Shown: positions 1 to 64,000, counted from the stretch's first letter. The stretch is DNA of 64,000 bases from Cladosporium halotolerans (GCF_011745625.1 NW_027191493.1:62001-126000); one strand, 5' to 3'. The notes: generated by a model from the sequence alone, not told the origin. A program made the numbers and translations.

Positions 1-2
1 AT

Positions 3-1187
3 GACAGTGCAGAGGACAAGGCTGAAGAGGAGTCTTCGGTCAAGGTTGATATCCTGGTTTCCACTCCTGGAGTTTTGCACAGCATACTAGCGGACCAGGA
101 AGGCGACACCCACAACGCGCTCCCGGCCGTTCAATCACTTGTGCTAGACGAAGCTGATGTCTTACTGGATCCTCTCTTCCGAGATCAGACCCTTGCCATC
201 TGGAACAAGCTGTCCCATGCAGACTTGAGAGTGAGCTTATGGTCAGCGACTATGGGCAGCAACGTCGAAGATCTTGCTCGATCGACCATCGCTGAGCGCC
301 GAAAACGCCTTGCAGAGAGCGATGTCGAGATTTCTGAGGCTCCACTTGTCCGACTCGTCGTTGGCCTCAAAGACTCCGCTGTACCTAATGTAGAGCATAA
401 GCTTACCTACGCTGCAACCGAGCAAGGTAAGCTCATGGGCTTGAGACAATTGCTACACCCGACGACTACCAACGCCGGAAGCGGTCCGCCTCTCCGTCCG
501 CCTTTCCTCGTCTTCACGCAAACTATAGAGCGTGCCGTTGCGTTGCATTCGGAATTGCTTTACGACATTCCCGCTGAGGCTGGAGGTATCAGCCGCATCG
601 CTGTGCTACACTCGGATCTCTCCGACACTGCGCGCGACAGCGTCATGACTCGATTCCGGAAAGGCGAAGTCTGGGTCCTGATCACCACCGACCTGCTATC
701 TCGAGGTGTTGACTTTCGTGGAGTCAACGGAGTGGTCAATTACGATATCCCTACATCTAGCGCCGCATATGTACATCGCGTCGGAAGGACTGGAAGAGCA
801 GGACGTCAAGGCGGCGTTGCTGTCACTCTGTACAGTAAGGAGGACATTCCTTACATGAAGCACGTGGCAAATGTAGTTTCAATGGCACAGAAACAGCAAG
901 GCTCAGCTGCAGGAGAAGGTGTTCAGCAATGGTTGCTGGATGCTCTCCCTGCACTCACCAAAAACGAGAAACAAAAGTTCAAGAAGCGCGGTGTCGAGGC
1001 GAGGACTGCAAAAGGCATGGCGAATGATCCCCACAGCGCGAGGAAAGCACGCATCAGTACTAAGTCTGGCTATGTGCGGCGCGAAGAGAACAAGCGCAAA
1101 GGTGCTATTGCGGCCAGCAAGCAGAGGTCGAAGGCTCAGCAGAACGACGAGGCTGGGAACGACTCTGATTTTGCAGGATTTGACTGA
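3..1187 (+). CDS. ROK1: DEAD-box RNA helicase Rok1 (DDX52-like); 5' end lies outside the window
   Basis: Frame is open from position 3 (…VDILVSTPG). Helicase motifs [31 protein letters not shown] and [13 protein letters not shown]. The TEQGKL segment and basic tail (ISTKSGY…) are typical of Rok1. Confidence 0.88.
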
Positions 1188-1223
1188 GCTGAGCTTGCAA
1201 GAGTGCTCTCGTGGTCATGATAT

Positions 1224-2117
1224 TTACTGTAGATTTACAAATGCACCGCCGTCTACCAGCATCTGCGATCCGCTCATGTACGAACTCATGTCGCTCGCCA
1301 GGAACACCGCTGGGCCAGCCAGATCATGCGGTTGTCCAAGGCGCCCTAGGGGAATGCGACCCTCCATGTATGTTCGCTTTTTCTCGTCTGCCATGTCCTC
1401 GTCATTGAGCTGTGTTCGGATGGTGCCGGGCAGCAACGCATTGCAGCGTATGCTGTATTGGCCGAGTGCGCAAGCGCAAGACTGCATCAAGGACAACACG
1501 CCGGCTTTGGTGGGTGTGTAATGTGTCTGGCCCGCACCTCCAACAAGAGCTGAGATCGAGGATACGCCGATGATGCTGCCACCTTGAGGCGACTGCTTCG
1601 CCATTTGCTGTGCGGCAGCTTGCACTGCGAAAAATGCGCCGTTGAGGTTTGTGCCGATCGTGAAGTTCACAAGGTCAGGTGAGATACTGGAGATTGATCA
1701 GCCAATGCAAGATCTGCGTGCTGTGAGAATAGCTAGGTGCTCACGTCAAGAAGTCCGCAAACTCGCATACGCCGGCATTGCTTACGAAGATGTCCAAGCG
1801 ACCAAACTTGTCCACCGTCTTTGACACGAGGTCTTTGCCTGCTTCTGGCTTGCGGATGTCTCCGGGGACTCCAACGATCTTGCTACCATGTTCGCCTGCT
1901 TCGGCAACTAGACTTTCAAGTTGCGATGTGGACTTGTTGTCTGGGAAGTAATTGACGCCAATACTTGCGCCTTGACGGACGTATTCGAGCACGATGGCAC
2001 GTCCAATACCTGACAAGACGATCTTAGCTCCTACAGAGTGAAATCGAGCTTTTTTGGTAGCCTACCTGTGACGCCGCCCGTGATCGCCGCGATCTTGCCC
2101 TCCAGCAACCGAGCCAT
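1224..2117 (-). CDS. LRA1: Short-chain dehydrogenase, L-rhamnose 1-dehydrogenase; 3 exons (introns 2065-2010 and 1744-1687)
   Basis: Spliced product MARLLEGKIAAITGGVTGIGRAI…SNAGVC…SSISALVGG…HYTPTKAG…LVDGGAFVNLQ has the TGxxxGIG and YxxxK motifs and an LRA1-type C-terminus. Both introns are GT-AG and phase-compatible. Divergent from the lactonase gene. Confidence 0.88.
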
Positions 2118-2272
2118 CTTGCTTTGTAGAACTTAAAAACGGACAAATGAAGGTTGCGAGATCAACGAACAAAACTAGAAGCTTTTGGGACTCTCTCCGA
2201 CACAGCCCCGTCACAATGCTTCTTGGTGCTGTCGAGCATAACGGACTGCTTGATGTGGGCGTGCTCGGCGTG

Positions 2273-2301
2273 GTGGGGTCGCATCGGGCGAAAGCTTGCC
2301 G
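2273..2301. promoter_or_regulatory. Candidate Zn2Cys6 (RhaR/Gal4-type) site CGG-N11-CCG at 2285-2301, with an adjacent CreA-type SYGGRG site (GTGGGG, 2273-2278)
   Basis: tCGGgcgaaagcttgCCGa lies near the middle of the 388-bp LRA1/LRA2 bidirectional promoter; the GTGGGG hexamer ends 6 bp upstream of it. Confidence 0.55.
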
Positions 2302-2505
2302 AGGGCGCCACTGGCGTTCAAACGCCGACCCTTGACCATGACAGCACCCTGAGGGGCAAGGTGGTCAGCAGCTGTGTGCTGCAGACGCGACTTGACCTGG
2401 GATCGAATGAAGCTGCCACCATACTGTTGCTTAGGAACGAAAGGAGTCGAACCCTCGATCAGTAATATCGACAAGCTCGAACCACAGTAGATGATACCTT
2501 GCACC

Positions 2506-3561
2506 ATGGGCGCGAACACGATCATTGACAGCCACATTCACCTGTGGCCAAAGAGCGCATCGAACGAGGATGGGCACTCTTGGATGACTCCTGGAATGCC
2601 ATTAGCGAGACAGCATATTCTACCTGATTACTACGACGCTTCTCAACAGACCAACAAGAATAGCGAGGCTGTTGCCGAAGGCGTCGTCTACGTGGAAACA
2701 GATCGTCGCTACGGGAAGCCATCTGGGAACTTGGCAGACTGGGCGGCGAATCAACTGGATGAAGTCAAATTTGTGAGCAGCATTGTCAACGGCGAATATG
2801 GCGCACAAGACAGCCGAATGCTTCGTGGCATCGTCCTATGGGCGCCCATGGACCAGCCAGTGGAGACCATGAAGGAATGGCTCGGGCTGGCTGAGCAGGC
2901 GGCTGGACCAGCAGCTTGGAAACGCGTGAAAGGTTTCCGATTTCTCCTCCAAGCGATACATGACGAAAACGAGTTCAAGGCGCTGGTTTTGGGCGGAGAC
3001 TTCGGAGCCAATCTGAAGCTCCTTGGAGAACGAGGCTTCTCATTCGACCTAGGCGTAGACCAGCATTCTGGCGGGCCGTGGCAGCTCGAGCTTGTTTACA
3101 TGGCTATGCAGCAAGCTCACGCCAGGGTGCAAGACGAGCGAAAGGTCGTTTTCATTATCAACCACCTATGCAAGCCCGACTTCAGCGACGCTACGACACC
3201 GAACCACGAGAACACCAACTACTACAGATGGTCTCAGGCAATCGAGAAAATGTCCCACATGTCGAAGACCTATATGAAGCTCTCGGGGGCATTTTCAGAG
3301 CTACCAGAGCGACCTAGCGCGAACACTGATGTTGCTGCTCAGATCCGGCCCTGGGTTGCGCATGCACTGAAGCATTTCGGACCAGGTCGCGTCATGTTTG
3401 GCAGCGATTGGCCGGTCTGCAACGTCAACGGTCCTGCTGACGACAGCCCTTGGGTTGTGTGGACCAAGACTGTGCAGACATTGTTGGATGAACTGATTCG
3501 CCCCGAGGAGCAAGAACATGTGTGGCGAGGCACTGCCATCGAAGCATATCGACTGAAATGA
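2506..3561 (+). CDS. LRA2: Amidohydrolase_2 family L-rhamnono-gamma-lactonase; single exon
   Basis: IIDSHIHLW, VYVETDR, VKGFRFLLQ, IINHLCKP, YMKLSGAFSE and MFGSDWPVCNV motifs; head-to-head with LRA1 as in fungal L-rhamnose clusters. Confidence 0.85.
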   Translation: MGANTIIDSHIHLWPKSASNEDGHSWMTPGMPLARQHILPDYYDASQQTNKNSEAVAEGVVYVETDRRYGKPSGNLADWAANQLDEVKFVSSIVNGEYGAQDSRMLRGIVLWAPMDQPVETMKEWLGLAEQAAGPAAWKRVKGFRFLLQAIHDENEFKALVLGGDFGANLKLLGERGFSFDLGVDQHSGGPWQLELVYMAMQQAHARVQDERKVVFIINHLCKPDFSDATTPNHENTNYYRWSQAIEKMSHMSKTYMKLSGAFSELPERPSANTDVAAQIRPWVAHALKHFGPGRVMFGSDWPVCNVNGPADDSPWVVWTKTVQTLLDELIRPEEQEHVWRGTAIEAYRLK

Positions 3562-4127
3562 TTAATGCTACCACAGAGCTGTACTCAAATTCTTAAGCAC
3601 ATGCAATCCTTTCACACAAGCGCTCGAGCGTCTCAAAAATACGTTGTAGATCCTCATGCCGGAAAGGCTTCTGTCTCCACCATAATAGCCAATTGCAGAG
3701 ACAATACACTTGTCAGACTTCGCATGCAAAGCCATCAGTTGGGCTCCGTCCCGCTGGGTGAAAGGTTTGATGTGAAAAGTAACCTGTCAACGCATCGCAT
3801 ATGAGCAATTGCATCGGTTTCGTATGGAGCACATGAGGTAGTCGCCAGTACTTCGCTACAGCACGCACGCACATAAGCGCGAAAGTCCGATCGCTGCGGT
3901 GAAAAGTGGGGCCAATGTTCCGAAATAGGAAGCAGACGGTGTCTATTCGCCAATCGTCACAGAACTTCCGTACTCGGAGCTGACATCGTTCGCTTTCGTT
4001 CCCAATACCGTATAGATATGTCGGAGATACCACACTCGTGAACCTCCGAAGCTGAGATACAAATACTTGCGCTCGTCTCTCACGTCATTAAGCGAGGAAC
4101 CGCACCGGCCGCCACCACCTTGCAAAG

Positions 4128-5756
4128 ATGGATCAGAACAAATGTCTACTGCTTAAGAATGGAACCGCTCTCATCCATGGGGAGAACGATCGAGTGGAGG
4201 CACGTCGGACAGACATCCTCGTCGCCGGCTCCAAGATTTCTATGGTTGCGCCGAACATAGCTGCTCCGCCTGGCGCCGAAGTCATCAATTGCACGGACAA
4301 GATCATCTCACCTGGTTTTGTTGACACACACCATCATGTATGGCAAACCCTGCTCAAGGGCCGCCATGCAAATCACACGTTGATGGAGTACATGCCGGAA
4401 GGCAATTTTACGTCCAGCTTGCACTCGGCCGAGGATACCTTTTGGGCTCAGCTTACTGGGTGTTTGGAGATGATCGATTGCGGAACGACATCTGTCGTGG
4501 ACTTTGCTCATGTCAACTACTCATCAGAGCATAGTATGTCTTCCGACAGCAAATAGCTGTGACGATTCCAGGCAGACTGACAAAAACAGGCGACCAAGTC
4601 ATAGCCGCCACTGCGTCCTCCGGTATCCGCTCCATCTTCTGCTACTGTCCGACGCCTCTGCTGAAGACATGGAAGCCGTTCGCAGTAGAGATGAACTCCC
4701 TCGGCGGCCACGTCCTTCTCAAATTCGACGAGCTCGCGTCCAAAGCCCCGTGGGCCAACGGCCGCATCACCCTCGGCTTCGCCTTCGACGGCTTCCGCTT
4801 CCTGCCCCATGAAAACCTCCAAGCCCTCATGACCAGGCTTCGCGAGAACAAAGTCCAGCTGATCACATACCACTACAGCCGCGTCCCCGAGCAAGGCTCC
4901 GGGAGCCACACGGCCCAGCTCCGCGATCTCGGCATCCTCGACGACCGCTTCCTCGTCTCGCACGGCGGCAACCCGTCGCAGGAGGACGCGGATATCTACC
5001 GCCAGTTCGGCATGCACGTGTCTAGCACGCCGAGTACGGAGCTGCAGATGGCGATGGGCAGCCCCGTGGCGGCTTTCAGGGACGATCTGGGTGATGCGAT
5101 GCCACAGTGCTGCTCGCTTGGTGTCGACTGCCATAGCAACAATTCCGCTTTTATCCCCGGTGAGGCCAGGATGGGACTGCAGTCTGCTCGTGCGTCGCGT
5201 GGCGAGGTTAGTAGCCGCTGAGCTGACTTGGTCTTTGTTTGAAAGCCATCTGCTAACTCTTTCATCTCCGAAGAAATTCCTCGCCCAAGGCAAATCCCCC
5301 AATTCAGTCCACTATACCGTGGAGGAAGCTTTCAACCTCGCAACCATCCGCGGCGCTCGCGCGGCGAAAATGGCGAACAGAGTCGGCAGCATCGCCGAAG
5401 GCAAGCTCGCGGATCTCGTCATCTTCTCCGGCACATCGCCGGGAATGGTCGGCGCTGCGCAGCATGATCCCGTCGCGGCTGTGATCCTGCACTCGAGCCC
5501 TGCTGACGTTGAGTATGTGGTTGTCGACGGCGTGTTGAGAAAGAGGGCGGGGAAGCTGGTAAATGTAGATGTTGATAAGAAGGCGCAGGGGTTTGTCGGA
5601 CAGCCGAAGTTGGCTTGGGATGATGTGGCGAAAGAGGTGGTGAGCAGGCGGGAGGTGCTGCAGAAGAAGATCGAGAAGATTGATATGCGGGCTGCTGCTG
5701 AGGGGATCAAGGACATGTGGCATTTGGATCGGAGCAAGCTCGTCGACAGCATCTGA
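4128..5756 (+). CDS. Metal-dependent amidohydrolase (MTA/SAH deaminase, chlorohydrolase-like); 3 exons (introns ~4534-4589 and ~5207-5273)
   Basis: PGFVDTHHHVWQ metal motif, SSTPSTELQM, LGVDCHS, EAFNLATIRGA and GSIAEGKLADLV; introns are GT-AG and phase-compatible. Substrate unknown. Confidence 0.85.
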
Positions 5757-6329
5757 GCAGGGTAGACTGAAGCGAAGGATGCATTGAAATTGCAACTAAA
5801 TGAAGGGTTGGCCTCGTCTTCACGTGAACCACTTGAGTGAGGATTAGGCGCGTGTACAGCGAGACAACATCTCCATTGCATTCATCAATTACTTGAAGAA
5901 GTCCAAACGCTGTCTCGCGCAAGCTACGGTCATTCTGCTACCTCGCTCATCCGGAGGCTTGCCCAACTCTTCCCGGTACCCTGACGCAAGCCTCACTTCT
6001 GCCGTTAACCCAACCTCATTCTCTCGTAGTCATCCCGAGCATTTCCAGTCGTGAGAGCATCGCTCGTCATCCAAGCCCATGAAACACCGCCATTTTCTTG
6101 TCGATTTCCAGCCTTTGACGCCTTGCAAAACAAGAAAAGAGGGGGAGGAAGGGAAGCATTAAGACACACAAGAAGAGAAGACAAATCAAGGAAAGAAAAA
6201 ACACCAATGCATGCACAAGCAACGCCGCCAAGAAGGGAAGAGAACCGCCCACCAACAAAAAACGAACAATCTTCGTCAACAAGAACAGAGAAAAGCCGCA
6301 AAATCAAGACCAAAGAGGGAACAGGCAAG

Positions 6330-9300
6330 TCACTTAGTGTGCTGGGTCCTCCCAGACCAGATACCAATGACAATGCACACGATGATGATCGCGTACAAAA
6401 ACGACGCCAGCACGCCGTACGACAGCGCCTCGGCCTTCTTCGCCTCCGACATCGTCTTCACGTAGCCCTTCGTCTTGCGCTCGATCAGGTAGTCGAACTT
6501 CCCCACGTGGTACGCAAAGCACAGCGGCGGGAAGATCATCATGAGGATCAGGTAGCGCTCCGACAGCCGTTCCTGCAGGCGGAGCGTGTACTCGTTGGTG
6601 ACTTCGTCGGGGCTCAGGAGCATGCGGCCACTGGGATTCGGGCGCGCAGGCCTGGCTGTGATGGCGTGTGGGAAGGGCCCGGTGGCGTTGCGGCCGGTGT
6701 AGCGCTGCTCACATGGCCCGTAGTGGCGTGGACGCAGGTCCCAGCGCCGCGAGGCCTCTTGCATCTCAGGGTCGGTGAGCCCTTGGATGTTTGAGGTCGG
6801 GGAACCACTGGTGATTAGGGCACGGAGGCTCGTTTGGCTGCTGATAGCAGGGCGGCGATTGTGGCGAGCGGGAGAGCGAATGCGGAGGCGCGAGCTTGGA
6901 TCGAGCGGTGTAGGTGGACGATATGGACGGCGATTATCCGGAGTGTGGACGGCTGCTGGCTTTGGTGGGGGCAGAGGGCGCTCGCCGTAATCGAGGCCAG
7001 TACGGCTGTTGTTCGCTGAGGGAAATGGAGTCTCGCGGACGGTACGGAAAGTCTGCATCGATTCGCTGAACTCGAGCCGATTACTGGGCTGATCTACGGT
7101 GGCATTCGATGGGGTGACAGCAAGGATATAGCGAAGATCGTCTTGTTCTGAGTGATACGGGGGGATGTAATATGGATCCACGATCGAAGGAGGCGTGATG
7201 ATTTCCGCGCGAGAGAACGTGCGACTGAGGACGCCACGAAGGCGGCCAAGAGGCGTGTATGGTGCAGTCGGCGTGGATGGCATTGGGATATCGGCAGCTA
7301 CTGTCTGTGCGAATAGCTGATCTGCAGCCTGTCTGACGGCTTGTGGGTTGTTCTTGCGGATCTCTTCCAGCTCGATGTCATTGTTGCGAGACGCTTGAAT
7401 GGCACTATCCCGACGCGCACCCGTAGTCCATGGAATTCCGCGGTCCTCGCGTTGCTTGCCTTTCCCCTTTGACGTTTGATGCCCTGCCGCAGGGTCCGGA
7501 ATGATGTTCTGCTCAAGGACCTTCTCTTGATAGATCCTGTGTAGCGCGTTGGTGGCTCTCTCAACGTCATCTGCACGGCGAGGCGGCGTGCGCTCAGTGT
7601 CCCTGCCCACGCTCATGCAATCCATATACACGACCTGCCCGCGGACAGGAGCGTCAGACATAGCGCTCAGGCGGTAGCGCTCGTCATAAGTGCTGGTGTT
7701 TGCGTACGAGTCCTGACTAGCGCGAGCAATACGGTCGCGAAAACTCTGCTCATCCTCGGTTCTGGTCGTCTCCCAATCTGCATCGTCGTCGGCACCATCA
7801 ATTGGGAAGAAGTTGAAAGCCACGTCTCTGGGGAGGGTGTTATCTGGACGATCTCCCCTTGGCCGCTCAGTTGTGTCTGATGCCGTTGAGCCGAGTGGAG
7901 AGTTGGCGCTGTGCATGCTCGCTGAAGCGCTCCGGACAGTTGAGTCCAACGTCATCTCCGTGGTTGTGCGCACGGGTGAAGGTCTCATGAAGGCGCCTTC
8001 ATCCATCATTTGCAGTCTCTGCGGTGAGAGGCCAGGGAAGTCGCACTGCTTCGGGATTTGGAGCAGCTGGTTCGTGTCGCCGTAGGTGCGATCGCTGGTT
8101 GGAAGCTCTGAAGATTTACCCGACAGATCCTCGCTCATGTGCTCCTGCACACCTCTTGGTGACTGATTATTGAAGACACATGGCGAGTGAGTTGACACGG
8201 CACCGCTCTCCAACGCGCGCAGGGTGTCCTCGTGTTCGTATGGGATCTCACGGGTGTAGTTGTAGTGATCCACGATGCCACCGATGGTATTATCTTCGGT
8301 CGTGCTGGGATGAGCCAGAGTCCTGCGAAGAGAAGCATCTCGTAAGTGAGCTCAAAAAACGACGGGGGATGGGAGATCTCGCTGGTACATACGCCGCCTG
8401 AGTAGGCACATCAGAGACCCGAAGGTCGAAAGGATCTGAAGGTGGCCTTGAAGGCACAAGCGACGTTGTAGAGATTTCATTGCTGGCTGGAACAGCTTCG
8501 GTGGGATCTCCCGGCCCCTCGAGACCCATGATGTTACGACGGGCGGTCGCCGGGTCGGTGTAAAGTGCTCTCGGCCTGTTGAATAGACATCAGTACGCCA
8601 TTGCCGTTGACAGTGCCTTCAAGAAACTCACATGGTGTCGGGTGATTCAAGGTAGTCGTCGATGAGTCTGTCCTGCTCTTCGGAAGGTTCGAAATGCGAC
8701 GCGCTCAATAATAGCGACGCGTGAGGGTTAACCAATTCAAACGAAGCGCCTACGAGAACATCAGCTTATAACACGGAGTCGCAATGGGATCTTGCAATCA
8801 CAAACCTCGGTAATGGATTGTCTTCGGATGTTGCAAATCGCCTTAACAAGAGGTAAGCGCAAACCAGCGGGTTCAGAGTCACGTGAGGAAGACGTACCAC
8901 TCAATCCAACGCGGTAGTCGCCGGGCGGGGCTGGAAAATGATATTTCGACAATGAGTAGGTCGAGGTCTCCTCCTCTTGAGCTCTTAGTAGGCCGCCTTC
9001 TCTGCTTGCAGACTCTGAGTGGATTCCGTGGAACCCTTTGAGTCGTCTGTCGCGATTTGTCGCGTGTTTGCGCGCGAGCTTTGTGGACGGTGCGGCAATT
9101 TGCTGCTCGTTTGGAGTGCTGATGGTCGGAGGTTGCGTGGTAATGGGCGTAGGGTTGGCGGCGCGTGTCTGTGCGTGGCACTCTTCACTCCTGCTCCGCT
9201 GACCACCTTTCCTTTCCGCGCTGCCTTGGCAAATGTGCACAACCGCGTGAACCTCCCAGAGGTCCTGGCTGCGATGAGGGAGACGCTTGGCGCGCCTCAA

Positions 9301-9804
9301 ACCGTACGTACCTTGTCCAGTCAAGACGCCAATGGCGTCCGGTTTTGTCGCGGCTGGTGGCGGCTCGCTGCAAGAGCCGGGGAAGTGCTCGGTCTTCGGC
9401 GTGAGTGCCGGAGAAGATTGAAGAGTGCTGCCTGAAGACAGCGACGGCGAGGTGGCGAAACGAGGTGAGGGGGTCGAAGGAGGTAGAGGGAGGATGCAAG
9501 AAAGTGAGGTGTGAGAAGGGTATTGAGGGGCAGAGAGCGTGTCTGCTTCGATTGCAGCGCGTCTCTGGCACTCGTCGCCGACGTAGATCGCGGTCGGTTT
9601 CTTGCGAAGTCGCCTCCGGTGATTGTCGCTTTGTGTGGTTGAAGTCGATGGGTGGAATGTTTGTGATAAGTGAGGTGTGGGAGTGTGTCGTGGATCAGGT
9701 GTGGGTGGGCGATAAAGAGGGGTGGGAAAGCGGGGCGAGCTTTGGGCGCGTGAAGTGAGGTTAGATTCGAGGTCCGCGAGAAGCGGAGTGGCGGGAGTTG
9801 CCAT
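6330..9804 (-). CDS. Large, mostly disordered hypothetical protein with C-terminal hydrophobic (membrane) helices; 5 exons, ~1070 aa
   Basis: ORFs 8761-9804, 8290-8529 and 6330-8273 join through four phase-compatible GT-AG introns, giving …HPKTIHYRGASFELVNPHASLLL… and …QAATLAHPSTTEDNTIGGIVDHY…. It ends in YLILMMIFPPLCFAY…GVLASFLYAIIIVCIVIGIW. Confidence 0.75.
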
Positions 9805-11880
9805 CGTAAACAGCGGAAAGAGCGCGCGAAGGTGTGCTCCGTAATGGTCTTGATTTCGTCACTTGAGGCCGTCCGTGAGTGTATCGCCTTTACAGAACCG
9901 ATTCCACCGGACAACCAAGACTCCCCGATCACCTCGAGCAACAGTCTCGACCTCCTTGACCAAACGAAAAACGTCGATCGGACAGCGTTGTCAATCGACG
10001 ACCAGTCCAATTGGATTTGATTTCAGGAGAAGAGTAACTCGTTTTAAGGGTGGCGACCGGCAGGTGAGCTCCTCGCAGAAGCCTCAATTGGCTAACGTTC
10101 GATTGCTTCCAAGCGCCAAGCTAGGGTCGCCTTTGGCATGAGTCGGTCCAGCGCCTTCAACAGAACCCGCCGTGACGATACTGCTTGCGAAAGAACTATC
10201 CAGCAGAGGTGGTTTGAGCTCCAGCCAACAAAAATGACCTGGCTGAGAAGGTATCAAGACACACAGCCAATACGCTTCAGTCCACACGGCGCGCAAGAGA
10301 CGCAGGACCCGTGCCTTCGAGACCGATCTTCGCGTCGAAAATATGTCTCCGGTCGATCCAAAAAGCAAAGGCCAGTATCCAAGATGGCGTCGTCCAAGGT
10401 CTCCAGCCAATCCGCCGCACGCCTCTCAACGCCGCAAATCTGTGAAGTCTCCAAACAAGGCGGTTCGAGGGCAAGAGCACCAGAGTATCAATCTCCCTGC
10501 TCCAGTATACCGCCTGCCAGCAGTCGGTTTCCAGATCAGCAGTCACGGCTCCTCAGGATGCACTTTCCAGCTTCGGGACGACGTATCTTCAGGACTCAGG
10601 AACTTCCCTCCAAGACAAGGAACAAAAGGGCAGACGCAGAAACAATGTCTCACGACGGCAACAATGACAGCACCTGCAAGATCCAACCCATCCATCCGCT
10701 CCCGAACCGTGCCCACCTACCTAGCTCGAGCCGTGAAGAAAAGCATGGGACCTAACACCTGCCCCAAAGCCAAACAGAAAATGCCTACCGAAAGGCCGTG
10801 CCTACCGTACCGCCGCAGCCACACCCCAGCGCCGCGACCCGGGCCCAAGTGACCGGTCAGCTTCTCGCCCCCGGTCGGCATCAGGCACACCACCACCTCA
10901 CCATCTCTCCGTCCCTACCTACCGACGAGCCCGTCACTCTCACCTCATGCGCAGCGCCGACGACACCGTCAGGTCACAGACACGACAGACGGACGACAGC
11001 CACCCAGCGCTGGCTGACGTCCGCCTCGCGCCCCGCCCCGCGTGCTGCAGCCGGCCAATCAGCCCTCGAAGCCCGGGATTCCGATCCCGCGAAGTCTGGT
11101 ACGAGCGACGCGCCCGCCGGCCAATTGCCACGCGCAGACGGGGCTTTTGCGCTGTAAGGCTGCTGGGCGCCGGCCCTTCGCTGCCTTGTGTATGCGGGTC
11201 ATGGGCACGCGGCCGATGGCGGTGCTGGCCTATCATGGCGCTGAAGAGCGCGCTGGGCGCGGTGGGGTGTTTGAGGCGAATAGTGTGGGAGAGGCTTTGC
11301 GTCTGGGTCTGGTGCTGGCGCTGGGTTATTTGGGGACGCGGCAGGGCGGGCGGGCGCGTGTGGTTTGCAGACGGGTGGTGGGAGCCAGTGCGGCGGGCAG
11401 GGATGGTGTTGTGCATGAGGGGCGGGTTTGGGCGCTTTTACTGGGCGGCAGGCGGGTGGGTGGTATGCGTTTGGTTTCATAGAGTTGGGCGCGAGTGCGT
11501 CTTGGTGTGTAGTTCGAGGGCATCCTACGTGAAGGGGAAGGGGGGATGTGAAGTGAGTGATGGAGGGTCACATTTGACGATGACTACATGGTATGCCTGA
11601 TGCGCTGGAACAGTCACTTTCGCTTGCGCGGCGTGAAGCTCGAATCACCGTTCGGAATGAATCAGGTATTTGATCGCATTTGCATTACTGCTACAAACGA
11701 ACCCCTAAATCCGCGACATGTCGGTCGGATGTATCTCGCAACGAATATAGAAGAATCCAGAGAAAAGTGGGCAGTCTGTGGCCCCAAAGTGGTAGTCCCG
11801 AATACGCCGGCAAACGCCTTGCCAAAAGATTTTATCACGACAAAGGAGATCTGAGATGATGTCTCAAGGAGTGAAGGGAG

Positions 11881-13142
11881 CTAGAGGCGCTTACCAGGAA
11901 CAAAGATGAAGAGGCAGCAGAGCGCTGCATCGACAACTGCGATCCACGCCAGGCACATCAGCGCGCGCTTGTTCAGGAGTTTTCTGTAAGATACGTGAGT
12001 GTCTGTTGCATTCTATCGGATCGTATCCTTGGACATACCGCACGAAAGGCTCCTTCACTCTGGAGAAGCTCATGAAAGTGTACTCGCTGTATCCAGCCAG
12101 CGCCATCAGAGGGTCCAGCATGTACTGGTGAGTCGCAAGCAGGTAGACGCCGACGGTGAACGGCAAGATCTCCCAGCATCTTGTGCTCCGGCTTGCGTTC
12201 AGGAAGATGAGTACGAACGCTGTCCAGAGCGCACCGAAGAGAGCGATCAGGCCAGTGATCAGTCGCAGCATCATGCTGGGAGCAACAATGTTGCCCAGCG
12301 CCTTAGCCCGAAGGAAGCCGGGGAAGGCGTCGCGCTCCATCGCCTGGAAGACGTAGTCCTTAGCTGCGTCGAAGACTTCCGGATCATCGCGGCCCTCTTT
12401 CTCGATGTTGTTGGTGATGTCGTTCAGGATGCCTTGAGGGAGAATGATCTCGCGTTCTGCGCCGGGCAGAAGGTATGTGTAGAGGATCTTCTCCGCGGAA
12501 GCACGGATATCAGCGCGCGCGACGGTGTGCTCAGGCGAGCTGTTGCTGTTGATCTGGGGAGAGGGCGTGTTGGGAGAGTTGCCATTCTCGGTCATGTAGC
12601 TGGGCCGCGGAGGCGCTTCGGAAGTGTCGCTTCGGTTGCTGTGCTGGCTGTTCTTGGGGGAGTGCTTGCTTGCGGTTTCATTGCGCAGGAAGGCGGAGAG
12701 TCCGCTCTCGCTCTGACGGTGTCTGTGGCCGCTGGGGCCCTGATCCGCGGAGTTTCGCTCGAAGTTATCGAGGATCTGGGAGGATCTCTTGCTTCCGCCG
12801 CCTTTCTCGAGCTCAGGCGTGCCGATCAAAACGGATCGTCGGAGTTCGCGCACGTAGTGGCGGCAGAGGGACATGTGCTGGGAGACATCGAGCCTGTTTT
12901 TGCCAATGTTATTACGATGTTTCTCCTCCAAACGAGCGCAGCCGCCGGGCCGCAGGCGCGTCGCGCATATCTTCCACCTACCAGAAGTCCAAGTAATCCA
13001 CACTCCGCTGCACATCGCGCATGTAAATGTAAAAGGAGAAGAGGTCCACGGGCGCAGTCGTCCGTCGCGAGAGCACTTCGAAGAGGTTGGGGAGGCGGTC
13101 GCGCGGACCGGTGGAGTCGGGCGTGGGCGTGCGCGACGCCAT
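11881..13142 (-). CDS. RAX1: RGS-domain protein with three C-terminal TM helices (Rax1/RgsB-like); 3 exons
   Basis: Spliced start MASRTPTPDSTGPRDRLPNLFEVLSRRTTAPVDLFSFYIYMRDVQRSVDYLDFWLDV; later SAEKILYTYLLPGAEREI and GRDDPEVFDAAKDYVFQAMERDAFPGFL; ends FIFVPGKRL. Confidence 0.88.
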
Positions 13143-14135
13143 TGTCGCTGTCGGGTGCCGGCCGGTCGCTCACTGAAGGTGTGTGTCGAGGTCTCGAGTG
13201 TATTGTCTGCAGGAGAGGGCGTGGGGAGGTCTTCAATGCTCGCGCATGACGTTGGAGCGAAGAGAAGGCTCGCGAGGCCAATTAGCGCGGGAGTTGGGGG
13301 ACGGGGGCCAGATCGCGCGCAGCACCCATGAACAGACTTTCACGCCCTCATTTCAATTTGGCAGGGGAACGCCGAAACGCTTGCAGTTGCAACAATAACT
13401 GTTTGCTTTGCTTACGTATATCTGTGCGTCTTTCGCATGCTTACCATGCCTAATCATCGTACGGCATCGCATGCGAGCCATTTCCTACGCGTGCCGTTCG
13501 TGAAATCGGACCACAGTCGTACTTTCAAACACCGCTGATCTCCATCTGCGACGATCTCAAGGAGCTCCACAGTCTCACGTAAGGTCCTATACTTTCTGAT
13601 GCCCTACTGCTGCCGGGATATGCGAGCAGACACATACATATTGTATCGATATTACTTCAAGCATAGAGCTACTCCATTGCAGCGGTGATCCGGACGTCTC
13701 ACATTTTCTTGCCCACAAGACAGTGCGCCCCCCAACATACTCGTTGTACGCGACCGATCCTAGATGGCCGCGCACGGCGGCTGTTGGCGACAATCGTCGA
13801 TGAAGAGACCGCGCGAGTGATGCGTGACTGAGAATTAATTGATAAACGATTTACGGGACCCTTAATCAGACCATCTGGTGTTCCCCATGAGCAGCGTTGA
13901 ATCACCATTGCCTTGCATAACACTAGAATGAGAGTGTTTCGCCCTTCATTGATGATTCGCCGAAGCCAAAGCTGCGCGAAGCTCCCTCAAAGCCGAAACG
14001 CCAGCCAAAGTGCTCTCGCGCCGACGCGTCTCCTCCGCACGCGACGCTCGATCTGCCCGCGCTACATCACCACTTTTGCTGCCTTAGAACGTTCCATTCC
14101 AACCACAACCACCGAAACAATTGTTCACGTTCGCC

Positions 14136-15628
14136 ATGGCTCTTCTAGTCGACAAGCACCGCCCTCGCTCTCTCGATGCCCTCTCATATCACCCCGAGCT
14201 CTCCGATCGCCTAAGAGCATTGGTAAGAAATCCAGTCTCGGCCAGCGTCGCAAGCACTAACAAGAATGACGACTAGGCTGCTAGCGGAGACTTCCCGCAT
14301 CTGCTCATCTATGGACCTTCCGGCGCGGGCAAGAAGACGAGAATATCTGCCACGTTGAAAGCGCTCTTTGGGCCTGGCGTGGAAAAGATCAAGATCGATT
14401 CGAGGGTGTTTCAGACAACGAGGTGAGTTGGCAGCATTGGATGAAAAGGACTGGCTAGAGCTTGGAAAGAAACTGGCAGCCAAAAGGAATACAACATGGA
14501 GGTCGAGACGCAAAGCAGACCTAGACGCTAACGCCGCAACCCTCCCAGCAACCGCAAGCTCGAATTCACCCTCGTCTCCTCCAACTACCACCTCGAAATC
14601 ACACCCTCCGACGTCGGCAACTACGACCGCGTCGTCATCCAGGACCTCCTCAAAGAAGTCGCCCAGACCCAGCAGGTCGACCTGTCCGCCAAACAGCGCT
14701 TCAAGGTCGTCGTCATCAATGAAGCCGACCATCTCACTCGCGACGCTCAGGCCGCCCTCCGTCGCACGATGGAGAAGTACAGTCCCAATTTGCGCCTTAT
14801 CCTGCTCGCCAACAGCACCAGCAATATCATCGCGCCCATCAGGAGTAGATGTTTGCTGGTTCGTGTTGCGGCGCCGACGGTGGAGGAGATTGAGGGCGTG
14901 TTGAAGCTTGTCGGTGAAAAAGAAGGGCTGAAGGGTGGAGCTGGGTTGGAAAGTAGAGTCGCGAGGGATTGTGGAAGGAATCTGAGGAGGGCGCTGTTGA
15001 TGTACGAGGCGGTGCATGCGCAGAAGTAAGAATACCCGGTTGCCATTGGATTGAAGCTCTGTACGGTGATGCTGACGGACCGATCTTTGCAGCGATCAAA
15101 TCTCGGAGAAGACGCCCATACCGCCACCCGACTGGGAGGCACTCATCGAAGTCATTGCAAAGGAGATGATTGAAGAGCGATCGCCGGCCAGAATCCTGCA
15201 GGTCCGCGCGAAGCTGTATGATCTGCTCACGCACTGCATTCCTGCTACGACAATTCTCAAGGTACTGTTTGGCGCTTTCTGTTTTTGAAAGAACCTGCAT
15301 GTGCTGACCCGTCGCAACAGACCCTCACGTTCAAGCTCATGCCCAAGATCGACGACAGCCTGAAAGCGGACGTGGTGAAGTGGAGCGCATTCTACGAGCA
15401 CAGGATCAGGAATGGCAGCGTATGTTATCATCCGTGCAAGATGGTCAATCGAATTTGTTGCTAATCGCTGTACAGAAAGTCATCTTCCACCTCGAAGCCT
15501 TTGTCGCGAAATTCATGCGGTTGTACGAAGGGTAAGCGAATCATTCATCCTGCCTCTCTTCCGTATCGTCAGCTAACCCAACCTCGCGCAGACACTTCAT
15601 GGGCATGGATCTGGACTTTGACGACTAA
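14136..15628 (+). CDS. RFC5: Replication factor C subunit 5; 7 exons
   Basis: MALLVDKHRPRSLDAL, Walker A YGPSGAGKKT, SSNYHLEITPSDVGNYDR, INEADHL…AQAALRRTMEKYS, PIRSRC and KVIFHLEAFVAKFM. All six introns are GT-AG and in phase. Confidence 0.93.
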
Positions 15629-16694
15629 AGCTCAAGTCAACTCTAGGATCGAGTGCCGGGTCTGTCTGATCTTTGATTTTAGCGCGGCGTTGGGCCAGGG
15701 ATGTCATCGGAATATATGCATGATAATTTTCGAACGAAGCAAAGCAGAGGGTCTTCAGCTGCGCATTGACATATCCCATTACAAGATGACATAAGCACAG
15801 GCAATTCCAGGACGTCGCCTGCATCGAGGCTTGCGACAAATATCCCAGGCTGGCCGGTTCGACCGACGTCGAATCACACTTCTGAACCAGCCAGACACAA
15901 CTTCTACGCGCGAAAAGACTCGGTTCATAGTGTCTCACCCAGAAGGCCAACTACCACGCCATGTCTAAGGACCAAAAGTGCGACGCGAATACTCTTCGGG
16001 CGCCAGGAACGATGTCTCCACCCCATCTTCACATGTTTGAGCGAATGTTGCTTAGCGCATCAGTCAACATCCTCGCAGGGCCGCTGCTAATATCCATCGT
16101 TTTCAATAAGAAATCATCACCAACCATGTATGCTTGCAACGAGGTTTACAAGGTGGACGGCGCTCATCCCAAAATAGGTGAAATCACTACCGCTTCCGGC
16201 CTGACGTTCACATGCTATGCCACCCGCGAGGACTTTGCGCTTAGTGAGAAGCTTCGGCTGTCGTCGTTTATCGTGTGCATGATCTCACGTCGGCTGCTGT
16301 TCTAATCTCTACTTACGTTTCTTTGGTGAGACTGTAATCAGGGCGTAACGTTATCGGGTTCGGGGTGCACCACAGGTGGTTTCGAAACGCAGGGCTCGTC
16401 GGTGGCGCTCAGCTGGTTGCATGCCGACCAATCTGAGCAGTCAAGCGGACGAAGGGACTCTCGCCTCGTTTTTCCGACGAGCAGCTGAAGCACGTCTGTC
16501 TCGGCTGGCATCCTGCTTCAGCTGACAGGGTAGGGCAGACGGTTTATCAGTGTGAGGCTGAAGTCCTCTAGCGGGCGCTCCTGCCTACAAGTAGTGCGAC
16601 ATAAGAGCCCCGTCGATGACCTCGACTTATCAGTATCTCGACTTCAATTTAAGAAACTCCAAATTTTCACGTCCAATCGAAAGAACTGTTGCAA

Positions 16695-17228
16695 ATGGCT
16701 CGCCCAAGCGAAAACCTCCTCCAAAAGGACGGCAGCTACCCGCGCCCCAAATGGCAGCGCCTCGTCGGTTGGATCGAACAGCTGCACGACGACTGCAGGA
16801 ACTCCCCCAAGTCCGCCATCTTCACTCTCCCCAACCGCAGAGCTCAGAGCAATCTGAGCTTCAACGACGAGTTCCGCATCGACTGCCAGGGCTATTTCCG
16901 CCTGCACGACTGCGGCTGGTACAACCTCCAAGTCCAGGAGAACAGGCAGCGCGCGAGCGGCGACAACAATAGTACTACGGTCTTTACCACCTATGTCCAT
17001 GAGGAAGGCTATCACCGGGACAAGGATCCGATGATTCTGTGCTCGATGATCATGAAGACGATGGAGAGCCAGGTCAAGCATGCTATTCCGGAGATGACGA
17101 TATTCATCTGGCATGATCCCGCTTTGGGCGCTGTGAAGACTGTCAAGACGCTGCAGCGCTCACCGAAAGGGTTGCTGGAGTGGCAGAATGCGGGCAAGGG
17201 GCCTTGGAAGGTATGGCACCCGGAGTAA
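16695..17228 (+). CDS. Hypothetical protein (177 aa)
   Basis: Uninterrupted ATG ORF with coding-like C/G third-position bias and globular composition; no family recognised. Confidence 0.55.
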   Translation: MARPSENLLQKDGSYPRPKWQRLVGWIEQLHDDCRNSPKSAIFTLPNRRAQSNLSFNDEFRIDCQGYFRLHDCGWYNLQVQENRQRASGDNNSTTVFTTYVHEEGYHRDKDPMILCSMIMKTMESQVKHAIPEMTIFIWHDPALGAVKTVKTLQRSPKGLLEWQNAGKGPWKVWHPE

Positions 17229-17481
17229 GAGTCTGCTATACGGATCGGCCCAGAGACTCCCAGAGAACGACTGAATGCTTCAGGTCTCGATAGACAGCTG
17301 CGTTCGTTGATAAGACTGCCCGAGTCGGTTTGCAACGATGGTTCGGATTTACCGGCATTTGGCGTTCAGCGACTTTGAGATATCGATCACTCGTTGCGAT
17401 TGATAGTGCCATTGACCGCTTAATCAACTCAAAACATCCATATTGCAAGCTGTTCCACCAACACGAAGTGTCACCTCCGAT

Positions 17482-18621
17482 TCACATGCCACGCGTTCCC
17501 GCGGCCTTCCGCCAATATTCCTTCTCAATCTCACGCCATTTAGCGTTGTGGGCTTGATTATTCGCCCGCCAATCGGAATCCACCTTCCTCACCTCTGTCC
17601 AAAACTCATCGTTTGCATCAAGTTCTCCCTGCTCTAGCTCACCAACGTGCGCCCGTAGAATATTCTTGTCCAGAGCATGAGGCCATCCCGCGCGTTCGAA
17701 CGCAAGGCGTTTAGCCCAATATTTGTTGTGGCATTCTTTTGCGTTTTCCAGTTCCCAGCTTAGGTCTTCCCACCGCACATGATGCCAACTCCCCGCCGGA
17801 TCCCTGGGTTTAGGTATCAGCTCACAGGTCACTTCCGCAACAAAGTCTATACATACGCATCGAGATGATCTGGCGTGAGGGCTCCCATGCTTTCCGTCAT
17901 CATGCTTAAAAGTCTTTCTGGGTTCGTGGGACATGAGGCCTCTCTCGTCAGACACTCAAACCCACGAGCCATATTGTCGTCTCGCCACGGTACTAGGCTT
18001 AATGTGTGGAGGTTTTGAACCCATTTGCCGATGAGATCCTCTGGAGAAGTCGCGTTCATTTCGAATGCATCTTGAGTCGGTTCATAGATTGAAAGCTCAG
18101 CAATTGTCCCTATGTAGCAGCGTCAGCAACTTAGCAACGGTTCTTCAAGATTGTTATGGAGACAAGATACTATTTCTAGTGTCGTAGAATACGCAATTGG
18201 CGTCTCGATGAATACCTTGGAACACAGATATGATCCAGGGCGGCAGAGAGACCTCTTCTGCTTCGTGGTCGAGTCCAAATCTCCGACCGTCCGTTGAATA
18301 ATTACCTCCCCTAACCTTAAGACAAGTCACCGGCTCGCTATAACCGGGCGTGATTCCGATGGAGCCCCTGTAGGGTTCAATGCCAGATTCGGTGACATAT
18401 GGTAGGTAATGCAGGAGCTCTTCTGCTTCCGGAGTGAGGCCCGCTTTTTGGATCTGGGCTGTTGCGAGAGGGACTTTGCCTTCACCTCTGTGTGGCGGAA
18501 ACTGTACCTCATCCTCTCTGAGATAATCTAGATCGAGTATTGCGCGGTAGTATGCGTCCACGGTCGAGATCAAGCTGGCATGGCTAATGGCGACTTGGGA
18601 CATTTTGGGCTCTCCGTCCAT
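17482..18621 (-). CDS. Fungal hypothetical protein; 3 exons
   Basis: ORFs 18154-18621, 17847-18059 and 17482-17955 join through two phase-compatible GT-AG introns with CTGAC/CTGAT branch sites. Segments YLxxxEVQFPP, LLHYLPY and FERAGWP resemble a common fungal uncharacterised family. Confidence 0.65.
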
Positions 18622-20799
18622 GCTTGATCAGATAAAAGCGACGTTGGGAAGAGACTTTTGTCGAAGGGAAAGTGACTTCGAGTTCCTCTTTCGCATCTTC
18701 CAGTACTTTCAATAGCCAGGCGACACTATCATTAAGCGCCGTTTCCCCTCTATCATCTGCTCCACCACTGTTGCCTTTGCCGTCGCTCGCTTAATGCGGC
18801 GTTGGTTAGCGGCTGCCTAGCACGCCTGACTGGCTGACAGCCCAGCTCATATTTCAGCTCGATACAAGAGTCCCCACTTTTGAAGGTATCGTTGGCGATT
18901 ATTAGGGAGGCGATCTTTTGGCAGGCACATGGAACCACGCATTTGGCAATGTATGCGAATTGGATCGCGCAACGGTTTGAGTGTTGATTAGGTTAGTCGA
19001 CACTTGCATTATCTCTAAGCCTGAGCAAAGTGCGCAAAGATTCATCGCGCCCGCCTGTAGACAGAACTTCAACCAGTGCTCAAACGCTTCTCAGACTCTC
19101 TCGGCGCTACGAAGCACACCACGCTGATGACCATTTGGTTTGTCTCATTCATTTTCGGCGCCGTAAGCCCGGAGGCTCCTTCGAAAACAGCGCCTACAGG
19201 CAGATCCCTGAGCGACGGCCCATCGTACGCCGCAGAAAAGGCCGTGGAATAGCCATTGAGGGCTTCATGCATAATCGCAGAGGCGGCCATTGGCAGAGAC
19301 ATCTCCTCCAGCACTTTGGCTTTGCTTGCACCGGATCGGCCCTGGATGACCAGTATGTACCGAGTCTGATCGCTCGGGGTCAAGTTTTGCGAAAGACCTG
19401 GTCCGGCTCGGACTTGGGGCACCTGAAGCGAGTCATCTGCAGGAATCGCAGAGCTTGTATTGCTCGTGCCTCGGCGCACCCAAGATCCGATGTTCGGGTC
19501 TTTGAGGCACCAGGTATGAGAGTCGATCTCTTCCTGGGAAAAGGCGCCAGAGACCACGAGAACGGGCTTGTTGAAGGGCTGAATGAGCGCTTGGTCTGAG
19601 AACACGCCGTTTTGGGCGGCTCGTGAGAGGATCTGTGTTGGGTAGTGAATGTTGCTTTGACCCATTGTTTACTGTATGTACTAAGATCAGATTGCTTAGA
19701 GAGAACCAGGAAAGAAAACAAGTAGAAGAAGGTGGGACCTGTGATAAATAGGCACCCCATGCTTGGCTCACACGCTGAGAATCGAGGATCGTGAGCAAAA
19801 CAAATGGCCCAAAGCTCGATATTACAACAGACGTGGTCTGTCGCCAGTGGCTGCGTGAACTCATACCGGTGAGGGAGATGTCCATTCAAGCGAAGCAATG
19901 CCCTTCGCAAAATCGGCATGGCGTCAGACGCATTCTCGGAGTTGGAGAGCTGTCCGATTCGTTGCAGACTCGCTTCAAAACGGTAAACCAACGCTAAGTG
20001 CTTGTCCGCAGAGCTCTGGCCAATGTGCTTTGTCTTATCGTGTTTGCGGCGTTCGTCGATGAGCGGGGTCATGCAGAAACATTCGTGTCCGTCGCTGTAG
20101 GGCAAGTCTGAAGCCATGTATCCCGCGCTGATGCTTCGACACCGTGAGTACTTACTCTTTCAAACAACGCACGTGGTATCGACCCGCAGCCCCGCCCCGC
20201 CAGCCTGAAGAGCAGGCTACTCAGCTGCCCAGTGAAGCACGTCACTGATGGCTTGTTTTAGAAGAACAGCCAAGTTCACTGTCTCCGCCATATGTCGGCG
20301 AATGCATGCCCGAGAGCGTACATCACTAATATTCAGGAGAGAGCAGTGTGAGATGAGAAATTGTTGACACGCTGCAAAGCAGGGACAGCAGGCCGTCGGC
20401 CTCCGCCCGTGCCAGCGTGAAGATGTGTGTTTGATGAAACCAGGCTGAGTCACTAAGCCCTGCCAGACGCGTAGACGGTGGTATGAGAAGGTAGTATTGG
20501 AGGCAAAGGAAGATGCCGAGGTCGATAATTTTCTCGTATTGGATTCCCAAAACAGAGGGCGCTGGAGAAGGAAACGGTACGCTAGGCGCCGCCGCAGAGC
20601 CGCATGAGCTCGAACCCTGTCGGCCTGTCCCTCACGTGGGGCAACGAACGTCAATCGTACGCAGCGCAGTCATCGCCAACCTTCTTGCCCTCGTGAACTT
20701 TTGCTGACCTCTCGGTACTTGCTGAGCCATCTTTCTTCCCAAACCTCCAAGGACACACAGTACACCTTTTTTACGACCTCACATACGAAACGTTCGACC

Positions 20800-22373
20800 A
20801 TGCAAGTCCCTCTCCTCCGCCTCCAATGCGGTAAGCAGTGCCCCGCAATGCCGTTAGACTTCCCTGCGCAATTATGATGAGGATGCGCGTACGACTTTGA
20901 GACGAAGCACGCATGAACTGACATCTTGTGCGCAATGTATAGGCGTGGCCAGCTACGAATGGGGAAAGCCAGGATCGACATCTGCCGCAGCGCGGTTTGC
21001 GGCTGCGACACCACGCGACGACTTGAAGATCGAGAGTGAGAAGCCTTACGCTGAGGTGAGTTGAAGATTGTTCAAGAGGCTTGTAGAATCGATAGTTGAC
21101 ATCGCTTGTAGCTATGGATGGGCACACACCCCAGCAACCCCTCCTACGAAGTCGAGACGAAGCGCAGCCTGATCGACCTTGTGCAAGACAACCAGATGCT
21201 GCTCGGCTCGGATGTCGCAAAGAAGTACGGCCAGAAGCTGCCTTTCCTCTTCAAGGTTCTCTCGATCCAGAAAGCGCTCTCTATCCAAGCACACCCGAAC
21301 AAGAAGCTGGCAGAGCAATTACACGCCAAGAACCCGAAGGAGTACAAAGATGACAACCACAAGCCCGAGATGACGATCGCGATCACACCTTTCGAGGGCA
21401 TGTGCGGCTTCAGGCCGTTGAAAGAGGTGCTTTACTTTTTGAAGAACGTCAAGTCTTTCCGGAACCTGGTCGGTGAGTCGGTAGCGGGACGATTCGAAGC
21501 TGCTGTTGAGGGAAGTGGAAGGCCAGAGGAGGAGCTCAAGCAAGAGCTGAAAGAGGCTTTCAGCCACCTCATGAACTCAAAAGAGGAGGACATCAAGTCC
21601 GCAAGCGAAGAGTTGCTGGCGCAGGTCAAGGAGGAGAATGAGAGCTTTGCAGGAGGCCAGTCCACTCCTGCTCCTGGCAGCAAGGTGTTTGCTGAGGTTC
21701 TGCCTCGCCTGAACGGCCAATTTCCTGGCGACATTGGTCTGTTCGTTGTGTTCTTCCTGAACTTCGTCCAGCTGCAGCCTGGCGAGGCCATGTTTCTTCG
21801 CGCAGACGACATCCATGCGTACATCAGTGGCGGTACGCACGTTCCCTACCCTCCCTGTAAACCGACCGGCACTGACCTCTCACAGACATCATCGAATGCA
21901 TGGCCGCCTCTGACAACGTCGTCCGCGCCGGCTTCACGCCCAAATTCAAAGACGTCCCCACCCTCACCAACATGCTCACATACAATTTCGCGCCCATCTC
22001 CGAGCAAAAGATGTCGCCCGCCGACTTCCCCTACTGCAAATTCAACACCACCGCGCACTCATCTGACTCCTCCGCAATGCTCTATGACCCGCCCATCGAA
22101 GAGTTCTCCGTCGTCAAGACAGACCTCAAGTCTTCTGGCTCCAAGGTCACGTTCGAGGCCATCCAGGGACCGAGCATCATCATTTGCACTGAGGGCCAGG
22201 GTACTATCAGCGTTGGGCCGAAGAAGGAGGAGGTGCAGGAGGGCTGGGTGTACTTCGTTGGTGCTACCGCGGAGTGCGTACTGGAGAGCAGCGGCGAGAA
22301 GACTTTCAAGACGTTCCGGGCGTTCTGTGAGATCGGAGACGAAGGACAGAGGAACGTCAGTGGCAACCTCTGA
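20800..22373 (+). CDS. PMI40: Mannose-6-phosphate isomerase (type I); 4 exons
   Basis: [61 protein letters not shown] and [26 protein letters not shown]. Confidence 0.95.
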
Positions 22374-23036
22374 GAAGTTCCCACACACGGCATGGGGCGC
22401 CTAATGCCGCTTGAGCGCTCTCGGCCCCAGCAGCCGAACGAAGCTACGCAATCTCATTGTCTCTTCACCAAGATCCAGCATTTTGAATTACGTCTTTTCT
22501 TTCGGTCGTCTGAGCCTAGCCTTTCAGTATGGTTTGCGGGAACGAAACGCGTTATTCGGGGGGTATTATGTTCTAAAAGAAGCGAAGCGCAAAAGAAAAG
22601 CAAGAAGGTATCCTAATAAAAAAGCGTAGAGACAAAAGACACATTCAAACGGAAACACCCCCGCTCAAAGAAACAAGAACTTGCTGCTGCGGCTGCTTGG
22701 CGGAATGTTCGAAGATCACGCCTGCCGCCCAGCAGCGTTTCCGATCCAAACGTGTCCCCGCGCGGGTTTTGTGTTACAAGGTGGTGGTATAATGCAGTTT
22801 GATCCCGTGTGCTGACTCTTGACGCGTCGAACCCGTGCCTCATGCTTGCTTGCGCCTGCGCTTGTACTTTCGTTCGTGCCGGGTGGGAGGGATTGATTAT
22901 GCTGTTGGGGAGGTTTTGGGCGAGAGTGCGTGGAGTCGGGATCGCGCCGTGGCGCGCGTTGCTTGTGGTGCTGCTCCCTCTCGCGGTGCGGTGCTGGGCA
23001 GTGGATGATGGAGGAGTCGGGATGCCCGGGGCGGGC

Positions 23037-23964
<928 letters not shown>

Positions 23965-24954
23965 TGTGACCGAGTGTCGTGTGGTATTTGCGAATGTATG
24001 TACTTGTTCGCGTGGGGTATTCAAATGACGCGCGATGCGCGAAAATGTATTCTATGCGGAGCAGCTGTATCAAGCTTGCTTTCTTTCTAGTCGCTTTTGA
24101 ACTGTTCTTCAGCGCCCTTTCGATAACTCAATGGGCTCTTGGAATGTTCCCGAGAGTTTTGATCCGGCACGTGGATGGTCTGGAGAGAGTTTCCGGGGAT
24201 CGCTCCGTCGTTAAGGGTGCTCGTGAGGGTGTTGGATCTTGACAGGCGTGGACTGGCGTGACAGCGACAATGGCAGGGCAATGTCGTCGAGGATGGTGAG
24301 AAGAGACGGAGCGGGTGATGCGAAAGGTGTAAACAAGTTCTTTTGCTGGCTGGCCGTTGCAACTGCCCCCTCCCCTCCGTCCACCCCCTGGAACTGGGAC
24401 CTGCACTTGTCTAAGTTGGCGCCGTCCCGCGACCCTGCAGCAAGCGGCCCCTCCCGTTCAAGATGAGTGAACGCTCGTTTCACCGCGCCGGCGCGCGCCC
24501 GTCACCTCGAAGCATACTTCCTCTTGGAATTGCCGTCACCGAAGACTTCACACGCTTTGTTCTTGCTCAGGCGCCTCGATCTCAGCTTGAAGTCTATTGC
24601 ACTATCGCATCCGCAATACTACGCGACCAATAGACGCGACGGACGTGCACCTTGCATACACGACGCTGCAGTAAAGCTCGGCTCATGATCACCGCGACCT
24701 TGATAGCCTCATTCTGATCTCTCACGGCCACGGCTGTGCACACAGCGAAACTTAAGTCCACCAACGGGAAGGTGCGTGTTGATTGCCGCCATGGAGCTTG
24801 ACTCCAAAATCTTCGAAGCGAGGCCGTCTCCGCAGGCTCTTAGAATATTTCGACGTCACCCTTGCCGAGCCGTCCGGGCGTAGCGTAGTCTCGAGCTCCA
24901 TCCACGAACCCTACCTACACGAGACACGCGAGTAACATACTGGTAGATGCAGTT

Positions 24955-25500
24955 GTGGCTCTCCCGTATAATGAGCGCGACACGATGCGCGAAATGCTGC
25001 CCTCTATAGCCATTCGCGTCGACACTATGTTCGATGAAGTGTACAGCTGTGTAACAGAGCTGCAGCGGCGCAGCGCAATGAAGAGGTGGGTTTGGACGTA
25101 CGACGGCCGTCAGGTGTATGTGTACGAACAGTTGGAAAAGACCTTGCAGCTTCTGGACAAGTTCAAGTCATTGGGAAACGTCTTCGCCAATGTTTATCCA
25201 CTCCATGTCGAGCTGCTTTGGGCGGGCATCCGAGCTGGTCATCCGAGCTATCCTCGAGGTAAGCACTCGCCCACAAAGAGTGTGCTGTTTAGACTGTGCA
25301 CTGATAGCTGCCCTACAAGGTTGCCTTGTCTAATCTTGAGCAACGAGCTACCCTGTCCAAGGAATGGAGCTGTCTCTGTACGTGAGCAACCGGCTGAAAA
25401 TCTATCGGGACGGTTTCGCTCGCCTGAAACCTTCACCCGCATCGAACGAGTTTCGTAAAAACCTGATAGATCTGTACGCTCACATACTCGGGATTCGACT
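24955..25500 (+). pseudogene. Frameshifted, truncated relic of the N-terminal domain of a fungal NACHT/STAND (NLR-like) gene
   Basis: Reconstruction gives LDKFKSLGNVFANVYPLHVELLWAGIRAILE, an intron (25259-25319), then VALSNLEQRA…GMELSLYVSNRLKIY…FRKNLIDLYAHIL. This needs removal of a 13-nt duplication (25227-25249) and a second frameshift. There is no ATG start and no downstream P-loop. Confidence 0.65.
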
Positions 25501-25590
25501 ATTGACCCTGCGGGTAATTCCTAGTCACCCGCTGTCAGACAACTCAATCCCTGTGGGAAGTATCCCAGACGACCTTTCCTTTTGACTTTA

Positions 25591-26181
25591 TCAGTTCTCC
25601 ACAAACTTCTTCCCTCCGCTCTCACATTTACCTAGCTTGCTAATGTTCGCACAGGTATCGAGGTAATGCTCCTATTCATAGGTACCAGCGCCAAAGACCA
25701 CGTGACCTTCCCAATTCCCTCCGTGAGTTAGCTTCATACACTGCACTCCGCACGCAGATTTCGGGATTTCTTTATCGATGTAGTGATCGATAGCACCCTG
25801 CATGGTGTTGCGCTGAGCAGTAGTGTGACAATTGCCCTCAGCCATCACTGCATATTGGTAGTCTGGATCGTGAAACTCCTTGGCGGTGCAAGTCCTGTCG
25901 TCAGAGTTGGCAAAGACAAGATTCGCAATCCCCGTTGCGAGTGAGAGGCCGAACGCGCCCATAGCCAAGAATCTGTCGAAAGTAAGTTCTATGGTTGCGC
26001 CGCACACCTGGATCTGCAGTCTTTCACTTAGAGTCGTGTTGGTCAGGCCGAGTTCGAAAGCGTCCAGATCGATCTCGTGATAGGGCATCCTGATTTTTGG
26101 CTTTTGCGACTTCACGGGCGATGCTGTAGCCCAAGAGCCCGAGAAAATTAAGGCTAGCAGCCAGGAAGATTCGAAACGCAT
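25591..26181 (-). pseudogene. Small secreted Cys-rich protein (CSS2 C-terminal-like), interrupted by one in-frame TAG at 25672-25674
   Basis: Signal peptide MRFESSWLLALIFSGSWATA, LSER pro-site and GNCHTTAQRNTMQGAI…CGVQCMKLTHGGNWEG. After the TAG the frame continues EHYLDTCANISKLGKCESGGKKFVEN to TGA TAA. It could instead be a functional 169-aa truncated CDS. Confidence 0.6.
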
Positions 26182-27445
26182 CTTGTTTGTTCCAAAGAAT
26201 GTAAGCATCAACTGTGCTGAGGACTAAGACAAGGACGAAGAACGCTGTGATATCCGCTATCATCTGAAGGATTCCGCGTTACCAGCGGTATGTTCAAGTT
26301 GGTGAGGCCTGGCTTTGTTGTGTAAAGGAGAGTAGGGAAATGAGATTGGCACCTTGGTGACCACCGAGAGATTCGCCAACGATGAAATAAGTTGCTTGGG
26401 GTGGCCGTCCTTTATGAACGAGCATTGTATGAAGGAAAAATCTGAGACGGAAATCGACAACAGTCAAGTGCCACCCCGTGGGCTAGGGCGGGCCTCTCGA
26501 AGGCAGCATTCGTTGCTGCGAGGCCTGTAGTATGGACGATAATCTGGGTGGTTGAGCCGACGAACTGCTTTAGTGCTTCTTCAGTCGGACGCCCCACGAG
26601 TCAGTCCCAGCATGCAAGCACTCGACTTTTCCGCCTGTATATATTTATAATATCTTTAACAGGCGGCTTCATGGAAGCGAATGTAGAAGCTTCAGCTAGT
26701 TAAGAATAATGTTATCTTTCCTGGTCGCCGTTCATGGCCTTCCGCACTGCAATCCACCACCGGATGGCCCCATGATCTCGCATGATGGTCAGCAGAGTTT
26801 GTCAACAGTGTTGACTCGTGTCCATTCCGCTCGCTTGAAGTAGTTGGTGGTTTCATCAAGTACTCGCTGTTTGTTGCGCAGCGGGCTTTCTCTGGGCGTA
26901 CTGCGCTTATTGGATCTCAAGCTCTACGCCACCAAGTGCGGGCAAGCTGTCAGCTCCACCACCGATAAGGCTGCATGATTACCCACCGCCTTCTACATCC
27001 CATTGATTTAAGTGTCGAACACAATGAATTCTCTTTACCGAGTGTGTGGGTTTTTAATACAAGCTGCGAATGTTGTAGGAATCACTACGACGTACACATC
27101 TCGAGGCTAATGAAGCCACAGTGGTTTTCGAGACCAACAGGACGGCACAGGTACCGTGGACCGTGGTTTAAATGCCAAGCAAGTACATGTTGGTATCACG
27201 CGATGTCGTGATTCCAGGTCTACCCATCGCCGCGTGGCTGGGCCTCGAGCTGAAGAGCTTGTCCAATCGAGATATGCTCCCGCCATGCCAGGCTTGTACA
27301 TCTCCTGACTGTAGCCCCACTGTTCAGGTAGGTAGGTGAAATGCCAACTGCACGGCATAGCTGCAAGACTAGATATTCATGACGACTGTCTTCCGTCTCC
27401 AGTCGAGCATGCTACTTTGAGTCGTCTTTCCGCTTGCACAATGCG

Positions 27446-29583
27446 ATGGATACTACAAATGACAACTTGACATTGCGCGATCTTGGGCTCTGCCCTGGTT
27501 ATCCAACGGATCATCGGAAATCCTCTACCGGAACCGGACCAATGGATGAAACTCACCGTGGCTCTGCAGATTCGGTCCCCCACGTTGATATCACAGAGTA
27601 CCAGCCGTACAGACCGTCGAGCTTGACTTCCTTGCATGAACTGCCAGCAAACGAACCTAGGAAACTCGGATTCACGGTCTCGAGCCACGCAATGCCAGAA
27701 GACAGTCTACTTCCGCGCACAGGAAACGAGAAATCTTTGGTAGCTCAACGGCAATATGGAAGGCTTGGGAGTAGTCCACATACACTCTTGAGAGCTTGGT
27801 TACCCGAGTTGGTAGCTCTGACACTGTCTCTTGCTTGCCTCACGTCCTTGATCGCTGTGCTGTTCGCTTATGAAGGTCGCTCGGTCACAAGACTAGGGCT
27901 GCCACCATACTTGACGCTAAACGGCATCGTGGCAGCCATATCAACAGTCGGCAGGGCGTGTCTCATGGCCCTCCTTTGCGCGGCCATTATGCAAGCGATG
28001 TGGCTCACCTACTTCCGTGAAGCGGGAAAGACAAACTGTCGAAGCCGGCTCGAAGACATGGATCTTTTCTATGAAGCTTCCAATGGTGCCTGGGGAAGTT
28101 TTTGGTTTCTGTTTCGTATGCGCAGGCGGCAGTAAGTGCTCTTCCGTTGATGACTTGCTCATTTGAGAGATACTAAGCAAGACAGCGGCTTTCTGGCTCT
28201 TACTGGATGCCTCATAATGGTGTTCTCGCTGGCTTACAACGCCATGGCCCCACAGGCTATTCGTTACGAATTGCTACCAAGCAAGGACGGCCCAGTGGCG
28301 GAGAACGTGCCACGGAGTGAGACTTGGGATCAACGCATCGGGCACGGCACGTCCAAGCCATGTAAGCAGCTCACATGTTGTCTCAGTTCTGAAATTGCCA
28401 GCGAGCTGACAACAGCACGATAGTCCCTCCGCTTGAAATGGTTGCAGCAATATATGATGGCATCCTCACTGAAGAGGTCAAACCAATTGAGCCGCCCTGC
28501 CCATCCGGAAACTGTACTTGGCCAGACACTACGTCTCTGGCGATCTGTGGTGCATGCGAGAAGTCAACATACCGAATGCTGCAATGCGATCCGCCGCAGT
28601 GTAGTGAGTGTGGCTTGAACTATACGTCTACATGCGAGTACATTCTGCCGTCTGGGGCTTATCCTAGGATCATGAATGTTGCCGCCGATTCCTCACAGTG
28701 GATGTCAGGTGGAGAAATCGCTCGATTCGCCGCTATCCCGGGCAACGGCCATGCGTTCAATTACAGCTCTACAGACCGCGTGTATCTACTGGACGTCGAG
28801 TTGTTTGGTACAAGCTTTGATACGATACACGGCACAGACTCCAACCTCACTCTGCTCAATACCGAATGCGCCCTTTGGATGTGTGTGCAGACTTACCATA
28901 CTGAAATGGAGAGCACTATCCACCACGAGCGAGTGGTCTCTAAAGAAGACGAACTGGACTCAGATTATAGCGTCGACACATACTTGCAGTCAGATGCTCA
29001 ACTCTATCACTTCCCGCCCATGTCCATACGACCTGGTGGCCTCAAAAGCCTGAACTTCACCGTCAACGTCGGCGCAGCAGAATCCCTCTCACGATTCCTC
29101 ACCAACTCCTTCACCGGCAACGTCAGCACGCATTATGACACAATCGATTACAGCTCCAACTTCATGCTCGGCATCTGGCAAGGAACCCGCGACCCGGACG
29201 CTTGGATCGCCAATCTCGCGCAAAGCATGACGAACGTCGTCCGCTCGTTCGACCAGACTTCTCGGCCTCAGTACAACGGAACATCCTACGAGCTTTCCAT
29301 TGATGTGCTCTGGCGCTGGATGTTCTTTCCCATTGTACTCGTCCTCTGCTCCGCGGCTTTCTTGATTGCCGTTATCTTGAAGACGGCTTCGCATCCAGAG
29401 GCGGAGACTTGGAAGGGTAGCCCGCTTGCTTTTCTACTTTTTGGGTTGCAATCTGATGTCAAGGCGGAGGGTCTGCGGCGGATGAGTGAGGATGGCTGGG
29501 TTGCTACACAGAAGGAGCTGGGCGAGTGTCGCGTTAGGCTGGTTACTGAGGCTAACGGCGGGAGGCGGTTTTATGCTGTTTAG
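27446..29583 (+). CDS. DUF3176-type fungal membrane protein; 3 exons
   Basis: WLPELVAL…LTLNGIVAAIST…DMDLFYEASNGAWGSF, CPSGNCTWPDTTSLAICGAC, ECALWMCVQTY, NLAQSMTNVVR and WKGSPLAFL; introns ~28131-28186 and ~28362-28422 are in phase. Confidence 0.8.
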
Positions 29584-29782
29584 TAACTTCTTGTATCGCG
29601 GCAGGATGAGCCTAATTAATCAACTCAAGGACCGGTGGCGTAAATTTCAAAACGGAGAGCTCGAACGCATCTTCTATGATCATGTCTGAAGAATTCCAGT
29701 GAAACGTGATCAGGTGGTGTAGCGAGATTCCAGCAAACAACATAGTCATAAGCGTTATGGTCACAAATGATGTAACAGATTC

Positions 29783-29881
29783 GGTCAGATGGCCGAGTGG
29801 TTATGGCGCTAGCTTCAGGTAGTCTTTAGAAGCTACTTGCTAGTGGAGCTATCCTCGTGGGTTCGAGTCCCACTTTGATCA
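29783..29881 (+). tRNA. tRNA-Leu(CAG) with ~18-nt intron
   Basis: Acceptor stem GGTCAGA/TTTGATC plus discriminator A; D arm GCC…GGC; anticodon stem CTAGC/GCTAG with loop TT-CAG-G followed by the intron; long variable arm; T arm GTGGG-TTCGAGT-CCCAC; T-runs downstream. Confidence 0.9.
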
Positions 29882-30278
29882 ATATCTTTTGCTTTTGGCC
29901 TGAGCGTACCAGCTTTTGCTTTTTGATGCCAATGAAACCCCGAGAAGCATTGGTTCGGCTTTTTGCTTGACTGGAACTGATCGGCGTGACCCGATGGTGT
30001 CCTTTACAGCCAAACTTCAGCGCAGAGCTTTCTGCGGAGTTCACGGGTGCGGTGCAAAAGTAGTCTGATGATAAATATGGAAATTATTGCAAGATTTTTG
30101 TGATAATGAGTTTTTCCGTTTCTACCTAATATCTCTCAAGGCTGTCTAACGCAGCAAATTCAAAGCAAACGTAGAATGGCAGCCAGCCGAACTGGGACGC
30201 CAGGGAATACAACAACATACGGGTAGAGATAGGAGAGCTGGCAACCACATGCAGCGGGAGATTCTCAATTTACTGTTC

Positions 30279-33200
30279 TCACATCCAGAACATCGTGTCA
30301 TCAAGATTCTTGTGCCACGGATTGGCCGGCGCACCCACCGTCCGTTTTTCTCCAGCCCCACGGTAGAATAGATCCGCCGCGCGCTTGAACACTTGCTCAT
30401 ACGTGAGATTCTGATTGCGAAGATCAGGCACCTCATCCAGGAAAGGCTGCAGGTAGAGCCGGGCCCGCTCACACAACCTGTCTGCGTAGTACGTCGCTGG
30501 CACATAGCTGACGGAGGAAAGGCTCCTGCCCCAAGTGAAGCACAAGTTGAAAGTGAGGTCCTGGATCTCCTTGGGAGTGAACTCCATCCCATTTTGGAGC
30601 ACGAAATAGTGCGTGGGACGCGCAGTCCCTAACTTGCCAGGTACAGTGTGCGACAGAAGGTAGAAGTCGAAGTAGTAGGGATGCGTGATGGAGCTGTCCA
30701 CGACAGTACCCGGGAGACAATTTCCGCTCATTGTCAAGGAAGGATTGAATGACTTTTGATTTGGAACGGGCTTCACTTTCGGATAAATGCGGCTGTTGTG
30801 CCGCTTGGTCACCACAACGGCGGTGATCTGGGGAGAATTGCTCAGGTTCGTTCCCGAAGCCTTCGATTTCGAAGCTTTGCCCGGCTGTGTCCATTCACGC
30901 TCTTTGTCGTTGAGCTTTGTCCATGCGGATTTTATGGCTGTGATTTCTCTCTCGCGGACTTCAGCATACTGACTGTGCCCGACGCCGTCCCGATAGAAGA
31001 GGATGTTATTCGGAAGTTTGCTGTTGTTTTGTTCGTACCAATAGCTGAGAAGGTCAAATACCATTGACTCCATGTCGTCAATGATGTCCTTTCGGGATGT
31101 GTTGAGACGTACGTGGCCTGTGTACCGAGCGAAAGTGCCATCGACGGTTCCAACCACGGCAGCAATAGAAGGGGTGCCGTCGAGGCTTGCAGCACCTGGG
31201 TGTGTCACATCGGCTCCGATGATGATGGTGTCAAGAGAGCCTCCGATCTTTGGGAAGCTCGTCCCACTTTGAAGGACGTGGTTGACATTGCCACAGCGAA
31301 GATTTAGCTTCATGGCAATGTTGCGGAAGTAATCGTTCATGCCTTTCGAGGAAGGGAGATTTATAGCAGAGGAATTGAATGTCCCGCGTGCTTTCTCAGC
31401 TTCTCTCGTGAGGATGGCTACGATCTTCTGCTCGCACATCCCAATTGACTTTATACCGAGCAGCTGATCGGCAACAATTCTGAAATTGGTGTAACGTTGG
31501 CGTTGCTCAGAATCATTCACTGGGAGGATCAGTACTGCAAGATCGCACTTGTTCTGCGGTGCTTGCAGCGTCGACTGCAAGCCCTCGGGAGTCCAGACAT
31601 CAATATCGACAATATTGGAGTTAGCCAGGAGTAATTGTTGCTCGCCGTACTGCGTTTGAACGTCCAAGAAGCGGGAAGTGTAACGCTTGAGGAAGTTGCC
31701 GTTGTCTCTGTACATATCCTTTTCTTTCAACTTAAAGAATCGCACCTTCGCCGTGGCCCCTGCCGTGTCCCCAAACCTGCGACGGGTATTGGTGAACTTT
31801 GCGCCCGGCTGCATGGTCCAGAAACCATGATCATTCGGATGCTGCTTCACAGGAAAGAGATGGCCACTCGCGTTCTTGTACATGATTCTGGGCTGCGCAA
31901 TCTGACGTGCCGGAACCTCGAGAAGATTTGAAGAAACTCGAAGTCCCAAACTTTGCAACAGATTTGGCAATTGCGCGGGATTGTCGAGTTTCAAGCATTG
32001 CAGACCTTCCCCGACGATAGCTCCATAATTCTCCTCTGGTCGCCTCTTCGCGATTTTCATCATTTTCGCAGTCTCTTCAGGCGAAAGAGTACCGCGATAT
32101 GGCTGATCGCTCAGGACGTCAAGTTGCTCTGCAAGGTGAAACTTCTGGTTCGGAGCCTGCTTGCGACCAACGTTGCCTGTGGGCAAGTCCAGATTGAAGT
32201 TGCTGCTCAAGTTATACTTGCTGCGGAGGTGATCCCAGACTGTTTCGGAAGGGAGATTCTTCTGAAGAGTTTGGCCCCGAGGCTTACCGCCGAGATCGCA
32301 CAAGGTCTTGGTCCTACGGGCCTCGGAGTCAATTTCGGGACCTTGACCGTCTACGCCGGAGCGGCTGAAGTTGACTCTGACTCGGAGGCCGCACAGATGA
32401 GATTTGAGAAATTGCAGGTGTAGAATGGAGCGCCTGTCCATGAATTCATCCAGGCGCTGAGGTTTGTAGAAAGCACTGGTGGTATTGTTCACGTTCAGGA
32501 GAATGCTTCCCATTGCTGGGCGGATGGATGAGAAGTACCCCTGGATGGCGAGAAGGCCTTTGCTCGAGTTGTCAAGTTCTTCATGTCCTGGACGGAAGTA
32601 GAATCGATTGTCGCCCACTTGGAAAACATTGCCGCGACTAGGAGTACCACTTGCAACCTGCTGTGAGCTGGAAACACCATCGTCGGTAACGCCTTTCGCG
32701 ATGACAATGTTCAATGCTTCCTTTGCACCGACGTCTTCGTACCGCTCGTCAAAGCCGCCGACAAAACCCTTCAAGCCATCCAGAGAGTGCTTCTTGGCAA
32801 AAACAACCTCCAAACTACGCTGCTTGGGTTCGCCGCGATTGCCTGACTCAAAGTCGTTCACAATTACCTGGCGAACGATCTGCCCCGATGTCGGCTCACT
32901 GTCAACGTTGAAGAGGGGTTTGCAGGTGATGATCTTCTTCTTGCAATCCGTAGCTAACTCGCCTCGGGCATTGAACATGTCTCGATCAATCTCAATCATG
33001 TCCAGGATGAACATCTTTCTCTTGGCGCGAGTGGCTGATGATGGGATGCCTTCGACATGGTATTCATACAGCACCTTGCCTACAGGAATGTCGACCTTGA
33101 AGTGATTCGTGATAACACTTGTTCGCTGGCCTGGTACGATGGAGGGCCGAAGCGTGTAATGCTTGGATCGCACACCGCCTTTGCCGATTTCTGTATCACG

Positions 33201-33590
33201 CTTATTGGCAATAGTAGCTTCGTTGAAGCTGAAAGTCAACATGTTGTGCGGCTCAGTCGCTGTAATCGCATTGCTCGTGTTGACATCTTGTTGATCTGGC
33301 AGTGTAAAGATACCGGGTCGGTCGCGGTGGGAAGTTCCAGCTGGACAGCATCGCTGTATTTGCCCTCTATGTTCGGTGGAAGGTTTCTTCTCAATAGAAG
33401 AATCCGTGGGATCTGGGCTTCCAGGAGGTTCTTTGCCATCCGGCAGGGGAGATGGCGGATGAGGAGGTTGCGGTTGTTGGTTGTAGGTGGACGGTCCGGG
33501 TTGTGGGCTTTGAGAAGGATTGTCATCCACTGGATCATAGCCTGGTATGGCTCCTGCTGTGGCTCCTGGGCGCTTCTTCTTCCTCGCCAT
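30279..33590 (-). CDS. Argonaute (N, L1, PAZ, MID, PIWI); intronless, 1103 aa from MARKKK
   Basis: VITNHF, GYFSSIRP…LLNVNNTTSAFY, IIIGADVTHP, PSIAAVVGT, FYRDGV, VVTKRHNSR, GNCLPGTVVD, GTARPTHY, SYVPATYYADRLCERARLY and H…DTMFWM. Confidence 0.95.
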   Translation of the reverse strand: MARKKKRPGATAGAIPGYDPVDDNPSQSPQPGPSTYNQQPQPPHPPSPLPDGKEPPGSPDPTDSSIEKKPSTEHRGQIQRCCPAGTSHRDRPGIFTLPDQQDVNTSNAITATEPHNMLTFSFNEATIANKRDTEIGKGGVRSKHYTLRPSIVPGQRTSVITNHFKVDIPVGKVLYEYHVEGIPSSATRAKRKMFILDMIEIDRDMFNARGELATDCKKKIITCKPLFNVDSEPTSGQIVRQVIVNDFESGNRGEPKQRSLEVVFAKKHSLDGLKGFVGGFDERYEDVGAKEALNIVIAKGVTDDGVSSSQQVASGTPSRGNVFQVGDNRFYFRPGHEELDNSSKGLLAIQGYFSSIRPAMGSILLNVNNTTSAFYKPQRLDEFMDRRSILHLQFLKSHLCGLRVRVNFSRSGVDGQGPEIDSEARRTKTLCDLGGKPRGQTLQKNLPSETVWDHLRSKYNLSSNFNLDLPTGNVGRKQAPNQKFHLAEQLDVLSDQPYRGTLSPEETAKMMKIAKRRPEENYGAIVGEGLQCLKLDNPAQLPNLLQSLGLRVSSNLLEVPARQIAQPRIMYKNASGHLFPVKQHPNDHGFWTMQPGAKFTNTRRRFGDTAGATAKVRFFKLKEKDMYRDNGNFLKRYTSRFLDVQTQYGEQQLLLANSNIVDIDVWTPEGLQSTLQAPQNKCDLAVLILPVNDSEQRQRYTNFRIVADQLLGIKSIGMCEQKIVAILTREAEKARGTFNSSAINLPSSKGMNDYFRNIAMKLNLRCGNVNHVLQSGTSFPKIGGSLDTIIIGADVTHPGAASLDGTPSIAAVVGTVDGTFARYTGHVRLNTSRKDIIDDMESMVFDLLSYWYEQNNSKLPNNILFYRDGVGHSQYAEVREREITAIKSAWTKLNDKEREWTQPGKASKSKASGTNLSNSPQITAVVVTKRHNSRIYPKVKPVPNQKSFNPSLTMSGNCLPGTVVDSSITHPYYFDFYLLSHTVPGKLGTARPTHYFVLQNGMEFTPKEIQDLTFNLCFTWGRSLSSVSYVPATYYADRLCERARLYLQPFLDEVPDLRNQNLTYEQVFKRAADLFYRGAGEKRTVGAPANPWHKNLDDTMFWM

Positions 33591-34260
33591 ACTGGTGCAA
33601 TGTTTTTGAACTGAGTATTGTTGGCAGCAGAAACCTGAGGATGCAGAGACCCGTGGATGGAGGAAGGTGTTGTGAGGTAGTAATGAGACGTGACAGAGCC
33701 AGCGGCAAAATTTAAGTATCGCGAGGAGAAGGTGAAGTGCGCTCCGCAGCAAGCAAGACATGGAATCAGGCAAGCAGCGAACACGAGAGAGATCAGTTGG
33801 CACGACATGTTTGCTCCGGTGACTGACATCATGTACTTTATTGCATGTACTGGTCAGTGAAAGAGCAGACGAAACATGAAGGCAATTGCGAAGTTTGTGG
33901 TTTGACTCACATCTCTCTGCTGGATCTCTTCATACTGCACGGGCGCTTCATTGCGAAAGATGGCCCGAGAAGACTGAGAAATCATGAGGAAAAAGACCGA
34001 ATGCGCAAAAAGACTTCGAATTTCCGGAGATCGATGTTGGCGATCATTGTGCCACTGATCAGTAACGGATACCTTATCACGCTTATGCCTATGTCTCATG
34101 GTATCCTGCTCAGTATCCTGGTCATTGTCAGCAAGATCACAACCGAATAAGTCGCTTCGATACTCACCTATTACTCCAATGCCTCCAAAAAGACAATTTC
34201 GAAATGTGGAAGTCCGAATCATAGTCCTTCAGTCGTGAGAAGGTGCTGATGAAGGCCCGT

Positions 34261-35214
34261 CTACTTCCCACTCTGCGGACCCATCGCATTACCAACAACC
34301 CTCTCCCTCTCCTTCAAATTCCTCCCACGGCCCTCAGCCACACTCATCGCTTCCAGCTCCTCATCCTCACTGTCATCGTCCTGAGCAGGTTCCCAGCCGG
34401 CCAAACCTCTGAGCACTCTATTCTCCTCCTTCAAAGCTGAAATCTTCCGTGTGAACGGGAGCTTCTCGTCCTCTCTCGCTCTGACTGCCCGCCTCAGCTC
34501 TTCGTTCAGTTTGCTCAAACCCCGTTGCCAATCCTGATGGATCTGCTGCGCTTGGACGGTTTCAGCGCGCGATTCTTGAAGGAGATGTGTGTAGTGCTTG
34601 TGGATAGACGTGATGTAATCGTTTTGCTGAAAGACGTAGTTGCGTATACGCTCGGTCGCTTCGGTCAGTGTATCTTCGTATGCGGCTTGTAGACGGTTGT
34701 GTTCTTCGTTTGCTTTTTCGTAGGCGGCGATGCGGTTGTTTGCGGCGTCGAGGGAGCGCTGGAGCGAGGTTATGGTCGGGGCTGAGGGGTCGGCTGCTGC
34801 TGTGAGGTTGTGGTCACTATTTGCGCTCTGGAGGGGCGGCGCATGATGCGCGCGGGGATTACGGGAACATACATTGTCCTGAAGCTTCACCATTAACGGC
34901 AGGCAGTGAGGGTAAGCCTGTGGGGTACCTAGCCTACACGTCGTGTCACTATACCGCCCCACTGCTACTACTGGGGGAGCAAGATGGGTATTCAATTGCT
35001 CTGGTGATCGACATACGTTACGCCTTTCCACTTGTTCCAATCCTTCCTGAACACTAAGAAAATCCTCCCTGTTCTGTTGCAACCATCCTGACAAAGTTTC
35101 CATGTTCTGCATGAGTGTCTGCATGTCGCTGTAATGCCCAGCGGAAGGCATCCCATTCAGACCGCCGGTGGCGTTGTAGAGGCCAGCGTTGCCAGCGTTC
35201 TGGTGGTTGGCCAT
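34261..35214 (-). CDS. Fungal coiled-coil hypothetical protein; probably 3 exons
   Basis: MPSAGHYSDMQTLMQNMETLSGWLQQNRE N-terminus, heptad-rich core and ISALKEENRVLRGLAGW; two GTATGT…AG introns give a consistent frame. Confidence 0.75.
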   Translation of the reverse strand: MANHQNAGNAGLYNATGGLNGMPSAGHYSDMQTLMQNMETLSGWLQQNREDFLSVQEGLEQVERRNVCRSPEQLNTHLAPPVVAVGRYSDTTCRLGTPQAYPHCLPLMVKLQDNVCSRNPRAHHAPPLQSANSDHNLTAAADPSAPTITSLQRSLDAANNRIAAYEKANEEHNRLQAAYEDTLTEATERIRNYVFQQNDYITSIHKHYTHLLQESRAETVQAQQIHQDWQRGLSKLNEELRRAVRAREDEKLPFTRKISALKEENRVLRGLAGWEPAQDDDSEDEELEAMSVAEGRGRNLKERERVVGNAMGPQSGK

Positions 35215-35235
35215 TGTTGCAGATCTCAAGCGCGC

Positions 35236-37178
35236 TTAGGAGACAGTGCGAGGAGAGACCGACGTGTTGTCGTCGTCAGCCGAAGTGTCAGCCGGCTCAG
35301 CGTCCAATGGCTCCGTTGCGCTCTCGTCGTCGGCCGAAGTGTCTGCCGGCCCAGCGCCAGGTGGCTTGAACTCGCCGTCGACGAAGAGATCGGGCCTAAG
35401 ATCTGGGCGGCTGCGGTAGGCTGAGTCGGGGATTTGCTCGCCCACGCGGTACGCGGTCTTGACTGAGTCGGCGGAGCCGGCGGAGCCGTCAGAAGCGTCG
35501 GAGGAGCGGCGCTTCGCGTTGTCTTTAGCGAGAAGGTCGCTGAGGCTCTTGTACGGGGATGCAGAGCTGAGCGGCGTGCACCCTGGGGAATGCTCGATGG
35601 AATCGGGACCCTTGGGGGTGGAGATGTCGGCGCCGGAAGCGCGGGCCTTTTCGCGCTCGAGTTGCTCTTCTGCCTCCTCTTCTGCGCACCACTTGTCGAA
35701 CCACTTGGAAAATCCGGCTTCGGCGTCGGCTTGCTTGCGTGCTTCTGTGAGGGAGAGTGGAGGTCAGCGCTCGAGCTTCAACTTGTCGGTCGGCAGGCAC
35801 GCGCCCAAGAATGATGAAGCGCGGGGTGCGGCTAGCGCCAGCGGGATCGGGATCGCCGGCCCGGAAGCGCGCACCCTCCTGTAACCTCACCTCACGAACG
35901 ACCTGCGCCGCTTGAAGGGGGAAACGTACCATCCTCAGCCTTCTGCTGCTCATACTTCTCGCGCAGCTTGCCGCCAACCGCTTGCCCTTCGACGGTCAAC
36001 CAGACGCGCGATCCGTGTGGGCCTTCAGCCTGATAGCCGGGGTGGATCTTGACACCGTCCTTCAACAAGCCGTGCTGTTGCATGTGATTCAAAAATTTGA
36101 TCTCATCGTCCCTCTCGGTGAACATGGCCAAGCCGGCAGATGCCTTCTCTTTCCTGATGTCTTTGTACTCGGCGGGGTCCTGGACGTTAGTCGCGTCGGT
36201 GAAGTAGTTGACGCTGTTGGGAACCACGGGCGGCGGCGGGTCGTAGGGGCGGTACTTGTGCTCGTTGACGGTCATGTCGTGGATGGCCTGGCCGATTGCG
36301 CGCATGTCGCGAGTCGGAAGCGGATAGCCCTTCATGTGCATAGTACGCCCGTCGGCGGCCCCGGCGTAGAGTCTCTCGCTGGACCACTTCGCGTAGTTGC
36401 GAATGAAGGGATTGTCGGTCATCTCCTCGTCGTCTTCGTCGGACATCGTGTTGGCGCGGCCGGCATTGAGCTCGGAGAAGGTGTAACCGCGCTTGCGTGA
36501 AAGGCTCCTCGGCCTCTTCATGTCCTGCTCGTTAGGCTTCATACGCTGCTCGCCGTACGGCGGCAACTGCGTTAGAGGCTCCAAGGACACGCCGCCCTGG
36601 TCTCCTGGTGCAAATCCCGCACGCCGGCCCTCACGCCTGCTCTCACGCCTGCCCATGCTCCGATCGAAGAGATCGTACCCTCCGCTGCTGCTGCGCTTGC
36701 CTGTGGTCCCCTCGCTTTCCTTCGCTGCTGCCTTGGAAGGAGAAGAAACTTCATACATACCAGCGGACTCCTCACCCTCAGATTCCTTCGGCTCCATGCC
36801 GGGAATCCTCATGGTGTAGGTGACGCCGTCGATGACTTGCGGGACGTTAACAATTTCTTCCAGGGGTCGAGGGAGGATGCCTCCGCCAGGAGCGAGCCTG
36901 GAAGCCGGGATCGAGTAGTCGGGCTCGAACAGCGCTGGGCCCTCTGGCTCCATCACGCAGGGGAGGCTGTCGCGCATTCTCGGGGTCGGTGGCGGCGCGC
37001 GCATTGCTAGGACCTGCTTACGTTTCTTCTCCTTCTCGTACTTGACCTGCTTGTCTTTGATGGTGTCCATTTGATTGGCGTGGAGCCACATCAGTTTACC
37101 ACGCTCGCTGAGGCCCGGAGGCGGCGGCGTCTGTGGCGGCATCTTGTCCGGATCGCGCGGTGTGCGGGAGCGCGGCAT
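35236..37178 (-). CDS. Lineage-specific hypothetical protein (~585 aa); 2 exons (intron 35929-35745)
   Basis: ORF 35892-37178 has a GTACGT donor after KAED. Acceptor gctgac…cacag gives an in-phase exon EARKQADAEAGFSKWFDKW… ending at TAA 35236-35238. Confidence 0.65.
35268..35358. repeat. Imperfect coding tandem duplication, 54-bp period (PADTSADD twice)
   Basis: gtcgtcagccgaagtgtcagccggctcagcg versus gtcgtcggccgaagtgtctgccggcccagcg. Confidence 0.7.
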
Positions 37179-37464
37179 GGTGAATGATGAGGTGAAAGAG
37201 TGCGCGATGGTGTGATCGCGGTGTGAAAGAGGGTGATGAAGTTAACGAACGAGGTGAGTTGGGTCTGAGTATATACGAAGGAATAAAGCTACAGCGCACC
37301 CGCAGTAATAGTGGTCGCCGCCCGCGCATGTGATTCCCTTAGCGTGTTGCCCTGCAAACGAGCGCCTGACTCCCCCATCGCTCCTTCCCTAAAACTAGGT
37401 GTTTATGACGATGACGTCGATAGGATCGTTGATGGAGATGCGTTCACAAACGACTGTCCGGTTA

Positions 37465-40400
37465 TTATGTTGATGAGGTGTCGGCGCTACCTCTCCGATC
37501 GTGAGTACGATCGGGAGGCGACGGTGGTGGAACACTGCTACCATAACCTTCATTCAGTTCCTTTTCCTTCGATGAACAGCCGTCCGCACTTCCTTCACCG
37601 CGATAGCAAATTTCTCCAAGACTTGTCGGCCTCCTCTTCTGCCGAGGAGAGCGTGCAGCTTCGATGGAGAGCTTCTCAGTGACTGCTTTTGCAGCAGAGC
37701 CGCTGCCCGTAGGCTTGACAGAGTCTACGAGAGTCTTGAACACGCCCCTTGCGGACGAGAATCCGAGAGAAGCTGTGCTTTTTGCTGCGTTCGGCGCCCA
37801 AGAGGTCTTGTCGTTATCGAGTGAGAATGCGAGCGCTTTCCTGGCCCGACTGGAGTCCGTTGACGACACGGATGATCGGTCAGAGTCTGATAGAGCGGCA
37901 GCTCTTCGATCGATGGGAGGACGAAAGGATGTCTGCGTCGGTGTCTGGACAAGATCCTGGACTTTCTGCTCGGTAATTGCGCGACTCTCGGTCGGTGGGT
38001 GAATCGCAGGCGTTGGCTTAATCTGTTCTTTGATCTCGGAGTTGTTGTCACCGCTTGATCTCCGTGGCTGTAATTGAATCTGAAGAGAGCGACCTTGTTG
38101 GTATCGAAATCGATCAGGAATGAGCTCCAAGCTGGTTAACCTTCGGCAATTGGGCCGGTACGCGGCTGGGGCGTCGGGAGAGACGTTTGCGACTCCTCGT
38201 GGTGCAGGTGACAGGCGTATCTGGCTGGTGTTTGACAGATCATCAAACATTGGCTCCTTGGGCAAATGCGGTTTGACGACGGGGCGGCTCCGATGCTGTG
38301 CCGCTGGCTCATGCTGCTCGAGGTTCCAATCGCCATCATCAACAGTTGTACCTTGGGGCAGCGAATGCTTCGAGACACCCCGCACGCCCGAAACAAGCTT
38401 GGAATTCGATGCAGAAGGACCGGCCTGTTCAGCCTGCTGTGCATCGTCTCTGACTTCTTCCGGGGTATTATGGGGCTTCGCCTTTCCCTTGTCTAGTGGC
38501 GTGGCTTGCCTCGACATCGAGGGCTTCCGAGGTGTACAGTCCCTTCGGGGCAGTATGGGCGAGTGGCATGGAGATTTTGGTCGAGAATCCGGAGCAATCT
38601 GACATGGTGGATCGCCCGCATCTGCTTGTAGTATGGGATTACCCTCCGTGCCGCGCTGCACTCCGCCTTGGTCTGAGGGACCGAGGATTTGCGACCCTGG
38701 CGCCTCTATTTCCTTGTTGATGGGCTCGAGACACGTGGCCAAAGGAGGCATCACCAGGTCTCGTGAAAGATCCGACGCTGCTGATTCGGATGCCAAAACG
38801 TCGCCATCGATCTGGTTGGCCTCAATTGCAGGCGTTTGTGGCAGCTGCTCCCTCAACGCGCGTCTTATTCCACCAGGCATCGATTTGATCATCTTCGTTG
38901 GGAGCAGCCTTTCACGAACAGTTTGACTGCTCGCAAATACCGTTGCGTAGCCCACCTCGCGCCAAGGCAGTGCAAACAGCGTTGAGTACTTGACATCCTC
39001 CAGTGACAATAGCTCGCACTGATATGCCATGGCTCGAATGTAGACCAGTTGTGCGATGCTCGTGAGACCATTGCTCAGGAACCGCTGGATTCTTCTGGCG
39101 CGCTCTTTACTTGTCTGGATGGCGAGATAGATTGCGCTGATGTTGATGAAAGTGTCGAACTCACTGCCGTGACGAACACCATTTGACTTGAGCTTCTGAT
39201 GGCGTTGCATGGTCCCTAGGATGTAGCTCTCTGCTGCGCAATCGACGGGGTCTGGAGACGGGAGGAGCGACAGATCTGGAACTCTGAGTGTAGATGACGC
39301 CAGCTAAGCGCCTTGACACTGCTGTCGAGGCTTGGTGTCGGTCATGCTTTCATGTAGATAGTTCCGCGCCTCAAGAAAATCCCCTCCTCTTGACACTCCA
39401 TTATGTAAGCAGTGGATGTCGTAGAGGAAGCCGGTGACATCCGTGAAACTGCTCTGCGGAGCAACAAGGTTGCCACGAAGCTCGGATGGCACTTGAGCGA
39501 GCGAAGCAAAGATCTTCCAAGAGGGCTTATTCAGCAATTCGTTCAGCTGCGCAGCGAAAGAACTCATCTTTCCGTCATTGTTCTCATGCCACATGCAGTT
39601 TTCCAGCCTTGCGGCGACTTCGCGAGCATGATCGCATAGAGAAAGAATGTATCTCGCTTGAGAGGCTAGCTTCGCCAATTCTCTAGCGTCCCCCATGCGC
39701 GCCATCCTGCATTGAACTTCGTCGGCGGTGGAAATAGCGAAGGTACCATACGTGTCGCCGAGTCCAGTCGGAGCCCGCTGAACAACGTCTCCGAGCCCAC
39801 ATGGTTGGAAAGATGCTCTGGTGTAGTCTGTTTCTGGGCCTGGGTTCGCTTGGAAACGCGGTCGAAAAGTAAGCTCGAAGAAATCTGTGGCATTCATCTC
39901 CTCAGGTACAGCCGCCGATAGGATGGTGCATGCTTCAAAGCAGCTCCGGCGTTGCTTTTTCGGTGGCGTCAAAGGCCTTTCCGGTGATGGTGTTCCTGAT
40001 GGCTCGGGCAGGCTCTCATTGCTGCCGGCCTGCCTGATCTCTTCACCCTGTCTTGCCTCGTTTGCGGAAACATTGGCTTGTTCGGGTTGTGGCCTTACGA
40101 TCCGAGGTACTTGCGGGACTGCACCATGTTCAATGGGGAGCATTCTATCGTTTCGGATTCCGCGAGGCATCATGGATCGCAGTTCCACTTCGTCAATCCA
40201 CTGCGAAAGATTTGCGCCCCGATGCGGAACATTCTGCAGCGCAGATGTGTCTAGATGCGGTCGACGCCGAACCCTAGCGCTTTGTGCAAATGAACGTGTG
40301 TGATTGTGCGTCTGACGCCCTGCGGTGAAGCGAAGCTTGTAGGGGAATCGTTGACGCCTTTCGTTGTCTCGCTGCTCCCTTGCGACAGCTTCTAGTTCCG

Positions 40401-43400
40401 ATGCAAGGCGCGGGTTGCTGAAGTCACGGGCTGCGCGGAGATCGTTCTGACGCTCGTTCCCACTGCGCATGCTCACTTCATCCGGTGTTAATTGCAACTC
40501 CCTCCTGCGCACTCGATATCTCGCCGGGACTCGATCTGATCGCATGTATTGGCTCCTTCTTCCTCGGTAGATGTAGGCGTGGTCATTGAGCCATTCCGGG
40601 TATGATTCGGGAGTACCTCCTTCGTCAACCCGAGCTTGTGGTGGGTCCAGAGGATATCCTGTGGTGGCTTGTGGCGGCACCGCAACGACTGGCCTCGACG
40701 CATGTCTCGACTCGTTTGGGTCCCAAGCCCTTGGAGTTTGGTCCCAAACCGGTGCTGTCTCGCGAATCATTGGTTCGATTCGGGCCTCAGCAGCTCCTAT
40801 CGGACCAGTTGCTCTGCCATCATGCTGACGCACACCTCCATAATGCCCATCATCAGCAGATTGAGAGCCAGAACGCAGGCGCCTCCTTGAAGGCGCTGAA
40901 TGTTGACCGCGATGCGTGAAGACTTGCAGATGGTCATTCGAGACGTACTGCGGATCTTCGTTAAGAATCTTGCTCAGAGGTGAAAGCTGTGACACCGGAT
41001 TGGCGTTATCGTCGTCGGTTGAGTATGCATGGTCGATGCCACATTGAGTCTGCACCAAAGTTCTAGCCGGATGAGTTGATGGCGCTTTTCGTTTGGCTCT
41101 TCGATTTCTTCTGGAGGAAGGAGAAGCAGGTGAACTTAGTGTCAACGAATCGAAGTGGCGCGATCGGGGTGTATCTGCGGAGTAGTCGGGGGAACGCGGC
41201 TGCATCTCGTGAATCGAAGACCCAGTTTCTTCGGGACCTGGAGTGATGCCGCAGCGCTGGTGTTTTTTTGCACGATCCTTCTCAAGCTCCTCATCAAAGG
41301 AGGAACGGCATTGTGCCTGATGGAAAATAGCATTGCTGGTCGATGGGTCGACAGTGGTATCATCACACGCGTTTACATCCCAGCCTATGCTGAACGCGTC
41401 CAATGTCTCTTTCAAAGCAGCCCAGCAGCGCCGTAATGCCCCGAAGCCAGGTTCGGGCTGTCTGCCGTCAGTGCTCTGAGATTTGGGAGAGTAATTTTCG
41501 ATCTGTTTGCTCTCCTGGAAAGGATCTGGTCCTTCTCTCCAGCTATCTAAAACGCTTCTGACAACCGGCGCGGACGGTTTGCTTGGAGGACTCAGAATGG
41601 CCTTGGAGCCCGAGCTTTTTAGTCTCTGTTGATAATCTTGCCACTCTCTCAGACTATCTGCCATGACCGCTCTCACGATGTCATCGTCGATCGTCTGCCG
41701 GAAGTCGATCGCTCGAGCGTCATATGATATATGCGTGAGGGAGAAGATCTTAGGATCTTTGTCAAGATCGCGGGCTCTGCCCTTGCCTTTGCCAGAATAC
41801 TTTCTCTGCCACTCGCCGGGGCCTTGAGAGCTTGGATCGGTGGGATCTTCGGTAGCGGTAGGCGGCTGCGAGCTTTCAGGAGCAGGCCTCCGCCGTTCGG
41901 TCGCCAGCTCTCCGTTTGGCCTTGGGCGTAGTGGGAATGGCTGCGAGAGGTTCGGAGCAATTGGTGTTTCGTCAACTCCAGCTCGAGAGGCTGATGACCC
42001 TGCAGAGGACGCAGCATCACCCGGGCCCAAGGACTTTGGAGATACAGACTCGTCATCATACGTCTTCAACAAATCTCCCGAGCGGCTGGTAGTCTGTAAC
42101 CGGAGCTGACCACGACCTGCTGCTCCCTCTCCCGGGGCTGATAGATTGTTCCCTTGCGTGATTTCTGTCCGGGCCATACTCTGCTGCACCACTAGGTCCT
42201 CAAAATCCCTCCGCGGCGGGAAGTCGGATGGCAGCGGCGCTGGCGGCGGTTGTGGTGTCCTCGAAGAAGATGCAGTAGAGGATCGCGAGCGTGCAAACCA
42301 CTTCCTCAGCGACCGGTGGAACTTGGCAACTTTGGTCACTGCTTGGATAATGGCAAACTCCTGGTGGGGCTCAACTCGCGCCTCTTGCCTGCGTCGTTCA
42401 ATTTGTCTCACTCGTTCATCCATTTCTTCAAGCTCGGCCTCGGAGAGAAATTGGGTTCTCTGGAACGGAGCAAAGCTGACCCTCCTCTTTGGTGGTTGTA
42501 TGCCCGGTGCAGCTTTTGTGCCCGGAGCAAATCGAATGTGTCTTTGGCGTGGTTGCGTTTCCGGAGCGAATATAGCAGTCCTGGTGCTAGCTTGCGAATC
42601 AGAACTGCTGGTTCCATCGCTGTCATCAGTTTCGTCAGACTCCAGGGCCTGTCCTCTGTGACGCTCGGCTCCAGAATAAGACGTGCGAACACGGGCGCCA
42701 GGGCGCCCTGCAACTGAACGCAAGGGCTCTGACAGGCTCGACCTCCGTCTCGGCTCGTGATGGTCGGGCCTCCAATGCCGCCTTGCTAAGTATCTCCTCG
42801 TCGTGATGTGAGGACCGTACCTCACGACATTCTCAGACGTATCCGACAAAGCCCGTCTCTTCACTATAATTGCTGCGCCCGATCGCCTTGCATGCCAGCC
42901 CCGGTGGCGTCTGGATCTTGCGTATTCCTCTCTCATAGCGAACGAGTTCCTGTATGTTTCGACCGAATTGGTCAGGTTCTGGCGGCGAACATTGTAATGA
43001 AGCTGCACCGATTTGGTCGGAGACCGTTCGTTGTAGTTCACGATCTCGCTCTTCGGGACGAATTTTGCCCTTGGGCAGAGTTCGTTGGCGGCAGGAGTCT
43101 GGGATTTAGGAGGATTGACTCGCCAGATCGGTTTTCCGAACAGTTGAACTGTACGGAGTAGATGGGGGTAGCTGGACATTTCGGCCATGGGAGAGCTTGG
43201 AGGTGAGTGGGAGGCTGATCTTGGTCCGTCATCCATCATTTGCCGGGTAGGCCCCTGATCAATCTCCGATTCTTCGTTTGATATGACATCTTGGCCAGAT
43301 GAGGAGCTTTGGGGCTGATTGGAGTCATGGCGCTGTGCACGTTTTGAGCTACTCGGTGCATTGAATGTGTTCTGAGGGGGATATTGGGATGCTTTCCGGC

Positions 43401-43407
43401 GAGACAT
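37465..43407 (-). CDS. Very large, mostly disordered hypothetical protein (1981 codons) with a single in-frame TAG at 39304-39306; pseudogene, readthrough or two genes
   Basis: ORFs 39304-43407 and 37465-39210 are in the same frame, and the 93 nt between them are 31 sense codons. No family recognised. Confidence 0.6.
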
Positions 43408-43738
43408 GTTGTGTTAAGTTTCGGTGACACGTGAGCTGGACCGATGCGCGATAAATGAAACCCAGGAGCACGCGGTCAATGCATGTTCGATAATGGCGTG
43501 ATAAGGTGAGGCTTTGTTGTACCTACATTCAGAATGCAGTTGGCGAGAACGGCGTCACACATCTCCATACCACGGCTTGCAGCAGGCGCCGGTATGATGG
43601 GTGCCTTCCATCTCTCATTGAAAGAATCCGCGGAAGTCTCTGCTGGGATACAGAACTTACAGTGCCTCAGGAGCAGTCGGAATCATCGTAGTTGATACAT
43701 CTCAACATTACTTCCTCAAGGCCATCATCTTATTAATA

Positions 43739-44719
43739 TTAGAAGCCATCTTTTATCCCCTTCTTCTGCTCTTCAGCCAGTCGCTTGTCATTGATATCCC
43801 ACCACCACTGATTACTCTCGTCCCTGCCTTCCTTCTTCTTGTCCTCATTTGTCTCGTCCCAGGGCTTCGGGGCCAAAATGTAATGCACGTTCTTGACTTT
43901 ATCATCCCTCCAAATCGCGTCATGGACACCTTTCCACCGCAAAGTCTTCAGCGCATTGTAGATGTAGGGAATGCCTACCCAGCGTCCGTTGAAGACGTCG
44001 CCGAGGAGGGACTGGTCGCTGAACTCGTACGACGACGTCGCTTCCGAGCTCATCGCATTGGAGATCATATCGTAGGCGTCAGCGCTGGGATTTACCACTT
44101 GTAGGCCTCCATTCGGCATCGCCAATCCGGCCGTTGACGGCGCGCCCTCGACCTGCGCCTTCTCCGGCTCGCCGTGCTGCGACGTGAACGCGCAGTTCTC
44201 CGGAATCCAATCGCGAGGGTAATGCGGCTTCTTCAGCGGATTGCAAACGCAGGCATGGCTCGCAGCGAACACTCGCGGGCCTTTGCCGGCCGCCGACGGC
44301 GCGTCGAGCGGGATGTCCATCAGCTCGTCCATGTTCTGCAGGCACAACATGTCGCTGTCCAGCTGGACGACGCGCTCATATTCCACCAGACTGAACGGCG
44401 TCAGCTTACTCCAGCAGTCGTAGAAGCGCGGGTCGTTGGTGAAGTCCTTGGCCGTCTTGGGGAGGAGGTAGGGAATGGACTTCTTGGGGATTCCACGCGC
44501 GTCGAGGGCGTCATGGCCTTCTTTGGGGAAGGATTCGGTGTAGAGGGCCACGAGAGGGTACTTGGAGCCCGCGAGCTTGAGGGAGTAGTCAAGGGTGAGG
44601 AGGCCTGAGAGGTAGTCGGTGTTTGTGATCAGCGTCGTCCAGACTTTGGGTGAGTCGACGACGCGCTCGGGTGTAGGGTTCGCTGCGCCGATGGCGCTGC
44701 TCGCGTTGTCAGCCGTCAT
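43739..44719 (-). CDS. Glycosyltransferase family 8 protein (glycogenin/galactinol synthase-like), probably cytosolic
   Basis: VWTTLITNTDYLSGLLTLDYSL, CWSKL, the DxD motif in QLDSDM, HACVCNP, NGGL, DQSLL, YNALK and NVHYIL..KPW. Confidence 0.9.
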   Translation of the reverse strand: MTADNASSAIGAANPTPERVVDSPKVWTTLITNTDYLSGLLTLDYSLKLAGSKYPLVALYTESFPKEGHDALDARGIPKKSIPYLLPKTAKDFTNDPRFYDCWSKLTPFSLVEYERVVQLDSDMLCLQNMDELMDIPLDAPSAAGKGPRVFAASHACVCNPLKKPHYPRDWIPENCAFTSQHGEPEKAQVEGAPSTAGLAMPNGGLQVVNPSADAYDMISNAMSSEATSSYEFSDQSLLGDVFNGRWVGIPYIYNALKTLRWKGVHDAIWRDDKVKNVHYILAPKPWDETNEDKKKEGRDESNQWWWDINDKRLAEEQKKGIKDGF

Positions 44720-45076
44720 GGTATACGTGCTGTGAGATCGGTACCTGAATTATTAGCCTCGAGTCACAATAGTCCAGCTCCATGGCGGTAGGGGAGGAAT
44801 TTCGTGGCGCATTCAGGCCAACCACAGCTAATCGCGCCGGCTGCGTTCGCGATTGAACCCCGCCGATCTCGCGCCCCGCCGCGCGAAATCCTCCCAGTCG
44901 CAGACGTCATGTCGGCCAGATCTCATCAATCAAACCCCCGTTGATCGGCGCCAGATTTGATTAGACTTAACGCTACTGCCAGAGGGTCCTGTCGCTTATT
45001 CTCCAGCTCGATGCGCGCCAATTGCTGCATCTTTTGACATGATCACTGTCACGCTTTGCAGTGTTACCGGTCTCCC

Positions 45077-46128
45077 ATGTCGGTGAAGCATGCTACGCCT
45101 GCCGGCATAAACCAGACCGATGGGAAGGAGGTCATAGCCGCGCCCCAGGGCGGGCAGTACAAAGGCTTCGTCGCTGGTGTCTTCTCCGGTATTGCGAAAC
45201 TGAGTGTCGGGTGAGTGGTGGTTTGGCAGAATATCTCCATGAGGAACACGCAGCTGACGGCGCTTCCAGTCATCCCTTCGACACGATCAAGGTCCGCCTG
45301 CAGACTGCGCCCCATTCACAATTCTCTGGTCCGCTCGACTGTCTCCTACAGACCATCAGGAAAGAAGGCGTCAATGGCCTCTACAAGGGAGCTACTCCGC
45401 CGCTCGTCGGCTGGATGTGCATGGACAGTCTGATGTTAGGGTCTCTTACGCAATACCGTCGCCTGATCAACGAGCACATCGTCCAGCCGAGGCGCGCCGC
45501 TCAACCCGCATCAGTATGGGCAGGAAGGGAGGCTGAGAAAGCGAAGCTGCCAGCGCTGGGCCACGGCTTTGCCGGCCTGTTTGCTGGTTGGACAGTCAGT
45601 TTCATCGCTGCGCCAGTCGAGCACGTAAAGGCTCGGTTACAAGTGCAGTACTCGCGCGCGAGGAATGAGCGTTTGTACAGTGGTCCGATCGATTGCACCC
45701 GTAAGATCCTCAGACAACATCACATTTCTGGCCTTTGGCATGGCCTTGGCTCCACATTACTGTTCCGGACGTATTTCTTCTTCTGGTGGGGGAGCTACGA
45801 TCTGTTCACCCAAGCATTCCAGAAACACACAAATCTCAGCACACCAGCTATCAACTTTTGGGCAGGAGGGCTGAGTGCACAGATCTTCTGGATCACCAGT
45901 TATCCCTCAGACGTAGTCAAGCAGAGGATTATGACGGACGAGCTGGGTGCAGCAAGAAAGTTCCCCAGATGGAGAGATGCGGCCATGACGGTGTACAGGG
46001 AGAACGGTTGGAAGGGATACTGGCGGGGATTCGTCCCATGTTTCTTGCGGGCTTTCCCGGCCAACGCAATGGCTCTGGTGGCATTTGAGGGAGTCATGCG
46101 TACGCTGAACCGCTCAGATCTCCCTTGA
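45077..46128 (+). CDS. Mitochondrial carrier (SLC25; amino acid/carnitine-type); 2 exons (intron 45211-45269)
   Basis: Three Px[DE]xx[KR] signatures (HPFDTIKVRLQ, APVEHVKARLQ, YPSDVVKQRIM), plus GLYKGATPPL and RAFPANA. Confidence 0.92.
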
Positions 46129-46853
46129 AGTGGGAGTGGCCTGACCAATCTACTTTTGCTTCGTCTCCAGTCTGCGTGCGAAGCACAAGATTCCCCTCAC
46201 TCGGGCATCCGCTGGGAGGATGGGAGCCATCTATAGACGCCGCTTTTGCCAATGTAAATGTACAACACACCCACTTACGACTCTTCTCACCGATCCACTC
46301 AAAGCTCTGCGCGATATATAGCACGATCACGCAATGATCCCCGGGAGCGAAAGCTCCGTGACTGTGCTACTGCTGCGCAAACGCCACATTCGCAGCCACA
46401 TCCAGTGGTTTAGAAACTCATGTTCTCGGTAGCCCGAGATTTTGCCGTGTCACCATAACATCTCGGACATCCAGATGTCCACGCTTCAGACAGAAGGGCA
46501 TCGATCCTTGTGTCTACACGGCACCGAGCCTCATTGAGGCTACTCGAATCTGGATGCAGCGATCGGGCAGACTTGTATAGGTAGCCCGCACGCAGAGATG
46601 CGTGAGCGATCCAATGGTGCCGAAACCTTTCAAATGCCCCTGCGTCCTGTGGACGGCATCAGACCACATCGTTCTATAATTGCCTCGGTGGGCTTCTAGT
46701 ACGCTTCGCAATGCGCTCATCCCTGCTTGGACGTCTTGCGCCGAAATCGCTGTCGTGCGTTCTGGCTGGGAGTTGATACCATCCTTTATCTCAGTCTCAT
46801 GACTTGTTGTCCCCTCCAATGTACGCCATCTCAAGTCCTCTCCACAACTGAAA

Positions 46854-47510
46854 GTGCAGTTGCTATCGCCGGAGCGCATAATCCTGAATACACTCGAACG
46901 ATCGAAGCACGACAAATGGGGCTTTGTGATCTACCGTTGCACGTACGAGGACGACCAGGGCTGGGAGCTCTTCAAGCACCTCCTCCACGAACGCACGGAA
47001 AACACCATACGGACCTCTGACGCGCCTGAAGCTACCGACAGCCTTGAGTGGACTTTCGTGGAAGACCGCGCAGCGCTCGAGGGCGCTTCAAGATCTCAGC
47101 TCCGCGACCGCTTCAACCGGTGGGCCGACCTGGCCTTTGTGACCGAGCAACCGCGGGCCCACGCAGAGGCTCAGGAATATCCCCTGTTTGGCGTTCCGCG
47201 GTATAACTACTTCATCCAGGTTGACGAGGAAGCTTTGAAAAGCGTTCTGGCAGCACCTAGGCGGGATAGCTATGGCGAGGGGTTTGTTAACCTTGCGGAT
47301 TCGCGATGGAACCCTTTTGGAAGCCGATACCCCAGGCACGAAGACGACGATGTGTTTGAGCGGATTGACGGGTGCACGGATGAAGATGTTGGCTGGATGA
47401 GGGTCGCAGCCAGGATGATCAACACCTACTTGTACGAAGCAGCTATCGACTTTCCCGGTGATGTCTGGTATGTGTTCCATCAGCGGCCACCTGGAGTTTT
47501 AAGAAACTGA
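46854..47510 (+). CDS. Fungal hypothetical protein of the WGFVIYRCTY type; start codon unresolved
   Basis: KWGFVIYRCTYEDDQGW, LEWTFVED, PRYNYFIQVDEEAL and IDGCTDEDVGWM. There is no in-frame ATG between the stop at 46800-46802 and the conserved motif. Confidence 0.65.
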   Translation: MQLLSPERIILNTLERSKHDKWGFVIYRCTYEDDQGWELFKHLLHERTENTIRTSDAPEATDSLEWTFVEDRAALEGASRSQLRDRFNRWADLAFVTEQPRAHAEAQEYPLFGVPRYNYFIQVDEEALKSVLAAPRRDSYGEGFVNLADSRWNPFGSRYPRHEDDDVFERIDGCTDEDVGWMRVAARMINTYLYEAAIDFPGDVWYVFHQRPPGVLRN

Positions 47511-49357
47511 GGGTCATCTGCTGAGTGTGAAGCCTTGACGCAGCAACGCATGTACTCTAGTAGCGGGTGATCGCTGTGGTGAGACACGGTAGGGGCTTGA
47601 GTATATGCATCAACTCAACAGCAGGACCTAGGAGCTGACTTGAATACCTCAGAGGTTGACCGAGTAGCTTGTGGCGGAAAAGATTGCGGGAGCTCTTCTT
47701 ATGAGAACCATCATGTTTCTGCAATAAGTTGCTAGCAGTGGCGGTCTCTCCACAGTTAGATTTTGTCACTATCAATCCTCGCATCAGTCGCTCAATGATG
47801 GGCACCAAGTCTCATCTTCGCGTCAGCCACTGCCTGCGGCGTCGCAGATCCCGCTTCCTACAGTATTCATAGAGGCCGGCGGTATTGTTTCAGGTGGCAG
47901 GAACACAGAGTATTACTTGCTGCTATCTTTGAATCAGAGGAACTGTTTCACGACATGGTGCGACAACAGCAAGGACGTAAAGACAACTTTTTGAGTACTG
48001 CGCATGCTGGAGGAAAAGAAGATGTTGAGGTGACGGGCTCACAAGGACCGCGAACAGAGCGCACGGAAGGCCGCAAGCCCGTTCATTCTCGTGCTGGAGA
48101 GTGGCAACGCAAAGTGAAAGAATGCGAACACATCAGGCATTATCCACGGATTGTCAATTTCCGCTATCGCAGGGGTCAGCGCAAGGTTGAAGACCAAAGT
48201 GTGAGTGCACTACAGGGTATAGGTGTCCTGTCGACCGTTCCAATGTCAGATCCTTACAAGACGTCGATGGGACTGCGTGACAATAACCTCGGCGTCGATC
48301 TTGGTACAAGGTAATTTTTCGCTGTTCTCGGGATATCGACTTCGAGCAAGAGGGTCTGTTCTTGAGCTTGCGAGGCTTGAGCAAACGGTGTTCGCATTCA
48401 AATAAGGGAGTGACGAGCTCCTGGTCCGCGCGTTGGCTTCTTCGTTGGCTTGGAATCAGAAACCGGGGGTGTAGGGCTGCACATGGCAAGTCTGAAGGAT
48501 GAGACTGGATAGCCGAAGTCTAAATTGTGAAAAGTCTCGCCGTATTTCTCCGTTCTCCTACGAATCAGCAGGGTTGCGATCCGCCGGAAGAGTTGCGACG
48601 AAGGTTTCAAGCACAGAGCCGGGGTGACGAACTTAGAAGCCATCATGATGAGCGCATATTGGTCGGACTGTAACGAGCGCGATATACAAGTCTGGATGGC
48701 ACTCCTGTCACTGATACAAGCCCTTAAACAACCAAGCAAGGGGATAGTAAGACCTTGATAGTCGAACTTAGACTCGCACGCGGCGAGTGAGATGCAACGG
48801 CGGACAGATGCTTCCACTGATTCGGCAAGGTTCGTTGTGACAGCCACCGCCTATCATGCCCGAGATTTGGCCGCCAAACACTATTACGCATGGGCAATAT
48901 ATCGCGGACGGGTGGTGAGAGCCAGTGGTGAGGGCTTCGCGGTGAAGACGAACACGAGGGTCGAATTTTCCACAATTTTCCCATCCGGACATATGGCTTG
49001 AGAATGTTTAGACGAAGTTTGTACCCAGCCATCATCTTGTCCTTAAAGCCGTTGCGCGAGTTTGTTTGGACGGCTGTGCAAACCCACCCTGTCACGAAGC
49101 TCTATTTCGGCCATCCAATGCTGCTCAGCCCCAAGACACCTGCACTTTGACTTTACCAAAGCACGAGATCTAAGTTTCAAAAGCGTGAAGAACCGATATC
49201 CGCCCCCACCCGTGCCAGATCTCGGGGACAAAGGTGGTGATGATGGACTCATGTTCGCCTTTCTCGCATTACTATCTCGGCGTTCTTGAATGCATCTTTC
49301 TATGGCTTCTAAGGCAGCTTGGCGGTATTGAACACGTTCGCTTCCTCATTTCGAAAG

Positions 49358-51842
49358 ATGCAGAATTCATGGAACGATCCCATTCCTTGGTCGAGCGCTG
49401 ACGTCCCTTCTCGACCGGCTCCTAGCACTACTGCGCCGCTACCGGACACATCGCCTATCATCAAGCGCCGCCGGATATCCGACAACAACCAAGGCCGTCG
49501 GGCATCTAAGACCACCAGAGCTTGCGATGCTTGCAAGGTACTATAAGGCCTAATGGGGCTCCTCCACCCAAGTCTTAACATTCTATAGGCAAAGAAAGCT
49601 CGATGCTCGGGCATGAAACCGTGCACCACTTGCGCGGAAAAACAAATCGAGTGTACATATGAAAGCCAGTATCTCCGGGGCCGTCCGCCTACGCCGCAAT
49701 CCTCGACACCAGAAGCCAGCACTCTGAGCGAGCTATCTGGAGTCCGCTCAAACAGTGACACCAAAGAATATGGTATCAGCAATACCCGTAGCTCGCCCGA
49801 GCTCGATCCTTCAGACATTCACGGACAGTACGTCGACCCCACCTGCGGTCTGGCTTTCCTCGTTCGCGCGCAGTCTCGTTTGAAATGCCCGAGTCCTGTC
49901 GATGCTGCCACTCGCCTTGAGCAATGGAATCAGCCGATCATCAGTGCAGGCGATAAGCCTTTGCTCGGTCTGCCGCTCAACGAAACCATTTCAGGCTTTC
50001 CAACGGCCGCTTCACATCCCCAAGCGGACTTTCCATCCGGCGCTGATGCAGTGGAGCTCTTTGATATGTTCTTCGACGTCTGCCTCGCGACGTACAAACC
50101 TCTTCACAGACCTACGGTGGAGAGCTGGTACAGAGGTGCATCTGGCAACATCGCTCAAGGACTGCCATTGACCCAAGGGCTCGGCAGCGCGGAACTATCC
50201 ATTCTGATGAGCATATTCTCTATCGCCACTTACCACCGCTTCAAGTCCCTGGGATACACGGATGTGATAGCGCTTTTGTCGAGGAGCGATGCGCTCTTCA
50301 GACAGGCTTTGGCTTTCACGGATGACGAGATGGGGCCAGCGAGGCTTGAATCGGCGCAGGCACGTCTTTTGCAGATATTTTATTTGATGATGACCTGTCG
50401 AAGGTAGGTCACCATTGCAGTCATGATCAGAAGGTCAAGCGCGATGCTAATATGATCGTAGTACGTTAAGACCTTTTCCATGACCCGTCAGATTCGGTTT
50501 TTGGTTGCTGCGTATTGGGTGTTTCACAAGTGTCCATTTTCGCCTGGCTTGCAGATTTGCAGTACGCTTTGTGTCAAACTGATCGAACTGCTGAGAGCTG
50601 AACGTGAACGAATCACTGACACTGTTTCCAGCAACCCAGGCCTGGTACACTTTCGGGAGCGTGCTCCAGATCATCTCGGCTCTAGGAATGCACAGGCGGG
50701 ACCGCAGACCAATTCTAGGCCCACCGGTCGACTATATCCATTCAGAAATTCGCAAGCGCACATTCTGGAGTACGTACGTTCTCGACAGATATCTTGGCGT
50801 CGTCTTGGGACGGCCTCGGCATTTCCACGACGACGACATCGATCAGGATCTGCCCGATCGCGTCAACGACGAAGAGATGGCCCCGGAAGGTCGTATAACG
50901 AGCGAGAGCTCCGAAGACTGCCAGTTGGATGGTTTCGTGTGGAACATTGAGCTGGCTCGCATTGTTGGGGCGATCTCCCACGATCTTTATCCAATCAAGC
51001 CGCTGTCAGAGACCTCTCGCATTGAGTTGACTCGCAGTTTAGGCAAGAAGCTTGACGCCTGGAAGGCCTCATTACCTGCTTTCCTCAGTACTGTCAAGCC
51101 CTCAAGCCTGGTCCGAAGCTTTCGCAGACAATGCGTTGCGTTACGCCTGGCTTATGACCACGCGGTGATGCATCTCTACCGGCCGTTTCTTTTGCCGCGG
51201 CGAGGCCGTCTCCCAACTCCAGACGCTACAGAGGCTTTCGGCCAGGAGAGCGTCCAGCTCTGCATAGCGGCGGCGCAAGACGCGTTGCGTACCGCGGACG
51301 GGTACGCGCGAGACGGGCCCCTGTTCCACGCTTTCTGGTGGACGCACTACATCACCTTTTGCGCTCTCACTGTCGCTTACGTATGGAACATGCAGCAACC
51401 GAGTGCTGAAATCGAAGGCATTGATCGCCAGAAATTGATGGCGCTTGCTGAGCAGTGCCAGGCACACCTTGCGCAAGCGACAGCTACCAACTCGCCCAGC
51501 CGTCGGTACAGCATCATCCTTGAAGAATTGCGCAACGAGTCAAGAAAGGGCTCTGTCAGCGAAAGCCCAGTGAATCAGCTGTTGTCGCCTGCTGGACTTG
51601 TGGAGTCGCCGGGGATCCAGCGAGGCATCCCACCGGCTGGGCAACCCTATGCTTCACAGCAGTTCGTGCACCAGATGGGAGGGCCGTTTGTCCAGTGGCA
51701 GGCCTCGGATTGGTTGGAGGTCGACGCATCGGTATTTCTCCGTGGCTTGCCACAATAGAGATGCATCTGACACGCTTTACAGGTTTATGGATCAATACAG
51801 GGTTCAAGTCCTAATGTGCATTGGTTTGGAGGCGGTCAATAG
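49358..51842 (+). CDS. Zn(II)2Cys6 transcription factor with fungal-specific TF domain, RhaR-related; 4 exons, the second intron a nested twin intron
   Basis: RACDACK|AKKARCSGMKPCTTCAEKQIEC binuclear cluster; ESAQARL…QAWYTFG…ALGMHR, RKRTFWSTYVLDRYLGVVLGRP and NSPSRRYSIILEELR. Confidence 0.9.
50403..50631 (+). other. [D1,2] spliceosomal twin intron (stwintron): internal intron 50404-50461 nested in the donor of a 171-nt external intron
   Basis: G|GTAGGT…GCTAAT…TAG|TACGT…ACTGAC…CCAG. Removing the internal intron creates a GTACGT donor, and this route restores the reading frame. Confidence 0.8.
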
Positions 51843-52391
51843 AACCGTCTAGGTGTCCCTTGCTCTGCCAGCACGCGTGGAAGGCCGGGAATTTGGTAGA
51901 AGATGCGCTGCAAATATATGACCGCATCCTTCTGATCGTGGTAAAATCTTAGTCGATTTGGATCACAGGTCCCCCTACTTCGATAAACATCTCTTCTTCC
52001 AACCTAACGATTAAGCGATTTCTAGATAATGCATCGAAGCTTAAGCGAGCTCGATCCAGGCGGCGGAGATGAAAAACTGTTTAAATTGAAGACACCGTCA
52101 CCAAGGACACTCCTATGAATTGCGTGATATCCACGCGTACATACATGTGTGGGATGCAGTGGAGCGTGCGAGCTCGCATGACGTTGGCTGGCGGCGTTTG
52201 GGGAAAGGGAGGGCCGCTCCAGCTCCCCCGCGAAGCTTGGTCGTCAGCCTGCATGAAGCTCGACCTGCCGCCGCCATCACCTGCGCCATACACAACCAAC
52301 TTCATTGTCATCACCTCACTCCCTGCACCAACCATCACCGGCAACTCCTCCAGTACACGCTCATTGCCTGCCGTCCGCCACACCCATCACC

Positions 52392-53125
52392 ATGTCGGCT
52401 CCTACAGCTTCCCGCCTCCTCCGCCAGGCCACGCGCTCCGCCTCCCGCCCCATCCTTCGCTCGCGCCAGGCCAATGCATTTCACCTCCAGGCCTGCCGCA
52501 CCGCCGTCCCTGTCGCCAGAGCCGCTATCTCCTCTAGGGCTTTTGCCTCCACTACTCCCAGAGCGACCGGCCTCATGCCCGACACCGAAAACCCGAGCAC
52601 GCCTGAGCGCGAGTCGACTACCGCTGAGCTGATGGCCGCCGAGATCACCGATGAAGAATTCCACACGCTGTCCGACCAGTTCCTCGAGAAGGTCCACGAG
52701 AAGGCCGAGCAGGTTCAGGAGGGCAGGGAGGATGTCGAGGTCGAGTATGCTGTAAGTGAATTGATGTCGTGCGACCTTAATGGCCGGCTAGCTCTACACA
52801 AGAACGCACAGGTATCTAACGAAACTCACAGGCCGGCGTTCTGAACATCGTCTTCCCGCCCAACGGGACGTATGTTCTCAACAAGCAGCCGCCCAACAAG
52901 CAGATCTGGCTCTCCTCGCCGCTCTCCGGCCCCAAGCGCTTCGACTGGACGATGCAGGGCGAGGGCATGAACGAGAAGGAGGGCTCGGGCGAGGGCGACT
53001 GGATCTACCTGAGGGACGGCAGCTCGCTGAGCGAGCTTCTGAGGAAGGAGCTGGGCTTCTCCGTCGATTTGAGTGGACATGAGGAGGCTATGGAGGAGGC
53101 TCTTAGCAAGGATCCTACTGAGTAG
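52392..53125 (+). CDS. YFH1: Frataxin, mitochondrial iron chaperone; 2 exons (intron ~52752-52831)
   Basis: Arg/Ser/Ala-rich presequence; [43 protein letters not shown] and WIYLRDG. Confidence 0.95.
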
Positions 53126-53655
53126 GTTTTGGATCAATGAGCATTGAGCGATCATTCACGTAGCTATATCAGCGCTGCGCGCTGCGCGCTGCTGGTTATT
53201 GATTCCTACGGACATTTTGAGCGAGCTGGCTGCAGCGATTGTATCCAGACATGATGTTTCGGTTTCCGACCACGTTTTGCCCTATCTCACTGCTGATGCT
53301 GTCACGCCGGCGCTCTGGAGCAGCGCTCGAAAGTCGTGCGGCTGCTGTGTAGCCTGCTTGCCTGTGTGCCCAGAAATGCGATCCTTCGTCGGCTAGCTGG
53401 CACCTGCTTGCTGACCTCCGCGGTCTCAGCTTTCGCTGCCGACTTAGAGTCTCGAGCCCGTGTGTGCTTTGCTGCGCAGATAATACCCTCCTGAAGTGGC
53501 TTGTACTGCGCAGTCCGCTTCGCGACCACAGTCCCATCCCATATCATGGCGCCTGCTCCGCGAACTGCCCTGGCTCTCGTCCTGCCCTCAGGCCAATCTC
53601 TTTCCCACCGCTGAATCTCTGGAAATCTCACAACCCTTGCGACCTCTCTCACCCC

Positions 53656-53969
53656 TCACGCAGCAACCCCAACCGCCTGTCCTCCCACCCCTCCATCCGG
53701 CTTCGGCAGATCCTCCACGTCGAAAATCACCCGGATCATCAGGCTGCAGCTCGGGCACACCGCGATCTCCTCGCCGTCCCGCAGGTCGTCGATCGTGATC
53801 TGGAAGCGGTCGCCGCACGGGCACGGGTAGGTGTAGGTTTCGAGCGCCGCGTCATAGGTCATGTCCTGGTCGGGAAGTGTTAGCGCGAGGGGGGGGGAAG
53901 GGACGAGCGGGGTGGTACAGGCAGGCATACCTCGATCTCGATTTCGTCGTAGATGTTCTCGTCGGACAT
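53656..53969 (-). CDS. DPH3: Diphthamide biosynthesis protein 3 (CSL zinc finger, Kti11); 2 exons
   Basis: [18 protein letters not shown]…[11 protein letters not shown]…[15 protein letters not shown]. Confidence 0.95.
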
Positions 53970-54663
53970 TTTGGCGGTCGAGTGCGCTTGCCTTGGGCGA
54001 GGTGAGGTGGGGTGGTTTGCGACCGGAGCGTGGCGTGAGTCTCGAAGTTCGCGGATGGAGAAATGTTCGAGATGTGGCGGAAATTTGGGCGGCGACACGT
54101 GAAGATCCGGGGAAAAGTGGCGGACCCTGAATTGGAAGCCATCCCACCTGTTTGGCGCTCTTGTACGCTCTCCGCGACTATTGTGAATTTTGATGCCCGC
54201 TGAGATACAGCTCTGGCCGACGGAGACCGATCGATTTCGCGAAATATCAGACGATAGGTCAATGCTGAAGTGGAAATTTGATCGAGCAAGACGTCGGCTT
54301 TGCCAGGGAACGCATCAAAGTCGGACGGACGCCAGTCAAAAGACCAAGCGGCGGAAACACATGCATGCTTCCCTATTTGAACCTAAGGAACCCTTGCTAC
54401 AGTACGTAGGTAGACATTATATCAAGCCAAGTATGATAATCATCTGGAGAATCAATCGTCGATCTATTAAAATCTCAATAAAGCCATAATGTAGCAGCAA
54501 TGTCTCGCTCGATCTAATCCGGCCAAGAAGAAAACACAAGCCTGCAGCACCCAGCTAGATCAATAAATAGGTATCATTCCTCGTCCACCCTTGGGCGCTC
54601 CGCCGACATATCATCCTCGCCCTTTTCTCGCAAGTATCACTAATCTTCCTCCCTTCCTCGATA

Positions 54664-55722
54664 TCACCACCCATTCCTCATCCCCAACAACCTCCTCCCA
54701 GCCGACTCTACCGACCCCGGCCTCGCAGGCTGCCCAACGCTGAAGAACCCCGTCGCCGGCAACGACCCCTCGCCCCGTTGCTGCGGCTGCCCTACCATCC
54801 GACTACTCGTCTCCGTCGGCCTCAGCTCAGGCCCCGGCGCCAGTCTCGGCACCTGAAGGCGCGGCGCGGGCGGCATCCGCTCCATCGCTTCTCGCCGCAG
54901 CGCCGCGACGGCTTCTTCCACCGCGGCGTTGACTTGTTTCTTTCGCGCTGCTTCCGCCTGCTCGTCTTTCTCGACTGCCAGTTGCGAGAAGGGGACGTGT
55001 ACCTGGTCCGTTTGCACTTTGTACATCGCGACTCGCAAGCGGAGGCGCAGCGTTTCGGCGTGGCTGATGACACTTTCGGCGTTCGTGTCGAAGACGGGCT
55101 GCGAAGGCGGAAGCAGTGCCTCGTTCCGTCTCTCTCGCTGCTCCACTTGATGCGCTTCCTCCTCCTCATCTTCCCCTCGCTGCTCCGCTTCCTCCTCCTC
55201 CTCCATGACCCTCCTCGCCCTCGCCCGCGGCCTCTGCTGCGACGCGGGATCATAATCGATCAAGTCCGAGAAACTCCCCTGCGTCTCCCCGCCGCTGTCC
55301 GACGGCGTATTGGGTTCCGTCGGCGAGTAGGCCACGAATTCCTCCCCGCCCCTCTGCTGCGGCAGCGTCTGCTCCTGCTGCGGCGAAGGCACGCTCTGCG
55401 CCCTCGCTGGCGTCTTCGGCGGCACGCCGAACACCGACTGACCTGCGCCGCTCGATATCCGTCTTTTTTTCAGGTATGTGAAGCCGTACCCTTCGTCTGC
55501 GGCTTGCGTGAAGCCGCGCTTCAGCGGGCTGCCGGTCAGTGCTCGCTTGCCGGTCCAGGGCGCGGGCGAGGAGGGGTAGATTTTTTGGTTCGTGGAGACT
55601 TCGCCTAAGATGCGGCGATTGGAGGCTGGGGTTGTTGTTGGGAGGGGTGGGCCGAGGGGGCTCGTGGCCATGGCGTTTTCGTCGAAGGGGTTGGCGAAGT
55701 GGGGGGTTGGTGGGGGGTTCAT
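54664..55722 (-). CDS. Whi5/Nrm1-family (GTB motif) G1/S transcription co-repressor-like protein
   Basis: HAETLRLRLRVAMYKVQTDQVHVPF motif, an RRILGE D-box-like segment and many S/T-P sites in a disordered chain. Confidence 0.72.
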   Translation of the reverse strand: MNPPPTPHFANPFDENAMATSPLGPPLPTTTPASNRRILGEVSTNQKIYPSSPAPWTGKRALTGSPLKRGFTQAADEGYGFTYLKKRRISSGAGQSVFGVPPKTPARAQSVPSPQQEQTLPQQRGGEEFVAYSPTEPNTPSDSGGETQGSFSDLIDYDPASQQRPRARARRVMEEEEEAEQRGEDEEEEAHQVEQRERRNEALLPPSQPVFDTNAESVISHAETLRLRLRVAMYKVQTDQVHVPFSQLAVEKDEQAEAARKKQVNAAVEEAVAALRREAMERMPPAPRLQVPRLAPGPELRPTETSSRMVGQPQQRGEGSLPATGFFSVGQPARPGSVESAGRRLLGMRNGW

Positions 55723-56945
55723 TGTTGCTGTATGGGAGGGTGCTGGGTTGGAAAGGGAGGTTCCGGGGATTCGGGGTTGGAGATGGTCGAGGGGAGGTTG
55801 TTATGTTGGCATTCGCGTTTTCGAGGTCGACGTGAGAGATGTCAAGGTAAGTTTCGAAAGCTGTACGCTGAAGCAGGTAAGGGAAAGGGTGGGTTATGGT
55901 GAGATGGAAGGTGCCTCGCTCGTTGGAAGCCAGGCGTGGTCAAGGTCGAGGTCGAGGTCTGAAATCGCAGTGATGAAGTCGTCCCCCCCGTCAAACGAGC
56001 ATTCGCTTCCGGTTGCGTTCAAGCTCGGTCGGGCCTTGGGAAAGTCTTCACAGTGTCCAGAGACCTAGGACACAAGGAGCGGATTCGATGATGAGTGCCA
56101 TGCACGTCGGTCGTAATAGGCTCGTTCTCGTCTCTAACAAAGTCTCAAGACGCGGCCAAAAGCGCGCCTGGATTCGCGGGGAAGGCTGGCGCTCACCGCG
56201 CTGAAGGCACGGGGGCACGTGAGCGTCTCGCTTGGGGTTGTTGTTATAAGATGGCGCGGATATACATGTCGTGCATGTAACTGATATACACCTAATCTGC
56301 TGCTATCATGCGTTAAAATCGTCAGATGTCAAAGAGGTAAATAGCGCATGTGCCACAGTAAAGATGGCAGAAGTCGGTGCACTACGAAGAGTAAGGATCG
56401 ATTCACAATGTGCTTTTCACACCGAGGACGAAAAGGAGTGTGATTGACTTGATTGATCCCATTTGAACCCTCAATATACTCCCCATTCCACACATCCTAG
56501 AAACATTACATCTATGTTATGTACCCGCGCACACAGATTCCAGCGCCTTTTCTCCTCTCTTCTCTTCTCCTCCTGGAAAATCATATCAAACTCCGTGCGA
56601 TCCGTCCTCAAACCGGACCGAGCCCTGCGAGCCTCTCGGCAAGATCCTCCAATAGCAACAAAATCGATGCGCGCGCTTTGCTCGTTCTAGAGGTATATAG
56701 GTCGTAAGCGATGGTGCACGCGCGCGCAGCGTAAAATGATATTCAGAGAGAGCAGCAGGCGAAGAAATAACGCCACGGGATGCGTGACGTCGGTGGTATC
56801 GTGAAACAAAAAGCGAAAGGAAAAACGAAAATGTCGGAAGCCGCTGATCGGCTGTCCTGCGCGAGCCCAAGTCGCGCGGATATGCAAATGATGCTCCGGT
56901 ATTCAATTTTGTGCCGTGGAGAGAACCTCAGAAGTGAGTGGCCTC

Positions 56946-59185
56946 TTACACTTCCTCGGTGAATCTGCTGTTTCGGCTCCCGTCTAGGGAAGCCGGGGTG
57001 TCGCTCCGGGCGAAGGCGGCGGAGGTGCTGGGTGTCCAGGATGGAGTGCCGGCCGCGGCGACGCTGGGGTTTTGAACGTTCGACTTGGCGGCGTGCACGG
57101 TCGGTCGTCGTTGCGGGCCGGGGGACATGGTCAGCTGCTCGGCAGCGTCGTAGTCAGCGCCGCCTTGGGCTGGCAGGTTTGTGTCGGAGAAGGGGTTGGG
57201 AGACGAAGATCCGTCGCCACCGTAGAAGCCCACGCTGTCGCGGTAGAAGGAGTGGCTGCTCAGATTCCTATCCGAGGGGTCCTCGGGGCTCACTAGAGGC
57301 ATCGTGGGCGGCGGAGACCTTGGGTTGTGGGGAGGTCCTGTCATGCCTTCGCTGAAGGCTGATGGCAGTTTGCGGCCGGCGACCCGCTCGAAGCCACGTT
57401 CTCCAGAATCGCCACCGCTGTTTTGGCTCCGGTTTTGGTGTCTGAACAGTGCTGGAATGGCGCCGGCGAAGGGCATAAGGCCTGCACGCTCAGCCATACC
57501 AGGTCCTCCAGAGCTGGGCCCACTAGCGGAGTCGGCTCCAAATCCAGCGGCATTGGGAGGGAGAGCGCTGTGGGCGATCTGTGACCGCTTCTTGTAGCGT
57601 CGCCAAACGAGAAGGACCATCACCAACACGAGCGCAAGTCCCGCGCAGCCACCAACGACACCGCCTGCGATTGAGCCTGCAGGAGCCTGATCGTCATTCC
57701 CTTTGTTGCTCTCTGAAGTACTGGTAGCTTCAATGCCCGAAGAGGTTGCCGTCGCACCTTCTCCTGTGGCTCCTGCCAGGCCAATACCACCAGAGTCGTC
57801 AGACGAGCCTTGGGTGGATGAGGCTGTGGCTGTGGAAAATATGGTGGAACGGACGGTCGACCCATCACTGGAGATGGTCGTAACAGATCCGCTTGACCCG
57901 GTAGGAGAACCCTCGCTGTTCGATGTGCGGGAAGATGACGGAGAGATGGTTGCAGTTCGGCCGTCGGAAAGAGTGGTGGAAAAGACTTCGTCGGAGCGTG
58001 TGAATGTTTCAACGTCGCCATTAGAGAAAGTCGCCAGGAACAAAGCATTGAAATCGATGGAGCTCGAGTCGGTGGTCTGGGAGGATGTCCGCGAGGTTGC
58101 CGAAGCTAGGTCGATTGTGACGTCTGAAATGAAGACTGAACTACCGCTTGTGCGAGTTGAAGCTGGGACAGTCAGTGAAACGCTCACGATGGTGAATTGC
58201 TTGGCGACTTACCAGATGTGGTCAAATTAAGTCTGTTGCTAGATGAAGCGGTAATAGTCGGGGCTGTATATCCGCTGACAGTACCAGCAATTATGGAGCT
58301 GGAAGATTGAGACCCGGTTGCCGACACGCTGCTGTTAGAAGACGTGGAAGAGTCTACAATTGTGCCTTGAGACGACGGTGCTGCGCTGCTACGTGCGGGA
58401 GCAGTACCGCCGGTGGACGCAACAGCAACGATATTTCCAGTGCCAGCTTGTGAAGTTGCGGATTGGGAGCCATCGCTGGACGTATTAGAGGAAGAATCGG
58501 AGGCGGATGCAGAACCTGTCCCAGAGGGCGCGGTTCCAGAAGGCGCAATCCCGGAGGGTGTTATTGCGGAGGTTGTAGTTCCAGAAGACCCCGTACCAAT
58601 CAACACTCCAGTTCCGGTTGAGCTGGGCGGAGATGACGAGCTCGGAGTTTCTGAAGAGCTGGGAGGGCTGGAAGAGCTTGGGGGGTTCGAGGAGCTGGGG
58701 GTGTCCGAGGAAGATGTAGTGGAATCTGACGAGGGCGTGTTGGACGTAGCGGGCTCATCTGATACTAGTGTTGTGGAAGTTGACAACAGACCGGACACGT
58801 CGGGGAGATCGGCAGTAACAGCAGCAGTAGCAAGAGCGGTGTTACCAAGAGCGTCGACCGAAGCAGTGACTGCTACGACCACCTCTGCGTTTGATGTCGC
58901 GGTCTGAACTTCAGTTGAAACAGCAGTGCCTTGGCGTCGTAGCAAGCGGGCTCGCTCTTCGAGGTTCGCGATTTGTTGGTTTCGGATCTCGAGGTGGATC
59001 TCTTCAACGTGATGTGGTGACGGCTGTGCGTTGGACGAAGGGTAGGTAGGCGTTGCCTCAAGATGCTCGACGCCGTGAGAGTATGGACCGACGGAGCGGG
59101 TTGCCGTCTCTGCTTCCAGCAAAACATCATCCTCCGAGCTAAACAGCTTTCTCCGTTTGTTTGGCGGCGCCATCATCTCTTCCAT
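56946..59185 (-). CDS. Ser/Thr-rich single-pass membrane protein (mucin/Mid2-like architecture); 2 exons (intron 58212-58163)
   Basis: Long S/T tract, TM helix IAGGVVGGCAGLALVLVMVLLVW followed by RRYKKR, and cytoplasmic ERGFERVAGRKLPS, SFYRDSVGFYGG and SRFTEEV; the intron is in phase. Confidence 0.8.
58510..58750 (-). repeat. Low-complexity coding repeats (xPSSSx ~18-bp units; xPSGx 15-bp units)
   Basis: TPSSDSTTSSSDTPSSSNPPSSSSPPSSSETPSSSSPPSS and TPSGIAPSGTAPSGTG in the translation. Confidence 0.6.
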
Positions 59186-62100
59186 GGAGGTGAGGGCCGC
59201 GCCAGGGCCGGTTCGGAAGGCGGTGTCAGCGGGCCAGAAGTGTTCGAGCAGCGCGGGAAAGGACTGGTATGTTGCGAGACCGGTCGCAGTGTTCTGCTAG
59301 CTGGGTGTTTCCTTCAGATATGCATGTACTGAATTGTCGGGTGTGTCCAGGCGAGCTCGGTCGCAGGAAGACGGGTCGCTTCGCAGAAGCTGGGAGTGCG
59401 TGTGTGAAAGAGGGAGCGATTGGACGTCGGACCAGAAGCCGGCTTTCGGGGCGGGTTGTAGCGACAGGATGCGCACGAGCGCGGCGGACAGGGAGATGGT
59501 GCCGGTAGGAGATGGGCTGGAGGGTGGATGCTGGGCGGTGATGATGTCGGTGGTGATGGGCTGGCGATGGAGGAGCGGTGGTGGTGCAGGCGGTGGATGC
59601 GGATGGCAACGATGGGCGAGCGGTCGGTGCGTAGGTCGGGAAACGGGAGTCCGGCGCGGCGTGGAGGTGCGTCTTCAGACGACTGGCGGGCGCTGCAGGC
59701 AGGCCGTGGTGGTATGGATGCGATGCGAGATGGGCGAAAGAGCGGCGGCGGGCACGAGGGTGGCGAGCGGCGAGGGCCTGCGCTCGGGCTCGAGGCTCAA
59801 TGCTCGATGCGTGGTGGGCGTGGTGGGCGAGCGGGCGTGGTGCTGGCGCTGCAGCTGGGCGATGGGCGAGGAACACGAGGCGGAGGACGAGCGCCCAGCT
59901 CAGGACGGGCTGCGGACGGGCTGCAGTGCTGCACGCGGCCGGCGTCGTGGAGGCGGCGCGCGCGCTCCAGCCGGGCTAGTCGAGCCTGTCCGCCGTCGCT
60001 TGGCGCACGCGGCACCGCAGCCCAGGCCTGCAAACGCAAATGCAAACGCTTCCGCAATCTGCCACACGAACTTAATCCTCGCGTTTGATTGCTGCATCTC
60101 CCGTCACTTAATAAGGCGTATGCAACACACTGCCCAACTGTTTACAGTATACACAGTGTGTAGTCACCTCGACCAGTGCCGCTCGAGCAGCTGGACATCA
60201 ACTCATCCACACCACCCGTGGCACCTCACTCCCCCGCTGCCGAGGGCGTGTCGCAGGGTGGCAGCACACGTCGCCGCTCTCTCTATTCTTAGCGCAAGAT
60301 TCGCACTCAGCACGCGCCGTTGCGCTCTAGTCGCTCCCTTGACGTAGCAGCACGCCTCGCCCGCCCGCATGCCCTCAGCCGAAGCACGTTGGGGAGCGCG
60401 CACAACCCAGCAACGCGTTGGCTAGTGCTCGCGGTCATGAAAATCATCGCTCCCGTCGTGCCCTGTACGTACCGCAACTGCACCTACAAACCCTGGTGCT
60501 TGTCCTGGTGCGCCAGCTGTGTGCCGTCTTCTGCCGCTGCACCCTTCTCCCATCTGCCGCCGCCGCTTCTGCAAGGTCCCAGGCGCGGCTGAGGCGCCTT
60601 CTCCAACGCCTTCACGCTTGGGCCCCGTCTCCCAATTCGGGCTTCTCATGGACGCTAAAGCCTTGCTCGACTCGGCTGCCGGCACGCTGACGTCTCTGAC
60701 CTCTCGTATCTGGGGCGCCGCGCCTGCGATCGAGATGCCGCCTGGCTTGCGCGCCGTGGGGATCCAGGAACAGGCGTGCCGGCCCAGAAGGCAGCCACCA
60801 GGATCGCCTTGGTTTTGGGACTACGAGGACCCGCTTGGTCGGAGAATTAAGGCGCTCTGCTTCTGGCCAGTCTGCGAAGTGAGAAGCCGTGTCACAAAGC
60901 CCGCATGTCCTGCTTGACCGTTAGCTTTCATGCGATCTTGCATGCGTCGCCATTCCTTCTGCGTGGAGAGGACCCGTCGTGCCACAGCAGCAGCACCAGC
61001 AGCGTTGAAATGCACGCTCCAGTTTGCTTCTCGACCATGCAGATCCTCTTCTGTGACACTTGAGAATGCTGTCACGCTTGTAACGTTTCAGCGTGGTCAT
61101 CTCGCTACACCTCGCTACGGTGCCGGTAGGCCGAGATCGTCTGCTGAACGATTCATCAGGACATGAAGATGCGTTCCTCATGCGATCGCTGCCGTTGAAT
61201 GCGATTCACTGTCACTTGTGCTGGTGTGTCCTTGATCCCGCTAGTGAAATTGTTCCCCACTGCTACGCTTTGTTATTCTGTCAACATCTTCTTGCAATGA
61301 GTAGCCAACTTGCACGCGTCTAGATCAGACGACGACCACAGCTGGGAACTTGACGATCGTCCAGTGGACACAATTCGAGTCAACAGGCCTCTCACGGTTT
61401 TTGCGTGTAGGTCGCGAACTTCATCTCCAATGTTCGCTTCGATTCGAGTCCATATCACTCGAAGAGCCCAAGTCTCGATCGTCAATACTTGTTGGTGTTT
61501 GTAAAGGATGATCCATTTCATGTTACGTAAGAGAGATTGGGCTATATGAGGCTGTGTGCCAAGCCTTGGCTGTCACTCCTTCCATCCGTAACAATGCTGG
61601 CGATGAAGCTATCACCTCCCGACATGGGCTATGTAATATTATACTCCAAAGTACTGCGAGCCAGAGTCTGCCCTAGACTCGGCACCTGGCCATGTACTGT
61701 TCCACGTCGCCGTGTGGCCGTCAAGTCCCGTGACCACCCCAGGCCTCGAACAACAACTCTCCATGTGATCGTCCCTCTCCCATTCCTGACCGCTTTCTCA
61801 CACAGCAACATTGTCACTATCGGCTACATGTTATGTTGTCTCACGAATCACCACAAACGCTGCGTCAAAATTTGTAACAGCTCGCTTCCCTTACCCTCGT
61901 AAGCGCTTTCCAACCCCATCGCCCTCCGCCTCCCCGGCGGACGTCTTCGCTGCTTGCTCCGAAATATTGACATCCCATTAGCGCCCGCTCTGAAGTGGCC
62001 AACGAGATGTCAGATCGGAAATGTGTCAGGGTAAGGCGATGGGGATGGTATGGAACCTATTGTTCTTGCTGATGGCGGATGACGTTGGATGGGGTTGGGA

Positions 62101-62845
62101 TGGGGGCTGCGTTTCCGCGGATCGGTGAATGGGCGCTTTGCGATGTGAATTGGAGAGACACGGACAAGGCGCTTTGGATGGGATGAGATTTTTTTCTGGT
62201 CATGTGCAATCTATTGAAGTGTGTGGTAAAGGATCATTCAGGATGAGACGGCGAGAGGGCATGGTCTTTGCCGTTCATGTTTGGAAAGACGGTGAAAACG
62301 CCTTCCCGTGGACCATTTCATGAACAAATCTTGACACGAAAAGCCGTCCATCGGTCGGTCTAGGCAACCTTGTCCCAGAGGACAACTAGACTTCAAAAAC
62401 CGGCTCGCAATTTTCTTCGGATTGTAAACTTATTATCTCAATCGTTTTCGAGCGGCTTACTCCGCTTGTCGACTGATCATTGCGAACGTAAATATTTCTT
62501 TGCCATCGTCTCGCGTTCTCGAAACACTACCCCAAGTCGCGCGAGTCATGGGTCTCGAGCAACGCCCGCCCGTCGGCATGTGAAGAAGCTCCGCAGTGAA
62601 GCTTGATCGCGGGAAGCTCTCACATTTTCCCGACTTGCGAAGAACCAACAAACACGTCGCATATCTATCCGGCTCTTGGGCTTGCACCTCCTATTTATGA
62701 CAGTGGATCTCGTACAAACAGCTGTCAGCGTGAAACCAGAGCGCAAACCCCAACCCATCCAGCAGCGCTTTCGCGCACAAAACAAGCCACCACCCAATAC
62801 CTCTCTCTCTCTCCCGCCCGTGGCCATACGCAGAACAAAAGCACA

Positions 62846-63874
62846 ATGCAATCCGCCCGCCAAATCGCCCGCCTCAACGAAACAGAACTGCAGAAGTGCA
62901 TCCCGCCCTCCGCCTCCTGGCACACCGACTACCGCGACACGGCCTACATCCACATCGGCGGCCTGCCTTTTGAGTTGTCCGAGGGCGACGTCCTGACCAT
63001 CTTCTCGCAGTACGGAAACCCCGTGCACGTCAATCTGGTCAGGGACAAGGAGACGGGGAAGAGCAGGGGGTTCGCGTTTTTGAAGTATGAGGATCAGAGG
63101 AGCTGTGATCTTGCGGTGGACAATTTGAGTGGCGCGGGCGTGCTGGGGAGGGTGCTGGCGGTGGATCATTGTCGGTACAAGTTGAAGGAGGGGGAGGTGG
63201 AGGGCGAGGGTATGGAGGATGATGTTGGAGAGGAGGCTGCGGATGATACTGATAGGGAAGGTGAGGGGAGGAGGAAGAGAAGGCGGCGGAGTAGGAGTGA
63301 GAGTGGGAGTGAGGAGGAGGAGAGCAGACCGATGGTCAGGGAGGAAGTGGAGCTGGCGAAGCTGATGAAGGAGCATGATGAGGATGATCCTATGAAGGAG
63401 TTTTTAATTAAAGAGAAGAAGGAGGAGGTTGCGGACGCTTTAAAGAGGCTGGAGGTCTCGAAGAAGGAGGGGAGTGGCAGGGAGCGGAATGGGGAGAGGA
63501 AGAGGAGATATCATCGGTCGCGGAGGCATGACTCCGAGGATGAGGAGGAGCGGAGAGAGAGGCATCGGGCGAGAAGAGAAAGGGAGAAGGATGATGATCG
63601 GAGGGATGGGCACCGATCGCGACGCACAGAAGATGGGGACGAGAGGCGGGAAAAGCACCGGTCACGCAGGGAGGATGATGCTGATGACCGCGGTAAGGAC
63701 CATCGGGGATCGAGACGTGACGATTCCGAAGACGAGCATTATTCTCGTAGAAGAGATGACGAGCGAAGATCGAGGCGCGAACGGTCTGCTGAAAGGGAGC
63801 CCGAACGTCGGAATGGACACGACCGATCACGGCGTGATGATGCTCGAGAAGACGACCGCCAAAGACGGGACTGA
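62846..63874 (+). CDS. IST3: RES complex RRM subunit Ist3/Snu17/Cwf29 (RBMX2-like) with long R/D/E-rich tail
   Basis: SWHTDYRDTAYIHIGGLPFELSEGD, VRDKETGKSRGFAFLKYEDQRSCDLAVDNL and DDPMKEFL. Confidence 0.93.
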   Translation: MQSARQIARLNETELQKCIPPSASWHTDYRDTAYIHIGGLPFELSEGDVLTIFSQYGNPVHVNLVRDKETGKSRGFAFLKYEDQRSCDLAVDNLSGAGVLGRVLAVDHCRYKLKEGEVEGEGMEDDVGEEAADDTDREGEGRRKRRRRSRSESGSEEEESRPMVREEVELAKLMKEHDEDDPMKEFLIKEKKEEVADALKRLEVSKKEGSGRERNGERKRRYHRSRRHDSEDEEERRERHRARREREKDDDRRDGHRSRRTEDGDERREKHRSRREDDADDRGKDHRGSRRDDSEDEHYSRRRDDERRSRRERSAEREPERRNGHDRSRRDDAREDDRQRRD

Positions 63875-64000
63875 GCCCGGATCGAGTGTCAGCATGCAAG
63901 AATGAAGCTCTCGCATCCTGCTGCACTGCAAGCTTCCATGTACAGCATAATATTAGTAAGGACACTACACCTCATCCCCCTTCAACTTGGACGTCCTCTC

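Follow-up and report, generated by a model that had tools for sequence, protein, structure and literature searches.

'Uniquely occurring' [D1,2] stwintrons, 114-313 nt in length, have been described in Hypoxylon sp. CO27-5 and in other Hypoxylaceae, and most of those identified in Hypoxylon are common to orthologues across 16 other taxa, as set out in the sections of PMC9024468 devoted to them. The same sections provide a search formula for this type, 5'-G/GT..DYTRAY..HAG/TRWGY..DYTRAY..HAG, with 24 donors, in which DYTRAY lies 4-20 nt before HAG and the internal intron measures at least 42 nt; in model C of this formula, the external donor-to-branch distance ranges from 111 to 200 nt. Sister stwintrons, which carry terminal or near-terminal inverted repeats, have been reported in Hypoxylaceae and Xylariaceae in the corresponding parts of PMC8469720 and PMC12403724. 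An alternative [A2,3] route for a stwintron starting with GG is presented in the relevant section of PMC5639578. Occasional missplicing of stwintrons is mentioned in PMC12403724, and nonsense-mediated decay usually eliminates the RNA misspliced at the distal site according to PMC9024468, both sources being cited here for their passages on splicing errors.

In the 64-kb stretch of DNA analysed here, which we call the window, the 229-nt element located at positions 50403-50631 of the + strand is very probably a [D1,2] stwintron lying in an Asg1-like Zn2Cys6/Fungal_trans gene. The element is in phase 1 and its apparent ends are GG..AG. The G at position 50403, which is also present in X1 contig 5, would open the split donor that belongs to the external intron. 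It is followed by a 58-nt internal intron (50404-50461), which comprises the donor GTAGGT, the branch element GCTAAT (50446-50451), a spacer of 7 nt and the acceptor TAG (50459-50461). The remainder of the external intron (50462-50631) measures 170 nt, or 171 nt with G50403, and exhibits TACGT at its start and, at its end, ACTGAC (50615-50620), a spacer of 8 nt and CAG (50629-50631). The flanking exons read ..TGT CGA A up to position 50402 and CA ACC CAG GCC TGG from position 50632. An earlier sequence-only reading had quoted these motifs, and every base of them was found at its position when checked against the sequence. A pairing of exon and intron letters is also observed at the proximal boundary, between 50387-50396 and 50406-50415 (10 nt, 90% complementary); it would put the GG/GT site in a 9-nt loop and may be due to chance.

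Host gene and reading frame

The element lies in a Zn_clus and Fungal_trans transcription-factor gene made of three exons (49358-51758, + strand). Exon 1 (49358-49537) comprises 60 codons, from the ATG to ..RACDACK, and its translation covers the first half of the Zn2Cys6 cluster. Intron 1 (49538-49588) is an ordinary intron of 51 nt (GTACTA..CTTAAC..TAG) that splits the Zn cluster; its removal, with a GT..AG joint uniting exons 1 and 2, is seen in the X2 and X3 contigs, and its position is shared with 21 related loci. Exon 2 (49589-50402) starts with AKKARCSGMKPCTTC.. when translated, contains what remains of Zn_clus together with the initial portion of Fungal_trans, and ends with ..MMTCR plus an A, the first base of a bridging codon. 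Exon 3 (50632-51758) provides the CA of this bridging codon, ACA (Thr), then TQAWYTFG.. and the rest of Fungal_trans up to the stop codon at 51756-51758. In a Pfam search, Zn_clus (PF00172, CX2CX6C..) was recovered with an E-value of 1.2e-05, and PF04082 was recovered in two halves flanking positions 50403-50631, with profile positions 2-109 in exon 2 and 112-261 in exon 3 (E 1.2e-21).

Among the matches listed, the names of the homologues are mostly hypothetical protein or 'fungal specific transcription factor domain', with some instances of 'Activator of stress genes 1' and 'Activator of stress genes 5', and the closest named homologues, from Cladosporium, Oleoguttula and Aureobasidium, show 51-59% identity. 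To judge from these homologues, the host gene looks like an Asg1-like Zn2Cys6/Fungal_trans factor of a dothideomycete-like ascomycete. No protein of at least 656 aa exceeding 69% identity was found among the best 120 listed from a collection of 5.8 billion proteins, which is consistent with the earlier claim that this case is unannotated. Two neighbouring genes were also observed: a frataxin-like one at 52257-53122 (+), whose two ORF pieces (PF01491) flank a short intron near 52.8 kb, as well as an ORF at 53659-54177 (-) with a CSL zinc-finger, which is DPH3-like.

With regard to the join between exons 2 and 3, splicing in one step from the visible donor fails to preserve the frame. The translation obtained from donor 50404 and acceptor 50631 is ..MMTCRSNPGLVHF.., with a +1 frameshift and G1 left in the exon, and the one obtained from donor 50404 and acceptor 50639 is ..MMTCRRPGTLSG.., which adds a stop to the frameshift. 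Both are out of frame, as the sequence-only reading had claimed. The join 50402/50632 gives ..MMTCRTTQAWYTFG.., that is ..MMTCR-T-TQAWYTFG.., and this frame remains open to the stop at 51756-51758. In our set of homologues, which consists of the best 120 of at least 656 aa from the 351 with E <= 1e-20, ..(C/S/G/A/Y)R is separated from the motif N/T-x-(A/G/S)W by exactly one residue in 120 of the 120 sequences (43-69% identity). As this one-residue spacing is invariant, the join 50402/50632 is the only one that fits the homologues. The spacing that had previously been presented as the expected one in this domain thus holds in all 120 of the listed homologues. Furthermore, with the codons CGA (50399-50401) and ACC (50634-50636) fixed, a single bridging codon combined with an AG acceptor can only be obtained from A (50402) and CA (50632-50633).

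Four other routes through this region were considered and rejected. The donor GTCGAA at 50397, used with acceptor 50631, is in frame (..MMTSTQAW..), but this join loses two residues, including the arginine found in 120 of 120 homologues, and it is not used by the X2 contig. For routes through a micro-exon, the frame meets a TGA within 7 codons after removal of 50404-50461, and there is no GT at the phase needed. As GTACGT is also present in the primary transcript, 50461-50631 could be removed first; in that case no acceptor remains for the rest, and the next AG, at 50639, leads to a frameshift. The [A2,3] route requires the downstream exon to start with G, and here it starts with C (50632).

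Contigs that keep or lack the element

Runs X1, X2, X3 and X6 were chosen among the runs sharing 31-mers with the gene and were analysed as contigs. The 'RNA?' labels of these runs are guesses, the contigs of X3 and X6 do not cover the element, and contigs drop rare forms. X2 contig 9 (2289 nt, depth 8.7) aligns to positions 49300-49535, 49587-50402, and 50632-51733 of the window. At its second joint, it skips exactly the 229 nt of the element, with GG..AG ends, zero positional ambiguity, and 255 letters on the shorter side. The mature GG..AG junction 50402/50632 predicted by the sequence-only reading was therefore recovered exactly, in one contig from one run and from another strain. The same contig also lacks intron 1, with a GT..AG joint after a 2-nt cut shift, and intron 1 is missing from X3 contig 11 as well. 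As both introns are missing from X2 contig 9, we read it as cDNA, and as 48 of its 2154 aligned bases (about 2%) differ from the window, we assign it to another strain. A further observation concerns X3 contig 13, which begins exactly at 50632, while another X3 contig ends at 50345; such a unitig break at an exon edge could mean that several isoforms are present.

Both introns are present in X1, which for this reason looks like DNA. X1 contig 5 covers positions 50249-50676; it has 0 gaps, and no insertion or deletion is listed for it. Thirteen of its 14 differences from the window are listed, and nine of them lie inside the element, at 50407, 50534, 50536, 50537, 50572, 50579, 50603, 50622, and 50624. 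None of these nine changes falls in TAG/TACGT, GCTAAT, ACTGAC, or CAG, although the fourteenth, unlisted difference might. The G>A change at 50407, which is the only listed change inside the internal intron, converts GTAGGT into GTAAGT and thereby improves the internal donor. X1 contig 5 and the X2 contig also have two changes in the flanks in common, 50362 A>G and 50641 C>G. Given these common variants, the X2 strain most likely carries the element too.

This last point bears on the possibility of a presence/absence polymorphism, in which the 229 nt would be a recent insertion that cannot be removed, the copy of the gene in the window would be broken, and the DNA of the X2 strain would be devoid of the insertion. 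As the X2 contig comes from a different strain, DNA without the element would indeed yield the same contig unspliced, and the divergence of about 2% is compatible with such a difference between strains; moreover, no intron is present here in 43 of 43 relatives, so the element is young. However, intron 1, which 21 genomic relatives have conserved, is likewise missing from the X2 and X3 contigs, and this gives them the appearance of cDNA, whereas X1 contig 5 carries the element together with the flanking variants of X2. In addition, the frames of both exons are intact up to the stop and the canonical signals are complete. We consider this explanation highly improbable.

The X1 contig also bears on a possible assembly error. 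If one G had been added at 50403/50404, the true intron would measure 228 nt, have ordinary GT..AG ends and keep the frame, given that one G fewer would put the intron extending from GTAGGT to 50631 in frame. Nevertheless, GG is confirmed in X1 contig 5, which comes from another run and another strain and shows 0 gaps over 50249-50676, and run X15 contains 1.00 of the sampled words, although X15 is perhaps the source sample. An extra G is, in our view, scarcely credible.

Splicing signals and the order of the two reactions

The element exhibits every motif and spacing of the published formula. GTAGGT and GTACGT are both among the 24 donors; GCTAAT lies 7 nt before the acceptor TAG and ACTGAC 8 nt before the acceptor CAG, both branch elements matching DYTRAY; and the external donor-to-branch distance of 148 nt lies inside the range of model C. 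When both strands of the 64-kb window are searched, the formula matches once, at 50403, and block-shuffled windows give 0.19 matches per window with the spacing of model C and 0.16 with that of model A. A greedy match to the formula extends to 50639; position 50631 fits equally and is the acceptor seen in the contig. Taken alone, the match to the formula would be a weak argument; it gains its weight by coinciding with both the frame problem and the join found in the cDNA.

To our knowledge, a U2 intron cannot start with GG, and U2 donors with GG are essentially unknown. As the remainder of a U2 intron must begin with GT, the internal intron must start at 50404 and end at an AG that precedes a T. 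There are four such AG/T candidates from 50404, ending at 50420, 50461, 50530, and 50562, respectively. Position 50461 is the sole candidate with a CTRAY within 40 nt (CTAAT, with the branch A 11 nt from the acceptor), and no other candidate yields a consensus donor; its own, GTACGT, is a good one. The three other candidates were discarded: they are devoid of a branch element, and two of them yield poor donors. Among 20000 dinucleotide-preserving shuffles of the interior, 74 contained the strict nested arrangement and 4288 a loose version of it.

These figures are relevant to another explanation, according to which the 229 nt would be removed in one step as a non-canonical GG-AG intron, the internal signals being coincidental. 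The contigs show the mature GG..AG join only and no contig of the intermediate, in which exon 2 would lead into TACGT.. (50403/50462), is listed, which would agree with a single step, although contigs drop rare forms. Against this, such a donor is, as noted above, essentially unknown for U2 introns, strict nested signals arise in just 74 of the 20000 shuffles while the published formula is satisfied as well, and the GG site would be outcompeted by a strong donor lying just one base from it, the GTAGGT at 50404, which follows AAG. Removal in one step thus appears quite improbable.

The splicing of the [D1,2] stwintron would proceed as follows. The short internal U2 intron (50404-50461) would be excised first, which would bring G50403 next to the TACGT that starts at 50462 and so rebuild GTACGT, the donor of the external intron. 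A second standard reaction would then excise the external intron of 171 nt by means of ACTGAC and the CAG ending at 50631. The exons would unite as CGA A/CA ACC, which would restore the conserved ..CR-T-TQAW.. of Fungal_trans. We infer this order of the two reactions by exclusion of the other routes.

Origin of the element and comparison with described systems

Related loci were collected from metagenome contigs, several of which are 60-300 kb long. These 49 loci show 32-68% identity, and six of them are short of the site (L010, L021, L030, L031, L040, and L045). Each of the remaining 43 loci spans the site and has exactly 3 nt between the two motifs, and hence no intron is present. An intron is found at the position of intron 1 in 21 of these 43 loci, with a length of 53-68 nt in 19 of them, 235 nt in L011, and 255 nt in L012; as intron 1 is kept, these 21 loci are genomic DNA. 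The conservation in orthologues, which had been proposed as a check, is therefore not observed, since 43 of 43 covering loci have no intron at the site. The joined exons of the window give one codon where the relatives have one, so the fit is seamless. From these alignments, we infer a recent gain of the element in this lineage through seamless insertion, after the split from the relatives of about 68% identity.

A tandem duplication does not account for this gain: the only direct repeat is one of 10 nt and 90% (50390-50399 and 50480-50489), and the ends of the intron are, by eye, unlike the exon flanks. The long introns 1 of L011 (1869-2103) and L012 (304-558) were also considered as stwintrons and discarded, as they are ordinary (GTAAAT/GTAAAC..CACTAAC..CAG) and without the [D1,2] motif. 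Two other features of the introns of the relatives were noted. The loci L015-L019 (about 56% identity) exhibit a GC-AG intron, GCATGT..CTGAC/TTAAC..AG, at the position in the Zn cluster (e.g. 1974-2037 in L016), where the window has a GT-AG intron. L026 and L027 are near-identical, and a 58-nt intron in the Zn cluster is present in L027 only; L026 probably derives from cDNA or represents an allele that has lost the intron.

With blastn (word size 7), neither the 64-kb window nor the 49 related loci yielded a second copy of the element, and the merged [D1,2] motif had no match on the + strand of these loci (234,744 nt). The search for a terminal inverted repeat recovered arms of 8-11 nt only, none of which links both ends. 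At -60.7 kcal/mol, the element is predicted to fold no more stably than shuffled sequences, whose mean is -62.1 (z +0.33). When the element is folded by itself, the minimum-free-energy structure pairs the GUCA of the 5' end with the UGAC of the external branch element.

The sequence-only reading had also attributed to the element a splicing-level control on the factor. As a regulatory switch, the choice between the two-step route and the distal site, with its +1 frameshift, would tune the level of the factor; this idea is compatible with the stwintron and does not replace it. The use of the distal site does shift the frame, the 10-nt complementarity between 50387-50396 and 50406-50415 could mask the proximal donor, and the start of X3 contig 13 at 50632 would allow for more than one neighbour on its left. 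On the other hand, the frameshifted join 50403/50632 is not listed in the 4 runs (contigs drop rare forms), the fold with its z of +0.33 is not stabler than that of shuffles, and 43 relatives that cover the site manage without an intron here. Moreover, published use of the distal site corresponds to infrequent missplicing in the passages of PMC9024468 and PMC12403724 that deal with it. These passages describe missplicing and not regulation. The claim of a control receives no support here, and we regard such a switch as improbable.

Several practical consequences can be pointed out. Gene predictors and RNA aligners that accept only GT-AG introns will misannotate this factor, which will appear frameshifted, split, or spliced from a wrong donor that deletes the invariant arginine. 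The element adds a transcript-supported [D1,2] stwintron outside Xylariales. It also offers a clean case of the recent seamless gain of a complex intron, with 43 of 43 relatives uninterrupted, and hence a data point on the origins of introns. In contrast, it leaves existing knowledge of stwintron splicing unchanged.

The first step of the proposed mechanism has a parallel in recursive splicing at the ratchet points of Drosophila, where a 5' splice site is regenerated after a zero-length exon in very long introns. A donor is likewise regenerated in the first step here, with the difference that, in the element, the upstream G becomes intronic, which accounts for the apparent GG start. In Dothideomycetes, the introner-like elements, a subject associated with van der Burgt et al. 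2012, are reportedly multi-copy single introns that are similar in sequence and have a stable predicted structure. The element shares with them a recent seamless gain in a dothideomycete-like genome, whereas neither their copies nor their stable fold was found for it in the sequences searched. It is conceivable, though unlikely, that this recent seamless gain of a nested element at an unoccupied dothideomycete position represents one copy of a [D1,2] family that is still propagating. If this were true, the propagation of stwintrons, which in the text of PMC12403724 and PMC8469720 concerns Xylariales so far, would reach another class and be linked to the introner-like elements found there.

Like the sister stwintrons, the element is of the [D1,2] type, occupies a new lineage-specific position, and is seamless in a continuous exon sequence; it differs from them in having no terminal inverted repeat, an ordinary fold, and no copy in the 64 kb and the 49 loci. 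On present evidence, copies having been sought in these 64 kb and 49 loci, it is closer to the 'uniquely occurring' stwintrons than to the 'sister' ones. The known dothideomycete [D1,2] stwintron that starts with GG is of the same type, but the C at 50632 leaves the [D1,2] route as the only one here. The term 'transcription factor' is absent from the text of PMC12403724, PMC9024468, and PMC8469720, whose supplementary gene tables, being outside this search, could list a zinc-cluster host. The element is probably an unreported stwintron of the known [D1,2] type.

With respect to the unique stwintrons of Hypoxylaceae, the element is known here from the mature join and the sequence and not from the intermediate. 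Unlike those of Hypoxylon that are common to orthologues, it is absent from all 43 covering related loci, and its host is dothideomycete-like, whereas theirs belong to Xylariales. Nevertheless, it is like them in its architecture, in its size, which falls in the same range, and in the +1 frameshift that results from the distal sites; as with the element, they are without similarity to other introns and were verified by the exon-exon join of the transcript.
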